Shown here in pieces: positions 1 through 39,505 of a DNA stretch of 39,505 nt. The notes beneath the pieces were generated by a model that saw nothing but the letters and a program-made list of their open reading frames with translations, did not search any database and was not told the origin of the DNA. Numbering within the stretch: the stretch's first letter is position 1; the number at the start of each line of letters is the position of its first letter. Source of the DNA: a virus. The stretch is from UHGV virus genome UHGV-1361754; one strand, written 5' to 3'. A program made the position numbers and the translations under genes.

Positions 1-2
1 AA

Positions 3-485
3 TTAATTGATTTAGTAGGTAAATGGACAGATAACCTACGAAATTCATCTTTTAAAAACAATTCGCTTGTCTTTAAACTAAAAAAAAATAAAAGAAAAGT
101 TGCTAAATTAATTGAATACTCATTAATCATTTTTATTTTCTGGGGTAGCTTACAAACTTTAGTTATGTATTTATCTCAGCAAAACTATAATAACTTTCAG
201 AATACAGCCAGTGTGCTTATCTCAAATATTGCTTATGCTATTGGAATTATGGCTTTTACTTGGATAATGAGCTTCAAATTTTCTAATTTTATCGCCAGAT
301 CAATTTTTAAATCTTTAGAAGAATATGGAGATGTTCATATCTTTAACATCACAAAAAAAGATCAAGATAGGCAAGGAAAACTGAAAAAAGAAAGAAAGTA
401 TGCTATCATTAAATTAATCTTAATGGGAATTCTTACAGTGATAACTAACATATTTTTTATGTTTTTAGAAAAAATATTATTTTAG
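3..485 (+). CDS. 5'-open CDS: C-terminal three-helix membrane domain of an accessory (moron) protein. It may be the continuation of the 3'-open CDS at 38965..39505 if the record is circular.
   Basis: Frame 3 has no stop from base 3 through TAG at 483-485. The ATG at 165 is internal. Three hydrophobic segments (LIEYSLIIFIFWG, ISNIAYAIGIMAFTWIM, AIIKLILMGILTVITNIFFMFL). AT-rich and on the opposite strand to the phage operons. Confidence 0.5.
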   Translation, partial: LIDLVGKWTDNLRNSSFKNNSLVFKLKKNKRKVAKLIEYSLIIFIFWGSLQTLVMYLSQQNYNNFQNTASVLISNIAYAIGIMAFTWIMSFKFSNFIARSIFKSLEEYGDVHIFNITKKDQDRQGKLKKERKYAIIKLILMGILTVITNIFFMFLEKILF

Positions 486-498
486 AGGAGGAGTTAAC

Positions 499-618
499 AT
501 GTTGAAAAAAATTATTTCTGAGTTAATAGGATTTTTTAGGTACTTAAATAATGAAATTGAACACTCTGATATTTCTCATGAAAGAAATCCTCATGTGTAC
601 CCACACTCGTCTTATAGA
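499..618 (+). CDS. Small 39-aa ORF (MLKKIISELIGFFRYLNNEIEHSDISHERNPHVYPHSSYR) immediately downstream of the membrane-protein gene
   Basis: Strong RBS GAGGAGGAG (486-494) 5 nt before ATG 499. Stop TAA 616-618. Followed by an intrinsic terminator at 652-677. Confidence 0.35.
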
Positions 619-651
619 TAAAAATATTGAGATGTCTACCCCTTATGTACC

Positions 652-677
652 GCCCCTCAAAATCGAGGGGCTTTTTT
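652..677 (+). terminator. Rho-independent terminator for the plus-strand accessory genes
   Basis: GCCCCTC-aaaatc-GAGGGGC hairpin followed by TTTTTT on the plus strand only. On the minus strand the hairpin is not followed by a U-tract. Confidence 0.6.
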
Positions 678-1693
678 CATCGTTGTGGAATATTCAAATA
701 CCAACGCTTGTCATGAAAATCTTGTGCTCCGCCTTTAGTGTTCCCTTCTGGATCATTCGTTGCACGCATCATGACATAGACTTTCTTATTAGGAAAATTA
801 CGCATATTGAAAGATACATGATAACCAACGTTTCCAGAAGTATTATAAGCTTGATTTACGTCTGGTCTATAAATCCCATCAGCTCTTACTCTAGCTAGTT
901 CTTTTCCAGTATTGTAGTCCATAATGAAAATATACTCGTATTTATAGTTAGCGATGTGCCATCCAGCGACGTGTAAGTTCGCATTTTCGATTTCTCCGAA
1001 CTGATCAATGTGGGCATAATTTGTTCCATCTGTCAGTGTAGGATTTGCTGCACCTGCTCGGGTTGGATCAACGACAGGCTTGTTCTTAGAAGTCGTCGGA
1101 TTTTTATCTGTAAAACCATGAGCTAAATCGTAAGCCAGTTTCTCCTTACTTATACCCATTTCTGATAAGTATCCATACGGATCTGTATGATCGCCCCAAA
1201 TGTTTTGTGTTACCCATAAATGCGATTTGATTCCTGGTTGGTTATAAGGAGTGTCCAATGTTAATGGAATACCATATTTTATTGCTGAATCTCTAGCCAA
1301 TTCAACGTACGCTTTATAATTCTTTTCAAATGTTACTTTATCGTGCGTATGCTGTAGTTCGATTTGCACAGGACTATTTGCATTAGCATATGAACCAGCG
1401 CCGTACTGTACATAACCAGGTTGTCCGACTTGGTAAACAATTCCGCCGTCTCCCACAATGTAAGCAGTGTAAGCACTAGTCCATGAACGTTGCATATACT
1501 GTGCTTCATTGCGTCCTGTTGCTGTTTCATTAGCCGTTTCATGCAGTAAAATGTACTGATTATTTGCTACTTGAGAGCTACCTTCATTTACACCTAAAGC
1601 GAACTCATCGTTGATCGTGTATGCAAAGGTATTTATCGGCAATAAAAAAAGAGCCGTTAATAGGCTCAATGACAATACTATTTTCTTTTTCAT
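677..1693 (-). CDS. Endolysin: N-acetylmuramoyl-L-alanine amidase (Amidase_2/PGRP-like) with an N-terminal Sec signal peptide and a C-terminal putative cell-wall-binding region
   Basis: N-terminus MKKKIVLSLSLLTALFLLPINTFA is signal-like. Amidase_2-type motifs (LLHETAN, GAGSYANANS..QIEL, KSHLWVTQNIWGDHTDPYGYL). Last gene of the late operon, directly after the holin. Confidence 0.8.
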   Translation of the reverse strand: MKKKIVLSLSLLTALFLLPINTFAYTINDEFALGVNEGSSQVANNQYILLHETANETATGRNEAQYMQRSWTSAYTAYIVGDGGIVYQVGQPGYVQYGAGSYANANSPVQIELQHTHDKVTFEKNYKAYVELARDSAIKYGIPLTLDTPYNQPGIKSHLWVTQNIWGDHTDPYGYLSEMGISKEKLAYDLAHGFTDKNPTTSKNKPVVDPTRAGAANPTLTDGTNYAHIDQFGEIENANLHVAGWHIANYKYEYIFIMDYNTGKELARVRADGIYRPDVNQAYNTSGNVGYHVSFNMRNFPNKKVYVMMRATNDPEGNTKGGAQDFHDKRWYLNIPQR

Positions 1694-1703
1694 TTGTTTC
1701 CTC

Positions 1704-1901
1704 CTATTTTTTCAAATTATAAGCCGACACACCAGTGATAACACCTAAGAATGTTGCTGCTGCATTGATAGTGAGTACTGTCATATCTGTTCCATTCCAT
1801 CCATATGCTTTGCCTAACATGGCTACTAAAGCAGATGCAGCTGGTAATACTGTTAAAACCGTCCATTTAATGACTTGATAATATTTGTCTGGTAAAATCA
1901 T
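1704..1901 (-). CDS. Holin (small two-TM phage holin, LL-H/phi-LC3-like)
   Basis: 65 aa with two hydrophobic helices and a charged C-terminal KK. Sits immediately upstream of the endolysin. Confidence 0.7.
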   Translation of the reverse strand: MILPDKYYQVIKWTVLTVLPAASALVAMLGKAYGWNGTDMTVLTINAAATFLGVITGVSAYNLKK

Positions 1902-1916
1902 TTCTTCTGACCTCCT

Positions 1917-2159
1917 TTACAATTTAGTCAAGAAATAGCCAATGATCGTAATGCCTAAACCGATCATGTAACCCCACGACCATTTATTATTGGCTTTCAT
2001 TTCTTTGATATCTTCTGCGTTGTTTAGCGCTACTGAGTAGGCTTTGTCTGCCAAATCTTTTGCACTATCAGCTTTTTCTCTAAGTGATTCGTAGTTGTCT
2101 AATTTTGTTTCAATTCTTACTAGCCTTTCTACAACGTCTTGAAGTGCTTCTTCTTTCAT
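1917..2159 (-). CDS. XhlA-family lysis-associated membrane protein (hemolysin XhlA-like)
   Basis: 80 aa. N-terminal coiled coil (VERLVRIETKLDNYESLREK) plus a C-terminal TM helix (NNKWSWGYMIGLGITIIGYFL), the typical XhlA architecture next to a holin. Confidence 0.65.
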   Translation of the reverse strand: MKEEALQDVVERLVRIETKLDNYESLREKADSAKDLADKAYSVALNNAEDIKEMKANNKWSWGYMIGLGITIIGYFLTKL

Positions 2160-2332
2160 GTTTCACCAACTTTCCAACAAAAAAGCACATCACTTAAGAT
2201 GCGCTCTCTTCTTTGCTAATGATTTTATCTGCTTCTTCGTCTGTAATGCATAGTGGAACGAATAGACGAACTTGATCGTCAGTAAAACAGCCCCAATCAT
2301 ACATCATTTTCACATCGCTAAAACTAAACATA

Positions 2333-2779
2333 CTACTCACCTCCCTTTGAAGCTGGATTTAGTTGCTCTTTAATTTCTGAAATATCTTTGCTATTTTGTA
2401 ACGAAGCAAGCATCATTTTTGAATTGATTTGTGCTAAACTACCCGCTTTTTCTTTCAATGCAGCATTTTCCTGTTTAATCGCTACATCGTTTAGCATGAT
2501 TTTGGCATTGAGCTGCTTTAGGTTATCGTTTTCATGTTCCAGAGCCTCATACATCGCTTTGAGATTGTTTAAATCGTTGTGATCTAACGCGTTCGCTAAA
2601 ACAATCCATTGATTCAATTTAGGATCAAACATCTGATCAGCAATCGTTAGCGGTTCGCCATCTGAACGAACCCCTTCGAGCGGTGGCTGATCTGTGTAAG
2701 GAACGGATACAAGCATGTCGTCCAATACTTTTCCTGCATACTCTCCGCCAGTACGGCCATATTTCCAAATGTTTTTCAT
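2333..2779 (-). CDS. Hypothetical tail-fibre-associated protein
   Basis: 148-aa ORF between the tail fibre gene and the lysis cassette. Its ATG overlaps the stop of the upstream small ORF (ATGA). Confidence 0.5.
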   Translation of the reverse strand: MKNIWKYGRTGGEYAGKVLDDMLVSVPYTDQPPLEGVRSDGEPLTIADQMFDPKLNQWIVLANALDHNDLNNLKAMYEALEHENDNLKQLNAKIMLNDVAIKQENAALKEKAGSLAQINSKMMLASLQNSKDISEIKEQLNPASKGGE

Positions 2780-2928
2780 TTATTTCCCTCCCAGTAATTG
2801 AATTTCGGTTTCCAATTTGGAATCGGTGGTTCGACTTCTGTACATTCTTCCGGTAAATGTTCTTCATCATTCACAATGATTTGCTCGAATCCGTAAGGTT
2901 CAATTGGTCTATATGCTGCCTTCATATC
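2776..2928 (-). CDS. Small 50-aa ORF (MKAAYRPIEPYGFEQIIVNDEEHLPEECTEVEPPIPNWKPKFNYWEGNK)
   Basis: Below the ORF-track cutoff. RBS AAAGG about 9 nt upstream. Stop overlaps the next start as ATGA, indicating translational coupling. Confidence 0.4.
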   Translation of the reverse strand, partial: DMKAAYRPIEPYGFEQIIVNDEEHLPEECTEVEPPIPNWKPKFNYWEGNK

Positions 2929-2941
2929 GATTCACGCCTTT

Positions 2942-4999
2942 CTAAATCGTGTAAGTAATTGCAAAGGTATAATCCGATCCATAACTTGAGTTTCTTCGCC
3001 ATTTAATGGCTCCATCTGCACCAATAGATAACTGAGCACTGTTCAAAGTAGAACGGTCTATCGAGCCAACCAGTTGCTCAAAACTAATTGGTGGCCGATA
3101 GCCTTCTGGAATTGTTAGTATCGTTGAATCATTTCCACCACTGCTTTTCCCATTCAACGCAAAAAAATAAATAGTGACGGTTTTTCCTTCACGATAAAGC
3201 TTTGCTGATCCGGTATTCCCGTTTGTAACTGTTAAGGTTACGACTTCATATTTGTTGTCGTCTGATGTCAATACAGATTTTCCTTTTGATTGAATACCAT
3301 CTTCGAAATTTTTCAATCCTTCGATGGATTGCGGTTCAGTCAGACTAACCGTATTATTCAAGCCTTTTTCAGTATATTCAGGCATGATGTCCCAGCTGTA
3401 GTCGTTCGGATTGTTGCTATCTTTCAATCCTTCACCAAAGTATTTATATTCACTAATATTTGGGGTTCGTGTGTCGCCTTTTTCAATTTTGAGCCAGTCA
3501 ATTTTAACAGGACCTAAAGAAGTATTTGGCGTTTGAGAAAGGTATACCCATTTTGTGTTCTCCCCTAGCTGTTTTATTGACACAGTGGCGACCCATGTAT
3601 CAACCAATCCTTCAACTGGTTTAAAGTCACCGAATTGTTTTTGAGTTAAATAAACCCTAATCGTTTGTGAGACAGGCTTAGTTGCTTTTATCGTCACAGT
3701 ATAAGTTTCACCTAAAACAAAATCCTCTGATGCATTTTTTGCATAGAGTGCCTCGTTACTCAGCGTGATTGGGAATTTAACTGTAGGATTAGCAATATTC
3801 TCACCCAAAGGCTTATTACTCAAATAATACGGCGCATCTAGTAAGTTTGGCTGATACGGAGTTGCCGTATCACTCGTTGACGTTACTTTCTCAATCTTAA
3901 TATCATAGCCAATATACAATTTCCCTGTTTGATTTGTATCTTGATAAACTTGCAAGAAGGGTGCAAATTTACCATCTGACATGTTGCTAGGAACGGTGAA
4001 TGCTTTTTTGATAAGTTGCCATTTTCCACGACAATCAGCGTTAGGTGTCATTAGCCAAGGACGCGTAGTTGTTACGCCGTCGTTTACATTATATGGATAA
4101 ATAGGACTACCACCGTAATCCGTTCCAAAATCTTCGGATATCATCATCGGGATGGTTACCATATAAGTAGCGCCTTTTTCTAAGCGTCCTAATAATGGAA
4201 TAAAAACGTTTGTCGTGTTTGTTGGCACGAAAGATGGATCGGTTCTGTCAATAACGAAAAACGTCCCGCCATCTTTTATATAAGGCGGTGGCGTTTGAAT
4301 CATGTAGTTCGTTCCGCTTAGCTTAGAAAAGTCTAGGTTAGGCATTAAGTTAGCTCTCCCCGAATAATCATAGTCCCCGAAGTCGATGCTGTTACTGTAC
4401 ATCTTTTTCAGCTTGCCGAGATCGCCGATTTGCTGATTGGTTTGATCAATACGATCATTTACTTGCTTATTTGATTCATTTATCAATCTTACTAATTCGT
4501 TATATCTCGAGTAGATTTGATCGTATTGGACCTGTTTATCACTAATGAACTGATTGAAAGTGGTTTGCATTTCACTCTGTAATTTTTCCAATGAAGAAAT
4601 ATAGTATTTCGCTTGCTCCGAATTAATATCCACTCGTTCTAACACGTCTATGATGAAGTTCTGAAAAGTTACTTTTTTGCCGTTAGGATCTACATATTCA
4701 AAATATGCTTGTTTGAATTGATGACTCGTGCTGAAATTTGACTTAGTGAACGTGTAACTAATTAACCCATTAGTCGAATCGATTATTTCTGGTTCTCCCT
4801 CGGTATAGTTACCGTTTGAAACTTCGCCCACAAATTTCAAAGTACCGTTTAGATTAATTACAAAAGGTGTAATTTCATCTTCCTCAAGAAGTTGTACATT
4901 GATTGTTGTGAGCCCCCCATCGCCAACTCTACCAACAACACGGTGACGTAGATAAGGCTGTCTCTTATTTGCAGATAATTTAATTTCTAAATTTGCCAC
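2942..4999 (-). CDS. Tail fibre / receptor-binding protein (putative)
   Basis: 685 aa with a central coiled-coil segment and C-terminal beta-rich region. Positioned after the baseplate genes at the end of the tail module. Confidence 0.55.
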   Translation of the reverse strand: MANLEIKLSANKRQPYLRHRVVGRVGDGGLTTINVQLLEEDEITPFVINLNGTLKFVGEVSNGNYTEGEPEIIDSTNGLISYTFTKSNFSTSHQFKQAYFEYVDPNGKKVTFQNFIIDVLERVDINSEQAKYYISSLEKLQSEMQTTFNQFISDKQVQYDQIYSRYNELVRLINESNKQVNDRIDQTNQQIGDLGKLKKMYSNSIDFGDYDYSGRANLMPNLDFSKLSGTNYMIQTPPPYIKDGGTFFVIDRTDPSFVPTNTTNVFIPLLGRLEKGATYMVTIPMMISEDFGTDYGGSPIYPYNVNDGVTTTRPWLMTPNADCRGKWQLIKKAFTVPSNMSDGKFAPFLQVYQDTNQTGKLYIGYDIKIEKVTSTSDTATPYQPNLLDAPYYLSNKPLGENIANPTVKFPITLSNEALYAKNASEDFVLGETYTVTIKATKPVSQTIRVYLTQKQFGDFKPVEGLVDTWVATVSIKQLGENTKWVYLSQTPNTSLGPVKIDWLKIEKGDTRTPNISEYKYFGEGLKDSNNPNDYSWDIMPEYTEKGLNNTVSLTEPQSIEGLKNFEDGIQSKGKSVLTSDDNKYEVVTLTVTNGNTGSAKLYREGKTVTIYFFALNGKSSGGNDSTILTIPEGYRPPISFEQLVGSIDRSTLNSAQLSIGADGAIKWRRNSSYGSDYTFAITYTI

Positions 5000-5016
5000 T
5001 CTTCCATACCTCCTAA

Positions 5017-5841
5017 CTAAAAAGAAACTATATACCTAAGCACCATATTTGCGTTATCTCCACTTGCATTGCTTGCTGCACCTGTAAATATATTAGTATT
5101 CGAATTATAGTTTATTCGTTTACTAAACCACTTTTTGTGATAGTCATCAAATCCTGAAACAATTTCTCCTAAAACATTAGTAACAGTTACACGTTCCTTA
5201 TAAAAAGGTGTGGTTACATATCTATCCTCAATTGCTTGCCCGTTTTCGTACGGGAGCCATACTAATAAAAAACCTGAAACTGTCTGCCAAATTTTTTTTG
5301 AAGGTTGGACAGTTTGAGTATTATGCATTAACGCAGTCCCCCTCCACAAAATTTCTCCTTTAGAGAGAGTCAGCTCGTAACTATCCGATATCTTTGAGAT
5401 TGAAACAGTTGATCCAGTAGAAGTAACTGAGCATAGTGGTAAATTATAGACCTTATCACCATTGTTTAAATTACCTTTTATAACTTTTGTTATAAATTCT
5501 AGCTTGACTTGATTATTAGTCCATTCATATTCTTCCGATTCTGGAAGAATAGATCCAGGTATAACTTCTTGTGTCAAATCCACTGTTAATGCTATATAAC
5601 CACTTGAGTTTGCTGGAACTGTTATACTTTCTTCTTGTCGAACAACGACCATACGACCTTGAATAATCGCTGCTCCTGCAGCAACTTTTACTGTTAATCC
5701 GCTTGAAGATAAATTCATAGACTGATCGTAACCATCAATAACCTGATTTTTCCGATTATATAAAACGTGATAAAGTCTAGCATCATTTTCTGCGCTTACT
5801 TTCACGTTTTCAAATTGATATCCATCCACATTGCTAACCAT
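5017..5841 (-). CDS. Baseplate/tail-associated structural protein (putative)
   Basis: 274-aa ORF between the Tal-like gene and the tail fibre. Overlaps the upstream gene by 8 nt. Confidence 0.45.
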   Translation of the reverse strand: MVSNVDGYQFENVKVSAENDARLYHVLYNRKNQVIDGYDQSMNLSSSGLTVKVAAGAAIIQGRMVVVRQEESITVPANSSGYIALTVDLTQEVIPGSILPESEEYEWTNNQVKLEFITKVIKGNLNNGDKVYNLPLCSVTSTGSTVSISKISDSYELTLSKGEILWRGTALMHNTQTVQPSKKIWQTVSGFLLVWLPYENGQAIEDRYVTTPFYKERVTVTNVLGEIVSGFDDYHKKWFSKRINYNSNTNIFTGAASNASGDNANMVLRYIVSF

Positions 5842-6895
5842 TCTTTATCCCCCCATTATCTTCAAAATAATCCATAAAACGACTTCTTATGTTTCCGAAA
5901 GTCAATTCCACAAACTCCTTATCACTTGATATTCGCCAAGCTGTCAAAACCGACTTGTATATCTTTCCTTTATAAGAAATCGTGGCAAACATCCCTGTTT
6001 CAATCGTTTCGACATTCAAATTTTTTGCATTTCTTACAACGTTCACTTTGATTTCATGCGAATACGTATTGCCTTTCAACTCTGATTTTGCCACATCTTC
6101 GTAGGATGCTTTATCTTCTGCGGTTTGATCGTAGATATTAACCAAATTGACAGTTGGTTTCGTGATATTTTCTTTCGATCCATCTTGTGTCAAATTGTTT
6201 TCTTCGTCCAAATACCATGTTGACAGTATTATCGGTTTCTCTATATCTTTCATTGCTTTATCAACGATTAATAGCTTGTTCTCGTTTCCAGCGCCAGGCG
6301 CCTGAACAAACACATCCCAATCGCTAAATTCAGAAGAATTGTCTTTAATGTAAATTGATTCATTTACAGCACGTATGCCTGTATAGATTTTTCTGTTTTG
6401 AATTCCCTTGAAATACCATTTTACGTTGTATTTTTTGAAACCATTGAGAATATACGCACTTAACTTGTGTTTATTCGTATCGGTAGCTTGATACGAATGA
6501 GAGGTCGCACTTTCTGCTTTGACGTCTAAAATATCTTTTAGTTGTTTCGTTGGATCATTCAGCAAATAGTATTCAATCAACCGCCGGATATGCTCTTCGT
6601 AGTTATCTCCTGACACACGTGCAGTCGGTATCTCACTATCAGCTAAACTAAGTAAGCTTTTACAACTGATTTTTTCGTCTTCCTGCGACGTAATTACACC
6701 AAAATATGCAAATTTTCCACTAGGAATATATTTTGCTAGTAGAAAATCGCCTGTTTTTACAGGAACGTACTTATCCATCGTAAAGCTACTAGCCTCTTCG
6801 TTGATCTCGTCCGCACCAAATTCAAAACTGTTAGAGAATAAATGTTCGTTATAAAGCATTAAATCACGATGAAAAAGCGTGACTGCTAAAATCAA
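5834..6895 (-). CDS. Tail-associated protein (short Tal / baseplate hub, putative)
   Basis: 353 aa, directly downstream of the Dit-like gene with ATGA overlap. Assignment is by synteny only. Confidence 0.45.
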   Translation of the reverse strand: MILAVTLFHRDLMLYNEHLFSNSFEFGADEINEEASSFTMDKYVPVKTGDFLLAKYIPSGKFAYFGVITSQEDEKISCKSLLSLADSEIPTARVSGDNYEEHIRRLIEYYLLNDPTKQLKDILDVKAESATSHSYQATDTNKHKLSAYILNGFKKYNVKWYFKGIQNRKIYTGIRAVNESIYIKDNSSEFSDWDVFVQAPGAGNENKLLIVDKAMKDIEKPIILSTWYLDEENNLTQDGSKENITKPTVNLVNIYDQTAEDKASYEDVAKSELKGNTYSHEIKVNVVRNAKNLNVETIETGMFATISYKGKIYKSVLTAWRISSDKEFVELTFGNIRSRFMDYFEDNGGIKNG

Positions 6896-7764
6896 AACAG
6901 ATCACGCTCCTCGTATAACTCAATCTCTACGTCTGCCCCCCCAACATGAAACACAATGCTGAATTCTCCAGTTGGGGCCTGAACAAAATTAGTTTTTGTA
7001 TAATCCTGTTGTTGGTAGACAGAAGATTCTACCCCTGCAATATCTTTTAAAATCGCCGTTGTATCTTCAAAAAGGCTTGATACTTCTAGAGTCTGTGTTT
7101 CAGTCATATCTATGAAGTATCCATCCGTTGCGATGATTTGTGAGTTTTGGATTACTTCCCAATACGGATTTGAACACTTCCCAATCACACGAATTTTTAG
7201 CGGGGACATCCGTTCCTTGCTATTCGTTAGGTATACAGAATTATTATTGAATTTGAATACACCTTTTTTCTCCCACAAGTTTTGAGTGTAGATATAAGAT
7301 CTTTTATACGGAAAAACCTTGCCACGTGTTTTCACTACATTCGGTCGCTGAATTAATTTTTCGCGTTTTACGGAATACCAGTTTGATGTGAAATATAGTT
7401 CTAAAGTGTCTGTTAGTAACGATGTTTTCGGATCGATTTCAGTCTTACTTAAAGATTTTAGACTGCATCTTCTTACCATTGTTTCGCCGTCAAAAGCAAA
7501 TTCCAGTTCAAACGGACCTTCCGATAGGAACTGCACAAGTGAATTGTACAGTTCTTTTTCTCGAAACCCATGCACAGAAATGATTACAGATGACTGAAAT
7601 TCAGATATTTCAACGCTCTCACTGCTTTCTCTGAAATTCCCCCACTGTCCCACATGTTCTTTTTTTACTTCAAACCCCATATTACTCAACCCAGTAGCAA
7701 AATAGTCTTCTGTGGACAAATCAATTTCTTCGTTTATTCTATTTCTCAGTAATACAGTTCGCAT
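6892..7764 (-). CDS. Distal tail protein (Dit, siphovirus tail component)
   Basis: 290 aa, immediately downstream of the tape measure gene. Typical Dit size and position. Confidence 0.55.
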   Translation of the reverse strand: MRTVLLRNRINEEIDLSTEDYFATGLSNMGFEVKKEHVGQWGNFRESSESVEISEFQSSVIISVHGFREKELYNSLVQFLSEGPFELEFAFDGETMVRRCSLKSLSKTEIDPKTSLLTDTLELYFTSNWYSVKREKLIQRPNVVKTRGKVFPYKRSYIYTQNLWEKKGVFKFNNNSVYLTNSKERMSPLKIRVIGKCSNPYWEVIQNSQIIATDGYFIDMTETQTLEVSSLFEDTTAILKDIAGVESSVYQQQDYTKTNFVQAPTGEFSIVFHVGGADVEIELYEERDLF

Positions 7765-10700
7765 CTACATCCTCCTAACCAAGATCTTCTGAATATCTAA
7801 AGCTAAATCTCTATCAGTTCGGCTATTTCCTTTGAAAAATGCCAGCAATAACGATAACAGCTGATTCGTTGTTGCCGCCTGTTTTTCAATGGCTTCTAGG
7901 ATTTCGTAATCACTGGAAACAGTTGTCGCATTTCCATAAGTTTTAGGAGAAACTCCTAGTTTGTCCATTGCGATAGACAATAATTGCATTGCTCTTGATC
8001 GTTTAGCCTTATCTAACGGAATAATAATTTCTGGCTTGTTTCCTTCTGCGATTTCCGCAATTTGATGTTGGTTTACAATTCCACCGTTTGCGTAACCATG
8101 ACCACGATAAGCATTTCTTAGTGAGCCATATCTTGACAACGCATATCTAATTGAAGCTAAGATGTTAGATAGTGGGTCATAGATATTACTATTGAATCCT
8201 GGCATTGCATACTGTCTGAATGTTGGGTCAATCATTTGAAGTAATCCTTTAGAAGGTGTGCCGTTTTTAGCGTTAATATCCCAGTTGTTAATTGCTCTAG
8301 GATTACCATTTGACTCTGTACGCATTTGGTTCAGCAATGCGTTTAAGTTTGCAGTACTGTATTGACCAGTCATTTTCAACGCTCTAATTGCTACATTTCG
8401 CCAGCGTTCTACGCCACTCCCACCAACGCTATCGCCACCGCTAACAAGTCCGCCCTGCGGATCTCTAACACCGTTCAAATGCACGTGGTCGTAGTGGTCG
8501 CCATCAGGCCATGTCCGCCAATCATCATGCACACCTGTACCTGATTGCCCTGAACGGTCACGAACTTTCCCATTAGTGATTACGTAGCCGATTTTGTTTG
8601 CAAACTTCTCAAATGCGTAATTGGCTGCTTCTGTGTATCTAGGGGAACCATTCACGACTCCCGGTAGCGCAATATCAATTGCATTGTGCTTTCCGTGTGA
8701 GTATGGATCGCCTTCACGATAACCTGAGGTTACTTGAAAGCCCGGGAATTTCTTCATTACTGCAACTGCAACGTCCGCCAAGTATTTGTAAACGCCTTGT
8801 ATGCCCATTGAAGTGTCTAAACTGCCACTGCTGAATAGTTCTGTGATTTTGTTCGTCAATGCTTCGGTAGCCTTGCTTAGAATACCTTTACCAACATCTA
8901 AAGGATATTTGACAAGCCCTTCCAGTACGCCAAGACCATTTAACACTTTCCTAGCCAACGCTCCCGGGTCTGTTACAAAATCCCATACATCGCCGGCTAC
9001 ATCTTTCAGCTTGTTTCCAACATCTCCAGCAAATCCTTTGACGTTGTTCCATAGATTTCCGAAAAAGCCTGTACCTTTGGCGTATCTATATCTTGGTGCT
9101 TTGTTTCCAGTCATATAAGCTGTTTCTTCAGCTGTTAGAACGTGTGTGCCTTTTGGTGCATTCAACACTACGTTTCGCCCTCGTGGGATAAATGCTTGTC
9201 CGGTAGGTGTGATTACCGCTTCAGCACCTCTACCGTCATTTACCATCATAGGCCCGCCCGGATGACCTCCGTTTGGTGTACCGTTAGCGTATTGTGGTAC
9301 ATCCCATTCTTGTAGAGGTTCAGCTCCCAATTTCTCAAGCACCCATGACGCTCCATGGATGATTGCGTTAACTGGTTCACCTATCGCTTTAAGTGCTGCG
9401 TTGAAAATACTTTTGAACGCATCAACAATAGCATTTTTACCGCCAATAATGGCATCCTTCATCTTCGTCGGTAGTTCTGAAAACCAATTGAATACTGTAT
9501 CAATACCGCTACGGAAGCTGTCTTTGATACCGTTCCACAGGTTACCGATTGCATCAGAAACATTGTTCTTCAATTCAATTGCTTTGTTGAAAATGTTTTT
9601 TACCCAGCCAACTACCTTATTCCAAGTGTCTCCAACGCCATTGTTGAAGAAGCTTTTCACGCTGTTCCACAGGTTTTGGATGAAATTGCCAAACGTGGTT
9701 TTCAGGTTGCCAGCTTTGCCCAACAGATTCATTACCCAATTGACTAGCTTATCCCAAGTGTTGGAAATACCTTCAATAAAGAAAGTTTTAGTGCTTTCCC
9801 ATAGCCCTTTTATTGAGCCTGAAAAACCAGTCCACAAACCTTTTACTCCTTCTAAAATCCGTTTGAAGAATAGTATTTGAATCCAGTTCCATACTGCTTG
9901 GATAGAACCCCAAAACAATTGTTTTACTCCTTCCCACATCTTAGAAAAATCGCCTGTAAATAAACCAGTGAAGATTTTGATAGCACCTTGAATGACGTTC
10001 ATAATCCCTTCGACTAAACCTATTATATTGTCAATGAACCCCATGACTAAATCCATAACGATTTTTACAACGGGCTGTATAAACGTAAAAAAGTTCTTGA
10101 TTGCTTCAATAATCTGTTTACCATTTTCATTCCAAAATGTGGTCATCGATTTTCCAATTTTAGAAAAAGCTCCGCCTATCTTTTCTATAATGGGCATTAT
10201 ATATGGCGACAAAGTATCGAAAATTCCTTTTGCAATTTGCCATCCAATTTCTATTCCGTTTTTTATGGTTGTCATAGTACCATCAAAATATGTTTTGAGA
10301 TTGTCGAAAACATCCTTTATCTTAGAGATTGTTTCTGGGGAAAAACCTAGTTTAGCCAGAACGTCTCCCATATCCGCTTTACCTTTGAATACGTCAAACA
10401 ATGTCTTAACCGCGTTCTTTATTTTTTCTATGGTATCTTGTGCGAAAGTAACCATTTCTGGTGGGAAAATTTTAGTTAGAATATCAAAGCCTTGCTTTGC
10501 TTGATCTCCATCTAACGTTCCAAACAGCGTTCCAAAAGCAGATGCTGCTACTTCAGCTCCTTTTTTCAACATGTCAAATACAGGTTGAGCAACGTTTTTT
10601 ATGCTTTCCATTGCTGGCTTGATTTTGGTTGTTAAGTTGTCAATCCCTTTGCCTATGTCGCCAATTAAAGAAGTGATATTGCCTTTGCCGAAAGCATTAA

Positions 10701-12132
10701 TTATTTCATTAATCATATTTACGGCGCTGGCTTGCAGATTTCCAACCGCCCCCTCAATCGTAGCTGTGGAACCTGCTGCCTTTTTAGCTACATCAGTCAT
10801 ACCTAATTGCATGAATGCTTCATTCAATTCTTCGGCAGAGATTTCTCCGTTTGCCATAGCCTCGCGGAAGTCTCCGTCAGTATAAGCGCCCATTTCTTTC
10901 AATGCTTGTTGAATTTTCCCTGAAGCGCCCGGAATGGCATCCGCAATCTGATTAAAGTTTTCAGTTGTTAATTTGCCAGCACCGACAGTTTGTGTCATTG
11001 CCATTGCTACCGATTTGAACGTATCTGCGTTACCACCTGAAACGGCATTGACATTACCGATTGCCTGCGTTAGACCATCAAAGTCTTTCACACCGTTGGC
11101 TGCCAACTGTGCAGTCGTATTCATTACGTCGCCTAGTTCATAAACCGTTTGGTCGGCGTAATCTTTCATCACTGTTTTAGATTCTTCAATTTTTGAATTA
11201 TCTATACCAGCAAATTGCATTGTTTGAACAAACTTGTCCATTGAATCGGAAGCCTCTACTGCTTCATCTGTCAACCCCATGAAACTGTTAACAACACCAC
11301 TAACTGCTTGTGAAGCTAATCCAGCAACTGCACCAAACGAAAATGCGCTTTTTAGCGAGCCTAATTTGTCTTTTAGCCCGTCCAGTTTCCTAGCTGACCT
11401 TGTGGACTTGTCGCCAAAATCTTCTATTTCTTTTCCTGATTGATCACTGGACCTTTCGAGTGTTTCTAATTGTCTACTGGATATTTGGCTTTGTCGTTCT
11501 AACTTTTCTAGTGCCCTTTTTGCATCTTCGGTTTCATCTGCTGAATCGCCAAACTCATCAGCCATCAGTTTCACAACTTTGCGCTGTTCTTCGATAGCTT
11601 TCTCGGATAATTCCGTTTGTTTGGCTAGCCCTTTTTGTTTTGCTTCAAACGCACCAGATTCATCACCAGCGGCTTTCAACGCTTTGACTTCGGCGTTCAT
11701 TTGCCGTTCATTTTCTTTGATTTCATCAGATAAATCATTGACGGCTGTTTTGGAATACACCAATTCTTTTTTTGTGTCATTCAACTGGCGACTGTAAGCA
11801 TTATATTTTGCGGTAGCATTGTTTATCTGTGTGTTAAGGTTAGCAACTTGTTTCGATTCCTCGCCATACTTGCTAATCGCTTCATCACGGCGCTTTGTTA
11901 ATTCTCTTACTTTGGCGTTTTGCCCTTCCATAACCGTAGACAAGTCTTTCGTCTTTTGACTAAGTGCTTCGTATGAACGTCCTGCTGAATCATAAGCCTT
12001 TAGATTGGCACGCATATTCGACTCAGCTTGTTTGACTTTCGCATTGATTTCGTCCAGCGTGTTACCAAAATTAGTGCTATCTAAACTAATCCCTAACTTG
12101 ATATTTCCTGCCGGTTGTCCTTTTCCTGCCAT
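7765..12132 (-). CDS. Tail tape measure protein with C-terminal peptidoglycan hydrolase domains (M23 peptidase + SLT lytic transglycosylase)
   Basis: 1455 aa. Coiled-coil N-terminus and repeated W/F-containing helical motifs (TWDKLVNWV, TWNKVVGWV, TVFNWFSEL). C-terminal HxxxD (KHNAIDIA) and HxH (HVHL) M23 motifs, then SLT motifs (RTESNGNP ... GLLQMIDPTF). Confidence 0.9.
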   Translation of the reverse strand: MAGKGQPAGNIKLGISLDSTNFGNTLDEINAKVKQAESNMRANLKAYDSAGRSYEALSQKTKDLSTVMEGQNAKVRELTKRRDEAISKYGEESKQVANLNTQINNATAKYNAYSRQLNDTKKELVYSKTAVNDLSDEIKENERQMNAEVKALKAAGDESGAFEAKQKGLAKQTELSEKAIEEQRKVVKLMADEFGDSADETEDAKRALEKLERQSQISSRQLETLERSSDQSGKEIEDFGDKSTRSARKLDGLKDKLGSLKSAFSFGAVAGLASQAVSGVVNSFMGLTDEAVEASDSMDKFVQTMQFAGIDNSKIEESKTVMKDYADQTVYELGDVMNTTAQLAANGVKDFDGLTQAIGNVNAVSGGNADTFKSVAMAMTQTVGAGKLTTENFNQIADAIPGASGKIQQALKEMGAYTDGDFREAMANGEISAEELNEAFMQLGMTDVAKKAAGSTATIEGAVGNLQASAVNMINEIINAFGKGNITSLIGDIGKGIDNLTTKIKPAMESIKNVAQPVFDMLKKGAEVAASAFGTLFGTLDGDQAKQGFDILTKIFPPEMVTFAQDTIEKIKNAVKTLFDVFKGKADMGDVLAKLGFSPETISKIKDVFDNLKTYFDGTMTTIKNGIEIGWQIAKGIFDTLSPYIMPIIEKIGGAFSKIGKSMTTFWNENGKQIIEAIKNFFTFIQPVVKIVMDLVMGFIDNIIGLVEGIMNVIQGAIKIFTGLFTGDFSKMWEGVKQLFWGSIQAVWNWIQILFFKRILEGVKGLWTGFSGSIKGLWESTKTFFIEGISNTWDKLVNWVMNLLGKAGNLKTTFGNFIQNLWNSVKSFFNNGVGDTWNKVVGWVKNIFNKAIELKNNVSDAIGNLWNGIKDSFRSGIDTVFNWFSELPTKMKDAIIGGKNAIVDAFKSIFNAALKAIGEPVNAIIHGASWVLEKLGAEPLQEWDVPQYANGTPNGGHPGGPMMVNDGRGAEAVITPTGQAFIPRGRNVVLNAPKGTHVLTAEETAYMTGNKAPRYRYAKGTGFFGNLWNNVKGFAGDVGNKLKDVAGDVWDFVTDPGALARKVLNGLGVLEGLVKYPLDVGKGILSKATEALTNKITELFSSGSLDTSMGIQGVYKYLADVAVAVMKKFPGFQVTSGYREGDPYSHGKHNAIDIALPGVVNGSPRYTEAANYAFEKFANKIGYVITNGKVRDRSGQSGTGVHDDWRTWPDGDHYDHVHLNGVRDPQGGLVSGGDSVGGSGVERWRNVAIRALKMTGQYSTANLNALLNQMRTESNGNPRAINNWDINAKNGTPSKGLLQMIDPTFRQYAMPGFNSNIYDPLSNILASIRYALSRYGSLRNAYRGHGYANGGIVNQHQIAEIAEGNKPEIIIPLDKAKRSRAMQLLSIAMDKLGVSPKTYGNATTVSSDYEILEAIEKQAATTNQLLSLLLAFFKGNSRTDRDLALDIQKILVRRM

Positions 12133-12377
12133 TATTTACCTCCTTCCTCAAGTTTTACCAAGTCTTCAGCCGATAAAAATTGTTTGATAAAATCAGCACC
12201 ATCTACATATTCTTCGCCACTCTCCACTTCTCCAAAAAGGTGTAACAAATAATGATAGTCGGCTTCGTCCACATCTCTCATCGTCCAACCTGCTTCGATT
12301 AAATCTTTGTAGATTTGATCCATTGCTTTCCTAGCTTCAGAAAAACTTATTTCTTTTTGCTCGCCGTCTGCTTTTTT
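12132..12377 (-). CDS. gpT-like extension of the tail assembly chaperone, reached by -1 programmed frameshift at A_AAA_AAG (12371-12377), giving a G-T fusion
   Basis: The -1 frame is open from the slippery heptamer (…K K A D G E Q K E I S F S E A R K A M D Q I Y K…) through to the 63-aa ORF 12132..12323. Canonical G/GT arrangement upstream of the tape measure. Confidence 0.6.
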   Translation of the reverse strand, partial: KKADGEQKEISFSEARKAMDQIYKDLIEAGWTMRDVDEADYHYLLHLFGEVESGEEYVDGADFIKQFLSAEDLVKLEEGGK

Positions 12378-12658
12378 TCATTGTTTCCCAGTTCATTGAT
12401 TTGTTCAAAAACACTTTCTAATGCCGGTACTAACTCGCTCGCAGTCAAACCGTCTAAAATAGCATCAAATGTAACTGCTGGATCTTGGAAAATATCTGCT
12501 GTAATTGCAATCATTGAATCAATTGCTTCTAAATCAGTTAGGTCTGCTTTTTCCGCTTTCTCGTAAAATTTGATACACTCACGCATTGCACGTGCGGAAA
12601 TATCTTGTTGTTTGAATGTTTTTTTCTTTCCGTCAAGTTTCAATTGCAATTCAATCAT
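12347..12658 (-). CDS. Tail assembly chaperone (gpG-like)
   Basis: 103-aa acidic ORF between the major tail and tape measure genes. Ends ...NNEKKQTASKKK*, carrying the slippery GAA AAA AAG. Confidence 0.7.
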   Translation of the reverse strand: MIELQLKLDGKKKTFKQQDISARAMRECIKFYEKAEKADLTDLEAIDSMIAITADIFQDPAVTFDAILDGLTASELVPALESVFEQINELGNNEKKQTASKKK

Positions 12659-12682
12659 TTGTTTTCCTCCTTGTTTTTTACA

Positions 12683-12712
12683 AAAAAATAAGGCTAGCCA
12701 AAAATGGCTAAC
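12683..12712 (-). terminator. Putative partial intrinsic terminator after the major tail protein gene
   Basis: Minus-strand hairpin UUAGCCA-uuuu-UGGCUAG followed by UUAUUUUUUUG, between the major tail stop (12770) and the chaperone start (12658). Confidence 0.4.
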
Positions 12713-12769
12713 CCTCTGTTTGTGTTGCTGCCCCTGTATCTTCTTTAATTGGTGTAGATGCAGGGTTAA

Positions 12770-13330
12770 CTACTCCCCCGCTTTGTTATTTACCAAGTCC
12801 TTGAATTTAGCCAGAGTCATCGTTTCTGATTCTACGGCTGTTAAGTATACATAGCCACGTTCATCAGAAATGAATTCCCCTTCGATAGAATCGGTTTGCA
12901 ATTCTACCCCTTTGTCTTCAGCTGTTTTCATGTCGATATCTGGATGACTGAATTTTCCTTTTGTCAATCCCATGAATAAGCGTTTTCCTTCTTTGTTCGC
13001 TGTAACCATGACTACCGACACGTAAGGCGCTTCAGTTTCTGAACCAATTACATTTACACCATCCACGGTTTTAGCACCAATGATTTCGCTGTAAATGCCG
13101 TTATCCATTAAGTCTGCCACGTCAAGCGTAACTTTTGGCGACGAAACCCCTTTACTTGCAATGAAGAACGGTACGTTTGAAGCGTATGTTGTGTTAGAAG
13201 TTGCGCCTAATCCAGTAATTTTAGCTTCGATCGCTCCGCCTTTCGACTTATCTGCTACTAATTCTTTTAGAGTGCCGTCTGCACCTGTTTTTACGACAAA
13301 AGTGATGCTCTCAAATCCTACTGTTGCCAT
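12770..13330 (-). CDS. Major tail protein (phi13-like family)
   Basis: 186 aa starting MATVGFESITFVV. Abundant-protein position just upstream of the G/GT chaperones. Confidence 0.75.
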   Translation of the reverse strand: MATVGFESITFVVKTGADGTLKELVADKSKGGAIEAKITGLGATSNTTYASNVPFFIASKGVSSPKVTLDVADLMDNGIYSEIIGAKTVDGVNVIGSETEAPYVSVVMVTANKEGKRLFMGLTKGKFSHPDIDMKTAEDKGVELQTDSIEGEFISDERGYVYLTAVESETMTLAKFKDLVNNKAGE

Positions 13331-13345
13331 CTATTTTCTCTCCTT

Positions 13346-13717
13346 TTAATTTAGTGAAATATTTGCTACATATCGTTTGATAATCCGCTTTGCACCTTCC
13401 AAGTCCTCGTCATCTGTTTGTTCCGTGTATGCGCATTGCCAACCATTCCCTCTCATAACCTCATCAAGGGCAAAATAAAAGGCATCAACCTCTTTCATGG
13501 TTGACACCCATACATCTACCTGTACGTTAAATTGAATGGTCAAAGGATTGTTGCTTGCAAAATCTTCATAGTTGCCGGATATCTCTGTAATTCTGCCAAC
13601 TGGAAGGCTAGGTACTGTTTGAGCTGATTCCGGAACACTATTGGTGTAAAAATCAATGTTCTTTGTTTTTTCATTGCTATTCAGAATTGAATAGACTTGT
13701 GATACTGCCGTTTTCAA
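13346..13717 (-). CDS. Tail completion / tail terminator-like protein (putative)
   Basis: 123 aa. Synteny between the head-tail joining genes and the major tail gene. Confidence 0.45.
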   Translation of the reverse strand: MKTAVSQVYSILNSNEKTKNIDFYTNSVPESAQTVPSLPVGRITEISGNYEDFASNNPLTIQFNVQVDVWVSTMKEVDAFYFALDEVMRGNGWQCAYTEQTDDEDLEGAKRIIKRYVANISLN

Positions 13718-14109
13718 AGTCCTAGCCTCCTTTTTACTTCGTCAGCAATGATTTGTGTTACTTGTTTTTCGATTTGCTTTTGTGTTTTTTGTACGAAACC
13801 TTTTGGACGTTGTTTGATTGTTCCAAACTCGATAAAGTGCATCCGCCAAGAAACATCTTTGTCATAGCCGACTTCTATCAATCCGTTTTTTACCGAGCTT
13901 GTAACCACATGGTTCTTAGCATGTTCTTGCATATACGAACCACGTTTACCATTTGACTTCGTTCCATCCCAGTAAGGTGTGTTTTGTCGTAACTTTTCTT
14001 GAGCGTACTCCCCAGCTTTTCTAAGTGCTGGGCTTTCCACTCGTTGAACGTTTGCTTTTACTTCCCTAAGCGCTTTGTACACTTCGGTTGCATCGACTTC
14101 TACACTCAT
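13714..14109 (-). CDS. HK97 gp10-like tail component (putative)
   Basis: 131 aa with 4-nt overlaps to both neighbours. Synteny. Confidence 0.45.
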   Translation of the reverse strand: MSVEVDATEVYKALREVKANVQRVESPALRKAGEYAQEKLRQNTPYWDGTKSNGKRGSYMQEHAKNHVVTSSVKNGLIEVGYDKDVSWRMHFIEFGTIKQRPKGFVQKTQKQIEKQVTQIIADEVKRRLGL

Positions 14110-14441
14110 TTTGAAACCTCTTTTGCAATGACAGTGGTGAAATCTTTGGCAAACTCGCCCTTGGTGATCGTGATAATCTCAAAAGTTTTGCCTTTCCAAC
14201 GCACTTTCATATCATTGGTTAGCTCTGATTTTTGTTGGTAGCGGATAATGAACGTCAGTGTTCCTTCCAAAGCCGTACCAATCGACGTCTTAACGTCACT
14301 CAAGCGTTGTGTTTGAACGCAAGACCAACACGAAAAAACAGTCTCAGGTGTGGTGACCAGCTGGCCGTCCTCGTCCTTGACTGTCGTATCCTTTATAAAG
14401 TCAATACGTTGACTTAGGTCACTCGTCTGTATTAACGCCAT
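14106..14441 (-). CDS. Head closure / head-tail adaptor protein (putative)
   Basis: 111 aa. Synteny after the gp6-like connector gene. Confidence 0.45.
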   Translation of the reverse strand: MALIQTSDLSQRIDFIKDTTVKDEDGQLVTTPETVFSCWSCVQTQRLSDVKTSIGTALEGTLTFIIRYQQKSELTNDMKVRWKGKTFEIITITKGEFAKDFTTVIAKEVSK

Positions 14442-14703
14442 GATCTAGCCCCCTCAATTGATGAATTAAAGCAGTCACTCCAAACGGAATCTCCGCGAAT
14501 GCTTTTTCGCTTGTAGCAATCCGGTTCTCATACCAGTGAGACACCAGCAACGTGACCGCATAGTTAAACCGTTCATCATCTGTTTTTTCGACTTCGATCG
14601 ATCCAAGAATAAATTTTTCAGCCGTGGACACCAACATTTTTAAAAGCTCGTCGTCCAGATCATGATCAATGCGAAGGTATGTTTTTAGTTCTGCCAGTTC
14701 CAT
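14419..14703 (-). CDS. Head-tail connector (gp6-like DNA packaging protein)
   Basis: 94 aa, MELAELKTYLRIDHDLDDELLK..., typical gp6-like start. Immediately after the capsid gene region. Confidence 0.55.
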   Translation of the reverse strand: MELAELKTYLRIDHDLDDELLKMLVSTAEKFILGSIEVEKTDDERFNYAVTLLVSHWYENRIATSEKAFAEIPFGVTALIHQLRGLDHGVNTDE

Positions 14704-14714
14704 TCAATCACCGC

Positions 14715-14981
14715 CTATTCAGCAGTTACGGTAACTTCACACACCGCAGTTTTTCCGTTTGCAGTTGTTGCAGTGATTGTTGCTGTACCAGCTGCAATAC
14801 CTGTGATTTTGCCTTGAACCGGCGTTACTGTGGCAATTGCCTCATCGCTAGAACTGTATTTAACCGATTTGTCCGTTGCGTCAGCTGGCAAGACAGTCGC
14901 TGACAGTGTTTCTGATGCCCCCACCGCAAGCGTAGTCGTTGTTTTGTTTAACGTTACGCCGGATGGGTCTACGCTTTTGGG
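14715..14981 (-). CDS. Big_2 (bacterial Ig-like) domain, reached by a putative -1 programmed frameshift at C_CCA_AAA (14975-14981) and fused to the C-terminus of the major capsid protein
   Basis: The 69-aa ORF has only a GTG start and no RBS. It is in the -1 frame relative to the MCP, and that frame is open back to 15008, overlapping the last 12 MCP codons. The slippery heptamer lies 2 codons before the MCP stop. Big_2 signature: KITGIAAGTATITATTANGKTAVCEVTV. Confidence 0.5.
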   Translation of the reverse strand, partial: PKSVDPSGVTLNKTTTTLAVGASETLSATVLPADATDKSVKYSSSDEAIATVTPVQGKITGIAAGTATITATTANGKTAVCEVTVTAE

Positions 14982-16159
14982 CCAAGCGTCACGTAGAACC
15001 CAGCTGCGTTATCTGCCACTTGAACGTCAAAACGAATGAAACCTGCCAATAATTGACCATATACATCGTTATCTACCCAACGTACTGAAGCTTGTTGGCG
15101 GTCGAAGTATTTAGCAAAAAGTGAAGGGTCGCCCACGAATGCTACTTTGTCACCTGCTTTTGTTCCAATTACATCATCCGCCATTACAACAACTTCACGC
15201 CCTAATAGTTTGTAACCCGAAGCAACTGTAACGTCTTGCTGTAACAAGTAACGTCCGTCATTATCTTTCATTTTGTCTAACTCGTTGAAGAAGCTTTGAG
15301 AAGCAATGAATTTCACGTTGTAAGCAGGATCAATAGCAACATTCACGATGTCTTTTAGATCATCAATCGTTGTAACAGCTTTCGCAGGTGCTGTTTGTAA
15401 TTTTTTAGCGATTTCAACGTTTGATGTATTCAAAGATTGACGTTGGATATTTTCAGCGACCAATCCGCCTAAATCGATATCTGAATCGTCTAATGATTCT
15501 TGAGAAACTGGAATGTATCCACGGTAAGTGTCAATTTCGTAGTTTACTTTTGTAAATTCAGGGTTAGCTAACGCTGGGTTTTTAGCCAATTCAGCCACAG
15601 AGATCATTTTATTTTTGTTAGCTCTCAAAATTGGATATGATCCTGTACCTGTTGTTACTGGCACACGTCCTACGTGTTGACGTAAATCGACAACTGTTTC
15701 GGGTTGTTTTTCTGGTTTAGTGATACGGTCAACTGGAATAACTGCTTCTGCTCCGACTGTTGTCAATCCGTCGCGTTTTTCTCCTTTTGTACGAATGAAT
15801 TGATTGATTGAGCGTGTGTATGTTTCTTTTTTGTCATCTAAGATTACTTCCATTGATCTTTTCTCCTCTTTGTCTTTTTTGTCGATCGGATTTGTGTTGC
15901 TTGTTGGTTCTGTACTTTCTTGTTTTTCTGGTTGTGCTTGTTGCTCTTTAGGTTTAGCTTCTTGAATTTCAGTTGCTTTTGTTTCTTCGTCCAACTCTTT
16001 CAATTCATCAGCTAAATCTTTTTTCAATTGATCGTCTGTTTCTTTCGATTCTTTTGCTTCTTTGATTTTTGCTAATAAGTCCTTAGCCGTCTCTAAATCG
16101 CCTGAATCCAGCGCCTGTTGCGCTTGTTCTTTCAATTTCTCAATATCCAATGTGTTCAC
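14969..16159 (-). CDS. Major capsid protein (HK97 fold)
   Basis: 396 aa with an acidic/Pro-rich N-terminal delta-like region then the capsid core. Follows the prohead protease gene. Confidence 0.85.
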   Translation of the reverse strand: MNTLDIEKLKEQAQQALDSGDLETAKDLLAKIKEAKESKETDDQLKKDLADELKELDEETKATEIQEAKPKEQQAQPEKQESTEPTSNTNPIDKKDKEEKRSMEVILDDKKETYTRSINQFIRTKGEKRDGLTTVGAEAVIPVDRITKPEKQPETVVDLRQHVGRVPVTTGTGSYPILRANKNKMISVAELAKNPALANPEFTKVNYEIDTYRGYIPVSQESLDDSDIDLGGLVAENIQRQSLNTSNVEIAKKLQTAPAKAVTTIDDLKDIVNVAIDPAYNVKFIASQSFFNELDKMKDNDGRYLLQQDVTVASGYKLLGREVVVMADDVIGTKAGDKVAFVGDPSLFAKYFDRQQASVRWVDNDVYGQLLAGFIRFDVQVADNAAGFYVTLGPKA

Positions 16160-16188
16160 TCCTTATTTTTTTGTATAAAAAAGAACCT

Positions 16189-16734
16189 CTAGTAATTTAG
16201 AAGTTCTAGCTCTATCTGTAGTTTTCGTTTTTCTTTTTCATTGATTACTCGTTTCAATGATCGTTGCGCTAAGACTGCATCCGTTCCTTCGTAAGCCGGA
16301 ATCGAAACAATCGATATTTCGAATAATTCGTCGATCTTATTTAGATTGCGGATATACATTCCATCTTGGTTTTCCCACGTTTGAGAATCATCTTTTACGG
16401 CAAAACCGAACGAACATTCGTTGATATCACCACGTTTTATGGATTCGTACAAATCGTTGGCGTAAGAAGTATTTGGCAGTTGACATCTGAAATAAAGTCC
16501 TACGTCATCCACTTCCAACTCTAGCGTTTGCGATGACGTTCTTCCTAAAACCATACTTGAATCATGATCGACAAAACAGCGAACATCTGATAAATCGGTC
16601 GTATCCAACGCTTGTGGTGAAATTATTTCTTTGAAGCCCCCCAAATCTTTGCTTAATGAATTAAATTTCATTGCGTAGCCCTCAATCGTTCGATTGTCCG
16701 TTGACTGGATTTCCGCTAAACTCCGAATTTCCAT
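16189..16734 (-). CDS. Prohead protease (HK97 family, S78/U35)
   Basis: Motifs GYAMKFN, GGFKEIISPQAL, CFVDHDSSMVLGRT. The likely start is the internal ATG 16734 (or GTG 16740) preceded by AAGGAGGTG. The long 16827 start would overlap the portal gene. Confidence 0.8.
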   Translation of the reverse strand: MEIRSLAEIQSTDNRTIEGYAMKFNSLSKDLGGFKEIISPQALDTTDLSDVRCFVDHDSSMVLGRTSSQTLELEVDDVGLYFRCQLPNTSYANDLYESIKRGDINECSFGFAVKDDSQTWENQDGMYIRNLNKIDELFEISIVSIPAYEGTDAVLAQRSLKRVINEKEKRKLQIELELLNY

Positions 16735-17866
16735 TTCCACTATTCCCACCTCCTTTCGCTGTGGTTTTCGTGTACAAAACATCCCCATTAGGAATGCTTG
16801 GCAATCCGTAATAATCTCTGACCTCATTAATCAGTAGATAACCGTCTCCGCCATTGCCGTCTTCCATTGCTTTATTCATCCTAGAAGCCTTGTCTTGACC
16901 AGTTAGCGTTGAGAAATCCAATTCCACATTGATTCCTAACTTAATTGCTAACTCGTCTGTAATCATCTGTGAGAGTGCCCTAAGCGTACTAGAAACGTAG
17001 GAATCGTTAGCCGAATCGTCTTTGGTATTGACTAACTCCATACCAAAACGTGACAAAGGAATGCCGAACGCTTTAGCAATTTGTTTTGTCGAGTACACGT
17101 TGTTTTGAATCATCTTCAAAATATCCGTATTTAGCTCAAACTGTTTGAATTCCTGTGTATCGTCCAAAACAATTACGCTATTAGCGTTTGAAGCACCGCT
17201 GTTTACTTCTTCAAAGTCTTGCTTAATTTGCTTTTTAGACTTGTTATTCAGCGTACCTTTATTGAGCTTCAAAACTCCGCCTGCTTGAATCCCCTTCTTG
17301 AAGAAGGAGCTTAGCATTTTGTTCCCATTGTCGAGCATGGAAAGTTCTGTTTTGAGTGCATCCAATGGACTGATACCGGTTTTTCCGTTTACAGTTATAT
17401 ATTTGAAGTGCAACATCTCGCTAGAATCAACACGGTACAAATTTCCTGCTTTGTTTGTGTACTCATACCGCAACACACCTGTCTCTAAATCTTCGTAAAC
17501 GACGACTTGTGACGGTTTAGCAAACTCTAAGCTATTTTCATGAATGATCGCAAAAGCATTCCCTGACAAAAGCATTTGAGCCGTGATAGCAAACATGAAA
17601 GAATATGGTGTCATACTTGCGTTTGGGCACTTGTTCAACATGTCTAACTTTCGAATGTCTGCTTGCTTATTATCGGAAAACTTGAACTTGCTAGCGGCAA
17701 TATCTCCAGCCAATATCTTTACCGCTGTAAACACATCAGACTGTTCTAGTGCCGTTTCTCCGTCAAAGTTGATGGTCGTGTTCCCATTTACAGTTGAAAT
17801 GAAGTCGAGCATTGTACTCGAACGACTGGACAAGCTACGTTTTTCCGTTTGGAAAAATAAACCCAT
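16682..17866 (-). CDS. Portal protein (HK97 family)
   Basis: 394 aa, directly downstream of terL. Gly/Asn-rich C-terminal tail. Confidence 0.85.
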   Translation of the reverse strand: MGLFFQTEKRSLSSRSSTMLDFISTVNGNTTINFDGETALEQSDVFTAVKILAGDIAASKFKFSDNKQADIRKLDMLNKCPNASMTPYSFMFAITAQMLLSGNAFAIIHENSLEFAKPSQVVVYEDLETGVLRYEYTNKAGNLYRVDSSEMLHFKYITVNGKTGISPLDALKTELSMLDNGNKMLSSFFKKGIQAGGVLKLNKGTLNNKSKKQIKQDFEEVNSGASNANSVIVLDDTQEFKQFELNTDILKMIQNNVYSTKQIAKAFGIPLSRFGMELVNTKDDSANDSYVSSTLRALSQMITDELAIKLGINVELDFSTLTGQDKASRMNKAMEDGNGGDGYLLINEVRDYYGLPSIPNGDVLYTKTTAKGGGNSGNGNSEFSGNPVNGQSND

Positions 17867-17885
17867 TTATCCCACCTCCTTTCAG

Positions 17886-18071
17886 CTATAATTCTGATTC
17901 TCGAACCAAAATAAAAACGGTAAGCATTAAACTAATGCCCACCGTCAGGAATCCGATAATCTGGTTAAACAAAAAAGCTGCGGCTATGAATGAAACTAGC
18001 CCTAAAACATACAAAATAATCACGATTAGTCTTAACTTGTTACCATCCAAAGCCATACTCGCCCCTTTCAA
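17886..18071 (-). CDS. Small membrane protein between terL and portal
   Basis: 61 aa with two hydrophobic helices. Overlaps the terL 3' end. Confidence 0.35.
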   Translation of the reverse strand: MKGASMALDGNKLRLIVIILYVLGLVSFIAAAFLFNQIIGFLTVGISLMLTVFILVRESEL

Positions 18072-19773
18072 TCAATTCATTGATATCTTCTTCATCAAAA
18101 TCATGGTACATTGCCTGCGTGTAAGCATTAATCAACGCATCTAAAGGATCAATCTTATTTCGATTCATTGCCTTATCAATCATGATTGTATCGTTGTTTT
18201 CTTTGGTGATTGCGTTTCTGATTGCTCTGTTAAGCAGTGGATTGTTTGAATGGACTGTTTTTCCTTTAATAACGTCCGTTCTAAATTGTTTTGTCGGAAC
18301 GTTCAAAGTTATCAGCCCTTGTCGCACTTCAATCATTTCTTTCTCGTAGAATTTCGATAGATCAGTAATAACATTACCAGCATTATACGGATCGTAAAAG
18401 ATACCTTTTAACTCAAAGTTATTACTTTCGATGAAATCAGTAAGCCAATTGACTAAATCGTGATAGTCAATCAATCCGTCTGGACTACTACTAATCGTGC
18501 AATAGCCTGCTTGCTCATATTGTCGGTATGGCGTTTTGTCTTCTTTTTCTTTTGCTTCAATTCCGCCACGATTGGCTACAAAGGAATAGCTATCAACAAA
18601 AAACTTACTTTCTTCTCTGATTGGAATGACCCACGAAATAGAAGTTAAGTCATTCACTCGTGACAAATCGACACCGATGTAAATCTCACGCCCTGTTAAG
18701 TCCGTTTGTTTGATGTAATCAGGAGCAACGGCAGAAGTCCACTCTTCTTCGCTCATATAACTTTCTTGTGAAGATTGAACCCATATGTTGAATTCTTTAG
18801 TAAGAACGTTTGATATACTTCCTTTTGCTTTTCCTTCGTCTAAAAGTCGTTTTTTGTTTTCAGTTAGTCGTTCTTTTTGTTCTGATAGTTCCATTAATGG
18901 GTTGGACTTTATCCACATGTCAGTGTCCGCTACTTCTTTAGCATTGTCCTGTTCCCAACATAGCGCTAAATACTCATCGCCTACCACTTCTTCTTTTAGC
19001 AACTTCGTTACATACTGATACTCTATCGAGTACATTGGATAGTTTAGTTTGCTTGAAGCCGTTGAAATGATAATCGTTAGCGGTTCGATTTGTTGCCCCA
19101 TTGACGTTTCGATAACATCCATCATTTCCGTTGTTTTAGACAGGGCATACTCATCAAAAATGCCTAATAATGTATCGAGACCGTCCAATGTATCTGCATC
19201 AGCAGACAGTGGTTTCATAAATGAATCATCTGTCGTAGTAAGCTCGTTTTGTAGAACCTTTGTAAATTTCTGGATCGCTTTACTTTTTCCACGTAAGGCT
19301 TTTAATTGTGACTTAACCATAGTGAAAACGATTTTCGCTTGATCTCGTTTGTTAGCAGTAGCGTATATCTGTCTTGCTTGTCGTGGATTTCGTTCGTAAA
19401 TTAGACAGTACAGCGCAATCCCTGAAACAATCAACGATTTTCCTTGCTTACGTGCTAGCGAAAGATAGGCTTTTCTGAAACGCTTGGTATTGTCTTTCTT
19501 TCTTCGCCAGCCCCATAACATCCCTAGAATGAATTTCTGGAATAGTGCCAACTTATTAGGCTTGCCACTCTTAGGATCTGGAAGCATTGAAATGAATTTT
19601 ACAATATTTTGAGTGTATTTTGGTTCGTAGTAGTAAGGAAAGTCATCTCGCTTTGACCTCTCGATATCCTTTTTGTGTCTATCAATTGCCATCTGTATCT
19701 TCTCACAGACTAAGATATTCCCATTTTCTACTTCATCAATGTATTTTTGAACGTAATCAATCATCACTATCAA
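18040..19773 (-). CDS. Terminase large subunit (Terminase_1 family)
   Basis: 577 aa. Walker A-like SLARKQGKS, then a C-terminal nuclease region. Overlaps terS by 17 nt. Confidence 0.9.
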   Translation of the reverse strand: MIVMIDYVQKYIDEVENGNILVCEKIQMAIDRHKKDIERSKRDDFPYYYEPKYTQNIVKFISMLPDPKSGKPNKLALFQKFILGMLWGWRRKKDNTKRFRKAYLSLARKQGKSLIVSGIALYCLIYERNPRQARQIYATANKRDQAKIVFTMVKSQLKALRGKSKAIQKFTKVLQNELTTTDDSFMKPLSADADTLDGLDTLLGIFDEYALSKTTEMMDVIETSMGQQIEPLTIIISTASSKLNYPMYSIEYQYVTKLLKEEVVGDEYLALCWEQDNAKEVADTDMWIKSNPLMELSEQKERLTENKKRLLDEGKAKGSISNVLTKEFNIWVQSSQESYMSEEEWTSAVAPDYIKQTDLTGREIYIGVDLSRVNDLTSISWVIPIREESKFFVDSYSFVANRGGIEAKEKEDKTPYRQYEQAGYCTISSSPDGLIDYHDLVNWLTDFIESNNFELKGIFYDPYNAGNVITDLSKFYEKEMIEVRQGLITLNVPTKQFRTDVIKGKTVHSNNPLLNRAIRNAITKENNDTIMIDKAMNRNKIDPLDALINAYTQAMYHDFDEEDINELIERGEYGFGW

Positions 19774-20236
19774 CTTCGTTCATCATTTCAGCAAACGGAT
19801 CGTCTGGTTCTTTCTCCATTTCTTGTGGATTGACAATCTTTAGACGTGAGTTGATTGTCAGTCCTAAATCATTAGTTGCTGTTTTCAGTTCTTTAGAGAA
19901 TGAATTGACAGTATCGATTAAAGGATTTTTACGACCATCGATCAAAAAGCCTTGTTCGTCTAACTCTTTGCTTGCTTTGTCGTATAAGTATGAATAGTTG
20001 CAGTAGCGAATCATTGTTTGTTGGTCTAGTTCTGAAATAGGCAAGTCCTGAATGTAGCGAGAGATTCTATCCCATTCTTTTTGTGCTTCTTCTAGCAAAC
20101 CGATCGGGTAAATTGAAAAGTCCAATCTTGGATAGTTATAGAGTTTTTCTTCTTCTGCTTTCTTGATCGCTATTTCTTCTTTTGTGTAATTCTTTTTGCT
20201 TGCATCGAGTAATTTTTTAGGTCTTCCTCGTCCCAC
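19757..20236 (-). CDS. Terminase small subunit (P27 family)
   Basis: 159 aa. MGRGRPKK N-terminus, acidic C-terminus. Confidence 0.8.
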   Translation of the reverse strand: MGRGRPKKLLDASKKNYTKEEIAIKKAEEEKLYNYPRLDFSIYPIGLLEEAQKEWDRISRYIQDLPISELDQQTMIRYCNYSYLYDKASKELDEQGFLIDGRKNPLIDTVNSFSKELKTATNDLGLTINSRLKIVNPQEMEKEPDDPFAEMMNEVDSDD

Positions 20237-20404
20237 ATCATCACCTCTTTCAGTCTTTACAAAGTTTTTATAGGGAATTTAATTTACACAAGGGAGGGCA
20301 TCGATTTTCTTCGTTCTAGCGACATAGGGCGGCTTATTTTTTATCAAAACTATTTTTTAGTATATATTTATATACACTTTAGGCAAAACGCCTTAGAACG
20401 CAAA

Positions 20405-20779
20405 TTAGAGCCTTTTAAGGCTATATGCCTTTTTATGCTCTTTGTTGTGGCACGACTGGCAAATACTTTCTAACGTATCGTAGTCTAACCTTTTATCCCA
20501 ATCTTCTTTTACTTCCGTTTTGTGATGGACTATCGTAGCACTGGTTATTTTCCCATTTCTCAAACACTCCTCACATAGTGGTTGGTCTGCCAGCTTGCTA
20601 CGTCTTAGCTTCTTCCATTGGCTTGAAGCATAGAAGCGAGCATACTTCATGTTCTCTTTGTTGTGTCTCACTTCTCTGTTGTATGTCTTATCCGCATTAC
20701 CTTTGTGCTTCTCACAATAACGGTTGGGTAACTCAACGTATTCGCGGCAGATAGACACAGCGCATTTGATTTTAGGCAT
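20405..20779 (-). CDS. HNH endonuclease (packaging-associated, cos-phage type)
   Basis: 124 aa with Cys pairs and the HH motif (CEKH..., SATIVHHKTEVKED, CQSCHNKEHK). Sits immediately upstream of terS as in HK97-like cos phages. Confidence 0.85.
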   Translation of the reverse strand: MPKIKCAVSICREYVELPNRYCEKHKGNADKTYNREVRHNKENMKYARFYASSQWKKLRRSKLADQPLCEECLRNGKITSATIVHHKTEVKEDWDKRLDYDTLESICQSCHNKEHKKAYSLKRL

Positions 20780-20780
20780 T

Positions 20781-21353
20781 CTATATTTCTCTTTTGTGTC
20801 CGATTGTTTTCATATCTGTATACTTATCATTAAAGCTAGAAAAGTATTGAATCGTGATGTCGTTAGCTCCATGATCGTTACTGCTAAAGCTATCAGTCTT
20901 CCAATGATACGAGATATCTACCAAAGCTTTATTAGGCAGCTCATCCAACCTCTCACCCTTGTAATACACTTCAGGGACCGAATCAGTATCCTTCAGTTTA
21001 ATTTCTAGAAGATTCTTATTACTTCTATCATCTAACGCCAATTCATCAATCCTCTTTTTGGTTTGTTGCATTAATTTTCTTCTTGTCTCTTCTGTCATTG
21101 GTGCTACTTTCTCATAACCAATAAACTCACGAGAAAAGTGTTCAATAGCATAAGCGTTTTGAAGTGGTTTAGCTCTAAGAACAGCTGGATTATTGCTATA
21201 AAAACGATCTACTAATAACTTCCCTATAGGAATGGCATCTAAAGCTCTATCAGTAAACACTAAAGCATTGGGATAATCTTCTTGAATTTTGTAAGCTAGA
21301 CTTGGTGAAGTTACAACGTTATACCCTTCTCTGATATAATCTTTTAATTTCAT
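20781..21353 (-). CDS. Hypothetical protein
   Basis: 190-aa ORF, tightly packed next to the HNH gene. Confidence 0.5.
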   Translation of the reverse strand: MKLKDYIREGYNVVTSPSLAYKIQEDYPNALVFTDRALDAIPIGKLLVDRFYSNNPAVLRAKPLQNAYAIEHFSREFIGYEKVAPMTEETRRKLMQQTKKRIDELALDDRSNKNLLEIKLKDTDSVPEVYYKGERLDELPNKALVDISYHWKTDSFSSNDHGANDITIQYFSSFNDKYTDMKTIGHKREI

Positions 21354-21417
21354 AGTTTTCCTCCTAAAAACATCTAATAATTACTTGCTAACAACTTGAT
21401 GTAATCATAGTTATCAT

Positions 21418-21645
21418 TCATTTGATGTACCTCTCAATATTTTGTTGAATATACTCGTCTTTCCAATAGCCATGGCCACAGTAACGAAGATTGTACTTAT
21501 CGATCTCTTTCGGTGTAGCTTCTCTGGTCATTTCAATGATGGAGTATTTCTTTTTGATTTGTACAGAACGCACAACACGCACTGAACAATCATCAATGGT
21601 TCGAGGATATTCATTAGTTAGTGATATATACCAGTAGTTTCTCAT
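21418..21645 (-). CDS. Hypothetical protein (75 aa)
   Basis: ORF whose ATG overlaps the stop of the upstream 55-aa ORF (ATGA). Confidence 0.45.
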   Translation of the reverse strand: MRNYWYISLTNEYPRTIDDCSVRVVRSVQIKKKYSIIEMTREATPKEIDKYNLRYCGHGYWKDEYIQQNIERYIK

Positions 21646-21809
21646 TTGGCTTTTCTCCTTCTGCGAAAAGAAATAACTTCATTGTTTTCCTTTCGTTTAT
21701 ATGTATCGCTCTTTATTGGCTTTCGAATTGTTAGGTAAGGTTTGGAATCTGAACCGGCATAAATATAAGTCTCTTCATATCGTTGTTCGAGATATTGTGG
21801 GCGATACAT
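21642..21809 (-). CDS. Small basic 55-aa ORF (MYRPQYLEQRYEETYIYAGSDSKPYLTIRKPIKSDTYKRKENNEVISFRRRRKAK)
   Basis: Below the ORF-track cutoff. Strong RBS AAGGAGTG 7 nt upstream of ATG 21809. ATGA coupling to the next gene. Confidence 0.4.
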   Translation of the reverse strand: MYRPQYLEQRYEETYIYAGSDSKPYLTIRKPIKSDTYKRKENNEVISFRRRRKAK

Positions 21810-21843
21810 TTTATTCACTCCTTATATTGTCCTGTTGTAAATA

Positions 21844-22083
21844 CTATTCACCAGACACTGTCGCAATGACTATCGCGACTAACATAATCAAAATCCATAA
21901 ACCTATGCCAATCAAAGTCGGCGTAAATACTAGCAGCCAACTCCAGCTGATTAATTTAAATAACTTGGCTATAACGAAGATGATTGTCAAAATGCTTAAA
22001 AAGCCTAATTTATTGTTAGTTTCTTTTTCCATTCCTATTCCTCCTTTAGCAAAATAAAAAGACCACTCAAAGAGTGATCTCAT
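21844..22083 (-). CDS. Small membrane protein (79 aa, two TM helices)
   Basis: Hydrophobic ORF downstream of the 540-bp ORF-free region. Confidence 0.45.
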   Translation of the reverse strand: MRSLFEWSFYFAKGGIGMEKETNNKLGFLSILTIIFVIAKLFKLISWSWLLVFTPTLIGIGLWILIMLVAIVIATVSGE

Positions 22084-22627
22084 ATGTAATGCACAGGCAG
22101 GGACGTTTCCGATCCTGTGCTTGAGTCATTTGACGATTCATTTGTACCAAATCCCAAAACTCAATCTAACCTAACCAACTATGTAATAGCAACCTACACC
22201 GATTCCATCGATTACTATCGACCTCGCCTTGCTCGTGTACTTTGAGCGCCCATTTCCAACCCTCAGTTGCTAAAGTCACTGGCAATGAATCGAACATTGC
22301 ATGGTCAAATCATAAAACGTTAAGGCCATCCCTCGACGTATTGACCTTATTTTTAAGCGTCTACCCTTTCCGCCACAGTGACATAATGACAATAGACAGC
22401 AACGGATGATAGATAATAAGAACAATTTAGAAGGAGTTGAAATTCACATCCTTATTCTTAATATTTCCGCTACTGTCTATCGAAGCTTAATTGTGAAACA
22501 ATAATAAAACGATGTTCCTTTTATTATTATTTTGTCTCAGACCTATCACTAATCTTTCGACACTACCATAATATCACTGGTAAATGGCTAAAAACCGCCA
22601 TCATTCCGCCAAAAAACCGCCATTTTT

Positions 22628-23014
22628 TTATGCGTCAGTCACTATACAAAGTTTGTCTTTGACCTTTAAAGCACAAACACTATAATAGTAGCCACCATTC
22701 CCATCATCCGCTGTGCATTCTGCTTTAGCGATCTCATTACGATTATGATAAACAACGACTTCAGCATAAGAAGTATATCCGTCGCCATTATATACACACT
22801 TACCTTTATCAAAAATTTTTATATCCGTAATAACCGCATCAAGTTTTACATTTTTGAATTCACCTCCAGCGTATGCGCAGCAATCATACTCGCTACATAC
22901 AACTTCTAATTTTGTTCCATCTTCTAAAATTAATTCACTCTCTGACCATTCTACGATTTTTTTGAAAATAAGATCTTTTTTCAACTCTTTCAATGATATA
23001 TAATCTTTCCACAT
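22628..23014 (-). CDS. Cys-rich hypothetical protein
   Basis: 128 aa with CSEYDCCAY and CTADDGNGGYYYSVC motifs. Directly downstream of arpU. Confidence 0.5.
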   Translation of the reverse strand: MWKDYISLKELKKDLIFKKIVEWSESELILEDGTKLEVVCSEYDCCAYAGGEFKNVKLDAVITDIKIFDKGKCVYNGDGYTSYAEVVVYHNRNEIAKAECTADDGNGGYYYSVCALKVKDKLCIVTDA

Positions 23015-23026
23015 TACCTGGTCCTC

Positions 23027-23443
23027 CTATTTATAAGCAATTATTCTTCCGTGTTTATATGCTTCTGCAAACTCTATTAGAGCTTCCGACTTCATCCGTT
23101 GTATACTTCTTTCTGAATAACCCACTTCACGGCTAATTCTGTAGTTTGAGAAGCTGTCTGGCACACAGAAGCTGTAGTAGAGTATCTGACGACTAATCAG
23201 ACTAAGAGCCATCAAAGCCGCTAGAATCGCATCTCTCTCCGCTTCTATATCCATCATCTGAATGATCGCGTCCTCTGCCTTATTGCCGTGCTTCGGTGCC
23301 TTCGGCATATCCGTAATAATCGGCGACTTAATATCTATCAAAGAGCGACCTGCCATCCGCTCCAAACGTCGAAAGTTCTTCAGCACATCTCTCGCATTAC
23401 ATCTTGTCTGTTTGAAATCTACCTCTCGTAACAATTTCATCAA
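23027..23443 (-). CDS. ArpU-family late transcriptional regulator (sigma-70 region-4-like)
   Basis: 138 aa. C-terminal YSERSIQRMKSEALIEFAEAY HTH typical of the ArpU/RinA-type family. Sits at the early/late boundary upstream of the packaging genes. Confidence 0.7.
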   Translation of the reverse strand: MMKLLREVDFKQTRCNARDVLKNFRRLERMAGRSLIDIKSPIITDMPKAPKHGNKAEDAIIQMMDIEAERDAILAALMALSLISRQILYYSFCVPDSFSNYRISREVGYSERSIQRMKSEALIEFAEAYKHGRIIAYK

Positions 23444-23462
23444 GTCAAACCGCTCCTTTATG

Positions 23463-23667
23463 TGATATAATAAACTTGTTGGGTTTATTGAATCAGTCGG
23501 AGCGATCCGGCTTTTTTATTGTTTTATCTGTTTTAACTGTGCTAAACTTTTCGAGTAGTGAGGTTACGCTCACTATCCATATACATGTTGAGCTATCTGG
23601 CGGAAAACAGATGGCTCACTATTTCAATATTCTGCTAAGGACAGCCAGTGGTCGGCTGTCTTTTTTA
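23463..23667 (+). ncRNA. Candidate structured small RNA: extended -10 promoter, three consecutive hairpins, intrinsic terminator
   Basis: TGaTATAAT at 23463-23471. Hairpins at 23556-23575, 23590-23617 (10-bp stem with one GU) and 23640-23660 (GACAGCC-agtggtc-GGCTGTC) followed by TTTTTTAT. No credible ORF, since the 80-aa track ORF reads through all the hairpins. Confidence 0.3.
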
Positions 23668-23757
23668 TATTTTAATGAGAAGCCTTACTTATTTTTTTAT
23701 CTTTATTACGAAAAATGATATTATCTATTGATAATAAAGCGTATAGGAGATGGTTGA

Positions 23758-24009
23758 GTGACTATGTGGAGCATGCTGTTATTTTGGATTCCCGTTTGTA
23801 TTGGTATCGTCGCATTTTGTTACTTTGTCAAACACTCTAGAACAAATAAGCTCCTCATGTTATCTTTTTTACCTATAGTATTTTTTATTGTACAAATTGT
23901 TAAATATACCTATATTGAATCGCAAGAAATATTCATTTTTTATGTGGTAGGTTTATTTATCTCTGTGGTCTTTTTCATAATGATACTTTCCTATTTTTAT
24001 AAAAAATAA
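23758..24009 (+). CDS. Small membrane protein encoded opposite to the phage operons (moron-like)
   Basis: 83 aa (true start may be ATG 23764), three hydrophobic helices. Preceded by AGGAGA. Convergent with the minus-strand early operon. Confidence 0.45.
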   Translation: MTMWSMLLFWIPVCIGIVAFCYFVKHSRTNKLLMLSFLPIVFFIVQIVKYTYIESQEIFIFYVVGLFISVVFFIMILSYFYKK

Positions 24010-24041
24010 ATTTTTCTCTTAGAAGTACATTTTTTCGCTGT

Positions 24042-24329
24042 TTATATAGCCTTCATATCCACTAATCGAACAACTGCAATATTCGATTTGCTCTTCGCTA
24101 GCTCTTTGTCACAGTCCATCGTGTTTTCAATACGAATGATTGCAGAATGATTATAGACGTGTTCTACATATCCTCTGAACGGATAGATGAACCCTTCTGC
24201 TTCGCAGCGAACCATGTCACCGACTTTGACTTTTGGTTTCTTACGTGTTTTAGGATTCTTTGTCGGCATGTCTAGCATTAAACCGCCGATACCATGACTA
24301 CTAGCGTAAAATCCGTCTTTTAGTTTCAT
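24042..24329 (-). CDS. Hypothetical early protein (95 aa)
   Basis: ORF in the tightly packed early operon. Confidence 0.5.
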   Translation of the reverse strand: MKLKDGFYASSHGIGGLMLDMPTKNPKTRKKPKVKVGDMVRCEAEGFIYPFRGYVEHVYNHSAIIRIENTMDCDKELAKSKSNIAVVRLVDMKAI

Positions 24330-24550
24330 TACTCTACCCCCTCATGATCGACAGTGACCAGTTCATATACTTGCGTTAATCCACCAAGTCGTCGTGAAAC
24401 TTGGTTAGCTTCTTCGAGATTATCAAACCATCTTGCGCTTTGGAGTATGTCTACAATGGATAATGTGTTAGCGCCTATAGAACGTTCATCACTTCTGTAA
24501 AATTGATTTCCAAACTTTACTACATAAATCTTCATTCTGTATCCTCCCAT
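24329..24550 (-). CDS. Hypothetical early protein (73 aa)
   Basis: ORF with start/stop overlap to its neighbours. Confidence 0.45.
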   Translation of the reverse strand: MGGYRMKIYVVKFGNQFYRSDERSIGANTLSIVDILQSARWFDNLEEANQVSRRLGGLTQVYELVTVDHEGVE

Positions 24551-24729
24551 TTAATATCTAGTATCGAAATTCCAAACTTACGAATAGCATCACTTGCATC
24601 AGCAACACACTGACTTGCCACTTTATATGTTTCTTCTGCTGAAATTCCATATTCTTTTTCAAACTTTGTCTTTAGTACATTCAGTTCCCGTTTTCTTAGT
24701 TTTGTTATTCTGCGATGTCTGTTGTTCAT
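24532..24729 (-). CDS. Hypothetical early protein (65 aa)
   Basis: ORF in the early operon. Confidence 0.4.
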   Translation of the reverse strand: MNNRHRRITKLRKRELNVLKTKFEKEYGISAEETYKVASQCVADASDAIRKFGISILDIKWEDTE

Positions 24730-24752
24730 TTTTCTTCACCTCTGTTTTGTTT

Positions 24753-25058
24753 TCACCATTTCTTTGTTGAAAACCCGCAACGTCTATACTGTTTAATTCG
24801 TTTCTTAGGTCTTTCTAGATCAACCAGAATAAATCTGTCGGATATATGATAATCTTCTATTACAGCCGTATACATTGGATTCGAAACCGAGTACCATGAT
24901 CTTTTTTTATCAAACTCATCCGCATCATCTCTTGTAATTTCTATCATGTTAGCAGACATTAGATAGCTCTCTTCTTCTACCTCGAATGGGTAGGAATTTG
25001 TATCCCAGCTTCGAGGAAACCTGGCCAAATCTCTTTTTAAATAAACTTGAACATTCAT
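24753..25058 (-). CDS. Hypothetical early protein (101 aa)
   Basis: ORF in the early operon. Confidence 0.45.
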   Translation of the reverse strand: MNVQVYLKRDLARFPRSWDTNSYPFEVEEESYLMSANMIEITRDDADEFDKKRSWYSVSNPMYTAVIEDYHISDRFILVDLERPKKRIKQYRRCGFSTKKW

Positions 25059-25279
25059 TCCGCTTCCTCCTCAACCGTCCAAGCATTTGTAAATTTCTCT
25101 AAGCTTATTAGTTCATCTTCATTTAAATATCCGTAACCATATAAGGATTCTAAAAGGTCTTCTTTTGAATAGCCTCTAAAATCAAGTCTGAGACCGCTTA
25201 GGATGTATACAAAGGTTTTATTTCCATAAAACTTGATTGTGTATGTTTTCATCCCTCTTCCTCCTGTTCTAATCCCCAT
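25055..25279 (-). CDS. Hypothetical early protein (74 aa)
   Basis: 4-nt overlap with the downstream gene. Confidence 0.45.
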   Translation of the reverse strand: MGIRTGGRGMKTYTIKFYGNKTFVYILSGLRLDFRGYSKEDLLESLYGYGYLNEDELISLEKFTNAWTVEEEAE

Positions 25280-25635
25280 TGAGCGAATGCTGATAGGACT
25301 TCATATTCTTGTTTACAATCCAATAGTTTATAAGCTTTGCGTACTTTATTAGGTAATTTTCCTAATAAATTTTTATCAGAAAAAGCATTAACAGATAATA
25401 TTGGTGCTTCTCTAGTTAAAATTGTCTCGCTTTTCAACCACTCCAACACGATTTGCTGGTTGTCGTTGAGTTGATATGGATCTTCTATTTGTCTTAAATC
25501 TTCCAATTCAAGTTGTAGATGACTGATTTGAACCATTTTAGCTTGCTCAACAATTGGAAACCCCAATCCCAAACTATCTTCTAAATTTTGGAGTTCGCTT
25601 TCTTTCTCAGATATGAGTTGTTGCAAACTTTTCAT
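25249..25635 (-). CDS. Hypothetical early protein (128 aa)
   Basis: ORF in the early operon. Confidence 0.45.
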   Translation of the reverse strand: MKSLQQLISEKESELQNLEDSLGLGFPIVEQAKMVQISHLQLELEDLRQIEDPYQLNDNQQIVLEWLKSETILTREAPILSVNAFSDKNLLGKLPNKVRKAYKLLDCKQEYEVLSAFAQWGLEQEEEG

Positions 25636-26099
25636 CCTTCCGCCACCTCTTCCACTGGCACAGCAAATGGCCAGTATCTTTCATCAATTGCTTTTATTTC
25701 CGCTTCTGTTAGCTGATAAGCAGATTTTTCCCAAGTACACAGCGAGCGACTAGTATCAAAACAGAAATCATTTCTGTTATTAAATTTCTTGATAAGATAT
25801 AAGTCACCAATAATAACTTCATACAACGGCTCTTTCTCAACCTCGTAGCCGTTGTATAGGCTCAATAGTGTTTCATATGATTGTCTCGTTGCCCAAGCGA
25901 GTAATTCTTCTCCTTGTTCTTGCGTCACTATGCCATCTCGTACAAACCAATCACATAAATAATATGAATCACCATCTTTAGATTTGATTAAATACGCTAT
26001 TTTTTCAGCTTTTGTTAAATTATCGGTACTTTTTTCGATCCAATCCGCCACAAACTTCGGCACAACTGACTTCTGCGGTTCTTCTATTTGTTTATTCAT
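25632..26099 (-). CDS. DUF1642-like phage protein
   Basis: 155 aa with N-terminal ...VPKFVADWIEKS, as I recall for DUF1642 proteins of streptococcal/lactococcal phages. Confidence 0.45.
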   Translation of the reverse strand: MNKQIEEPQKSVVPKFVADWIEKSTDNLTKAEKIAYLIKSKDGDSYYLCDWFVRDGIVTQEQGEELLAWATRQSYETLLSLYNGYEVEKEPLYEVIIGDLYLIKKFNNRNDFCFDTSRSLCTWEKSAYQLTEAEIKAIDERYWPFAVPVEEVAEG

Positions 26100-26470
26100 T
26101 ACTGTTCCTCCAATAACTCGCTATTCTCCCAAATATTTCCAATGACTTCGTATTCCACAGGAATAACGGATGAATACCCCATTCTTGTATAAACATTGAA
26201 TCCGATGTAATAAACAAGATCACCAAAATCCTCTTCATGCCTTTGTTCCCCAAATGTCACTATTTTTTTCATGCCATCTGCAAGAACGATATCTCCTTCA
26301 AATATCTCCACACCATTCTTATCTTTCAGTCCTGTGGATTGCATAAGCACATATTTATCTGGAGCCATTTCAGCATGAGTGATCAACCTTCCTGCTTGCC
26401 CATATTTCATTTCTTGTCCAATTGTTTTACCTTTAAATGGTGTGTACCACGCTCGAAATCTCGGTATCAT
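26099..26470 (-). CDS. YopX-family protein
   Basis: MIPRFRAWY ... DKNGVEIFEGDIV motifs characteristic of YopX. Confidence 0.6.
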   Translation of the reverse strand: MIPRFRAWYTPFKGKTIGQEMKYGQAGRLITHAEMAPDKYVLMQSTGLKDKNGVEIFEGDIVLADGMKKIVTFGEQRHEEDFGDLVYYIGFNVYTRMGYSSVIPVEYEVIGNIWENSELLEEQ

Positions 26471-26784
26471 TTGCTGTCCTCCATGTATTCGTCTAATATC
26501 TCTCTATACTTTTCTACAAATTTGAAACGATCTTGATGAAGTTTCTTGCTCCAATTTGTTTGCCGATCCAGCTCACGCATCTGATCGAACCCTTTTTGAA
26601 TTTCGTTGTAATAAAATTCAATGTTTGCCGCTGCTTTCCAATGCCTGCTACTTCGCACTCCTGCTCCTGTTTCAGCCATTTCTAACTTAACTAATTCAGC
26701 TCGTTCTTTTGATTTTTTATCTTTCTGAATCTTCATCATGATTTTCTTGAGGATGATATCACTGTATTGTGTAATGAGATCCAT
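26467..26784 (-). CDS. Hypothetical protein (105 aa)
   Basis: Strong RBS GGAGGAG 5 nt before ATG 26784. Overlaps the upstream gene by 49 nt. Confidence 0.45.
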   Translation of the reverse strand: MDLITQYSDIILKKIMMKIQKDKKSKERAELVKLEMAETGAGVRSSRHWKAAANIEFYYNEIQKGFDQMRELDRQTNWSKKLHQDRFKFVEKYREILDEYMEDSK

Positions 26785-27089
26785 TTTTTCTCCTCCACAT
26801 ACCTAAACCGTCTTCCTTTTGAATCAATATCCATATTCTTCGCTCTATCCCAGATGATGTTTTTGCTCAGACCAGTAATTTCAGATAACTGTTCAGCAGT
26901 ACCTGTTACTAGAATTCGATCACCATGCCAAATTGCAATTTTTCTCGGCGTTCTCCGTTTGGTTTTTTCAGCCCACATTGATTTGCCGAGCTTTTGGACT
27001 TCTGCAACTATTTCTTTGTCTTCTTGCCAATTCTCAGAATGTGTCAGTTCGATGATTCGTTTCATTGTTGCTTTCTTATCCACGCTCAT
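26736..27089 (-). CDS. Hypothetical protein (117 aa, basic, possibly DNA-binding)
   Basis: ATG overlaps the stop of the small upstream ORF (ATGA). Confidence 0.45.
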   Translation of the reverse strand: MSVDKKATMKRIIELTHSENWQEDKEIVAEVQKLGKSMWAEKTKRRTPRKIAIWHGDRILVTGTAEQLSEITGLSKNIIWDRAKNMDIDSKGRRFRYVEEKKWISLHNTVISSSRKS

Positions 27090-27248
27090 TCCTCCAATCT
27101 ACGAATTTCCCTTCTTAAATTCACTATGTGTAAATCGATTGCCTTTCTCGCCGTTTCATTGACCATCACTGCCTTTGTTCGTTCCAGATCGTCAATTTCA
27201 CGTTGAATGCTTCGAATACGCATTTGAATCACTTCTTCTGTTGTCATG
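27084..27248 (-). CDS. Small coiled-coil 54-aa ORF (MTTEEVIQMRIRSIQREIDDLERTKAVMVNETARKAIDLHIVNLRREIRRLEE)
   Basis: Below the ORF-track cutoff. RBS GAGGTGG 6 nt upstream. ATGA coupling to the next gene. Confidence 0.4.
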
Positions 27249-27261
27249 ATGGACCACCTCG

Positions 27262-27621
27262 TTAAAAACGCTCTTCCTTGAACGTATTCCGATATTTTTT
27301 AGCTAATATCAACGGCACTTGATATTGATGACAGAACAACTTTGCCTTGATCTTAAAGTCTTTTGTCTGCATTCCTTTGACATCTACGACTTTGACAAGC
27401 TTGCCGTTTTTATAAAATGTGAAGTCAGGAATATACTCGATCTTGCGATACTTCTTTCCGTCTAGTTCAAATTTCGGCATTAGCTCAAATCGTTCCTGAA
27501 GTTTTACTTTCCAGCCGTTCGCTTCCGCTTGCCACAAGGCTAGATCGTAATACTCTGCTTCTGCGATAGAATCAAACTTGATACCTCGATGAACAGTCTT
27601 TTTATTACGGTATTTATTCAT
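27262..27621 (-). CDS. DUF1064-family phage protein (replication-module associated)
   Basis: MNKYRNKKTVHRGIKFDSIAEAEYY N-terminus, typical of DUF1064 proteins downstream of the DnaC-like loader. Confidence 0.55.
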   Translation of the reverse strand: MNKYRNKKTVHRGIKFDSIAEAEYYDLALWQAEANGWKVKLQERFELMPKFELDGKKYRKIEYIPDFTFYKNGKLVKVVDVKGMQTKDFKIKAKLFCHQYQVPLILAKKYRNTFKEERF

Positions 27622-28469
27622 GCGATACTACCTTTCACTGGTTTTATACGCTTGTCTGCTGTTTGTTGGAATTTCAGCGCATAACCTTCTGAATTCTTAA
27701 ATATCCTAGAAACAATTCTTTCGCCGTAGGCTTCTCTTAGTTCAGGACCAGATAAGTTTGTTGTGATGATCGTTGCCTTGTTCTGTCTGGCTTCTAAGAG
27801 CGTGTTTAACGTGTTGTTTGTAAACTGCCTACTATTTGATACCCCACTACCTAATTCAGCTCCAATATCGTCAAAAACCACCAAATCAGTTGTTTTAATA
27901 TCGGCTATAAGCGATCCTTCAATTTCTTTTCTCAGTTCAGCATTGTTATAAGAAAACTTTATTTGCTCTAATAATTCTTGATAGCTTATAAAAAGTATTT
28001 TCTTGTCATAATTTGAGCGCTCAAGTATTTCCCAAGCTGTAGCCATTGATAAGTGGCTTTTCCCGCTTCCTGATTTCCCTGATAGAATAAAATGTGCAGG
28101 ATGGTTCAGCAGAACCTCATTCGTATAGCTTTTTGCTTTTTCTAAAGCGATTTTTGTTTCTTGATCCACTACGTGATAATTTTCCATTTTGCATTTAAAC
28201 AAAGTTTTATCTGTTAATACCGAACCATTTTGAAAAAAACTCAACGCTCGTGCTTTTAAGCTGTCGTTATATATCCGTTCGGTCTGTATATCCTCTTTCA
28301 CACGTAACGCTTTATAACCACAACTCATGCATGTGGGTTTACAACGTTCTGAACCATCCTTATTTTTAGCTCGCCAACTATACAAAGGTTCGCTACATTC
28401 TGGACATTTTCCGCTTTGCACTAATACTCTTCTTATTAGCTTCTCCATAGCATTTGCTAGGCTTTCCAT
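27618..28469 (-). CDS. DnaC/IstB-like helicase loader ATPase with N-terminal Cys-rich region
   Basis: Walker A GKSGSGKSHL, Walker B LVVFDDIG. Start reassigned to ATG 28469 (RBS AAGGAG 9 nt upstream), just after the DnaD-like stop. The 324-aa track ORF over-extends. Confidence 0.8.
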   Translation of the reverse strand: MESLANAMEKLIRRVLVQSGKCPECSEPLYSWRAKNKDGSERCKPTCMSCGYKALRVKEDIQTERIYNDSLKARALSFFQNGSVLTDKTLFKCKMENYHVVDQETKIALEKAKSYTNEVLLNHPAHFILSGKSGSGKSHLSMATAWEILERSNYDKKILFISYQELLEQIKFSYNNAELRKEIEGSLIADIKTTDLVVFDDIGAELGSGVSNSRQFTNNTLNTLLEARQNKATIITTNLSGPELREAYGERIVSRIFKNSEGYALKFQQTADKRIKPVKGSIA

Positions 28470-28485
28470 GTGATGCATCTCCTTT

Positions 28486-29316
28486 TTAAATTGGCAAGTC
28501 GTCATATTCACTAGGATTGCTGTACTGTAGTTTTTGACTTTGCTTTTTATGATTCTTCTTGTCTGCTTTGATTTCGAATTTGAGCTTCTCAAATTTTTCT
28601 CTCAATTTCTTAGCACTTCTAATATTTCCAAACCAAAATTCATTTGTAGGTAGCCAATTGATCACATACTCAATCGCTTCTATAGAGGCTTTATCTCTTT
28701 CTTCCATCAACCTGATTGTGTCTGCCCATTTTTCGATATCTACTTTATTCATTTCTTTTGGAAAATCTTCAGTTAAATTACTTTGCAACTTTTTAGCAAG
28801 GCGTAAGTGTTCGTCAGAATACTTACCTTTCTTTTCTTCTTTATCTATATCTTTATCTTCTTCTATATCTTTATCTGTACCGTCACGTGACGTCACGCTA
28901 ACGTCATTTTCCAATTTGAGACGCTCCTGTCTCTTTCTTTCCCTGTATTTACGGTTTCTTTCAGCATTTTTTAGCCTTACTTTATCCATACCCTCGATAT
29001 TTTGATGTTTTTCCCAATTACTGATGGCAATTAGTCCATCACTGCTTAGATCAATCATGTTGAAATTTGCCAATGTAGTTAGCGCTAAGCGAACCGTATT
29101 TACGTTTTTGCCAAACAATGTAGCAAGCATTTCTTCGGTATAAGGCATGTTCCTCTGGATATATATCAGACCATCGTCGTTAGTCTTTCCTGCTAAAACT
29201 AGTAATCGAATCCATATAACGATGATGGCATCCGACTCAGGAACAGCTTGGATTAATCGTATTTTTTCATCGTCAAACATAGTAGTTTTAAGTTTGATCC
29301 AACTTATCTCAGCCAA
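28486..29316 (-). CDS. Phage replisome organizer (N-terminal phage_rep_org domain + DnaD-like C-terminal domain)
   Basis: MAEISWIKLKTTMFDDEKIRLI ... NVNTVRLALTTLANFNMIDL N-terminal region. Acidic linker region containing iteron-like DNA repeats. Confidence 0.75.
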   Translation of the reverse strand: MAEISWIKLKTTMFDDEKIRLIQAVPESDAIIVIWIRLLVLAGKTNDDGLIYIQRNMPYTEEMLATLFGKNVNTVRLALTTLANFNMIDLSSDGLIAISNWEKHQNIEGMDKVRLKNAERNRKYRERKRQERLKLENDVSVTSRDGTDKDIEEDKDIDKEEKKGKYSDEHLRLAKKLQSNLTEDFPKEMNKVDIEKWADTIRLMEERDKASIEAIEYVINWLPTNEFWFGNIRSAKKLREKFEKLKFEIKADKKNHKKQSQKLQYSNPSEYDDLPI

Positions 29317-29318
29317 AT

Positions 29319-30005
29319 TTATCCTCCTATCCTTAACTTTTTAATTGTTTCCTGGTTTAACTTGATCCCTTTGATTTGATATTTATTTTTGAAATTGATC
29401 ACACCTATCTTGTGTTTCTCCGTGTGATGAATCCTGCAGAGTGCTGCAAATGTGTACTCTGAATGATCAACTTCTTTGCGCTTTCGTCTTCCCAGCGCTT
29501 TGTCAAAGTGATCAATATCAGCTCCTGTTTTGCCACAGATGCAACAAACTCTTTTTGTAATGCATTTGTAGAAGTAATAATCTTGATTCGCTGGTAAAAT
29601 CTCATAGCCTTCTTTGAAAGGAATATGATGTTCAAAGATGAAATCTAAGATGATATTTGCTAAGACATTGGCATCACTCACAGTTGTATTCGATTCGTCT
29701 TTCAGGCTTATTTCGCGCCCTGTGACACCTTCAAAACGGAAGTAGAAGAATTCCTTCCAGAAGTCTGTTGGCATGCCTGTATCGATGAAAATATCACCTA
29801 TCAGTGCATAGATGAAGTTTCGTTGCTGTACGGTGAACCGACGTGGATCAATAAAACGAATTTCAATGACTCGATCGCCATCATATCCGTCGTACATCGT
29901 CTTCAAACGTTCAATGTTCACTTCCTCATTGATGGTTGCGCCTATGTCTTTCCCTTTGAACTTTTTCAGAACCGCTGAATATGAATCAATCAATGGTTTA
30001 AACAC
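29319..30005 (-). CDS. DUF968-like protein with C-terminal HNH-like Cys/His cluster (putative nuclease)
   Basis: C-terminal CCICGKTGADIDHFD...HSEYTFAALCRIHHTEKH. Confidence 0.4.
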   Translation of the reverse strand: MFKPLIDSYSAVLKKFKGKDIGATINEEVNIERLKTMYDGYDGDRVIEIRFIDPRRFTVQQRNFIYALIGDIFIDTGMPTDFWKEFFYFRFEGVTGREISLKDESNTTVSDANVLANIILDFIFEHHIPFKEGYEILPANQDYYFYKCITKRVCCICGKTGADIDHFDKALGRRKRKEVDHSEYTFAALCRIHHTEKHKIGVINFKNKYQIKGIKLNQETIKKLRIGG

Positions 30006-30010
30006 TCATA

Positions 30011-30682
30011 TCACTTCTTATCTAATTCTTTTCTCTTAGCTGCTATTGCTCGCTCCATCAAGGCGCATTGCTCATAGCTTAACTGTTCAATAGTTTCAAC
30101 GTTATCAGCTAAGAGCCCTAATTTATCTGTCTGCTCATTAACATATTCAATTAAGGTTTTGGTCATATCTTTACCCATCTGCTCATTGAAAGCTTCTAGA
30201 ATCGTCTCTAGCATGTTTAATTTCTTTGTATCGATTCTAGGTGGTGTTGGAATATCTTCCCCTTGAAATACATATAATCCCAGTCCGTGTAGAGCCAATG
30301 CTTTCACAAAGCATCGCTTCAATGAGTTATTGATTTGCATTGCATTTGGTTTAACAACTGGTTGGTTTCGATAATCTAAAACAGGAAATAACTCGGTTTC
30401 CGTGTGTCCTTTAACCGTTACTGAGACAGATACATAAGTCCCTGTTTCATCCATAAGAAAAGGTTTATATTCCTCAACAAGAAAGTCTTGATGAGTTCCA
30501 GAAACAACCCTGTAGTGTTTATACTCATTAATAGTTACCGTTGCCTGTGGATCATTCTTTTTCATAATCTCCCACGCGTGAGCCCAAGATAAATAATCAA
30601 AATTTCCTTTTTTCTTGAGAATTTTATTTAACTTACGACTAAAAAGTTTTTCAAAGTTCGTTGTCCCTTTGATTTCACTCAT
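30011..30682 (-). CDS. Single-strand annealing recombinase (Erf/Rad52-like SSAP, putative)
   Basis: YLSWAHAWE and NNSLKRCFVKALALHGLGLYVFQGED motifs, resembling the conserved K-Y/C-x-L-x-GLG region of Erf/Rad52-like SSAPs. Start set at ATG 30682 (GGAGG 9 nt upstream). Confidence 0.45.
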   Translation of the reverse strand: MSEIKGTTNFEKLFSRKLNKILKKKGNFDYLSWAHAWEIMKKNDPQATVTINEYKHYRVVSGTHQDFLVEEYKPFLMDETGTYVSVSVTVKGHTETELFPVLDYRNQPVVKPNAMQINNSLKRCFVKALALHGLGLYVFQGEDIPTPPRIDTKKLNMLETILEAFNEQMGKDMTKTLIEYVNEQTDKLGLLADNVETIEQLSYEQCALMERAIAAKRKELDKK

Positions 30683-31016
30683 CAAATTCTGCCTCCATTT
30701 CAGCAATGTATTTCTTACCTGATCCGTAATAAGAGATATCAATCAAGTTATCTCTGTCGTACTCTTCTAGCGCATCAATCAAGCCATCTTCGATGACATA
30801 GATGTATTCAGGTTTTCTTGGCTGCTTCCATAGATGGATAAGGTAGACATGTCCCCAAATACTCACAAAATTGCCCAAATCGTCTTGATCACATGCTAGT
30901 TCTTCATCTGTCAAAAGATTTCGTCTGATTTTTCGGTTGTTTGTTTCCTTGATATTCGATTTGCCCCAACTAGGATCAGTCAAATATTGATCTAGAGTGG
31001 AAAGTTCTTTTTTCAT
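30675..31016 (-). CDS. Hypothetical protein (113 aa, acidic)
   Basis: ORF with 8-nt overlap to the SSAP gene. Confidence 0.45.
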   Translation of the reverse strand: MKKELSTLDQYLTDPSWGKSNIKETNNRKIRRNLLTDEELACDQDDLGNFVSIWGHVYLIHLWKQPRKPEYIYVIEDGLIDALEEYDRDNLIDISYYGSGKKYIAEMEAEFDE

Positions 31017-31194
31017 GTGGTAACATCTCCTTAGATGTATTTTCTTTGTGACTCATTGCTTTGGTCGGCTGAGTCACTTTTTTATTTGTTGCCATGCCTT
31101 TTTCTTGTCGATTTGTTGTTGGCTTAGGATGATTGGTTTATTGTGTCTCCACCAGCGATTAGCAATTACCGTCCCGATTCTTAGCGCTTCAGCT

Positions 31195-31920
31195 CTATTC
31201 ATTTTCATCACCGAAAAGTCTTTGTTGTCTGTTCAGTTGATCGATTTCCATGCGGATCGCAGTTTCTGGTAACCACATTTCAATAAATGAAACAGCATCA
31301 TCGAATCTCTTACGAGGTAACTCGCCATATCTTGGGATTGAAAAGGTACGTTTAAATTCAGACCAAAATTTTGAGAATACTTTTTTGCTGATTTCTTCAT
31401 AAGCTCGGCTTTCTTTACCTCCTAAAACTTCCATAACTTTCATATTTCCTTTTTGCTTAATTTCAAACTCTTGTTGTCCGCTAATTCGCATAGTATCTTT
31501 AAGCATGGAGACATCTTTTTTTACACCTTTCATTTCTTCTAATTGGTAGATCATCATGTCTTCAATCGTTTGAGGAACAGTATTTTTACGAATGACATCT
31601 TCCATCTCGTTGAATGCTTCAATAAATTTGAGTTTGAAACTTATTGCTTTACTTCCAGTGAATCCCATAGCTAACAAGGAAAATCCATCTCTATTCATGA
31701 AAAAAACTCTCCGACTTCTCCCATACGTGTCCGGCTCGTTTCCTTCTACAAACATCTGCTCAAAATTGAGCACATCTTCAACATTGGCCGAATTTTCGAC
31801 CGATCTTTTTACTGATTCAATTGCTTCTAGCACATGCTTATGTTTCTTTTCGAAAGCTTCAGCTACTTGCAAGCTCGTAGTCACAGCTTCTTTATTTTTC
31901 AAAATTACTAATTCTTGCAT
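31195..31920 (-). CDS. Rha-family phage regulatory protein
   Basis: MQELVILKNKEAVTTSLQVAEAFEKKHKHVLEAIE, a typical Rha N-terminus. Start reassigned to ATG 31920 (RBS AAGGAGAG). The upstream 88 codons of the track ORF are non-genic. Confidence 0.7.
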   Translation of the reverse strand: MQELVILKNKEAVTTSLQVAEAFEKKHKHVLEAIESVKRSVENSANVEDVLNFEQMFVEGNEPDTYGRSRRVFFMNRDGFSLLAMGFTGSKAISFKLKFIEAFNEMEDVIRKNTVPQTIEDMMIYQLEEMKGVKKDVSMLKDTMRISGQQEFEIKQKGNMKVMEVLGGKESRAYEEISKKVFSKFWSEFKRTFSIPRYGELPRKRFDDAVSFIEMWLPETAIRMEIDQLNRQQRLFGDENE

Positions 31921-31937
31921 TATTTCTTCTCTCCTTT

Positions 31938-31946
31938 TGGTATAAT
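31938..31946 (+). promoter_or_regulatory. Extended -10 promoter (TGgTATAAT) for the plus-strand gene 31973..32380
   Basis: tGgTATAAT, followed by RBS GGTGAAAAA and ATG 31973. Confidence 0.45.
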
Positions 31947-31972
31947 TTAGGTAAAAACTGGATGGTGAAAAA

Positions 31973-32380
31973 ATGAGTTTCGATAACACGATCACAATTT
32001 CGATTATCCTAGCTTTAGTAGCTCTTATATCCCCTTGGATTACAGCGGTTATAAATAATAAGCATGCTGAATCGATGAAGGATAAAGAAATTGAATTACA
32101 AAAACACGATTCAAAAACCCAAACAATACAAACAACTTTCTCAACATTTCTCAACAATGTGGGTATTTGTATTGGTAGTAACACTGATAAAAATATATCT
32201 GCTGTAAAAGCATCAGGTTATGCAGTCCTGCCATATATTCAAAATGAAGATATAGAGGTTATGAAAATTTTCTTAAGCCGTTTTGGTTACGGCAACACTA
32301 ATGCAGAACAAAAATCTCTTGAAACTTATTTGATTGACAAAGTATTACCTATTTTGAATAAATCATTAGAAAAACTGTAA
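31973..32380 (+). CDS. Plus-strand membrane-anchored protein divergent from the Rha gene (moron-like)
   Basis: 135 aa with an N-terminal TM helix (ITISIILALVALISPWITAVI). Own promoter. Confidence 0.5.
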   Translation: MSFDNTITISIILALVALISPWITAVINNKHAESMKDKEIELQKHDSKTQTIQTTFSTFLNNVGICIGSNTDKNISAVKASGYAVLPYIQNEDIEVMKIFLSRFGYGNTNAEQKSLETYLIDKVLPILNKSLEKL

Positions 32381-32540
32381 GCATTAGACATACTAGAACC
32401 GCATAGGATGTATACCAGTATTCGCCGCGTTTTCTCATGTAGTTATTTCCTAAAACGGCCACGAGATAAACACCTAATAAACAGAACCACACTTTAGTCA
32501 GCCCCCTCGGTTGGCTTTTTCGCTCTGTACTCAGCTTCAT
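32349..32540 (-). CDS. Small membrane ORF (about 63 aa)
   Basis: Two hydrophobic segments. Weak start context. Overlaps the 57-aa ORF 32494..32667 in the +1 frame. Confidence 0.3.
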   Translation of the reverse strand: MKLSTERKSQPRGLTKVWFCLLGVYLVAVLGNNYMRKRGEYWYTSYAVLVCLMLTVFLMIYSK

Positions 32541-32667
32541 CAAGCCCCATAAAAATCCAAACCATGTAAACGATCGTGCCGATTAATGCTTGTCTGCTTC
32601 CCCAAAGTCCTAAAGCATAGACGATTAGGGGTGCGCTAAATACTAATGCTCTGTTGAATTTACCCAT
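32494..32667 (-). CDS. Small membrane ORF (57 aa, MGKFNRALVFSAPLIVYALGLWGSRQALIGTIVYMVWIFMGLDEAEYRAKKPTEGAD)
   Basis: Below the ORF-track cutoff. Strong RBS AAGGAGG 7 nt before ATG 32667. Confidence 0.4.
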   Translation of the reverse strand: MGKFNRALVFSAPLIVYALGLWGSRQALIGTIVYMVWIFMGLDEAEYRAKKPTEGAD

Positions 32668-32894
32668 GTTTTTCCTCCTTTTAGATACTGATACAAAGCG
32701 ATACTACTAAACCTCCACTCTCTGCCAACTTTCGCTGCTGGAATCTTTCCAGATTCGGCATCTTTAGTCAGCGTGCGTGTTGTGGTTTTTAAATATTCCG
32801 CAGCTTGCTTTGTATCCCATACTTCATTTGCAATCTCAGATTCTGCCAAAGAAGCTTTGAGGTCTGAGAGGTTAACTAAAGCTAGTTGCTCCAT
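32643..32894 (-). CDS. HTH_17/excisionase-family DNA-binding protein (possible Xis or regulator)
   Basis: TKQAAEYLKTTTRTLTKDAESGKIPAAKVGREWRF, an Xis/MerR-like HTH. Confidence 0.5.
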   Translation of the reverse strand: MEQLALVNLSDLKASLAESEIANEVWDTKQAAEYLKTTTRTLTKDAESGKIPAAKVGREWRFSSIALYQYLKGGKTWVNSTEH

Positions 32895-33064
32895 TGGTTA
32901 TTTCCTCCTGTATTTATAATTCGTACATTGCAATAATCGAATCGATAACTTCGTTTGCGTAAGCCGATGTCTTTTCCCCTTCTTTCATGTGAGTGCCATC
33001 TTGCCAGACACAGTGGACTTTGATTCCGTTGGGGTATATTGTTGTTGGCATTAGGAAGCCTTCT

Positions 33065-33832
33065 TTAAAACAATTCGATATTTGGCAAAATGTCGTGTTC
33101 TTTCAAAAAGTTGTATAGAAACAAATGACCTTTTTGCGTCCACTTCATAATCGGTTTTAGATTGTCCGTCCCTTGTACTGGCACCATTTCGATATGTGTG
33201 TATCCTTCATTTTGATATTTTGCATACAACAGCCACGCCTTACCTTGTCGGTATTGGATACCAAAATCATGCAGCAACTTGTTCATTTGGATTGCGCTCA
33301 TACCATAGTTTTTAGCGATAAAACTGATTGGCGTAACGCTTTTATTTGCTAGGATAATGTCGTGATAATTTACCTTGGGCTGCATTTCAGCCACCTTTTG
33401 TTCGGCAACCAATCGCAACGTGCGTTCTTCTTTGAGTTTGGTTGCTACTTCGATTAGCAAGTCTGGATTGTTAAGTAGTTCATCTGTTGCGTACATGCCG
33501 TGTTTTCGGATTTGAGGTAGGACTTCGCTTGTTACCCAGCGTTTGAATTTCTTGGCTGAGGGTAAATTGCTTCCGAAAATCAAATCATAAATTCCACTTT
33601 CATTTATTAAAGTTGGATACTGATTTCTTCCTAATTTATCTTTAAAAGATGGGGTGGTGTTTTGGCGCCCTATAATTTTGTCTTCATCTTCAACATGTTG
33701 TTTCAAAGCATTGTTTGAATCTTTGAAGCCTAACGCTGTCGCCACATCTTTACCTACAAAATATGGTTCATCATTTACTAAAATAGTCCGAACTTCATTA
33801 TGTTCGAAATTAAAAATTTGTGGTGTATTCAT
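33065..33832 (-). CDS. Antirepressor (BRO-N + KilAC domains)
   Basis: N-terminal FNFEHNEVRTILVNDEPYFVGKDVATALGF (BRO-N) and a C-terminal KilAC-like region. Confidence 0.75.
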   Translation of the reverse strand: MNTPQIFNFEHNEVRTILVNDEPYFVGKDVATALGFKDSNNALKQHVEDEDKIIGRQNTTPSFKDKLGRNQYPTLINESGIYDLIFGSNLPSAKKFKRWVTSEVLPQIRKHGMYATDELLNNPDLLIEVATKLKEERTLRLVAEQKVAEMQPKVNYHDIILANKSVTPISFIAKNYGMSAIQMNKLLHDFGIQYRQGKAWLLYAKYQNEGYTHIEMVPVQGTDNLKPIMKWTQKGHLFLYNFLKEHDILPNIELF

Positions 33833-33855
33833 ATTTTACTTTCCTTTCTTGTTTT

Positions 33856-33874
33856 TATCTCAAATAGAGATATT
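33856..33874. promoter_or_regulatory. Operator-like palindrome TATCTCA-aat-AGAGATA upstream of the antirepressor gene
   Basis: Same half-site as the palindrome within the cro promoter. Confidence 0.45.
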
Positions 33875-33879
33875 TGATT

Positions 33880-34113
33880 TTAAAAAAATAATTCTGATAC
33901 TTTTTTGTTAAAGCTTTTTGCCAAAATGTACATTTCATAATCATGGAATGGATACTCGCCTTTTTCTTTTAACTCATATTGACGTCTTTCCAAACCAATC
34001 AAATCAGCTACGTAAGATGTAGTCCATTCATTTGCAAGCCTAGCTTTTTTGAGTTTTAACTTCGGCTTCAAAAACTCAACTCTTAAGTTTTTCTTTTTTT
34101 CCATCGTACTCAT
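33880..34113 (-). CDS. Cro-like XRE-family HTH regulator
   Basis: 77 aa, HTH_3-like (LANEWTTSYVADLIGLERRQYELKEKG). Divergent from the repressor gene. Confidence 0.7.
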   Translation of the reverse strand: MSTMEKKKNLRVEFLKPKLKLKKARLANEWTTSYVADLIGLERRQYELKEKGEYPFHDYEMYILAKSFNKKVSELFF

Positions 34114-34141
34114 GTAATCGCCTCCTTCATTTGATAAATCA

Positions 34142-34170
34142 ATAATATCTCAGATTGAGATATGTGTCAA
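34142..34170 (-). promoter_or_regulatory. Early (cro) promoter TTGACA-17-TATTAT with the operator palindrome ATATCTCA-gat-TGAGATAT (34145-34163) in the spacer
   Basis: Read on the minus strand: TTGACAcatatctcaatctgagaTATTAT, a consensus sigma-A promoter. The perfect 8-bp inverted repeat lies inside the spacer. Confidence 0.6.
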
Positions 34171-34201
34171 TAGCTTTTTATCACTTTTTGAGATATTTTT
34201 A

Positions 34202-34237
34202 TTTACACGTTTATCGCAATGTGATATTGTTATCTCA
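34202..34237 (+). promoter_or_regulatory. Repressor-gene promoter TTTACA-17-TATTGT flanked by operator half-sites (TGAGATAT at 34188-34195, TTATCTCA at 34229-34236)
   Basis: -35/-10 spacing of 17 nt. Half-sites match the operator consensus. Confidence 0.45.
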
Positions 34238-34254
34238 TGAAGGAGGTGCCTTTA

Positions 34255-34962
34255 ATGAAGAAAAATATTTTAGGTTCGGTTATAAAGGACGCAAGAAAAA
34301 AGAAAAAACTTACTCAAGAACAACTTAGTAAATTAACTGGCTACAGTCAAAATACTATATCTAACCATGAAAACGGAAACCGATCCCTAGATGAAGATAA
34401 TATCAAAACTTATGCAACGGCTTTGGATTTAACTCCGGACGATCTTTTTGAGGCGTTAGATATTAAAAATTCTCTAGAAAACAAAATGATGAGTATCGAT
34501 AAAAAACAAACTAAAATAGATAATTTATTAGATTTGTATAGCCAATTGGAAGAGTCTCGCCAAACAAAAGTCTACAACTTTGCGGAATATCAATTGAGAG
34601 AACAAAACAAACATCCGAAAACTACAATTGAAATTCGAGGTTATGTGTCCGCTGGAACAGGTGAATGGCTAGAAGATGAAATTGTGGACGAAGTAAGTTA
34701 TGAAGGCGTGATACCTGAACATGATTTCGCAGTTAAGGTAAACGGTGATTCAATGTTACCGCTTTTCGAAGATGGACAAGTTATCTTTATTAAAAGCACA
34801 TCAGATGTGCGTGATGGTCAGATAATCGTATGCCAAGTAAATAATGAAGCGTTTGTTAAAAAACTGTCAGGTAACAAGCTAGTGAGTTTAAATAAAAAGT
34901 ATGAGGATATATCAATCTGTGATACAGATGATTTTAAAATTTATGGCGTAGTCGTTTTATAA
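34255..34962 (+). CDS. CI-like repressor (XRE HTH + S24 LexA-like peptidase domain)
   Basis: N-terminal HTH_3 (KKLTQEQLSKLTGYSQNTISNHENG). C-terminal S24 motifs (VNGDSMLP, FVKKL). Start at ATG 34255, 6 nt after AGGAGGTG. Confidence 0.85.
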   Translation: MKKNILGSVIKDARKKKKLTQEQLSKLTGYSQNTISNHENGNRSLDEDNIKTYATALDLTPDDLFEALDIKNSLENKMMSIDKKQTKIDNLLDLYSQLEESRQTKVYNFAEYQLREQNKHPKTTIEIRGYVSAGTGEWLEDEIVDEVSYEGVIPEHDFAVKVNGDSMLPLFEDGQVIFIKSTSDVRDGQIIVCQVNNEAFVKKLSGNKLVSLNKKYEDISICDTDDFKIYGVVVL

Positions 34963-35060
34963 AAAAATACCCCATTCGAAGGTACAACTTCGGCTAGGGT
35001 AGATGAACTATATGGGATATGGCTAATCCCCGTAAAAGAAAATATTAAGGAGGATTAAAA

Positions 35061-35792
35061 ATGGGATTTTGGGATTCTGTTAAATCTGGAGCTAAAGATA
35101 TCGCCAGACAAACATCATTAGAAAACATGATACAAAATAATAAGGAATTATCTACAGATGAGGTAAAAGAATTCATTGAGTTTAGTAAAATGACTCCAGA
35201 CGAAGCTATTGCAAAGAAACCGGCTCGCTATTTCAAGTCTACTAATAGATACGGCGAAGTTGAAATTGATTCTGTTAAAAAATTATTTCGAGTTAAACTC
35301 AATGTCTATACATTCGATGAATTAAATAGCTATGAGCTTTTGGAAAACGGCAGCTCCGTTATGAGTGGTGGATTAGGAATTGGACGGGCTGTTGTCGGTG
35401 GCGTCCTTGCTGGCGGCGTCGGTGCTATTTTAGGAGGAGTTACAAAGAAAAAGAAACAAAGAAATCATGTTGACTCTTTGAAAATCATGGTTACATTTAA
35501 GAATAGAACTCCTCAGTCAGTAACTTTAGACTACATCAAGAAGAAACAAGAAAAAGACAAAAAATACGAAAAAGCGTTAATGAAGGCAAAAGAAACAATG
35601 GCCGGTTTTGATTATATTGTTTCTGAATTAGAAGTTGATAGGCATGATGAATTCGTCAGTTCTACAAATGTGCAAAAAGAACAACCGACTACTTCAGCAG
35701 ATGAGATTCGTAAATTTAAAGAGTTGCTTGACGAAGGAATTATTTCGCAAGAGGAATTCGATGCTAAGAAAAAAGAATTACTAAACCTATAA
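35061..35792 (+). CDS. Membrane protein with glycine-zipper TM segment and C-terminal SHOCT-like motif (candidate superinfection-exclusion / abortive-infection protein)
   Basis: GGLGIGRAVVGGVLAGGVGAILGG helix. C-terminal EIRKFKELLDEGIISQEEFDAKKKELL. Strong RBS AAGGAGG. Located between the repressor and integrase on the lysogeny strand. Confidence 0.6.
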   Translation: MGFWDSVKSGAKDIARQTSLENMIQNNKELSTDEVKEFIEFSKMTPDEAIAKKPARYFKSTNRYGEVEIDSVKKLFRVKLNVYTFDELNSYELLENGSSVMSGGLGIGRAVVGGVLAGGVGAILGGVTKKKKQRNHVDSLKIMVTFKNRTPQSVTLDYIKKKQEKDKKYEKALMKAKETMAGFDYIVSELEVDRHDEFVSSTNVQKEQPTTSADEIRKFKELLDEGIISQEEFDAKKKELLNL

Positions 35793-35872
35793 AATACGCA
35801 CGCCCTCTCCCCTACCAAGTTTGAGTGACGTGAGATATTAGACCTATATAGTAGGCTTCTTTATAGTACCTA

Positions 35873-37114
35873 TTGTATCAGAGAAAGCGAGCTGATTCAA
35901 TTATGTCAGAAGTAACAGGATACTTAGAGCAAGTAGACAATGAAACATATAGACTAAGAGCTGTATTAGGGTACAAACCTGATGGCTCGGCAAAAAGAAA
36001 AAGCAAAACTATAAAAGCAAGTAGTAAAAGAGCGGCATATAAAGAATTGAACATCTGGTTAGAGCAATTCGAAGGAATGACCGATGATTCGTTGGATTTA
36101 TTCAATATAACTTTTGGTGAATTTTATAGAAAAATATGGCTTTCAGAAGCCGAAAAAAATTTAGAGCCAAAATCTTATCATAACTATAAGCGAATGATCG
36201 AGAATAGATTTCTTGATAAATTTGATTTTATCCCTCTAATCGATATCAAACCATACATGATAAAGAAAATTGTTGTTAATGCTCAAAGAATCAATACAAA
36301 AGATCCTGGGAGAAACTCTGATAAACCTTTATCAAGAAATACAAAGCTTCGTATGTTATACGCCGTTAACAACTTATTTTTGATGGCTAAAAATGAGTAC
36401 GGAGCAATTAAAGAAAACCCTGTGGAAAATGTAAAAATACCAAAAGAAAAAGGCGTAAAAAAGAATATCGAAGAACCTTATTCGGAAGAAGAAATTCATG
36501 CAATGCTAAAAGCAGCATTTGAGGAAAGCATAGAAATTAAAACTTTAATTGTTCTAGCATTTATTACAGGAGCAAGACAAGGAGAAATTGCAGCTTTAGA
36601 AGAACAAGATATTGACTTTGATAAACAAGAAATAAGATTTCATCAGCGGATTTCAGAAGTAGATGGAAAATCAGATATTCGGTTGCTTCCAGGTTTGAAA
36701 AATGATGATGATGAAAAAATAGTAACCGGTCCTGCTTATCTATTTGATATGTTAGATGAATTAATCAAAGAGAATAAAAAAATTCGTTGGAAATTAAATA
36801 TAAAGAAATTAAAACACTATTTTATATTTGATACAAAACAAGACGGAACTTTGCCACGTGGAAGTTATCTGTATAAGAAGTTCAAACGATTCACCAAACG
36901 TCGCAATTTGCGTCACATTCGTTTTCACGACATTAGACATACATCAGCTACCTATTTGCTTAGTGACCCTAATATGACTCCAAAAGAGCTTCAAAAACGA
37001 TTGGGACACCGAGATTTTAATACTACAATGAATGTTTATGGCCATGTCTTACGCAAAGAAAAAGATACAGCAACTACAGCGTTTGAAAACCTATTAAAAA
37101 AAGATATAAAATAA
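35873..37114 (+). CDS. Tyrosine integrase (site-specific recombinase)
   Basis: C-terminal catalytic motifs (RFHDIRHTSATYLL, LGHRDFNTTMNVYGHV). Start may be the internal ATG 35903. Confidence 0.9.
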   Translation: MYQRKRADSIMSEVTGYLEQVDNETYRLRAVLGYKPDGSAKRKSKTIKASSKRAAYKELNIWLEQFEGMTDDSLDLFNITFGEFYRKIWLSEAEKNLEPKSYHNYKRMIENRFLDKFDFIPLIDIKPYMIKKIVVNAQRINTKDPGRNSDKPLSRNTKLRMLYAVNNLFLMAKNEYGAIKENPVENVKIPKEKGVKKNIEEPYSEEEIHAMLKAAFEESIEIKTLIVLAFITGARQGEIAALEEQDIDFDKQEIRFHQRISEVDGKSDIRLLPGLKNDDDEKIVTGPAYLFDMLDELIKENKKIRWKLNIKKLKHYFIFDTKQDGTLPRGSYLYKKFKRFTKRRNLRHIRFHDIRHTSATYLLSDPNMTPKELQKRLGHRDFNTTMNVYGHVLRKEKDTATTAFENLLKKDIK

Positions 37115-37129
37115 CACTAAAAAATTATA

Positions 37130-37189
37130 TTTTCGGGTATAAACTCGGGTAGGATATATAAAAACTTGGGATAATTTGCGGTATATAAG
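37130..37189. repeat. Arm-type direct repeats (TTCGGGTATAAACTCGGGTAGG and the degenerate copy CTTGGGATAATTTGCGGTATA), likely integrase arm-binding sites
   Basis: Half-site TYGSGGTAT occurs 4 times on the int-proximal side of the core. Confidence 0.45.
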
Positions 37190-37254
37190 CATGTAAAAAT
37201 GCTGTAAATTCGCTTATCTTCATTTAAAATACCATTAAATAACGAACTCTTAAT

Positions 37255-37290
37255 CAGCGGGTCGCGGGTTCGAGCCCCTCACGGCCCATT
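37255..37290 (+). other. att core: 3' fragment of a tRNA gene (T-arm GGTTCGAGCCC + 3' acceptor strand); the 5' half is absent
   Basis: GGGTCGCGGGTTCGAGCCCCTCACGGCCCA. No complementary 5' acceptor strand or D-arm upstream, so it is not an intact tRNA gene. Confidence 0.55.
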
Positions 37291-37303
37291 GGGTGCCAAA
37301 CCC

Positions 37304-37375
37304 ACGTCATCAGTACATTCTTGGCTACTTCGGTAGTTTCGAAAAGAATGTACGTGATGACATTTTTTGTTTTTC
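37304..37375 (+). terminator. Large hairpin plus T-run downstream of int and the att core
   Basis: ACGTCATCAGTACATTCTT ... AAGAATGTACGTGATGAC imperfect inverted repeat with an inner CTAC-UUCG-GTAG tetraloop hairpin, then ATTTTTTGTTTTT. Confidence 0.5.
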
Positions 37376-37395
37376 GGGTATGAAATTCGGGTATG
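37371..37395. repeat. Second set of arm-type repeats (TTTTCGGGTATGAAATTCGGGTATG) on the far side of the core
   Basis: Same TTCGGGTAT half-site as at 37130-37153. Having both arms present suggests an intact attP. Confidence 0.45.
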
Positions 37396-37569
37396 TATCT
37401 TAATATTTTATTTTTTAATAACATCCTAATCAGTCAATAAACCTGTAGATTATCACAGTATGTACTTCCCCTCCATTTTGAGGGGAGATATCATTGTAGA
37501 ATATTCAAATAAAAATTATTTAGCAACAAAATACTATTTTGTTAAAGAAATTTAAACTAAAAAATGCAT

Positions 37570-38262
37570 CTATTTTCCTGTATGTTCAGTCACGATTTCT
37601 TGTGATCTGTTTGCTGTGTCTTCTACATCGCTTTTGGCTTTTTCCAGTTTTTCAATATAATTATTCAAATTACTGTTTTCTGATTGCGCTTTTTCTAGTT
37701 TTTGTTCAGTACTTTGCAATTGGTTTTTAATAGTATTTTTTTCATTTGACAATTGATTAATTTGTTGATTTAAACTATTAACAGTATTTTGAGCATCATT
37801 AAATTTATTTTGTTCTGTTTGTAAACGATTATTCCAATCAGTGTTTAATTGATTTATTTCAGCTATTTTTTGATTTATTTCATCAATTTTAGCATTGATT
37901 TCATTTTGTTTACCTTGCAATTCAGCATTTTTTCCTGATAATTGATTCTCTAAATTTGTTTTCTCTATAGTTAATTGATTTTTATCATTTTCCAAAGTCA
38001 ACACTTTTTGTTTATATTCTTCAACGTTAGCCTTTGCTTGCTCAAGTTCTTGATTATTTGAAGATAATCGTGAATTTAAACTACTAATATTTTGCTCTTT
38101 ATTTTCTAGTGCTTTATCTAATGACTCCAAATTATGATTGATTTGTTCAATATTATCTTCTCCACCCCATAACAAAATGTCATCGGCAAAGTTTTTCCCT
38201 GCGATCCCTGCTAACACTAATCCACCTATAATTAATCCACTTACTACAATTTTCTTATTCAT
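37570..38262 (-). CDS. Membrane-anchored Q/N-rich coiled-coil protein (accessory, unknown function)
   Basis: Start at ATG 38262 (RBS AAGGAGA). N-terminal signal anchor MNKKIVVSGLIIGGLVLAGIAG, then about 200 aa of heptad-like Q/N/E/K-rich sequence. Confidence 0.55.
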   Translation of the reverse strand: MNKKIVVSGLIIGGLVLAGIAGKNFADDILLWGGEDNIEQINHNLESLDKALENKEQNISSLNSRLSSNNQELEQAKANVEEYKQKVLTLENDKNQLTIEKTNLENQLSGKNAELQGKQNEINAKIDEINQKIAEINQLNTDWNNRLQTEQNKFNDAQNTVNSLNQQINQLSNEKNTIKNQLQSTEQKLEKAQSENSNLNNYIEKLEKAKSDVEDTANRSQEIVTEHTGK

Positions 38263-38501
38263 ATCATCATTCTCCTTAACATAAACTGAACTAATTATAG
38301 TTAATGATTTCACAATAAGTCAATTTAAATATATATTTTTTTATTTTATTTTTATAAATCTTTTCCTTAATTCGAATAAAGTCAGATGTAACTGCATACA
38401 AACATTTGAGAGTATAAAATATTTTGTGTAAATAGAAAAAAGGAAGTCCCTTCTGTAGAATAAAGTTACCACACCCATTCACAGAAAAGAGGACTTCCCT
38501 A

Positions 38502-38672
38502 TGAACGATTTTATTACAGAACTCCTGCAGACTCTAGCCACCAAAGGTGATTTGAACGAGTTATTCCGCTCCCATCTGGAGCTGGCCGTAAACACGCTAC
38601 TGCGGACGGAGCTGACGGCCTTCCTGGATTACGAGAAGTACGACCGGACGGTTATGAGCCGTCTGCTCTGAC
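38502..38672 (+). pseudogene. Remnant of an IS256-family transposase (N-terminal 49 aa conserved, then truncated)
   Basis: MNDFITELLQTLATKGDLNELFRSHLELAVNTLLRTELTAFLDYEKYDR matches, from memory, the conserved N-terminus of IS256-family transposases. Stop after 56 aa. Local GC is far above the rest of the window. Confidence 0.5.
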
Positions 38673-38897
38673 CAACTGAGCTAAGGGTACAGGTTGTTGC
38701 CACATAAAGCCATAAACAATCAACCAGTAGAATGTGTGACAACAAACCTGTTATCGCATATCTTGGAGTGTGACTATTTATGAGTGATAATGAAGCTATG
38801 CGATAACATCACTATTTTATCGAATGATTTTTATAGTTGTCAATATAGTTATGTAATGCTCCTCAACGAGGAGCTTGTTAAAGAACAAAAGTTCCTA

Positions 38898-38938
38898 TTG
38901 TAAAACAAAATATATGCTAGGTATAATCTAGGTATAAT
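38898..38938 (+). promoter_or_regulatory. Promoter TTGTAA-18-TATAAT with a tandemly duplicated CTAGGTATAAT 11-mer (2 copies, 38917-38938)
   Basis: Immediately upstream of RBS AAAGGAG and GTG 38965. Confidence 0.4.
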
Positions 38939-38964
38939 TAAGAAAAAAGAAAGGAGTTGCTTTA

Positions 38965-39505
38965 GTGGACTCTAACAGTCAACATTCTGACGACAGCTCT
39001 TTACTTGTCACTGATAAGTACACACATGACTTAACGAGCGTCAAATCACATTTTTACAATAATAACTATACTCCCGACAATATAAAAAAAGTTTTTAATA
39101 AAAACTTTACTGTTGATCTGGACGATATAAAGCAACTTAATGCTTTAGTAGTTGAAAAATGTAAAATACACAAATCAGAGGGATTCTTAATTGATGTTAA
39201 TTTACGTTTTTCAAATCGCAAACAACTACATTTTGGTAGCTGGCTTGACTTTGAACGCTACACTTGGGACGATGAACCATCTACATTAATAAATATAACT
39301 TTGTCTTGGAATTTCAATGCAGTATTCGAAGGGATATCTACTCCTCAACCACAAAAGCTGATAGTTAAGCTTTCTAACGGTATGCGTCCAGAAGAAATGC
39401 TTAATATTATTTTTTCTGGAGACATAAACGAAGTTTCAGAATTAGAAAATAATTATTTTCCGGTTGTTGCCCAGGTTATTTTCACTAATAGGACTTTTGG
39501 AAATG
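38965..39505 (+). CDS. 3'-open CDS (at least 180 aa, AT-rich, soluble N-terminal domain) running off the window end. Possibly the N-terminal part of the membrane protein open at 3..485.
   Basis: GTG start 8 nt after AAAGGAG. No stop to the end of the window. Base 39505 is codon position 1 and joins bases 1-2 and the open frame from base 3 without a frame change. Confidence 0.5.
   Translation, partial: MDSNSQHSDDSSLLVTDKYTHDLTSVKSHFYNNNYTPDNIKKVFNKNFTVDLDDIKQLNALVVEKCKIHKSEGFLIDVNLRFSNRKQLHFGSWLDFERYTWDDEPSTLINITLSWNFNAVFEGISTPQPQKLIVKLSNGMRPEEMLNIIFSGDINEVSELENNYFPVVAQVIFTNRTFGN

Follow-up and report, generated by a model that had tools for sequence, protein, structure and literature searches.

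The capsid gene and the frame that follows it

The window (the whole stretch of DNA that was analysed, 39,505 nucleotides of the virus genome UHGV-1361754) carries on its minus strand a major capsid protein gene with an open -1 frame at its 3' end. The features of this locus are:

14419 to 14703, minus strand: next gene, head-tail adaptor Ad1 (PHROG 40, E = 4.2e-29), with its own Shine-Dalgarno (SD) sequence (duplex -10.4 kcal/mol)
14715 to 14975, minus strand: -1 frame extension, 86 codons plus TAG (14717-14715), whose first codon AGC starts with the final heptamer A, read a second time
14733 to 14960, minus strand: Big_2 domain (bacterial Ig-like, group 2), extension residues 6-81 (Pfam PF02368, E = 2e-18)
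14920 to 14967, minus strand: predicted stimulatory stem-loop, 48 nt, starting 7 nt after the heptamer
14969 to 14971, minus strand: 0-frame stop TAG, one sense codon (GCG) after the heptamer
14969 to 16150, minus strand: major capsid protein gene, 0 frame, HK97 type, 393 aa from TTG 16150, ending ...TLGPKA and stop
14975 to 14981, minus strand: slippery heptamer C_CCA_AAA, of the X_XXY_YYZ pattern; CCA (Pro) occupies the P site and AAA (Lys) the A site
16189 to 16827, minus strand: head maturation protease (PHROG 80, E = 3.5e-63), immediately upstream of the capsid gene

The capsid protein matches Pfam Phage_capsid PF05065 (E = 1.7e-25, 90.4 bits for a curated cut-off of 24.2) and PHROG 10 "major head protein" (E = 3.6e-67), and is 100% identical to an Enterococcus lactis protein. 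Genes for the portal (PHROG 12) and the protease (PHROG 80) lie directly upstream, as in an HK97-type module. The first-pass annotation had given the capsid protein a length of 396 aa; the mechanical ORF from GTG 16159 does have this length, with a weak anti-SD duplex (+1.6 kcal/mol), but translation more probably starts at TTG 16150, since an SD motif (AAGGAG) is found 8 nt upstream and the resulting 393 aa are common to many database homologues. In databases this capsid protein, very common among Enterococcus faecium/lactis/durans prophages, is always entered in its short form of 393-396 aa, and the frameshift product predicted for this Enterococcus gene is unannotated there.

Read on the minus strand, the 0-frame ORF ends with ...ACG CTT GGC CCA AAA GCG TAG. 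The heptamer that had been noticed just before the stop was found in register at 14981-14975, followed by GCG and TAG. In the -1 frame there is a stop at 15011-15009, and the frame is then open from 15008 to the TAG at 14717-14715, which is exactly the span (15008 through 14715) reported earlier; the start of Ad1 follows 12 nt past this TAG. The predicted slip product reads ...FYVTLGPK-SVDPSGVTLNK... and is longer by 86 residues. The -1 frame of this predicted fusion encodes the peptides SVDPSGVTLNK and TTTTLAVGASETLSATVLPADATDK, and the junction region reads ...YVTLGPKSVDPSGV....

The linker and the Big_2 domain that had been recognised in this frame were both recovered, and the domain is complete (Pfam match on profile positions 4-79 of 79). 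The extension also matches PHROG 215 "structural protein with Ig domain" (E = 1.1e-30) and the sequences of solved Big_2 domains of the PDB, including the C-terminal domain of lambda gpV (2l04, E = 2e-6). The AlphaFold2 single-sequence model of the last 114 residues of the fusion (pLDDT 53) was too poor to be used. As for possible starts, the extension had been described as having no ATG, only GTG, and no ribosome-binding site: ATG is indeed absent and no SD sequence was found, but a TTG is also in frame. The in-frame candidates are GTG 14924, TTG 14891 and GTG 14744, with anti-SD duplex energies of +0.4, -0.5 and -3.5 kcal/mol respectively, the reference being the annotated gene starts tested in the module, nine of which range from -6.4 to -18.9 kcal/mol (the tenth is GTG 16159).

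Counting ORFs of 80 aa or more, the window has 68 slippery heptamers in frame. The capsid site is considered above chance because its -1 ORF is the longest of the 68; the site of the tail chaperone gene ranks third. This tail chaperone gene carries a classical -1 frameshift site as well.

Conservation of the junction and of the downstream stem-loop

The heptamer, the stop and the intact 86-codon extension are kept in 27 independent Enterococcus (pro)phage loci (22 distinct sequences), which come from independent assemblies and at least 5 Enterococcus species, and whose capsid proteins are 76-96% identical. No fused capsid-Big_2 ORF was found among the 120 best database homologues (95-100% identical). 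Since the 27 loci keep the arrangement and none of the 120 homologues is fused, a sequencing error is excluded. An in-frame fusion was also looked for among close relatives: in H37, one of the tblastn matches that extend a little beyond residue 396, the 419-aa head protein has no added domain, and the adaptor gene comes directly next. Variable columns of the extension are distributed as 25, 20 and 56 over the first, second and third codon positions, and the most divergent pairs, with a synonymous divergence of up to 45%, have a pN/pS of 0.18-0.22. This third-position bias and the pN/pS of about 0.2 argue for translation of the extension in the -1 frame.

The heptamer is unchanged in all 32 related junctions compared. 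The codon on its 5' side is GGC, GCC, AGC, TCC, ACC or GAC (Gly, Ala, Ser, Thr or Asp), with a third base that is always C, the share of NNC codons in these codon families being 8-37% in the structural genes of this phage. Because the residue varies (G, A, S, T, D) and the C is constant, selection at this codon acts on the nucleotide and not on the amino acid. The spacing (heptamer, one codon, stop) is found again in A2 capsid and tail genes and in Latilactobacillus phages, and in 28 of the 31 viral loci of the "-1 class" (CCCAAAA in 26, CCCAAAC in 1 and AAAAAAA in 1). Latilactobacillus phage TMW 1.1397 P1 has the same architecture with another slippery heptamer, A_AAA_AAA.

In 45 of 80 other phages, a structural protein carries a related Big_2 domain as an in-frame fusion, which shows that Big_2 can serve as a C-terminal appendage. 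The extension is not universally required, since in one related locus (L028) a 1-nt deletion moves the domain out of the -1 frame, and since more distant homologues of the capsid gene (58% identity or less), that of Brochothrix phage BtpYZU02 for example, are without any extension. Efquatrovirus phages (e.g. IME196) were considered as carriers of the same arrangement and rejected: they have a separate small gene with its own ribosome-binding site after the capsid gene, an arrangement that is not homologous.

The search for a downstream stimulatory stem-loop that the first-pass annotation had proposed gave a conserved candidate at 14920-14967, after a 7-nt spacer, with two compensatory pairs. 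It consists of an outer helix of 6 bp, a middle one of 5-6 bp and an inner one of 4 bp (MFE -18.1 kcal/mol), and GTG 14924 sits within its 3' arm. The same consensus stem-loop was obtained with RNAalifold on 14 distinct sequences, and 95.4% of the cells are paired, versus 29-56% when the partners are slid. Compensatory double changes were seen at two stem pairs (CG>UA and UA>CG). The covariation is limited to these two pairs, the sequences are closely related, and two covarying pairs are also reached in 77 of 500 shuffles. The folding energy is not exceptional (z = -1.2 to -1.5; for the value of -1.5, 17 of 200 shuffles fold as well). Synonymous change is low in extension codons 1-19 (pS 0-0.19) compared with the remaining codons (0.49-0.79); this contrast holds in four of the five deep pairs (Fisher p = 2e-5 to 1.5e-3), is absent in the fifth, L009, and could in part come from mosaic recombination instead of RNA constraint. 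The stem-loop is thus a probable stimulator of frameshifting, a prediction based on position, conservation and covariation, not on thermodynamics. No pseudoknot partner for its loop was evident by inspection, and no SD-like stimulator was visible by eye on the 5' side of the heptamer. An Rfam scan of the whole window returned no known frameshift element, only two Enterococcus sRNA families located elsewhere in the window.

Probable programmed -1 frameshifting and its alternatives

The comparison of sequences strongly favours programmed -1 ribosomal frameshifting at the 3' end of the capsid gene, with addition of the Big_2 domain, as the reading of this locus. It is that of the first-pass annotation, each sequence-level prediction of which was borne out wherever it could be tested. 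The signal, the frame, and the domain with its conservation and selection are established by sequence and comparison. Most ribosomes would read ...GGC CCA AAA GCG TAG through to the release of the 393-aa HK97-type capsid protein. Some would pause, probably because of the stem-loop 7 nt further on, with the P-site tRNA-Pro on CCA and the A-site tRNA-Lys on AAA; both tRNAs would then move back by one base, onto CCC and AAA. AGC would be decoded next, the TAG bypassed, and 86 residues appended, i.e. a short linker and one Big_2 domain (...TLGPK-SVDPSGVTLNK...). The virion would be a mix of short and long subunits, with an outward-facing Ig-like domain at a minority of capsid positions. That slipping occurs, and that both forms enter the virion, is expected by homology to phage A2.

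C-terminal fusions to the T7 capsid protein 10B, of HK97 fold, are displayed on the exterior of the capsid, which suggests that the Ig-like domain would likewise be exposed at the surface. Weak carbohydrate or surface adhesion and capsid stabilisation are the roles proposed for phage Ig-like domains, and the same functions may be proposed here by analogy.

A first alternative is that the Big_2 ORF is an independent small gene, encoding a decoration protein translated from GTG 14924 or TTG 14891, possibly by reinitiation after the capsid stop. Mechanical ORF calling does give a 69-aa GTG ORF at 14924-14715 whose product still scores as Big_2 (E = 8e-16), and annotators have called such ORFs separate genes in Latilactobacillus phages ("hypothetical protein", "major capsid protein"). 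However, the SD duplexes at these two starts (+0.4 and -0.5 kcal/mol) are far from the -6.4 to -18.9 kcal/mol of nine of the ten annotated starts, GTG 14924 is buried in the 3' arm of the conserved stem, and initiation there would cut off profile positions 4-16 of Big_2, i.e. its first strand. In all relatives, moreover, the 17 codons on the 5' side of this GTG follow the slip site without a break and are conserved at the protein level, and in alignments the matching position holds no start codon in A2 and other relatives. With no SD sequence at any in-frame start and a domain truncated from the GTG, the ORF does not have the features of a Hoc- or gpD-like decoration gene. The view that it is unlikely to be an independent gene, already put forward in the first-pass annotation, is therefore upheld, and independent expression is considered very improbable.

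Joining of the two frames in the RNA itself, by RNA polymerase stuttering on the A run of the site, would give the same protein sequence from a different event. Seven As, the length at which polymerase slippage is known in bacteria, are indeed present in Latilactobacillus TMW 1.1397 P1 and in locus L157, but the run has just four As here and in nearly all relatives, which is too short for appreciable slippage. Transcriptional slippage would also leave unexplained the conserved C before CCA and the stem-loop 7 nt downstream, two features particular to tandem tRNA slippage; this explanation is given the lowest probability of all. The extension could finally be a non-expressed relic of an in-frame capsid-Big_2 fusion broken by a frameshift mutation, or an assembly error. 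That related Big_2 domains are often fused in frame to structural proteins (45 of 80 loci), and that L028 has an additional 1-nt deletion, would fit such a decay, which is nevertheless unlikely in the extreme, though a little less so than the other two explanations: the same out-of-frame arrangement is found in 27 independent loci and across four genera, the 86-codon ORF is intact, its pN/pS staying near 0.2 even where synonymous divergence reaches 45%, the heptamer is invariant with its first C under selection, and none of the 120 closest homologues is fused.

For programmed frameshifting, the main value of the present result is one of annotation, the Big_2 ORF being uncalled or mislabelled in related records ("hypothetical protein", "major capsid protein"). 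The recoded product predicts a second capsid species with a surface Ig-like domain, with a bearing on virion proteomics, on the adhesion of enterococcal gut phages to mucus or other surfaces, and on the use of these phages for display or engineering. A literature search gave no report of this frameshift in this phage or any Enterococcus relative, and a search on CCCAAAA gave no relevant title among the matches listed. The phiEf11 paper (PMC5221750) deals with another ORF and with an A_AAA_AAA site that is speculative.

Related systems and possible mobility of the junction

In Lactobacillus casei phage A2, -1 frameshifting is documented in both head and tail genes (Garcia, Rodriguez and Suarez 2004, as cited in the review PMC5009743), and the -1 frameshift of the major head protein (gp5A/gp5B) is reported to make a second, essential capsid component. 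The two phages share C_CCA_AAA followed by GCG and a stop, the junction CCCAAAAGCGTAR being common to both; that of A2 (ACC CCA AAA GCG TAA) gives PK-SVTPDGVTL..., so that the pattern PK-SV..GVTL is found in both. Their capsid proteins are homologous (41% identity over 315 aa, E = 2e-80, PHROG 10), as are their Big_2 extensions (45% identity, E = 6e-14), and the gene order is the same (portal, protease, capsid, extension, adaptor). A hairpin is present a few nt downstream in A2 as here, although the stem-loop sequences cannot be aligned and the spacer is 7 nt here versus about 9 nt (predicted) in A2. The phages differ in host (Lacticaseibacillus for A2, Enterococcus here), A2 has a second copy of the junction and domain on its major tail gene (L007:7927) whereas the tail gene of this window is without one, and frameshifting is proven by experiment in A2 and predicted from sequence here. 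Given that the junction is shared with A2, and that both the capsid protein and the Big_2 extension have homologues there, the Enterococcus phage is, by analogy, to be regarded as a further instance of a mechanism already proven in A2, with nothing new on the mechanism itself.

The capsid gene (Cps) of the Listeria phages A118 and A500 (-1) and PSA (+1) is likewise on record as recoded at its 3' end (Zimmer 2003 and Dorscht 2009, as summarised in PMC5009743). As predicted here, recoding leads to two capsid proteins with different C termini; unlike here, the 299-aa capsid protein of A118 is encoded in a different module with a separate scaffold gene, its -1 frame encodes a HeH/LEM domain (Pfam E = 1e-11) instead of Big_2, and the shift of PSA is +1. 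In T7 (gene 10A/10B), the longer minor capsid subunit amounts to about 10% (PMC3185693), and the capsid extension of T3 is Ig-like (PMC5009743). A -1 shift near the end of a HK97-fold capsid gene produces a minor longer subunit in T7 and T3 as predicted here, but these belong to an unrelated podovirus family with Gram-negative hosts and use another slippery site and stimulator, and the T7 extension is dispensable and not Ig-like.

Ig-like domains are C-terminal, surface-exposed and often substoichiometric appendages on polymerising structural proteins of phages (PMC8718954). SPP1 gp17.1*, lambda gpV and the A2 tail protein share with the present case the domain class and the logic of a C-terminal Ig-like appendage; in contrast, they belong to the tail tube and not to the capsid, SPP1 using a +1 shift and a FN3 domain, and lambda gpV an in-frame fusion. 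The Ig-like domains of T4 Hoc stand on the capsid exterior, this protein being a separate gene product that binds the assembled capsid, whereas here the predicted domain would be covalently part of a subset of capsid subunits through recoding. Appending of Ig-like domains by frameshift or fusion was reportedly treated by Fraser et al. in 2006 under the title "Ig-like domains on bacteriophages".

The distribution of the junction raises the question of its origin. The heptamer C_CCA_AAA, one codon, the stop, the stem-loop, the linker and Big_2 may form a portable unit swapped among unrelated capsid and tail genes of Firmicute siphophages, a proposal to which even chances are given; the signal would then not have evolved in place after an Ig domain had landed out of frame, a corollary that is just as evenly balanced. 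PMC5009743 quotes the "chance landing" view, with which the evidence for a portable unit contrasts, and the wider interest of the locus lies in this evidence for a recoding signal travelling with the domain. Major head protein genes of two PHROG families, 10 and 422, carry this junction in front of a related Big_2 domain, PHROG 544 having the variant A_AAA_AAA. So do major tail protein genes of PHROG 88 and 820, the variant heptamers C_CCA_AAG and C_CCA_AAC occurring in PHROG 584 and 158, and phage A2 has the junction on both its head and its tail gene. In locus L024, the same heptamer and stop and a hairpin stand before a different extension, HeH-like by eye and with no Pfam match. Locus L156, which has a non-homologous capsid gene, is identical to the window at a level of 0.3 upstream, of 0.95 from the heptamer through the stem-loop and of 0.69 over the remainder of the Big_2 ORF, homology being lost past its stop.

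The capsid gene and the proposed slip site at its end

The head module of the phage, on the minus strand, runs in the order portal, protease, capsid, adaptor, head closure, neck, terminator, major tail, chaperone and tape measure, which is the usual order for a siphophage. The features on which the analysis bears are the following.

16827-16189, minus strand: head-maturation protease, upstream neighbour of the capsid ORF
16150 or 16159 to 14969, minus strand: major capsid ORF, 393/396 aa (Pfam Phage_capsid E = 1.7e-25; PHROG 10 E = 3.6e-67)
15011-14715, minus strand: -1 frame by frame reading of the sequence (stop 15011-15009; open from 15008; TAG 14717-14715)
14981-14975, minus strand: heptamer C_CCA_AAA in X_XXY_YYZ register, followed by one sense codon and the stop
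14967-14920, minus strand: predicted 48-nt stem-loop, starting 7 nt after the heptamer (-18.1 kcal/mol)
14703-14419, minus strand: head-tail adaptor, downstream neighbour of the capsid ORF
12658-12132, minus strand: tail-assembly-chaperone -1 frameshift (heptamer A_AAA_AAG at 12377-12371, seven codons before the stop)

On its profile matches, the product of the capsid ORF is identified as an HK97-type major capsid protein. The first-pass annotation had described it as a 396-aa protein; its capsid identity stands, but its length probably does not, the likely start being TTG 16150 (AAGGAG 8 nt upstream; 393 aa, the length of many database homologues) rather than GTG 16159, which has no Shine-Dalgarno sequence (+1.6 kcal/mol).

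The ORF ends in ACG CTT GGC CCA AAA GCG TAG. The heptamer proposed near this stop was present and in register, the -1 frame was re-read with identical coordinates, and the Big_2 domain proposed within it was recovered at full length. Tandem slippage would give ...FYVTLGPK/SVDPSGVTLNKTTTTLAVGASETL...TVTAE, with 86 residues added. These match Pfam Big_2 over profile positions 4-79 of 79 (E = 2e-18) and PHROG 215, "structural protein with Ig domain", at E = 1e-30; the solved Big_2 domains that they also match include the C-terminal one of lambda gpV. When every in-frame slippery heptamer was scanned in all window ORFs of at least 80 aa (68 sites), the longest -1 ORF was that of the capsid site, followed by a site within a spurious ORF antisense to the tape-measure gene and by the classical tail-chaperone site; at the others the -1 ORF ends within about 50 codons, and nearly always within about 30. 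The chaperone ORF itself (12658-12347, 103 aa; Pfam Phage_TAC_19 E = 7e-22) has a 175-aa -1 product whose end at 12132 is exactly the start of the 1455-aa tape-measure gene; the "head-tail adaptor" label of PHROG 187 for this ORF looks like a misnomer.

Conservation of the junction and competing explanations

The comparison covered relatives whose capsid proteins are 76% or more identical: 22 IMG/VR loci, a "Listeria" phage and four genome loci (E. durans, E. dongliensis, E. hailinensis and E. hermanniensis). All of them keep the heptamer, the TAG one codon on and the -1 ORF; with the window included, 27 loci are intact, with 22 distinct extension sequences. In one IMG/VR locus (L028, 2679-2760), a single base is missing directly 3' of the capsid stop (GACCCATCC to GACCATCC), so that the Big_2 ORF lies +1 with respect to the capsid frame; this reflects either natural loss of the extension or an error in sequencing a homopolymer. 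Among the 120 closest database proteins (95-100% identical) there is no fused capsid-extension ORF, which shows the arrangement to be genuine rather than a product of misassembly.

CCA and AAA are invariant across relatives. The codon 3' of the heptamer varies (GCG, GCA, GGA, GTA, GAA), and the codon 5' of it encodes Gly, Ala, Ser, Thr or Asp with a third base C in every case, NNC being a minority choice in those families in the structural genes of the phage (GGC 0.23, GCC 0.10, ACC 0.12, TCC 0.08). Variable columns of the extension are distributed 25/20/56 over codon positions 1/2/3, and pN/pS is 0.18-0.22 (pairs with pS 0.39-0.45), as would be expected of a sequence evolving as protein read in the -1 frame. 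Latilactobacillus phage TMW 1.1397 P1 retains the whole architecture with A_AAA_AAA as slippery site instead. These three signatures (flanking codons, evolution of the extension, the substituted site) point to selection for recoding. Capsid homologues at most 58% identical have neither heptamer nor extension, and the appendage is thus an accessory of the window's lineage.

The stem-loop, looked for as a downstream stimulator, is predicted to pair as CCCAUC.CGGCGUA.CGUU-loop-AACG..UACGC...GGUGGG, and RNAalifold recovered an identical structure from 14 distinct sequences. Paired cells amount to 95.4%, and shifting the 3' partners by 1-3 columns lowers this to 29-56%. At two pairs both bases have changed in compensation (C-G to U-A, U-A to C-G), and a third pair has gone from G-U to A-U. 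Extension codons 1-19 (spacer and stem-loop) have pS 0-0.19, versus 0.49-0.79 in codons 20-84; in four of the five deep comparisons Fisher p lies between 2e-5 and 1.5e-3. The sequences compared are closely related, and mosaic recombination may account for part of this contrast in pS. The folding energy is ordinary for the composition (z = -1.5).

Production of the fusion by -1 ribosomal frameshifting, as first proposed, is supported by conservation, selection, the stem-loop and homology to phage A2, and we hold it to be very probable in the window phage. It is highly improbable that the Big_2 ORF is translated from its own internal start. The extension contains no ATG, and the anti-SD energies of GTG 14924 (+0.4 kcal/mol) and TTG 14891 (-0.5 kcal/mol) indicate essentially no complementarity, against -6.4 to -18.9 kcal/mol at nine of ten annotated gene starts tested (the exception being GTG 16159). 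GTG 14924 moreover sits within the 3' arm of the stem, and initiation there would leave out the domain's first strand, the Big_2 match beginning at profile position 17. The earlier view that this ORF, lacking ATG and RBS, is hardly an independent gene is borne out.

Joining of the frames by transcriptional slippage is unlikely with an A run of only four, and would leave the selected C and the stem-loop unexplained. Stop-codon read-through is impossible because further 0-frame stops follow 4 and 6 codons after the capsid TAG, and a relic or pseudogene is excluded by the purifying selection on the extension together with the invariant heptamer.

The Efquatrovirus phages, with capsid proteins about 50% identical, have no frameshift extension; in its place, directly 3' of the capsid gene, stands a separate 66-aa gene preceded by a strong RBS (Enterococcus phage IME196, L003, 3914-4114), labelled "major tail protein" in RefSeq, whose product may be an independent head-decoration protein.

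Phage A2 and a possible modular cassette

The head gene of Lactobacillus casei phage A2 ends in ACC CCA AAA GCG TAA, the same junction as in the window, and its -1 frame (PK/SVTPDGVTLSQ...) likewise encodes a Big_2 domain. The head protein is 41% identical to the window capsid protein (E = 2e-80), the extensions are 45% identical, and gene order is the same. A2 has a second site in its tail gene with the same CCCAAAAGCGTAG motif (L007:7927). Ig-like C-terminal extensions made by -1 frameshifting are known in A2 and T3, and the coat gene of Listeria phages A118 and A500 also uses -1 frameshifting (Atkins et al., PMC5009743). T7/T3 10A/10B and SPP1 gp17.1* are functional analogues of the window's capsid extension. 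Judged by sequence homology, the window case is an unannotated homologue, in another host genus, of the experimentally established A2 system; a literature search found no paper on a capsid-gene frameshift in Enterococcus phages. In practice it is of use for annotation and for predicting that a very common enterococcal prophage has an Ig-decorated capsid.

Junctions were surveyed in 80 viral loci whose Big_2 domains are relatives of these extensions. Big_2 is fused in frame to an upstream ORF of 120 or more codons in 45 and lies in the -1 frame of the upstream gene in 31, the remainder being in the +1 frame (1) or unclear (3). C_CCA_AAA, one codon and a stop occur in 26 of the 31 -1 loci; C_CCA_AAG, C_CCA_AAC and A_AAA_AAA occur once each, and three loci lack a canonical heptamer. 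Upstream genes belong to major-head PHROG families 10, 422 and 544 and major-tail families 88, 584, 820 and 158. In one locus (L156) the capsid gene, of PHROG 422, is non-homologous to the window's and carries a near copy of its heptamer, stop, stem-loop and Big_2. Between L156:1388-1800 and window 15070-14660, identity runs at about 0.3 up to the heptamer, where homology begins, then at 0.95 from heptamer through stem-loop (57 nt) and at 0.69 over the rest of the Big_2 ORF, homology being lost past its stop. This is evidence for exchange of the frameshift cassette as a unit. A Lacticaseibacillus prophage (L024) has the same CCCAAAAGCGTAA and a hairpin, then a different extension, HeH-like by eye, comparable to the alternative-frame HeH downstream of the capsid gene in A118 and in Weissella/Leuconostoc prophages. 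The hairpins of A2 and L024 both follow soon after the identical heptamer and are unrelated in sequence to the window's. The junction classes, L156 and L024 suggest that the recoding signal moves together with the appendage; this is a plausible reading, not an established one, as against chance origin after an out-of-frame insertion.

Short HeH/LEM-type domains were also observed in an alternative frame after the capsid stop, in related and unrelated Firmicute capsid genes.

L024:3658-3860: HeH/LEM-type domain, Lacticaseibacillus prophage
L006:6060-6240: HeH/LEM-type domain, Listeria phage A118
L018, L019, L020, L023 (further loci), just past the capsid stop: HeH/LEM-type domains

The frame is -1 in A118 (Pfam HeH E = 1e-11), L023 and L024 (after CCCAAAAGCGTAA and hairpin), and +1 in the Weissella and Leuconostoc prophages (E = 1e-10). 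Such a recoding-appended DNA-binding-type domain on a capsid protein has been discussed less than the Ig case.

Origin of the phage

An Enterococcus lactis protein matches the window capsid protein at 100% identity, and the best 120 relatives of the latter are all from Enterococcus wherever a source is named. Two Rfam families were detected, at 98.6 and 48.7 bits respectively.

23556-23671, plus strand: Enterococcus sRNA 1C
38434-38501, minus strand: Enterococcus sRNA 64

The only two close phage records, at 92% nucleotide identity, are "Listeria phage LM 4-11-1 / 4-14-1" (OR846730.1 and OR848098.1), from wastewater and flagged UNVERIFIED_ORG; their nearest protein relatives are all Enterococcus, which makes the Listeria host assignment doubtful. 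From the capsid relatives, sRNAs and phage records, the window is most likely a temperate phage or prophage of the Enterococcus faecium group. Since both catalogued sRNAs share this 39.5-kb stretch with phage structural genes, they may be prophage-borne.

What the first reader, a model, noticed from the sequence alone, without database searches (positions are those of the whole stretch)
35061..35792. SHOCT-motif glycine-zipper membrane protein between repressor and integrase: candidate superinfection-exclusion/abortive-infection gene
It is on the same strand as cI, with no obvious terminator in between, so it is probably expressed in lysogens. It occupies the int-cI slot where Firmicutes prophages usually carry sie/ltp/abi genes. 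It has a central GxxxG-rich helix (GGLGIGRAVVGGVLAGGVGAILGG) and a C-terminal SHOCT-like oligomerisation motif, an architecture compatible with membrane-acting exclusion or abortive-infection effectors.
Basis: inference. Interest (0 to 1): 0.55.

Follow-up and report, generated by a model that had tools for sequence, protein, structure and literature searches.

The report
Uncharacterised glycine-zipper SHOCT prophage accessory protein
This is a real prophage accessory gene for a probably membrane-associated protein from a large, catalogued but never-studied family; it sits where phages often keep genes that block rival phages, but no such role has been shown.

Summary
ORF 35061-35792 (+), 243 aa, has a strong ribosome-binding site and lies between a cI-type repressor and a tyrosine integrase. 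It carries a conserved glycine zipper (aa 103-128) followed by a lysine cluster, and a C-terminal SHOCT domain.

It belongs to Pfam PF27000 "PH_gly_zipper" + SHOCT, with about 1,900 clusters at 50% identity, all named sources Bacillota. Most relatives have an N-terminal DUF4428 zinc ribbon; here a helix replaces it. The AlphaFold2 model shows a beta-sandwich capped by a long helix, with the zipper as a 35-residue insert.

The gene is a mobile accessory cassette ("moron"). The identical protein sits beside different cI alleles, and a 94%-identical copy sits beside a different integrase. Relatives occupy the same slot in phiadh, phiEF-1.1 and pneumococcal prophages, and an accessory island before the tape-measure gene in C. 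difficile phages.

It is unrelated to Sie2009 and matches no PADLOC model. The closest analogue is L. lactis bIL285 Orf2 ("sie285", bPH_3 + SHOCT), which is made in lysogens but has no reported resistance phenotype.

An exclusion or abortive-infection role is plausible but untested. The "SHOCT = oligomerisation" premise is not supported by the only experiment.

The parts
34142..34230 (.). Genetic-switch region with divergent promoter-like sites. On the - strand: TTGACA-17-TATTAT (34170-34142), facing the cro-like gene. On the + strand: TTTACA-17-TGnTATTGT (34202-34230), facing cI.
   Evidence: Consensus scan. The + strand -10 element ends 7 nt before the cI ATG at 34237, so the cI transcript may be leaderless (inference).
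34237..34962 (+). cI/LexA-type repressor (HTH_3 + Peptidase_S24). It is the probable source of transcription into the finding.
   Evidence: Pfam: Peptidase_S24 at 4.8e-23 and HTH_3 at 1.8e-13.
34968..35001 (.). Conserved hairpin directly after the cI stop codon. It has no U tract on the + strand. On the - strand it is followed by U7, making it terminator-like. It marks the left mosaic boundary of the cassette.
   Evidence: Folding: -14.1 kcal/mol (+ strand) and -16.3 kcal/mol plus U7 (- strand), z = -3.1 and -3.9. It is conserved in L008 and L009, whose cI 3' ends are unrelated.
35047..35053 (+). Shine-Dalgarno sequence AAGGAGG, 7 nt upstream of the ATG.
   Evidence: Sequence.
35061..35792 (+). 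The finding: a 243-aa protein with PH_gly_zipper (PF27000) + SHOCT.
   Evidence: PHROG phrog_888 (unknown function) at 1.3e-45.
35061..35231 (+). N-terminal helical region (aa 1-57). It starts MGFWDSVK, is amphipathic, and has no signal peptide and no cysteine. It takes the place of the DUF4428 zinc ribbon found in most relatives.
   Evidence: AlphaFold2 helices 3-25, 32-42 and 46-57. Hydrophobic moment 0.5 for aa 1-18. Alignment A1.
35232..35372 (+). First part of the beta-sandwich (aa 58-104, six strands), ending in the conserved YELLE(D/N)G motif.
   Evidence: AlphaFold2 pLDDT above 90. Conservation.
35367..35444 (+). Glycine zipper, aa 103-128 (GGLGIGRAVVGGVLAGGVGAILGGVT).
   Evidence: Invariant A110, G113 and G121. 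Kyte-Doolittle 1.84. pLDDT below 50 in monomer models.
35445..35462 (+). Basic cluster KKKKQR (aa 129-134) directly after the zipper.
   Evidence: Net charge +4. A K/R cluster is conserved across the family, median 4.
35478..35681 (+). Second part of the beta-sandwich (strands 140-146 and 153-159) and the long capping helix (aa 167-207).
   Evidence: AlphaFold2. Y169 and A176 are nearly invariant.
35700..35783 (+). SHOCT two-helix domain (aa 214-241).
   Evidence: Pfam PF09851, E = 1e-9. AlphaFold2 helices 212-224 and 230-240.
35825..35867 (+). Promoter-like sites and a conserved ACCTATAyArTAGGCTT element upstream of int. This is the right mosaic boundary of the cassette.
   Evidence: Homology to phage 4995_2 begins at about 35842.
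35903..37114 (+). Tyrosine integrase. The 403-aa form starts at ATG 35903; the longest ORF starts at TTG 35873.
   Evidence: Pfam. Called as 403 aa in six related contigs.

Best explanation
The gene is a lysogeny-module accessory gene (a "moron"). It is probably read through from the cI promoter in lysogens. The protein has no signal peptide, so it stays in the cytoplasm. I propose that it attaches to the inner face of the cell membrane through three elements: the SHOCT hairpin, the N-terminal amphipathic helix, and the hydrophobic glycine zipper with its lysine collar. By analogy with bacterial PH domains, which form 5- to 12-membered rings, the beta-sandwich domains would assemble into a ring. 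That ring would present a bundle of glycine-zipper helices to the membrane.

My preferred function is exclusion of superinfecting phages at the membrane, most likely by interfering with DNA entry, in the manner of superinfection exclusion.

Shown here: the gene, its domains, the conservation, the mobility of the cassette, and its position.
Inferred: expression in lysogens, membrane attachment, oligomeric ring formation, and any anti-phage effect.
For: **Accessory cassette**
- The identical protein sits beside five cI alleles of 212-241 aa.
- A 94%-identical copy sits beside a different integrase.
- Phage 4995_2 has a 96%-identical integrase but different cargo in this slot.

**Same slot in other phages**
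- Relatives occupy the repressor-integrase slot in phiadh ORFA (35% identity, E = 1e-22), phiEF-1.1 and pneumococcal IPP36. Streptococcus satellite phages also carry the domain.
- Of 80 viral loci, 16 have an integrase among the two nearest genes on either side, and 24 more have only HTH regulators there.

**Membrane cues**
- Kyte-Doolittle 1.84 for the zipper, followed by KKKKQR.
- Some relatives carry two N-terminal transmembrane helices or a bPH_2 domain ahead of the same module.
- SHOCT-like domains are predicted to anchor proteins to the inner leaflet (PMC11237479).
- PH or DUF4428 modules replace the transmembrane anchor in homologues of SNIPE, a membrane-bound nuclease that cleaves phage DNA during injection.

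**Precedents**
- Bacterial PH domains form C5 and C12 rings, and membrane pores were hypothesised for them (PMC2817789).
- bIL285 Orf2 (bPH_3 + SHOCT) sits in the same slot and was detected in the lysogen proteome. sie309 and sie312 from this slot block DNA injection.

**Transcription**
- No canonical + strand terminator lies between cI and the gene.
Against: - No family member has a tested phenotype in the literature I could search.
- There is no PADLOC hit.
- Proven Gram-positive exclusion proteins (Sie2009, Ltp) face outward, whereas this protein is mostly cytoplasmic.
- No resistance phenotype is reported for bIL285 orf2 in the text I read.
- Family members also lie in late-gene accessory islands (C. 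difficile myophages; the putatively virulent phage PMBT5). In 21 bacterial genome loci only 4 have an integrase nearby, and several neighbours are ordinary metabolic genes.
- The conserved hairpin after cI could reduce read-through.
- The PH fold was not recovered by Foldseek.
- Ring formation was not modelled.
Confidence: 0.35

Rival explanations
1. Abortive-infection effector. The protein waits at the membrane in a closed state. On infection, the glycine-zipper helices of an oligomer insert into the membrane and depolarise or permeabilise the cell, killing it before phage release.
For: - In-phase GxxxG zippers of about 25 apolar residues are typical of pore-forming membrane helices (established knowledge). 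The motif is strictly conserved here.
- S. aureus PdpSau is a single prophage-encoded membrane-anchored protein that causes abortive infection with loss of membrane potential (PMC10127798).
- Membrane pores were hypothesised for bacterial PH-domain rings.
Against: - No sensor or enzymatic domain was found, and no partner gene is conserved in the Enterococcus loci.
- There is no PADLOC match.
- There is no toxicity evidence.
- There is no sequence relation to PdpSau-type or any other known abortive-infection protein in the Pfam or PADLOC scans.
Confidence: 0.2
2. Lysogenic-conversion factor that changes membrane or envelope physiology of the host (stress tolerance, sensitivity to antimicrobial peptides, autolysis), with no direct anti-phage role.
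For: - Prophage bIL285, which carries the PH + SHOCT orf2, raises sensitivity to lysozyme and nisin. The authors suggested Orf2 as the mediator (PMC6127208).
- The bacterial PH protein YozO belongs to the envelope-stress response (PMC2817789).
- SHOCT-like domains recur in phage-shock-protein (PSP) membrane-stress gene neighbourhoods.
- Several genomic copies lie beside ordinary chromosomal genes.
Against: - The strong association with phage accessory slots, including phages and satellites from many genera, suits a phage-centred function better.
- The link between bIL285 orf2 and the phenotype is only a suggestion.
Confidence: 0.25
3. A function in the phage's own lytic cycle at the membrane, such as lysis timing, help with its own DNA entry or exit, or counter-defence against a membrane-bound host defence system.
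For: - In C. difficile myophages the gene sits in the late operon directly before the tape-measure gene.
- In the putatively virulent phage PMBT5 it sits beside a Lar-like restriction-alleviation gene and a pentapeptide-repeat gene.
- There is a weak profile match of the zipper to a tape-measure PHROG, phrog_973, E = 0.004.
Against: - In those phages it sits among other accessory genes (Bro-N proteins), and its presence is variable.
- It was not among the structural proteins found by mass spectrometry in PMBT5, although only six were identified.
- It has no significant similarity to this phage's own tape-measure protein.
- In the window it lies in the lysogeny module, transcribed opposite to the lytic genes.
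Confidence: 0.1
4. A soluble cytoplasmic protein. The glycine-rich segment is a flexible loop or a protein-protein zipper, not a membrane element.
For: - The segment has pLDDT below 50 and no predicted helix in the monomer models.
- Both flanks belong to one folded domain, which excludes a simple single-pass topology.
- The solved bacterial PH rings have surfaces judged unsuited to direct membrane binding.
Against: - The segment has a strongly apolar composition (Kyte-Doolittle 1.84) and is followed by a conserved basic collar.
- Relatives have two N-terminal transmembrane helices.
- SHOCT and DUF4428 both have membrane-targeting associations.
Confidence: 0.1

Closest known systems
Pfam PF27000 PH_gly_zipper + PF09851 SHOCT proteins (annotated by NCBI as "SHOCT domain-containing protein" or "DUF4428 domain-containing protein"); examples are Lactobacillus phage phiadh ORFA, C. 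difficile phage CDMH1 gp21 and Enterococcus phage EH-TP1 gp70
   Same: - Direct homologues: phiadh ORFA at 35% identity, E = 1e-22; EH-TP1 gp70 at hhalign probability 99.9%; CDMH1 gp21 at 33%.
- They share the core domain, the zipper, the basic collar and SHOCT.
- Many sit directly beside an integrase.
   Different: - Most relatives start with a DUF4428 zinc ribbon. The window protein and its close Enterococcus and Vagococcus relatives have an N-terminal amphipathic helix instead, and no cysteine.
- None of them has a known function.
Lactococcus lactis prophage bIL285 Orf2 ("sie285"), and the wider set of (DUF4428) + bPH_3 + SHOCT proteins such as Enterococcus phage vB_ElaS_B1578 gp30
   Same: - Same slot between the repressor module and the integrase.
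- Same order of parts: N-terminal region, a PH-type domain, a linker, then SHOCT.
- Orf2 was found in the lysogen proteome and was listed among sie genes.
   Different: - bPH_3 has no glycine-zipper insert.
- Profile comparison aligns only the zinc ribbon and SHOCT with confidence, not the central domains.
- No resistance phenotype is reported for sie285 in the text I could read.
Sie2009 (Tuc2009 orf2), sie309 and sie312: lactococcal superinfection-exclusion proteins that block DNA injection
   Same: Same genomic slot, same strand as the repressor, expressed in lysogens, membrane-associated.
   Different: - No sequence similarity (BLASTP E = 0.41).
- Sie2009 has an N-terminal transmembrane helix plus a tRNA_anti-like (OB-type) domain, which would face outward.
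- The window protein has no N-terminal transmembrane helix.
PdpSau, a S. aureus prophage-encoded membrane-anchored abortive-infection protein
   Same: A single prophage accessory protein with a membrane-binding helix and a positively charged cytoplasmic part. It acts through the membrane.
   Different: - It lies beside the lysis genes, not between cI and int.
- Its fold is different.
- No homology was detected in any scan.
[quoted passage not shown]
   Same: The same kinds of module (DUF4428 zinc ribbon, PH-like domain) are reported to stand in for the transmembrane anchor. The authors argue that these modules place the nuclease at the membrane.
   Different: - The window protein has no DUF4041 or nuclease domain.
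- Homology between the SNIPE N-terminal modules and PF27000 was not tested.

Membership tests
Pfam PF09851 SHOCT | Match to the 28-residue two-helix model above the gathering score, close to the C-terminus. | tested here: met
   aa 214-241, E = 1e-9, 38.3 bits against a cut-off of 27. AlphaFold2 shows a helical hairpin at 212-240.
Pfam PF27000 PH_gly_zipper | Match to the family model. | tested here: met
   The precomputed Pfam hit PF27000:PH_gly_zipper is recorded for this exact protein on six contigs and for all 120 listed homologues. The local Pfam copy lacks this model, so I did not obtain a score myself.
PH-like (pleckstrin homology) fold | A seven-stranded beta-sandwich closed by a C-terminal helix, with structural similarity to solved PH domains. 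| tested here: inconclusive
   The AlphaFold2 models (pLDDT 82) show eight strands followed by a long helix at 167-207. Foldseek against the PDB gave no hit with E below 0.3 for either the whole protein or the domain alone. hhalign against a DUF4428 + bPH_3 + SHOCT profile aligns the central domains only at low confidence.
DUF4428 (PF14471) zinc-ribbon subgroup of the family | An N-terminal CxxC...CxxC zinc ribbon. | tested here: not met
   There is no Pfam hit and no cysteine in the protein. The alignment shows a helix in place of the ribbon.
Transmembrane glycine zipper | At least three in-phase (G/A/S)xxx(G/A/S) repeats within an apolar stretch of about 20 residues. | tested here: met
   The family median in-phase chain is 6. 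G103/104, G108, A110, G113, G118, G121/A122 and G125 are conserved. Kyte-Doolittle 1.84. Whether the segment is actually in a membrane was not tested.
Integral (bitopic) membrane protein | A hydrophobic helix that crosses the bilayer and places its flanks on opposite sides. | tested here: inconclusive
   Hydrophobicity passes the classical 1.6 threshold. However, both flanks fold into one domain at pLDDT above 90, and there is no signal peptide. A re-entrant or bundle insertion is more likely (inference).
Sie2009-type superinfection exclusion proteins | Sequence homology to Sie2009, with an N-terminal transmembrane anchor and an outward-facing domain. | tested here: not met
   BLASTP E = 0.41. 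Sie2009 is tRNA_anti-like. The window protein has a polar N-terminus.
Ltp-type lipoprotein exclusion proteins | A signal peptide with a lipobox cysteine. | tested here: not met
   The protein contains no cysteine and has no hydrophobic N-terminus (sequence).
T4 Imm-type (PF14373 Imm_superinfect) and known defence systems (PADLOC) | Match to the family or system models. | tested here: not met
   No such Pfam hit at E up to 1. No PADLOC families at E up to 10.
Superinfection exclusion or abortive infection (functional class) | Reduced plating efficiency of challenge phages, with either a block of DNA entry (exclusion) or death of the infected cell (abortive infection). | not testable with these tools
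   The evidence is only positional and architectural.
Lysogeny-module accessory gene (moron) co-transcribed with the repressor | Same strand as cI, no terminator in between, variable presence between related phages, expression in lysogens. | tested here: inconclusive
   Strand, mosaic boundaries and variability are met. There is no canonical terminator, but there is a conserved hairpin of -14 kcal/mol. Expression was not testable.

The most novel reading that the evidence does not exclude
PH_gly_zipper + SHOCT proteins are a widespread, structurally new class of phage-encoded membrane effectors in Bacillota. In this reading, a ring of PH-like domains on the inner face of the membrane presents a bundle of glycine-zipper helices. 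The bundle either plugs the DNA-entry channel formed by the tape-measure protein of incoming phages, or opens as a suicide pore. That would make this the first exclusion or abortive-infection mechanism of its kind described for Enterococcus prophages. It would also give a function to about 1,900 clusters of orphan proteins, and possibly to the related bPH_3 + SHOCT "sie285" group.
Probability: 0.3. Interest if true: 0.65.

Novelty: new member of a known kind. Interest (0 to 1): 0.42.

Why it matters
Enterococcus prophages shape phage sensitivity, which matters for phage therapy against E. faecium and E. faecalis, yet none of the papers my searches returned describes a prophage-encoded exclusion gene for this genus.

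This family is very common in accessory slots of Bacillota phages: Enterococcus, Lactobacillus, Streptococcus pneumoniae prophages and satellites, and C. difficile myophages. It has no assigned function.

A tested phenotype would annotate thousands of genes. It would show what SHOCT and bacterial PH-like domains do. It could also explain host-range gaps in phage panels. If the gene proves to have no anti-phage role, it is an ordinary unknown-function accessory gene.

Tried and rejected
**Searches that led nowhere**
- **Structure search.** Foldseek of the full model and of the domain-only model against the PDB gave nothing significant. Against the viral library BFVD it returned only other unnamed SHOCT proteins.
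- **Profile search of PDB sequences.** Nothing was found.
- **Known defence or immunity families.** NCBIfam gave only sub-threshold noise such as EssA and PdsO. PADLOC gave nothing.
- **Fusion partners.** Twenty longer relatives showed only zinc ribbons, extra transmembrane helices, one bPH_2 domain and SHOCT. No enzyme domain turned up.
- **Literature.** Searches for DUF4428, PH_gly_zipper, SHOCT with phage or defence, and glycine zipper with exclusion found no functional study. Mahony et al. 2008 (PMC2570291) is not held, so the phenotype of sie285 could not be checked.

**Ideas considered and rejected**
- **Homology to Sie2009.** Rejected.
- **Mimicry of this phage's own tape-measure protein.** There is no significant similarity. 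The phrog_973 hit (E = 0.004) is a weak match confined to the zipper segment.
- **A promoter of its own between the hairpin and the ATG.** The scan found none, and that stretch is not conserved in L008.
- **tRNA-linked attachment site.** There is no tRNA in the window.
- **GvpG, TANGO2 and STALD Pfam hits.** All are below their cut-offs and were dismissed.
Full report
**1. The observation**

The window is a whole Enterococcus siphophage genome of about 39.5 kb.
- It has an Amidase_2 lysin at 677-1693 (-) and a TMP_3 tape-measure gene at 7765-12132 (-).
- Identical copies of the finding lie on 39.6-kb contigs.
- Its lysogeny module lies at the right end, on the + strand.

ORF 35061-35792 (+) encodes 243 aa, and AAGGAGG sits 7 nt before the ATG. 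The gene upstream (34237-34962) is a cI/LexA-type repressor with HTH_3 + Peptidase_S24. The gene downstream is a tyrosine integrase, most likely 35903-37114.

The quoted GxxxG-rich segment is at aa 103-126. SHOCT (PF09851) matches aa 214-241 at E = 1e-9, above the curated cut-off.

The zipper is not chance.
- In 74 homologues down to 31% identity, A110, G113 and G121 are invariant.
- Seven further small residues are at least 90% conserved.
- The median in-phase small-xxx-small chain is six repeats.
- A K/R cluster always follows.

**2. What the protein is**

PHROGs places the protein in phrog_888, a family of unknown function (1.3e-45). The large protein collection returns 233 relatives. Every one of the 120 listed carries the precomputed Pfam pair PF27000 + PF09851, and PF27000 is named PH_gly_zipper. 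A full HMMER scan with the central domain alone finds 1,897 clusters at 50% identity with E up to 0.001. All named sources are Bacillota: Enterococcus, Vagococcus, lactobacilli, Clostridioides, Bacillus and Sporosarcina, Lachnospiraceae and Erysipelotrichaceae.

The usual architecture is a DUF4428 zinc ribbon, then PH_gly_zipper, a linker and SHOCT. The window protein and its close relatives replace the ribbon with a helix that starts MGFWDSVK, and they have no cysteine.

AlphaFold2 with the family alignment gives a confident model (pLDDT 82) with these parts:
- N-terminal helices;
- eight strands (62-104 and 140-159);
- a long capping helix (167-207);
- a SHOCT hairpin (212-240);
- the zipper and basic collar (105-139), a low-confidence insert between two strands of the same sandwich.

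This topology is what one expects of a PH-like domain. However, Foldseek found no significant PDB match for the whole protein or for the isolated domain. A profile comparison with the parallel DUF4428 + bPH_3 + SHOCT family aligns only the ends with confidence. I therefore treat "PH-like" as Pfam's label, compatible with the model but not confirmed here.

**3. Genomic behaviour**

The gene is a mobile accessory cassette.
- The identical protein lies beside five different cI alleles of 212-241 aa.
- The left boundary of the shared DNA is a conserved hairpin directly after the cI stop codon (34968-35001). It persists even where the cI 3' ends are unrelated.
- On the right, homology with Enterococcus phage 4995_2 (96%-identical integrase) begins at about 35842. 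That phage carries other cargo in the slot: a 606-aa polytopic membrane protein, an S24 fragment and a DUF4177-like ORF.
- E. dongliensis has a 94%-identical gene beside a different integrase.

Relatives occupy the same repressor-integrase slot in several other phages:
- Lactobacillus phage phiadh, ORFA (35% identity, E = 1e-22);
- phiEF-1.1;
- pneumococcal prophages such as IPP36, where the protein has a zinc ribbon and the domain but no SHOCT.

Streptococcus satellite phages also carry the domain. Enterococcus phage EH-TP1 carries a member just after int.

Among 80 viral contigs the nearest neighbours fall into these groups:

| Neighbours of the gene | Loci |
|---|---|
| Tyrosine integrase among the two nearest genes on either side | 16 |
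| Only HTH regulators there | 24 |
| C. difficile-type myophages, island between the XkdN-like chaperone and the tape-measure gene | 21 |
| Other | 19 |

In the C. difficile group the gene sits together with Bro-N genes; CDMH1 gp21 is the example. The putatively virulent Eggerthella phage PMBT5 carries a member beside a Lar-like gene and a pentapeptide-repeat gene. In 21 bacterial genome loci only four show an integrase within three genes, and several neighbours are ordinary metabolic or restriction-modification genes. The family is therefore phage-rich but not phage-exclusive.

**4. Expression**

Divergent promoter-like sites lie at 34142-34230. No canonical + strand terminator separates cI from the gene. 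The hairpin (-14.1 kcal/mol) has no U tract on the + strand. On the - strand it is followed by U7 and looks like a terminator for antisense transcription. The stretch between the hairpin and the ATG is not conserved in L008, which argues against a dedicated promoter. Read-through from cI is thus the simplest inference, but it is not shown.

**5. How it most likely works**

Several independent cues point to the inner face of the membrane.
- The 25-residue apolar zipper scores 1.84 on the Kyte-Doolittle scale, and a conserved KKKK collar follows it.
- The N-terminal helix is amphipathic.
- Some relatives place two transmembrane helices or a bPH_2 domain in front of the same module.
- SHOCT-like domains are predicted to anchor proteins to the inner leaflet (PMC11237479).
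- PH or DUF4428 modules replace the transmembrane anchor in homologues of the injection-site nuclease SNIPE.

Both flanks of the zipper belong to one folded domain and there is no signal peptide. A simple single-pass topology is therefore unlikely. A re-entrant insertion, or insertion as a bundle, is more likely (inference).

Solved bacterial PH domains form C5 and C12 rings, sometimes through a C-terminal helical hairpin. Their authors hypothesised membrane pores for membrane-linked versions, and noted PH proteins in phage lysogeny modules, including bIL285 ORF2 (PMC2817789). I therefore propose a sub-membrane ring that presents a bundle of zipper helices.

What that assembly does is open. 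My estimates are:

| Function | Confidence |
|---|---|
| Exclusion at DNA entry | 0.35 |
| Gated suicide pore (abortive infection) | 0.20 |
| Envelope-physiology conversion factor | 0.25 |
| Role in the phage's own lytic cycle or counter-defence | 0.10 |
| Not membrane-associated at all | 0.10 |

**6. Comparison with known systems**

- The protein is a member of PF27000 + SHOCT.
- It is not a member of the Sie2009 family (BLASTP E = 0.41; Sie2009 is a tRNA_anti-like protein).
- It cannot be an Ltp-type lipoprotein, because it has no cysteine.
- It has no Imm_superinfect match and no PADLOC match.
- Its closest characterised neighbour by position and architecture is bIL285 Orf2 ("sie285", bPH_3 + SHOCT). 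That protein was named sie by position.

**7. Verdict**

This is a real, conserved, mobile accessory gene. It belongs to a catalogued but functionally unknown family and sits in a slot known for exclusion genes. The exclusion or abortive-infection idea is reasonable and cheap to test, but it is unsupported by any direct evidence, and the family's wider distribution leaves non-defence roles open. I rate interest as moderate (0.42) and classify it as a new member of a known kind.

Noticed in passing
window 34968-35001: A conserved hairpin sits directly after the cI stop codon and is preceded by A7. On the - strand it reads as a hairpin followed by U7 (-16.3 kcal/mol, z = -3.9), which makes it a canonical terminator for antisense transcription. 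It is also the recombination boundary shared by prophages with unrelated cI 3' ends.
   Followed up: partly
window 23556-23671 (+) and 38434-38501 (-): Two Rfam matches above the gathering score: Enterococcus sRNA Ref1C (98.6 bits) and Ref64 (48.7 bits), both inside the phage genome.
   Followed up: no
window 37570-38313 (-): A 247-aa protein with an N-terminal hydrophobic helix and a long Asn/Gln-rich coiled coil, lying between the integrase and the lysis genes. It is also present in L005 and L007. This looks like a second accessory-gene region near the presumed attachment site.
   Followed up: no
L003 (Enterococcus phage 4995_2) 1107-3447: This phage has a 96%-identical integrase but carries different cargo in the slot: a 606-aa polytopic membrane protein with no Pfam match, a 70-aa Peptidase_S24 fragment, and an 87-aa DUF4177-like ORF.
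   Followed up: partly
window 35838-35856: The element ACCTATAyArTAGGCTT upstream of int is conserved in all five compared loci, including one with an unrelated integrase and one with different upstream cargo. It may be part of the int promoter or a regulatory site.
   Followed up: no
window 34202-34237: The + strand promoter-like site (TTTACA-17-TATTGT, with a TG extension) ends 7 nt before the cI ATG. The repressor mRNA may therefore be leaderless, as for lambda PRM.
   Followed up: no
L091 (C. difficile phage CDMH1) 1720-4841, and about 20 IMG/VR contigs: C. difficile-type myophages have a variable accessory island between the XkdN-like tail chaperone and the tape-measure gene. It holds Bro-N genes and the PH_gly_zipper + SHOCT gene.
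   Followed up: partly
L093 1928-2635; L176 1341-1886; proteins P0264-P0383: A parallel family with the same three-part plan but with bPH_3 in place of PH_gly_zipper (DUF4428 + bPH_3 + SHOCT). It also lies beside integrases in Enterococcus and Lactococcus phages, and it includes bIL285 orf2 ("sie285").
   Followed up: partly
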